Of a stretch of DNA of 12,231 nucleotides, positions 1 through 12,231 are shown piece by piece (within the stretch, counting starts at the first letter, position 1; every line of letters starts with the position of its first letter). Source of the DNA: an uncultured Thermococci archaeon (GTDB lineage Archaea > Methanobacteriota_B > Thermococci > Thermococcales > Thermococcaceae). Under the pieces are notes generated by a model. It was not told the origin of the DNA. It saw only the letters and a program-made list of their open reading frames with translations, and did no database searches. A program made the translations under genes and the position numbers. The DNA is taken from positions 1-12,231 of the forward strand of contig CAZTOS010000066.1 of assembly GCA_964615185.1 (NCBI GenBank), read 5' to 3'.

Positions 1-16
1 GTGCTGGTTAAAACTA

Positions 17-68
17 TTCGCTAAGTCTTAGCTAACTTTTAGCTAATTTTTAGCTAAATCTTAGCTGA
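17..68. repeat. Five phased copies of the palindromic octamer TTAGCTAA at an exact 11-bp period
   Basis: TTCGCTAA at 17-24, TTAGCTAA at 28-35, 39-46 and 50-57, TTAGCTGA at 61-68. Confidence 0.92.
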
Positions 69-74
69 TACGGA

Positions 75-82
75 CTTAAATG
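75..82 (+). promoter_or_regulatory. Possible TATA box for the membrane-protein operon
   Basis: CTTAAATG lies just after the repeat array and about 45 nt before the ATG at 128. The match is weak and there is no clear BRE. Confidence 0.3.
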
Positions 83-127
83 AGTTATGCAAACTTTTCT
101 CAGTAGATTTCCAGTGGAGGGGATAGT

Positions 128-262
128 ATGGAGAAGCTTGATGTGTTTTCTCTTCAGAGGAAGCTTGAGCATGTGCAGAGAAGAATCCTGGAGCTGAAGA
201 GAGAGGAAGCAAGATTGGTCAGGCTTTTGAAGCAACAACAGAAGAGGGTGAGGGTTGCATGA
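128..262 (+). CDS. Small basic coiled-coil protein, 44 aa (not in the ORF track)
   Basis: RBS GGAGGG at 116-121, ATG at 128. Translates to MEKLDVFSLQRKLEHVQRRILELKREEARLVRLLKQQQKRVRVA. The stop overlaps the next start as ATGA (259-262). Confidence 0.8.
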   Translation: MEKLDVFSLQRKLEHVQRRILELKREEARLVRLLKQQQKRVRVA

Positions 263-618
263 AGGGCAAGGGTATTGTTCAGCTGATTCTCTTTGTTCTG
301 ATAGTGGCTTTCTTTGGTTATGTTGCTTGGGACAGCATAACGAAAGAAGCAGCATTTTTTGGGACTATCGGTGGGCTTATCATGCATTGGGCTTTGACAA
401 ATAAGGGGAATAAGAATGTGATTTACTTCAAGCCGCTCACGGCTGGCTGGAGAGTGCTGATTTACGATATACTGTTACTAACATGGCTCATTGCACTCTT
501 TCAGCAGGCTGGAGACATTAGTGCTTTTCTAAGCTCCTTGATGGCTTTGAATGAGAAAACTGCTTTGATTGCCGCTCTTGTTGGTGGGATTGTAACTGAT
601 TACAGCATAGGGGGGTGA
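259..618 (+). CDS. Hypothetical integral membrane protein, 119 aa, about 3-4 TM helices
   Basis: Hydrophobic segments throughout, GGTGAGG RBS upstream, ATGA coupling to the 44-aa ORF. Confidence 0.85.
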   Translation: MKGKGIVQLILFVLIVAFFGYVAWDSITKEAAFFGTIGGLIMHWALTNKGNKNVIYFKPLTAGWRVLIYDILLLTWLIALFQQAGDISAFLSSLMALNEKTALIAALVGGIVTDYSIGG

Positions 619-622
619 GGAA

Positions 623-2497
623 ATGAAAAGGGCTTTAGGTGTTATTTTGGGTTTGTTAGTGCTTTTTGGTTTGGCGTTTGAAGCAAAGACAGTAATAGCA
701 GTAAATGGGGACGGCATGGGTTTTGATTTTAGAGAAACAAGCGATACCAGTGCCATTCACGTTGGAATGATTGTAAAGGAAGGAGGAGGGATTTCAGTTG
801 GGTATGATACGGATAAATCAGCGGCTTTCATTAAAGTCTATGATAGTAACAGCGTTGCTATTGATCCGTCCTCGGGTTCTGGTTACGTGGATTGGACATT
901 AAACAATACGGAGGAGGTTAAAGCGAAGTTCATGGTTTCTGGAGGTTCGCCGGGTTCAAGAAAGTTCCATGTGGTTGGCTTTTGGGTTTTGCTTGATGAT
1001 GGAAGGAAGTTCGTTATTGAATTTACTGATTATGGAACATTAAGCATTCATGGGCTTTCAGCGGATCAGATTGTCTCTTATTCGTTCTTTAACATTACAA
1101 GAGGCGTATGGGTTGAGAGGACGTTTAACCTGAGGGAATTACTTGAGAATAAGGGCGTTGAGCTTGGAAGTGCGAAAATCAAAGCTGTTAGAATGGTTGG
1201 TGGTGCAAAAGCTGACGATAGCACTGAATACATTTATTTCCAATACCTGTTACCAGCTACTTATAATGTTCAATTCTCACTAAAAGACGCCCTGAGCGGT
1301 CAGCCTCTCACGGGCGTAACGGTCAAGGACACGGATGGCACTTTTTTAGGCACTATTGACGATGGAGAAAGCTTAGAACTCACTAAGGGCACTCATACTT
1401 TAACTTTCGAAAAGCAGGGCTATTGGAGCACTTCAATCACAATTGACGTTCAGGGTGACATGAATGTTAGTGTTGAGCTTTATCCTGATTCTGCTGCTTT
1501 CATGTTCAAGAACTTCCCAAGCTCGATTGAAGTTTATGAAAACTCTATTTATGAGCTAACGTTCACACTAAGTCCAATTTCAACCCAAGCAACTTACAAC
1601 ACCTACCTGAGCCTTTCAGGGCTTACAGATGTCATAGAAGTAAGGAAAGATGGACAGCTTGTTTCTCCCGAATCAGGAAAATACTATTTAGGGGACATTT
1701 CCGCAGACACTCAAATCACGATCAAATTTAAGGTCACAACAGTTGGAACCAAAGCATTCTCGATAATTCTGACCTCAAATGATGCCATAATGAGTAAGAC
1801 GTACACCACAAGCAAACAAGTGACTTATGAGGTTGTTCCCCTACCATTCAGCATTCAGCTTCCAGACTGGACAGTTGGTGAAAACTCCCTTAGAATTGCA
1901 GAGAGTAGCGGCCAAGACATGGTATTAACCCTTAGCCTCAAAGATTCTGAAGGAAACGAAGTCTGGAGTGATTCCTACAGCTTTGGGCCCTATGAGTCTC
2001 ACGAGTTTACAGTGGGCATTCCAAAGGAAGGCGTTTACACTCTTGAGATTCAGTTCTCTGGAACTACGGCAATTTTTGATATTAACGTTAATCCTCCAAT
2101 TCAATTACTCACAGATAGCATTACAGTTGGGAAAGGTGACGTTGGAGCAATTCAGCTTCTTGTTAAGAATCCTTCAAGCCTCACAAAATATTACGAGGTT
2201 GTTTTAACTGGTGGATTCATTGAGGGAAACATTACAAAGGCAATTGCAGTTGCTCCAGCAAGTGAGAAGACCGTTGAAATAGCTTTTCAGGTTCCAAAGA
2301 ACCTCACTTTTGATGCCTATGATTTAACTGTTGAGGTTTATGAAGGTGATGACTTGATTTACAAAGACATTGTGCATGCTGTAATTGACAATTCTGGCTT
2401 CAGTTTGCCAATAGGCTCTGGAGGCTCAACGCTTTCATTAGCTCTTGGTGCCTTAGTCCTAATTGGTGGAATCATCTATGTTCTAAGAAGGAGGTGA
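623..2497 (+). CDS. Large surface protein, 624 aa: signal peptide, N-terminal beta domain, PEGA/carboxypeptidase-regulatory-like domain, Ig-like domains, C-terminal TM anchor (t26-5p-like)
   Basis: N-terminal MKR plus hydrophobic stretch; 'LKDALSGQPLTGVTV...GTHTLTFEKQGYW' PEGA-like signature; beta-rich remainder; C-terminal TM followed by RRR; GGGGGTGA RBS. Confidence 0.85.
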   Translation: MKRALGVILGLLVLFGLAFEAKTVIAVNGDGMGFDFRETSDTSAIHVGMIVKEGGGISVGYDTDKSAAFIKVYDSNSVAIDPSSGSGYVDWTLNNTEEVKAKFMVSGGSPGSRKFHVVGFWVLLDDGRKFVIEFTDYGTLSIHGLSADQIVSYSFFNITRGVWVERTFNLRELLENKGVELGSAKIKAVRMVGGAKADDSTEYIYFQYLLPATYNVQFSLKDALSGQPLTGVTVKDTDGTFLGTIDDGESLELTKGTHTLTFEKQGYWSTSITIDVQGDMNVSVELYPDSAAFMFKNFPSSIEVYENSIYELTFTLSPISTQATYNTYLSLSGLTDVIEVRKDGQLVSPESGKYYLGDISADTQITIKFKVTTVGTKAFSIILTSNDAIMSKTYTTSKQVTYEVVPLPFSIQLPDWTVGENSLRIAESSGQDMVLTLSLKDSEGNEVWSDSYSFGPYESHEFTVGIPKEGVYTLEIQFSGTTAIFDINVNPPIQLLTDSITVGKGDVGAIQLLVKNPSSLTKYYEVVLTGGFIEGNITKAIAVAPASEKTVEIAFQVPKNLTFDAYDLTVEVYEGDDLIYKDIVHAVIDNSGFSLPIGSGGSTLSLALGALVLIGGIIYVLRRR

Positions 2498-2501
2498 AAG
2501 A

Positions 2502-4634
2502 GTGAAGAAAGTTATTGCTTTTGCTTTCATCTTTATGCTTTTCTTTGCTCCAACGGCAACGGCATTCAGCTTTGGCGACATTACAAAGAAAGCATCATCA
2601 ACATTTGAGAAAATTAAGGATGCCGTAAAAGGAGCTGGTGCTGGAGCCGTTATTGGGGGTGCTGTTGGGGCTATAAGTGGTTTTATAGTTGGAGGCCCTC
2701 CAGGAGCACTTGCTGGAGCAAAGCTTGGAGCTGCAGTTGGTGCGATAGTTGGAGGTTCAATTGGAGCAATATTTGGAGGTGATGAAGATAATACCATTTC
2801 TGGCTCATTTAAGGCTGAGCGTTATGCAAATCAGACAACCCTCACAACTGATGAGGATTTGCTTGAGAACAAGCAAATTGTTCAAGAAGCAAATCAACAG
2901 GCTTATCAAAAGATTGCTGAGCTGAATGCAAAGCTGAGAAGCGATCTAACTGCTTATGACATTACAGAGACTGGAGCGACTGGTGATTTATGGGCCAAGG
3001 TTTTTGGTCCCGAAAAGATTTATGGATTTTCAGCATTTCCAGTGCAGATTAAAGTTTTCACAAAAGAAAGCCCAATCCCATTTTCGGTTGTCCATATAAG
3101 ATCCGTTAAGGTTTATCTGAAAGATGAGGATGGCAACATTTTCTGGACAAGAACATGGGATTATGGAACAGGATCAGAAGGCTTGAATGGGGAATCAGCA
3201 GTTTATTCAACAATTTTGAAAGTTCCGGATCCCTTTGTTTACCAAGTCGAAAATGCCATCAACACAGGAGCAATCTCGAAGAGCCTGATCGAGAGCATTT
3301 TCAATGCGAGCACAAAGGCTTGGGAAATCCATGTTGATATTGATGCTTATAGAGAAATGTATCAGAGCACTCCAGCCTCAAGCGCCGATGATTGCCAAGC
3401 CCAAGGAGGCAAGTGGGACTCTCAAACAAATACTTGTTATGTCTTTGTCAAAAATGTTGAGATAGACTATCATGTTGAGACCACAAGCGCCTGGAGGCAC
3501 GTGACGAGGGCAAAGGACGTTGCCCTCCTGGATGAGGGCATGTATGCAAGTTTGCCAATTAAGTTCCTCCAGACAGATGAAGCCAGCAAATGGGCCCTTT
3601 ATCAGGAGAAGTTTGCTGGAGCCCTCTCAAACTTCATAATCCTTACCTATGCAACTCCAGTGCACGTAATGGGCTCAACAGCGGATTATAAATTCTTCAT
3701 TGCTCCAAATCCAGGATACTTTGATCCTTTGAATGTCGCATTCAGTGACGATTTCAGATTTGCATCAGTGAGAGTTTACAAGGACGGGCATTGGGAGCTG
3801 GCTGACAGTATAAGGGGAGATTTGGGAACGTTATCCGACGACTCAAGTGTTGATAAAGCCCTTAATGTTAGATATACAAGTGGAGATGATGTTCTAACTT
3901 ACAGGAGCTTTGGACTTGTGTTGTTCACCATAACCAGAGATGATGGGCAACAGATTAAGGTTTGGCTTGTTACAGAGCCTGATGTTTCAGTCTTGCAAAA
4001 TACGAGAGTTGTTTTAGATGATAATCAAGTTGAAATGCTTGCTCAAGTTGCAAGCGATAACCAGATTTCTGAAGATGAAAGAGAGAAGATAATCCAAACT
4101 GCAAACACTCTTATTAGCGGGCTTAGGGAGAAGATTGATCAAGCTGAGCAGTTAAAGACTAAGGCAGAAAATATGGGCAATTCTCAAGCAAAAGACTATG
4201 CAGAAAAGGCAATTTGGGCTTATAACGAGGCAATTAAGGCTTTAGAGAAAGCTAAGGATACGGACGATTCTCAAATGTTCCTTAATTGGTTAAATGTTGC
4301 AAAGAAGTTTGAGCAGGCCGGTGATTTCTACACTAATGCAGCTGACAAGGCCCTCTATAATGAAATTGAACAGGCTGAATTGGATGCCAAAGCAGCAGAG
4401 GATCTCGTGAATCTTGCAAATGAGTATAAGCCCGGCTTCAGCATTAGCAACTTACTAAATGGTAACATTGACAAGGAAACGCTTGTCATTATCATAGTCG
4501 GCTTAGTTGCTGCTTTTGTAGTGAGAATGATTGCAGGGAATGCTGCAGCTGCTGTTGTAATCATCTTGTTAGTGCTTTACTTGTTTGGTTCGGCTTATTT
4601 GAGCCAGATTTTGGATAAATTAAAGTTCTGGTAA
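2502..4634 (+). CDS. Large membrane-anchored protein, 710 aa: signal peptide, glycine-zipper hairpin, beta-rich domains, helical bundle, two C-terminal TM helices (t26-6p-like)
   Basis: GTG start after GGAGGTGA; Gly/Ala-rich hydrophobic aa 44-93; Ala/Glu/Lys-rich helical region near the C-terminus; two terminal hydrophobic helices. Confidence 0.85.
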   Translation: MKKVIAFAFIFMLFFAPTATAFSFGDITKKASSTFEKIKDAVKGAGAGAVIGGAVGAISGFIVGGPPGALAGAKLGAAVGAIVGGSIGAIFGGDEDNTISGSFKAERYANQTTLTTDEDLLENKQIVQEANQQAYQKIAELNAKLRSDLTAYDITETGATGDLWAKVFGPEKIYGFSAFPVQIKVFTKESPIPFSVVHIRSVKVYLKDEDGNIFWTRTWDYGTGSEGLNGESAVYSTILKVPDPFVYQVENAINTGAISKSLIESIFNASTKAWEIHVDIDAYREMYQSTPASSADDCQAQGGKWDSQTNTCYVFVKNVEIDYHVETTSAWRHVTRAKDVALLDEGMYASLPIKFLQTDEASKWALYQEKFAGALSNFIILTYATPVHVMGSTADYKFFIAPNPGYFDPLNVAFSDDFRFASVRVYKDGHWELADSIRGDLGTLSDDSSVDKALNVRYTSGDDVLTYRSFGLVLFTITRDDGQQIKVWLVTEPDVSVLQNTRVVLDDNQVEMLAQVASDNQISEDEREKIIQTANTLISGLREKIDQAEQLKTKAENMGNSQAKDYAEKAIWAYNEAIKALEKAKDTDDSQMFLNWLNVAKKFEQAGDFYTNAADKALYNEIEQAELDAKAAEDLVNLANEYKPGFSISNLLNGNIDKETLVIIIVGLVAAFVVRMIAGNAAAAVVIILLVLYLFGSAYLSQILDKLKFW

Positions 4635-4647
4635 GGAGGTGGTAGGA

Positions 4648-5178
4648 TTGGGTGATAAGAAGGAGGAGAAAAAGCCAAGTTTTGGAGAAAAGGCAGGGAA
4701 CTACTTCCTTAACAAAATTGGCTTGAGGTTGATAATAACAGCAATTATGTCGCTTATTGCATGGTATGCTTCAAGTAAAAACGTAACAATAGCCCAATTC
4801 AACGCTGCCTACGCTTCAATTCCCTTTTCAGTTATTCTCCTTGCAATGGTCTTCGACTATGGATTAGACACAGGCAAACTCTACAACAGAATGCTCGGTA
4901 GAGGCAAAAATCCACTTTCAAAGCTTGCTTTTGCTATTGGATCGGTGACAGTGTTCTTCTTGCTCTTCACGTGGCTTGTAGCTGGAACTGTAACTTTGAA
5001 CCTTTCTTTACTCCAGCCAGAAAACATTGTTGCAGCTGGCATTGTTGCGTTGGTAGTGCTTATACCAAACACTGGTACAAGTGAATGGCTATTCTGGCTT
5101 TGGATTGCGACCCAAATTGCCACGGGTGGATCTTACCTAGTCATTTTACCAGCAGCCATTGGAGGTGTCCTAATATGA
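4648..5178 (+). CDS. Multi-pass membrane protein, paralog A (about 176 aa)
   Basis: The track's GTG at 4639 lies inside the RBS GGAGGTGG (4635-4642); the in-frame TTG at 4648 is properly spaced. About five hydrophobic segments. Confidence 0.82.
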   Translation: MGDKKEEKKPSFGEKAGNYFLNKIGLRLIITAIMSLIAWYASSKNVTIAQFNAAYASIPFSVILLAMVFDYGLDTGKLYNRMLGRGKNPLSKLAFAIGSVTVFFLLFTWLVAGTVTLNLSLLQPENIVAAGIVALVVLIPNTGTSEWLFWLWIATQIATGGSYLVILPAAIGGVLI

Positions 5179-5693
5179 AGCCAATGGAACACTTAAAGCA
5201 GACCAATTATTGGATAAAGATTTTTGCAGTTGCATTAGTTGGAGGATTTCTGCTGAAATGGGCTGTAGGGCAAAACACTACTATAAACGAGTATCTTGAG
5301 ACCATTGCAAAAACAAACATTGCAGTTATTTTAGGCATTGAGCTCTTTGACAAAGTTGCAGACAGACTTGATTATACCTCATGGGCTAATGCAATTTATC
5401 AAAAAGTCGGAGGAAAGGGAGATACCAGTTGGCTTGGCGGTCTCTTACTCGGAGGAATAGCATTCTTTGCAGTCCTCTTCGTAATGGCCGGAACGATAAG
5501 TCTTACAGTTTCAACATATACTCCAGGAGTTCTCTTAGCAGCAATGACTTATGCTCTCTACATCGTGGCACCAGAGACAGGAAATGCCGAATTGATACTA
5601 ATCCTCTGGCTTATTGCCCAAGTTGCTACTGGTGGAGCATACCTCAAAGATGCCATCAACGTGCTTACGTTATTCAAAACGTTCAGCAGGTGA
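5175..5693 (+). CDS. Multi-pass membrane protein, paralog B (172 aa)
   Basis: Start revised to ATG 5175 (RBS GGAGGTG at 5161-5167, ATGA overlap with the previous stop). Shares C-terminal motifs with the upstream gene. Confidence 0.85.
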   Translation: MKPMEHLKQTNYWIKIFAVALVGGFLLKWAVGQNTTINEYLETIAKTNIAVILGIELFDKVADRLDYTSWANAIYQKVGGKGDTSWLGGLLLGGIAFFAVLFVMAGTISLTVSTYTPGVLLAAMTYALYIVAPETGNAELILILWLIAQVATGGAYLKDAINVLTLFKTFSR

Positions 5694-5699
5694 TCAACA

Positions 5700-6041
5700 A
5701 TGCTCGGCAGGGTTGCAGCAGCTCTCGTTGTTTACATTCTTTGCGTTTTCCATTGGCAGGACAGTATGACTGCAATAGGTCAGTTTTTGGGTTTGAGTGG
5801 CTTTTGGGCTTTATTCGTCCCCTCAGCCCTCATAGGGCTGTCAGTTTACAGGATAGCAGATTTGGACAATTGGGGAGTTTGGGATGCCGCAGCAATGCTC
5901 ACAATCGGGAGCTTTGCCATGTTGGCAATAACAAACAATCCTCAAGCAACAGTGTTTGAGCTCGTGAAAGGTGTTGTCAGCTTTTCAGTTGCGGCAATTC
6001 TCGCAGCCTTAACACTAAAGAGAGGTGGTTCAAGTGGTTGA
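5700..6041 (+). CDS. Hypothetical membrane protein, 113 aa, about 4 TM helices
   Basis: AGGTGA RBS overlapping the previous stop; almost entirely hydrophobic. Confidence 0.82.
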   Translation: MLGRVAAALVVYILCVFHWQDSMTAIGQFLGLSGFWALFVPSALIGLSVYRIADLDNWGVWDAAAMLTIGSFAMLAITNNPQATVFELVKGVVSFSVAAILAALTLKRGGSSG

Positions 6042-6279
6042 TGTTAATGGAGCAATTGACGCCTTTAAAGGAGTTGCAACAAGCCATCCCTACCTTGCCC
6101 TTGCAATCCTGCTCTTCATCATTGGAGCATTAATCAGAGGAAAAGCAAGCTTAGTGTTTTACATCCTTGGAGGTTTGGCGCTCTTGAAAGAGTTTTCGTT
6201 ATTTGATGTGCTTGTTAGCTTCCTCAAAGAAGTTCCAAACTATGTTCAAACCCTATTAAGCGTATTTGGAGGTGGATGA
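6034..6279 (+). CDS. Small hydrophobic helical-hairpin membrane protein, 81 aa
   Basis: The track's GTG at 6025 is within the RBS GAGGTGG; in-frame GTG at 6034 preferred. Two hydrophobic helices split by 'RGK', then an amphipathic tail. Confidence 0.8.
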   Translation: MVDVNGAIDAFKGVATSHPYLALAILLFIIGALIRGKASLVFYILGGLALLKEFSLFDVLVSFLKEVPNYVQTLLSVFGGG

Positions 6280-6282
6280 AGA

Positions 6283-7086
6283 ATGAGAAAGAAGGAAAGA
6301 CAGTTAATAACGGTTGGTTTGGTTATTTTATTTGCGGCCATTGCGTATTGGGCCTATGCTAAGCCAAATATTGGCTTCATTGACTTAAGCGATTGGCTTA
6401 ACAAGAACGAGACAAACGACAACACAACTTATCAGCTCGCCATTGAGAACCTACAAGCTGCAGTTCTTGAAAGCGGGCATGTTGAAGTTACCTTCACCTT
6501 ATCAAACGTTGAGCACTTCAACATTAGTGAGGTAAAAGTTCTCTATGCACTCAACATTGCAAACATTGAGAACGCAACATTCACTGAATTGAGTACAACA
6601 GTCGAGAACGGGACCTACAAGGCCGAAATTCCAAGCAGCTTCGGTGATGTGGTTTACTACAAGGTCAAAGTGCTTTATGACGTGAATAAGACCCTTGAGA
6701 GTGAAGTTAAGAGCCTGACAGTTTCAGACACAGTAGCTCCAACGGTCTCTAACATAACTGTTTCATATAACAGCACTACCGGTAACGCCACATTCACAAT
6801 CAACGCCAGCGATAACGACGCAATTGATCACATCGTCTTGTTCTATGCAATCACCGCAGACGGCAACCTAACCAACGTGACCTTCAGCAATGTTACCCTC
6901 ACCACAAGCCCATACGAGATTACTTTGACAATTGACGAGAACGTTACAGATACTACGTACTACTACGTTGACTTCTACATTGAAGCTTATGACCTGAGCG
7001 GCAATTCAGTAAGATTGCCAGCCAACGACACGTTTGAATTCTACGCCAACAAGACTGCAAGCTTAGTATTCCCACAGACCGGTTGA
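6283..7086 (+). CDS. N-terminally anchored surface glycoprotein with two Ig-like domains, 267 aa
   Basis: N-terminal basic residues plus TM; 'DTVAPTV' and 'AYDLSGN' Ig-like motifs; 16 N-X-S/T sequons by hand count; GGAGGTGG RBS. Confidence 0.85.
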   Translation: MRKKERQLITVGLVILFAAIAYWAYAKPNIGFIDLSDWLNKNETNDNTTYQLAIENLQAAVLESGHVEVTFTLSNVEHFNISEVKVLYALNIANIENATFTELSTTVENGTYKAEIPSSFGDVVYYKVKVLYDVNKTLESEVKSLTVSDTVAPTVSNITVSYNSTTGNATFTINASDNDAIDHIVLFYAITADGNLTNVTFSNVTLTTSPYEITLTIDENVTDTTYYYVDFYIEAYDLSGNSVRLPANDTFEFYANKTASLVFPQTG

Positions 7087-7129
7087 GGAGGGCTGAGTTT
7101 TGAAGCCCTCCCACTCTAATCCTTCTTTT
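7087..7129 (+). terminator. Hairpin followed by a pyrimidine tract; possible attenuator or terminator, or an RBS-sequestering structure
   Basis: GGAGGGCT (7087-7094) pairs with AGCCCTCC (7104-7111) around a 9-nt loop, followed by CTCTAATCCTTCTTTT. Confidence 0.55.
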
Positions 7130-7579
7130 GGACGGGTGATAGCAAAGATTTTCGCCATAGCTAGCTTAATTTTTTTGCTTTACTTCGCTCATTCGACATT
7201 CGCCGAGAACGAGCTTCAAAAGAGGCTCTATGAGCTCGGTTATCCAACTGAAGGCTTCATACTTGTGAACAACACAATGAAGTTTGCAGATGGGCACATT
7301 GTGCGCTTTGAAGGAAACTATGTTGAGACTTACCCAATAACAGCCCAAGAAGCCTTGAACAGGTTGAACAATTATCTTGCAGAGTATAATCTCAAGCTCA
7401 AGAAGTATGACATGAAAATTGAGCCCGAAATCGAGAGTATGGATGAAAAAGAAGAAAATGGCAAGCTGTATTGGGTTTTTGAGCTCTACATCAAGAAAGG
7501 CTCCTCGAAATTCTTTGCGGGTTTGGCTTATGTGGAGCGTAAGGAGGGCTTGATCAAGATTAGGGGATTGCTGGATTGA
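7100..7579 (+). CDS. Membrane-anchored protein with a PepSY-like C-terminal domain, 159 aa (alternative start GTG 7136)
   Basis: N-terminal TM. 'PITAQEALNRLNNYL...LYWVFEL...AYVERKEGLI' resembles the PepSY helix-plus-strands pattern. Confidence 0.75.
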   Translation: MKPSHSNPSFGRVIAKIFAIASLIFLLYFAHSTFAENELQKRLYELGYPTEGFILVNNTMKFADGHIVRFEGNYVETYPITAQEALNRLNNYLAEYNLKLKKYDMKIEPEIESMDEKEENGKLYWVFELYIKKGSSKFFAGLAYVERKEGLIKIRGLLD

Positions 7580-7589
7580 GGTGAGGAGA

Positions 7590-7778
7590 ATGAGTATTTT
7601 GAAGAATGCGGCTAAGATTTTTGTAATCGTGACAATTGCATATTTCTTACTTGCAAAATTCCTCGTAATAGGCTTCATTGGTGACATCATAGACCTTATG
7701 GTTGCAATGGTAATTGGTGGAGCTTCTGCAGTAGTTTACATCATCTTGGCTGGAATTGCAAAATTGTTCCGGAGGTGA
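7590..7778 (+). CDS. Small two-TM membrane protein, 62 aa
   Basis: RBS GAGGTGAGG at 7578-7586 favours ATG 7590; two hydrophobic helices with basic termini. Confidence 0.8.
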   Translation: MSILKNAAKIFVIVTIAYFLLAKFLVIGFIGDIIDLMVAMVIGGASAVVYIILAGIAKLFRR

Positions 7779-7782
7779 GAAA

Positions 7783-8223
7783 ATGAGGAAAGTTTTAGGT
7801 ATATTATTGCTTGTCGGCTTAATCTTAGCATCATCTGGCTGCATTAGCTTTAGCGACAATGCAGTAATCATCAGCCTTGGGAATCAAACCTACACAATCC
7901 CGTTAAACCAAACCACCAATCAAACGAGCAACAAAACCGTAAACCAAGAGTTGTACAACTACAGTTATGAAGTGCAAGTCGGTGAGGAGCTTTACATTCG
8001 AGAACTGAACTTTACGATAAGACCAGATTACGACATCTCAAAGCAGAAATTCTTCTTTGCAACTCCCCAAGGGGTTTATTGGGAACCAATGAACATTACA
8101 GTTGAAAACGTTACAATTCTCGGCGAGAGCTACTTCGCAGGAACAAGCATTTACATTTCTAAAATCACGATTGAGAGTCCAAGAGAGCTCAGCATAGAGA
8201 TTAGAGAGGTGAACAGCTCATGA
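7783..8223 (+). CDS. Putative lipoprotein or surface glycoprotein, 146 aa
   Basis: RBS GGAGGTGA at 7771-7778 favours ATG 7783; MRK-hydrophobic-'ASSGCI' lipobox-like signal; 9 sequons by hand count. Confidence 0.82.
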   Translation: MRKVLGILLLVGLILASSGCISFSDNAVIISLGNQTYTIPLNQTTNQTSNKTVNQELYNYSYEVQVGEELYIRELNFTIRPDYDISKQKFFFATPQGVYWEPMNITVENVTILGESYFAGTSIYISKITIESPRELSIEIREVNSS

Positions 8224-9056
8224 GGCAAAGCCGAATTCTCCCCCTATTATTCATTATATGTATATTACTAACACCAGCCATGGCAGTGTACACGTGGACT
8301 GGACAGCTTAACGTGGGCAATGTTGTTTACATTAATGACATGCAAGTTAAGATTGATAGGGACAAGAACAAGAATATCACAGCTGCTATTATCCTATACA
8401 AAGGAGAGACCTTTCTGGTGAAAGAGGGCGAGAGTGCAGAGATTGATGACATTGAAATCAGCGTCAACTCGTTCAAAGACTATGCAGTTCTGAGCGTTTC
8501 AAGTGACAAGCCATTCGAAATTAATTTCGATAACAAGACTACAGGTAATGAAAATTTGAAAAAGCAGATTAGCAACCTCAAAGAAGAAAACACGAAGCTA
8601 AGGCAGGAGAATGAAAAGCTAAAGGGTGAGAATCAGCGGTTGAAGGATCAGATTAACAAGTTGACTGATGAGAATAAACAGTTGAAGAGGAGAATAAGCG
8701 AGCTTGAAAAGCAAAAACCTGCAAGCACAAAAGAGCTTGAAGCAAGATTGTTGAATTTAACGAAAGAGAACAGGAAGCTTAAGATGCAACTTGCAAACCT
8801 AACGAGAAAGTACAATGAGATAAAGGCAAAGGCTGAGTTTCTTGAAGCCCAAAATGAAGAATACAGGTCAATTCTTCAAAAACTCATAGAGGAAGAGGCT
8901 CAAAAGAGCAAGCAGAATTACGTTGAGAAGGCAAAGAAAGAGCGCTTAATCGGTTCTATCATCATAAAGAGCCTTATTCTCGGTGGAATTGTTGTTGGGA
9001 TAGTTGGCTATGGGCTTTACAGGAAAAAGAGAAGTTGGGAGTTAGGTGGACTCTAA
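8220..9056 (+). CDS. Signal peptide, beta domain, long coiled coil and C-terminal TM protein, 278 aa (t26-13p-like)
   Basis: ATGA coupling; repeated 'ENxxL' heptads; C-terminal TM followed by RKKR. Confidence 0.88.
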   Translation: MRQSRILPLLFIICILLTPAMAVYTWTGQLNVGNVVYINDMQVKIDRDKNKNITAAIILYKGETFLVKEGESAEIDDIEISVNSFKDYAVLSVSSDKPFEINFDNKTTGNENLKKQISNLKEENTKLRQENEKLKGENQRLKDQINKLTDENKQLKRRISELEKQKPASTKELEARLLNLTKENRKLKMQLANLTRKYNEIKAKAEFLEAQNEEYRSILQKLIEEEAQKSKQNYVEKAKKERLIGSIIIKSLILGGIVVGIVGYGLYRKKRSWELGGL

Positions 9057-9136
9057 CGTAAGGAGTTCCCAAAGGAGGGATTTGGGATGATAGAAGTCTG
9101 AGAAGCTTGCTATGAACCCTTACGTTAGACAATAAG

Positions 9137-9146
9137 TTTTTTGTTT
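9137..9146 (+). terminator. Possible oligo-T terminator after the membrane operon
   Basis: TTTTTTGTTT in the first sizeable intergenic gap since position 128. Confidence 0.4.
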
Positions 9147-9169
9147 AAAAAATTCGGGAGGCATAGGGA

Positions 9170-10510
9170 GTGGAGAGTATAAAGATAAAGAACGCAATCC
9201 TCATATCAGGATCAAAGCCAGAAGAAGAGCCTGGAGTCTATATTGGTAGAAGAGCCGATGATGACCTCAAAGAACGCATTTATCTAACCTTTAAACCAGG
9301 AGATGCAAACCACATTCTCATCCTTGGTGAAAGCGGATATGGGAAAACAACGTTGCTGAGAGCGCTAGCTGAAAGCATCTTTGACTACTACCGATCACAA
9401 GGACAGAAAGTCATTATAATTCTCTTTGAGCGTAAAATGGACATCACAAAAATCAACAAGCTTAGAGAGTTTTACGAAAGCGTTGAGGAATATTACGGAG
9501 AAGAATATGCAAAAAGTCAGTATCCATTCCTAAGTCATTACCTACAATTAGTGGAGAATGATGAGAACCTTGGCATGATTGGAGACTTCTCAATGGGCTG
9601 GCCTAACTACATGCTTGAAAGCGTTTACCTAAGCAAGAAAAAGCAATACAAACTAAGTTCCTGGCACGACATTGAGCCGGACTACTACCCAACGACCCGC
9701 TTCATATTTAGGCCAACAAGAGTATTGGAGGCAATACAAATCGACAATGGATACAAGACAATAGCCAAAGAAGCAAAAATAAACCTCAAAAATGTTGACT
9801 TTGAGACAATAGCGAGAAGAGCCCATCTAACGCCAGGCACCAGATATGGTAGAATATTCATGAAGTATTGGGACATCAAAAAGATAAGAGACCCTGACAA
9901 ACTATACCAGCAATTCCTCTACGACTACAAGGATTCATTCAAATACGATGACACCATGAACGCAACAAAACTCAGCATCCAAACAGCCGTTGAGCTCCTA
10001 AAGCTTGACTCACTCTTCATCTCAGGCAATCAAAAGGACTTTGTTCATGAGATAACTGCAGACAGGATTAATATCATAGACTTCTCAACAAATTCAGATC
10101 TCAACAGTGCTGAAGAAGCCCTCGTCTTTGAGCATACTGTCAAATACGTGACAAGATATGCCCTCCGCAAAAAGATTCCTGTCTTTATAATTATTGATGA
10201 AGTCCACGAACTTTTGGAGCACAGGAGGGGTCGGGAGGCAATTGATGACATTTACAGAATGGGTAGGAGTCTACAAATTACTTTAATTTCTGCAACCCAA
10301 TACCTCTACAGCCTCCCCTCAATGCTGTATATCGGTGCACAACACATCTTTGTGGTTGGAAATTTTGCAAGTAGGAAGGACAAAAAGATACTCGAAGACT
10401 TCATTGGTGAGAAGATAAGAGTTAGAAATCCCGAAAAAGGAAAAGGCATCCTCTTTTTGGGGAAAAGAAAGAAGATTTCTGCTTATTTTCGACCCTCAAA
10501 AACTTTGTAG
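9170..10510 (+). CDS. HerA/FtsK/VirB4-superfamily P-loop ATPase, 446 aa
   Basis: Walker A GESGYGKT (9326-9349) after 'HILIL'; Walker B IIIDE (10187-10201); 'RMGRS' arginine-finger region and 'ISATQ' motif typical of FtsK-HerA ATPases; GTG start with GGGAGG RBS. Confidence 0.9.
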   Translation: MESIKIKNAILISGSKPEEEPGVYIGRRADDDLKERIYLTFKPGDANHILILGESGYGKTTLLRALAESIFDYYRSQGQKVIIILFERKMDITKINKLREFYESVEEYYGEEYAKSQYPFLSHYLQLVENDENLGMIGDFSMGWPNYMLESVYLSKKKQYKLSSWHDIEPDYYPTTRFIFRPTRVLEAIQIDNGYKTIAKEAKINLKNVDFETIARRAHLTPGTRYGRIFMKYWDIKKIRDPDKLYQQFLYDYKDSFKYDDTMNATKLSIQTAVELLKLDSLFISGNQKDFVHEITADRINIIDFSTNSDLNSAEEALVFEHTVKYVTRYALRKKIPVFIIIDEVHELLEHRRGREAIDDIYRMGRSLQITLISATQYLYSLPSMLYIGAQHIFVVGNFASRKDKKILEDFIGEKIRVRNPEKGKGILFLGKRKKISAYFRPSKTL

Positions 10511-10521
10511 GAGGTGTTATT

Positions 10522-11271
10522 ATGGGACTGTTTGACAGGTTTAGGAGAAAGGAAAATGAAAAAGTGAGAATTGGAAGGCTGGATCAGATTGATGTGATAC
10601 CTCTGGAAGAAGACATTGAAATACACGAAGACCAAAAAGGCAGAATTTACGATGAACTCCAAAGAGCTCTAATCAAAAGATTAGAAGAGCAGAAAAGGCT
10701 CAATGAGAAAATGGCACAAGTGTATCCCCTTAGACAAAAAGTCATTCTCTGGTTTGACGGCAAGGAGACAAGAATAAAAGGCTATCCAATAGCAATGAGA
10801 AAAGACTTTGATGAATACGTGATCCTCTACCAGGTGAGACCACCAGACTGGTTGGACAACATTTGGTATTCCCTCGGCAGAATACTCGGAAAACAACCAC
10901 CACAAAAGCTCATCAGAGTTCACGAAGAGTTGGTCTTCTTCGGCGAGGAAACCATAACAATCTTCGCCAGAGCCTTCAAGGTGAATCTGATCGGAGAGGA
11001 GGAAGCAATCCCAATTGAACACAATCCCATTGAGGCAGAACTATACATCGTCATGAAACAGTCAAGAGACGCCTGGCGTTCAGCATACATGCACTTAGCA
11101 AGGCAAGTTGCCGCAGCAACAGACTTAGCCCTCAATATTAATCCGAGGGTCAAAGTATATTGGAAGGACAAAACCAAAAACAAGGACAAAGGAACCGAAG
11201 AAGAACACTTTGGAGGTAAAGAAATTAGCTTTGCAGACAATATAATCAGGAGAGAGCTTTATGGTGAATGA
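10522..11271 (+). CDS. Hypothetical soluble protein, 249 aa, with an N-terminal amphipathic helix (t26-15p-like position)
   Basis: GGAGGTG RBS at 10510-10516; begins MGLFDRFRRK; no TM segment. Confidence 0.82.
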   Translation: MGLFDRFRRKENEKVRIGRLDQIDVIPLEEDIEIHEDQKGRIYDELQRALIKRLEEQKRLNEKMAQVYPLRQKVILWFDGKETRIKGYPIAMRKDFDEYVILYQVRPPDWLDNIWYSLGRILGKQPPQKLIRVHEELVFFGEETITIFARAFKVNLIGEEEAIPIEHNPIEAELYIVMKQSRDAWRSAYMHLARQVAAATDLALNINPRVKVYWKDKTKNKDKGTEEEHFGGKEISFADNIIRRELYGE

Positions 11272-11272
11272 C

Positions 11273-11602
11273 ATGGAAGTAGCAGAGCATTTAACCTACG
11301 AAGAGATGATGCTAAAAGCCGAGGAAGAAGCCAAAAACATCAAAACCCGCAAGAGCGTTAAAAGCTCCAAATCCAACAAAACAGATGATGGAAGCAACGA
11401 AACACAGAAAACCCGCATGATCAAAAGCCTAATCAGAGAAGCCTTTGAAGCATTGGCCAACGCATACGACTTGGCCTTCTTGGACGAACAAAGACAAGAA
11501 ATTAGAACAGCTTATAAACTCCTAAAAGCCGCACTACTACAAATAGACGGTGGAAAATACTTGCCAAAACCCGAGAAAAGAAAAGACAAAGAAAAAAGTT
11601 AG
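11273..11602 (+). CDS. Hypothetical charged helical protein, about 109 aa (alternative start ATG 11261)
   Basis: GGTGA RBS at 11263-11267 favours ATG 11273; Lys-rich low-complexity linker and two C-terminal helices. Confidence 0.72.
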   Translation: MEVAEHLTYEEMMLKAEEEAKNIKTRKSVKSSKSNKTDDGSNETQKTRMIKSLIREAFEALANAYDLAFLDEQRQEIRTAYKLLKAALLQIDGGKYLPKPEKRKDKEKS

Positions 11603-11603
11603 C

Positions 11604-11644
11604 ATGATAACAACGCCCAATTTTCCTTTTGCTTTTGTTATCAT
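11604..11644 (+). terminator. Oligo-T terminator enclosed by a 10-bp inverted repeat
   Basis: ATGATAACAA (11604-11613) and TTGTTATCAT (11635-11644) flank TTTTCCTTTTGCTT immediately after the stop at 11602. Confidence 0.65.
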
Positions 11645-11651
11645 AATCTTC

Positions 11652-11713
11652 TGCGAAAAATTTCGCAAACCCTATAAACACTAAATGCCAAGTTGTATTA
11701 CGTAGCACGTAAT
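11652..11713 (+). promoter_or_regulatory. BRE/TATA promoter of the TA operon with two palindromic operator candidates
   Basis: CGCAAACCC-TATAAA (TATA at 11673-11678); TGCGAAA-aa-TTTCGCA (11652-11667); ATTACGT-agc-ACGTAAT (11697-11713). Confidence 0.7.
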
Positions 11714-11727
11714 GGTGGTGAGAATTG

Positions 11728-11949
11728 ATGGGGGCAAATGCTGTTAATATTCTGCTCGAAGATGTGCGTGAGATGAAAAAGAAACTCGAAGAGATGGAAA
11801 TTGAACTCCTCAAGCTCAAAGCTGAGATGTTGGAAGAGGAAGAAATGGATAAAAAAGAAGCCAAAGAGATCATCAGAAGGGCAAAAGAATTGTATGAGAG
11901 CGGAAAAGGATTAACCATTGGAGAATTCAAAAAGGAGCTTGGGCTATGA
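11728..11949 (+). CDS. Putative type II antitoxin (archaeal RelB-like), 73 aa
   Basis: Small acidic helical protein ending 'GKGLTIGEFKKELGL', directly upstream of and ATGA-coupled to a RelE-like toxin; GGTGGTGA RBS. Confidence 0.8.
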   Translation: MGANAVNILLEDVREMKKKLEEMEIELLKLKAEMLEEEEMDKKEAKEIIRRAKELYESGKGLTIGEFKKELGL

Positions 11950-12218
11950 CTTTTCAAGTCATCATTGATCCCAAAGTCCCAAAGAAAGCCAAAAAATACC
12001 TTTCTAAAGCACACCAAAAGAAACTATCTGAGTTTGTTGAAACCCTACAATACGACCCATTCCCACGAAACAAATTCGACCTCAGGAAAATCAAAAGTTT
12101 TGAGAACCTTTACGCCCTCAGACTTGGGAAATATCGAGTTCTCTATGTTATTTTATGGGACAAAAAGGTTATAGTTATTGAAGACATCCTCCCAAGAGAA
12201 AGTGCTTATAAGAGGTGA
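11946..12218 (+). CDS. relE: Type II toxin, RelE/ParE family, 90 aa
   Basis: Basic protein with 'DPFP...LRKIK...YALRLGKYRVLY...VIVIEDILPRESAYK', the RelE pattern including the C-terminal R...Y. Confidence 0.88.
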   Translation: MTFQVIIDPKVPKKAKKYLSKAHQKKLSEFVETLQYDPFPRNKFDLRKIKSFENLYALRLGKYRVLYVILWDKKVIVIEDILPRESAYKR

Positions 12219-12222
12219 ACAA

Positions 12223-12231
12223 ATGACAGAA
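12223..12231 (+). CDS. 5' end of the next gene (MTE..., truncated by the window edge)
   Basis: GAGGTGA RBS at 12212-12218 overlapping the relE stop, ATG at 12223. Confidence 0.55.

What the first reader, a model, noticed from the sequence alone, without database searches (positions are those of the whole stretch)
128..11602. Twelve-gene membrane module plus a VirB4/HerA-like motor: candidate uncharacterised archaeal DNA-transfer or enveloped-particle machine
Seen: all twelve genes from 259 to 9056 encode TM or signal-bearing proteins, tightly coupled, followed by an FtsK-HerA-type ATPase and two soluble proteins. Known: pT26-2-family elements carry a conserved membrane module with an ATPase whose mechanism is unresolved, and FtsK-HerA/VirB4 ATPases drive conjugation, Ced/Ted DNA transfer and viral packaging. 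Inference: the parts list (adhesin-like protein, possible membrane-inserting protein, paired channel subunits, pilin-sized hairpins, glycosylated surface protein, coiled-coil stalk, motor) describes a complete export apparatus. It could be a non-canonical conjugation system or a plasmid-vesicle/pleomorphic-virion system. I see no recognisable capsid protein or relaxase.
Basis: partly seen in the sequence, partly recalled or inferred. Interest (0 to 1): 0.85.

Follow-up and report, generated by a model that had tools for sequence, protein, structure and literature searches.

The report
Known pT26-2 plasmid core module
This is another copy of an already published block of membrane genes plus a DNA-pump-type enzyme, carried by mobile elements of deep-sea hot-vent archaea and thought to move the element between cells by a route nobody has yet shown.

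Summary
The block is real, but it is the published core module of the Thermococcales/Methanococcales pT26-2 plasmid family. All seven defining genes (t26-5, 6, 7, 11, 13, 14, 15) plus t26-4, 8, 9, 10 occur in order at 32-65% identity. The scan reported the same module earlier on other DNA (e1-2623887). Soler 2010 and Badel 2019 already proposed conjugation or vesicle transfer; neither is shown. The contig holds only the module and a RelE-type toxin-antitoxin pair; integrase, att and Rep are not on it. The tandem t26-7 pair is common (17 of 27 genomes). No pilin, VirB6, capsid or pleolipovirus-spike match was found (inconclusive). Possibly new: pAMT11/TKV1-type elements share t26-13-like, t26-4-like and ATPase homologues, and their parts list parallels the vesicle plasmid pR1SE. 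Two elements without a detected t26-5 or t26-6 carry t26-7-like genes; one lies in another order of the class, beside a HerA-type ATPase and an integrase. Mechanism: self-encoded membrane particle about 0.45, contact-dependent pump about 0.37. New member of a known kind; interest 0.35.

The parts
128..262 (+). 44-aa basic, coiled-coil-like protein at the position of t26-3; role unknown
   Evidence: ORF; homologues in 4 of 26 loci; no family hit
259..618 (+). t26-4p orthologue, small membrane protein with a conserved TNKG motif
623..2497 (+). t26-5p orthologue (core): signal peptide, variable N-terminal region, PEGA/carboxypeptidase-regulatory Ig-like repeats, C-terminal anchor; adhesin-like (inferred)
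   Evidence: 64% over residues 216-584; PF13715 7e-6, below cut-off; hydrophobic segments 7-25 and 603-621
2502..4634 (+). t26-6p orthologue (core): signal peptide, glycine-zipper hydrophobic hairpin, two Ig-like domains, helical bundle, C-terminal two-helix anchor
4639..5178 (+). t26-7p paralogue A (core), 4-5 membrane helices; likely start TTG 4648
5175..5693 (+). t26-7p paralogue B
   Evidence: 38% to t26-7p; A and B copies form two supported clades
5700..6041 (+). t26-8p orthologue, 3-4 membrane helices
   Evidence: 65%; pMEFER01 homologue E 1e-12
6025..6279 (+). t26-9p orthologue, ~81-aa hydrophobic hairpin flanked by amphipathic helices; likely start GTG 6034
   Evidence: 65%; Atlas cluster 'T26-9p family' at 0.94; no pilin hit
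6283..7086 (+). t26-10p orthologue, N-anchored Ig-like surface protein, likely heavily glycosylated
   Evidence: 51%; 16 sequons, 10-16 in the 23 family rows
7100..7579 (+). t26-11p orthologue (core), N-anchored protein
   Evidence: 53%
7590..7778 (+). 62-aa two-helix membrane protein, accessory
   Evidence: homologues in 2 of 26 loci; no hit in pT26-2 or pGE2
7783..8223 (+). 146-aa secreted or anchored sequon-rich protein, accessory
   Evidence: 47% to a pGE2 protein, none in pT26-2; 12 distinct homologues among 26 loci; 9 sequons
8220..9056 (+). t26-13p orthologue (core): signal peptide, beta-domain, long coiled-coil stalk, C-terminal anchor
   Evidence: 37%; beta-domain homologous to the gene beside the ATPase of pAMT11-type elements, hhalign 99.2%
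9170..10510 (+). t26-14p orthologue (core), soluble FtsK-HerA-superfamily ATPase, 446 aa, no membrane segment
   Evidence: 39%; motifs; best solved relatives are HerA proteins, E 1.2e-4
10522..11271 (+). t26-15p orthologue (core), soluble, fold unknown
   Evidence: 42%; no usable Atlas hit
11261..11602 (+). 113-aa soluble protein at the position of t26-16; orthology not shown
   Evidence: no BLAST hit to t26-16p; no family hit
11728..12218 (+). Type II toxin-antitoxin pair (73-aa acidic partner plus 90-aa RelE/ParE-like protein), start of the variable region
   Evidence: PF05016 4.6e-7, over cut-off; PHROG RelE-like 2e-10; the antitoxin role is inferred from position

Best explanation
Shown (about 0.97): this is the conserved core module of a pT26-2-family integrative plasmid of a Thermococcales archaeon. 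Inferred (about 0.85): the module spreads the element between cells. Inferred route, narrowly preferred: a self-encoded, capsid-less membrane particle. After excision, the small membrane proteins (t26-4, the two t26-7 copies, t26-8, t26-9) form a membrane patch. The single HerA-type ATPase t26-14, with soluble t26-15, loads the circular DNA at that patch, which buds off. The particle carries anchored surface proteins: t26-5 as adhesin, t26-13 as a stalked head spanning the S-layer, and t26-10 and the 146-aa protein as a glycan coat. t26-6 then inserts its exposed glycine-zipper hairpin into the recipient membrane to deliver the DNA. No step of this route is demonstrated.
For: Identity. The module has one short ATPase without a membrane segment, whereas the proven archaeal conjugative plasmids carry both VirB4 and VirD4 homologues (PMC12857230 passages). 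pAMT11/TKV1-type elements share the t26-13 head (99.2%), t26-4 (96.4%) and ATPase (88.9%, 325 columns) with this module. They also encode a subtilisin, a lectin and an S-layer-like protein. That parallels the core of the vesicle plasmid pR1SE: subtilisin, S-layer-like, SH3/PKD-like protein, VirB4/packaging ATPase (PMC10818511 Table 1); parts list only. Badel 2019 noted the pR1SE-like organisation. The t26-6 layout (signal, hydrophobic hairpin, ectodomain, C-terminal anchor) beside a small multi-pass protein, with an NTPase downstream, resembles the pleolipovirus block by analogy (PMC10919331 passages). A distant t26-7 pair sits in an archaeal element with virus-like content: dCTP deaminase, nuclease, many small ORFs (L068).
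Against: Soler 2010 saw no virus particles and did not detect pT26-2-family DNA or proteins in vesicles (data not shown). No viral particles were detected after partial loss of TKV2 (PMC8155482). t26-6 has its own fold (2WB7), and no pleolipovirus spike was listed in three fold searches. Its poorly modelled N-terminal 101 residues were not tested. No sequence link to pR1SE could be tested because the record is not held, and Badel reports no direct sequence conservation. The ATPase's best curated-family hits are CedB and VirB4, which fits conjugation equally well. Integrase, att and Rep were not seen for this copy.
Confidence: 0.45

Rival explanations
1. Contact-dependent, relaxase-free conjugation. 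t26-5 and t26-13 hold the mating pair; t26-7/8/4 form the channel; t26-9 acts as a pilin-like subunit; t26-6 bridges to the recipient membrane; the single ATPase pumps DNA, like CedB or Streptomyces TraB (TraB recalled).
For: ATPase closest to CedB (9 of 22 family members match), VirB4 and HerA. Five conserved small membrane proteins. No particles found. CedA1/TedC/VirB2 pilins and CedA/VirB6 can lack recognisable sequence similarity (PMC9905601 passages), and no archaeal conjugative plasmid has a recognised relaxase.
Against: Only one ATPase in the conserved module. The t26-9 profile finds no pilin in PDB, Pfam or PHROGs. The t26-7 model lists no VirB6/CedA-like chain among the top 50 of 48,161 (inconclusive).
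Confidence: 0.37
2. A protein-secretion or cell-interaction system (FtsK-type ATPase plus a pore-forming glycine-zipper protein) that benefits the host or excludes competitors and does not carry DNA.
For: Core kept in integrated elements that lost Rep; TKV2/TKV3 deletions slow growth (Badel discussion, citing work I did not read). Weak T7SS EccC hits. Gly-zipper hits in t26-6.
Against: The module sits on free plasmids and integrase-flanked elements across two orders. No conserved effector-immunity pair was noticed. A mobile element with no other recognisable transfer genes needs a means of spread.
Confidence: 0.12
3. Ordinary chromosomal envelope genes.
For: No integrase or att site on this 12.2-kb contig; GC 41.8% vs 40.6% for the genome.
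Against: Patchy presence in 27 of 99 genomes; orthologues on three free plasmids; integrase upstream in 19 of 26 relatives.
Confidence: 0.02

Closest known systems
pT26-2 plasmid family core module (pT26-2, pGE2, TKV2/TKV3, pMEFER01; PMC2926602, PMC6972569)
   Same: All seven core genes and t26-4, 8, 9, 10 in the same order, 32-65% identity; t26-6 matches the solved structure 2WB7.
   Different: Two tandem t26-7 copies (one in pT26-2 and pGE2, but tandem in 17 of 27 genomes). t26-12 is replaced by two other membrane genes. A RelE-type pair follows. Integrase and Rep are not on the contig.
pAMT11/TKV1 family of Thermococcus (one member in this same genome, G000:C13)
   Same: SSV-type integrase; one-strand membrane module; homologous t26-13 head next to a related ATPase; t26-4-like gene in 3 chromosomal members.
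   Different: No t26-5, 6, 7, 8, 9, 11 or 15 homologue detected. Has a subtilisin, a ConA lectin and an S-layer-like protein. No t26-4-like hit among pAMT11's annotated proteins.
pR1SE / apHPV vesicle-disseminated plasmids of haloarchaea (PMC10818511)
   Same: Capsid-less element with a conserved cluster of surface and membrane proteins and one VirB4/packaging-type ATPase.
   Different: No sequence homology reported; not testable here. Particles are proven for pR1SE, not for pT26-2.
Ced/Ted DNA-import systems and archaeal conjugative plasmids pNOB8 and pT33-3
   Same: VirB4/HerA-like ATPase plus membrane proteins; no recognised relaxase.
   Different: No detected VirB2/CedA1 or VirB6/CedA homologue; one ATPase instead of VirB4 plus VirD4.
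Pleolipoviridae / 'Thalassapleoviridae'
   Same: Small integral membrane protein, large anchored spike-like protein and NTPase in one block.
   Different: t26-6 has the 2WB7 fold; the hallmark V-shaped fusogen was not listed in fold searches.

Membership tests
pT26-2 family | Seven core genes t26-5, 6, 7, 11, 13, 14, 15 | tested here: met
   7 of 7 by BLASTP, E 3e-13 or better; definition from PMC6972569
pT26-2 family | Conserved synteny t26-4 to t26-15 | tested here: met
   11 of 12 genes in order; t26-12 not found
pT26-2 family | Host in Thermococcales or Methanococcales | tested here: met
   Closest named relatives are Thermococcus/Pyrococcus records; same-family genomes carry the module
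pT26-2 family | Type I (SSV) integrase split at a tRNA att site | tested here: inconclusive
   The contig ends 258 nt upstream of t26-4. The only t26-1-like hit in the assembly belongs to another element on C13. In run X1 the DNA continues 1.4 kb upstream and 5.7 kb downstream, but those letters were not available.
pT26-2 family | Replication gene (MCM or t26-22-like) in the variable region; often lost | tested here: inconclusive
   No t26-22 hit in the assembly; variable region not on the contig
Ced/Ted or T4SS-type conjugation | VirB4/CedB-like ATPase | tested here: inconclusive
   Same superfamily; CedB 43 bits vs cut-off 700, VirB4 25 vs 643
Ced/Ted or T4SS-type conjugation | VirB2/CedA1-fold pilin | tested here: inconclusive
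   t26-9 profile: no pilin in PDB at E<=10, Pfam or PHROGs; not folded
Ced/Ted or T4SS-type conjugation | VirB6/CedA-like channel | tested here: inconclusive
Archaeal conjugative plasmids (pNOB8, pT33-3) | Two ATPases, VirB4 and VirD4 | tested here: not met
   One P-loop ATPase among 18 window proteins; met only if a second lies in the unseen variable region
Pleolipoviridae | V-shaped VP4/VP5 fusogen fold | tested here: inconclusive
   Not listed for the 710-aa t26-6 model in BFVD, PDB-Foldseek or VIA-wide; best viral TM by query 0.17 among 50 rows shown; t26-5 not folded
Capsid-encoding viruses | Recognisable major capsid protein | tested here: inconclusive
   No capsid family in Pfam/PHROGs for 18 of 18 proteins; only 2 proteins folded
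pR1SE/apHPV | Homologues of ORF6, 8, 17, 21, 23, 24 | not testable with these tools
   pR1SE record not held
pR1SE/apHPV | Infectious plasmid-containing vesicles | not testable with these tools
   Needs culture; negative unpublished observation in PMC2926602

The most novel reading that the evidence does not exclude
pT26-2, pAMT11/TKV1 and elements from another order of the same class (L109) and from an unassigned archaeal contig (L068) belong to one ancient, mosaic superfamily of capsid-less archaeal elements. They spread in self-built enveloped particles, with t26-7 as the matrix-like membrane protein and t26-6 as a membrane fusogen whose fold is unrelated to known viral fusogens.
Probability: 0.25. 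Interest if true: 0.8.

Novelty: new member of a known kind. Interest (0 to 1): 0.35.

Why it matters
As a locus it adds little: dozens of such elements are catalogued. The open question behind it is real. The family is present in about a quarter of Thermococcales genomes, yet its mode of transfer has been unresolved since 2010. The links found here (shared motor-side genes with pAMT11-type elements, t26-7-like genes outside the two known orders) widen the family and favour testing particles under induced expression. If t26-6 proved to be a fusogen, or the module a one-ATPase conjugation machine, either would be a new mechanism of archaeal gene transfer and a possible genetic tool for hyperthermophiles.

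Tried and rejected
1) IMG/VR pattern scans with the ATPase, t26-6, t26-7, P0097 and one L068 protein found no relative in 5 of 5 scans. This is weak: exact patterns are used, and apHPVs were also absent from IMG/VR. tblastn of the ATPase against 50,697 phage records gave no match.
2) Complex prediction of t26-14 with t26-15 gave no answer, score 0.00; not evidence either way.
3) The idea that t26-9 is homologous to the C-terminal hairpin of t26-6 was rejected (hhalign 0.9%). t26-7 vs t26-4 and vs t26-8 were also negative.
4) The tandem t26-7 pair as a novelty of this locus was rejected (17 of 27 genomes).
5) The C13 integrase as the missing end of this element was rejected: it heads a pAMT11-type element at a tRNA-Lys att copy.
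6) Fold searches of t26-6 returned only generic Ig/arrestin-like and helical-bundle matches besides 2WB7; t26-7 gave nothing under E 0.001 in BFVD. Absence is not proof of a new fold.
7) Atlas searches: t26-9 found only its own cluster above 0.9; t26-15 gave no usable hit.
8) Sequencing runs: no RNA holder listed; no circularising joint in 4 runs laid as contigs.
9) P0093's contig was not found in the metagenome scan; the unseen 16 kb of the L068 contig could not be reached.
10) The profile E-values for C13, and for the pAMT11-type t26-4-like genes, are inflated because L057 was in the training set; I rely, built without it.
11) L109's 499-aa and 241-aa proteins sit where t26-13 and t26-15 would, but homology is not supported (hhalign 4.8% and 0.8%). 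Its ATPase scores 4.2% against t26-14 and 70.7% against the pAMT11-type profile.
12) My notebook said 22 of 26 loci have an upstream integrase; a recount gives 19 of 26.
13) The pT33-3 paper was not held.
Full report
1. Observation. The window is the whole contig G000:C66 (12,231 bases) of a 138-contig, 95.6%-complete genome. The twelve genes from 259 to 9056 are real, on one strand and separated by -17 to +13 nt. All 12 have a hydrophobic segment; the ATPase and the next two proteins have none. About 32% of the genome's crudely called ORFs (800 of 2480) pass the same test, and other runs of 8-10 exist, so the run is unusual but not unique. Two proteins are sequon-rich beyond 500 of 500 shuffles. 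A RelE/ParE-type toxin-antitoxin pair closes the contig.

2. Identity. Distant BLASTN found two plasmids, pGE2 and pT26-2. Protein comparison maps the window onto pT26-2 in order: t26-4 (51%), 5 (64%), 6 (41%), 7 twice (32%, 38%), 8 (65%), 9 (65%), 10 (51%), 11 (53%), 13 (37%), 14 (39%) and 15 (42%). The 710-aa protein carries all three t26-6p Pfam domains and matches PDB 2WB7 by sequence and by model. Badel 2019 defines the family by seven core genes within a 12-gene conserved region; all seven are here. The t26-6 domain occurs in 27 of 99 genomes of the order, in none of the 34 further genomes of the phylum, and in 0 of 14 controls. I fetched 26 stretches covering 26 of the 28 matched loci (all but the window's own and one on a short contig). 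They keep the gene order, and 19 of 26 show an SSV-type integrase fragment upstream. The Methanocaldococcus plasmid pMEFER01 has homologues of the seven core genes and also of t26-4 and t26-8. For this copy the integrase, att site and Rep are not on the contig, and the assembly's only t26-1-like gene belongs to another element. In the probable source run the DNA continues on both sides at flat depth. Close variants lie in three further runs from three other studies.

3. The duplicated t26-7. It is tandem in 17 of 27 genomes, single in 9, and split over two contigs in 1. First and second copies form separate supported clades (100/100 and 99/99; 38 rows, none dropped; long-branch warnings given), which suggests one old duplication. 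Its model (pLDDT 85) matches nothing beyond generic helical bundles.

4. Links beyond the family. (a) The same genome holds a second element on C13, beginning at a 49-nt copy of a tRNA-Lys 3' end with an SSV-type integrase fragment. It is of the pAMT11/TKV1 family: 16 of its 18 tested proteins hit pAMT11. Profiles built without it show that such elements (C13, L110, L111, and pAMT11 for two of the genes) share the t26-13 head domain (hhalign 99.2%, E 1e-19, 97 columns), t26-4 (96.4%) and the ATPase (88.9%, 325 columns) with the pT26-2 module. The other 5 of 8 pAMT11-type families tested scored under 3% against all 11 profiles. Badel states that the 12 proteins have no significant similarity outside the family. 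(b) A t26-7 profile found only 36 representatives among 1.84 billion proteins, the weakest five at E 1e-6 to 5e-4. One lies on L068, a 30%-GC metagenome contig of which I saw 19 of 35.6 kb. It has a tandem t26-7-like pair (hhalign 97.5% and 95.9%), large anchored surface proteins, an archaeal pilin-like gene, dCTP deaminase and a nuclease, and no t26-5/6/14 hit in the part seen. A database labels a near-identical protein as from a bacterial MAG; the archaeal pilin motif suggests mis-binning (inference). (c) G120, in the same class but another order, has a 16.6-kb contig (L109) with a tyrosine integrase, a DUF87 ATPase, several anchored proteins (one homologous to L068's, E 6e-24) and a t26-7-like domain. 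That last match is modest: E 3.2e-6 per genome, hhalign 76.6% over 41 columns. Two other hits at E 0.006 were not examined. Badel found no family member in the sister lineages then available. L109 is not a member by the seven-gene test, but it shares a part. I did not find links (a)-(c) in the passages I read from searches for pT26-2 (14 papers listed), T26-6p (2), pAMT11/TKV1 (30 of 39 listed), TKV2/TKV3 with vesicles (10 of 11) and Methanofastidiosa elements (10 of 51). Gonnet 2011 and the supplements of Badel 2019 and of the 2026 virome preprint were not seen and may already contain them.

5. Mechanism. Shown: membrane topology predictions, an intact FtsK-HerA-type ATPase, and conservation as a unit on mobile elements. 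Inferred: self-transfer. Two routes remain nearly level. For particles: a single short ATPase, whereas pNOB8-type plasmids and pT33-3 carry VirB4 plus VirD4; the bridge to pAMT11-type elements, whose subtilisin, S-layer-like protein, t26-13-like protein and ATPase parallel the pR1SE core (parts list only); the fusogen-like layout of t26-6; and glycoprotein-like surface proteins. Against particles: Soler 2010 detected no particles and no family DNA or protein in vesicles; the 2026 virome preprint cites the family among plasmids and, in the parts I read, does not name it among 19 virus families; and the t26-6 fold matched no pleolipovirus spike. For conjugation: the ATPase's best family hits are CedB and VirB4; there are many small membrane proteins; and archaeal pilins and channels are known to escape sequence searches. 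Against conjugation: no VirB2- or VirB6-like match (inconclusive). I put particles at 0.45, conjugation at 0.37, protein secretion or host benefit at 0.12, and housekeeping at 0.02.

6. Papers, as seen. PMC6972569: outline, parts 1-3 of 10, section 13, part 1 of 2 of section 14, and passages. PMC12934983: passages and parts 2-3 of 8. Passages only: PMC2926602, bioRxiv 2026.09.28.752058 (calls the family 'particularly abundant'), bioRxiv 2025.12.08.692931, PMC13107129, PMC9905601, PMC12857230, PMC8155482, PMC10919331, PMC10818511. Keller 2009, Gonnet 2011, Tagashira 2013, Erdmann 2017 and Catchpole 2023 were not read; they are known only through those papers. No supplements were opened.

7. Verdict. 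Observation confirmed; interpretation partly supported and largely already in print. New member of a known family with an open mechanism; modest added value from the cross-family links. Interest 0.35.

Noticed in passing
G000:C13 10864 onward (L057:864-19901); att partner tRNA-Lys(ttt) at G000:C94 5504-5581: A second integrated element of the pAMT11/TKV1 family with its own membrane module (ConA lectin, subtilisin, S-layer-like protein, HerA-type ATPase, t26-4-like and t26-13-like genes). Similar elements lie in L110 and L111.
   Followed up: partly
L109 (G120:C33) 2598-16502: Element from another order of the same class: tyrosine integrase, DUF87 ATPase, anchored surface proteins and a t26-7-like domain; shares a protein with L068.
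   Followed up: partly
L068 87-12376: Low-GC archaeal virus-like region with a tandem t26-7-like pair, 736- and 1281-aa anchored proteins, a type IV pilin-like gene and dCTP deaminase; a database labels it as bacterial.
   Followed up: partly
window 11728-12218: RelE/ParE-type toxin-antitoxin pair directly after the core module, possibly stabilising the element.
   Followed up: partly
L067 (pMEFER01) 4732-6681: The Methanocaldococcus t26-6 lacks the long glycine zipper. Its N-terminus looks like a class III (prepilin-type) signal followed by a hydrophobic stretch (motif recalled, not tested).
   Followed up: no
window 623-1270: The N-terminal third of t26-5 has no BLAST match to pT26-2 or pGE2 while the rest is 59-64% identical: a variable tip, as expected of a host-range determinant.
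   Followed up: no
G000:C16 22434-34381: Another cluster with mobile-element features (resolvase similar to t26-31, ATPase-like genes, a possible nucleotidyltransferase pair); link to the window unknown.
   Followed up: no
L038 (t26-13) and L050 (t26-4): Two relative loci show a truncated t26-13 or a split t26-4, so some copies may be decaying.
   Followed up: no
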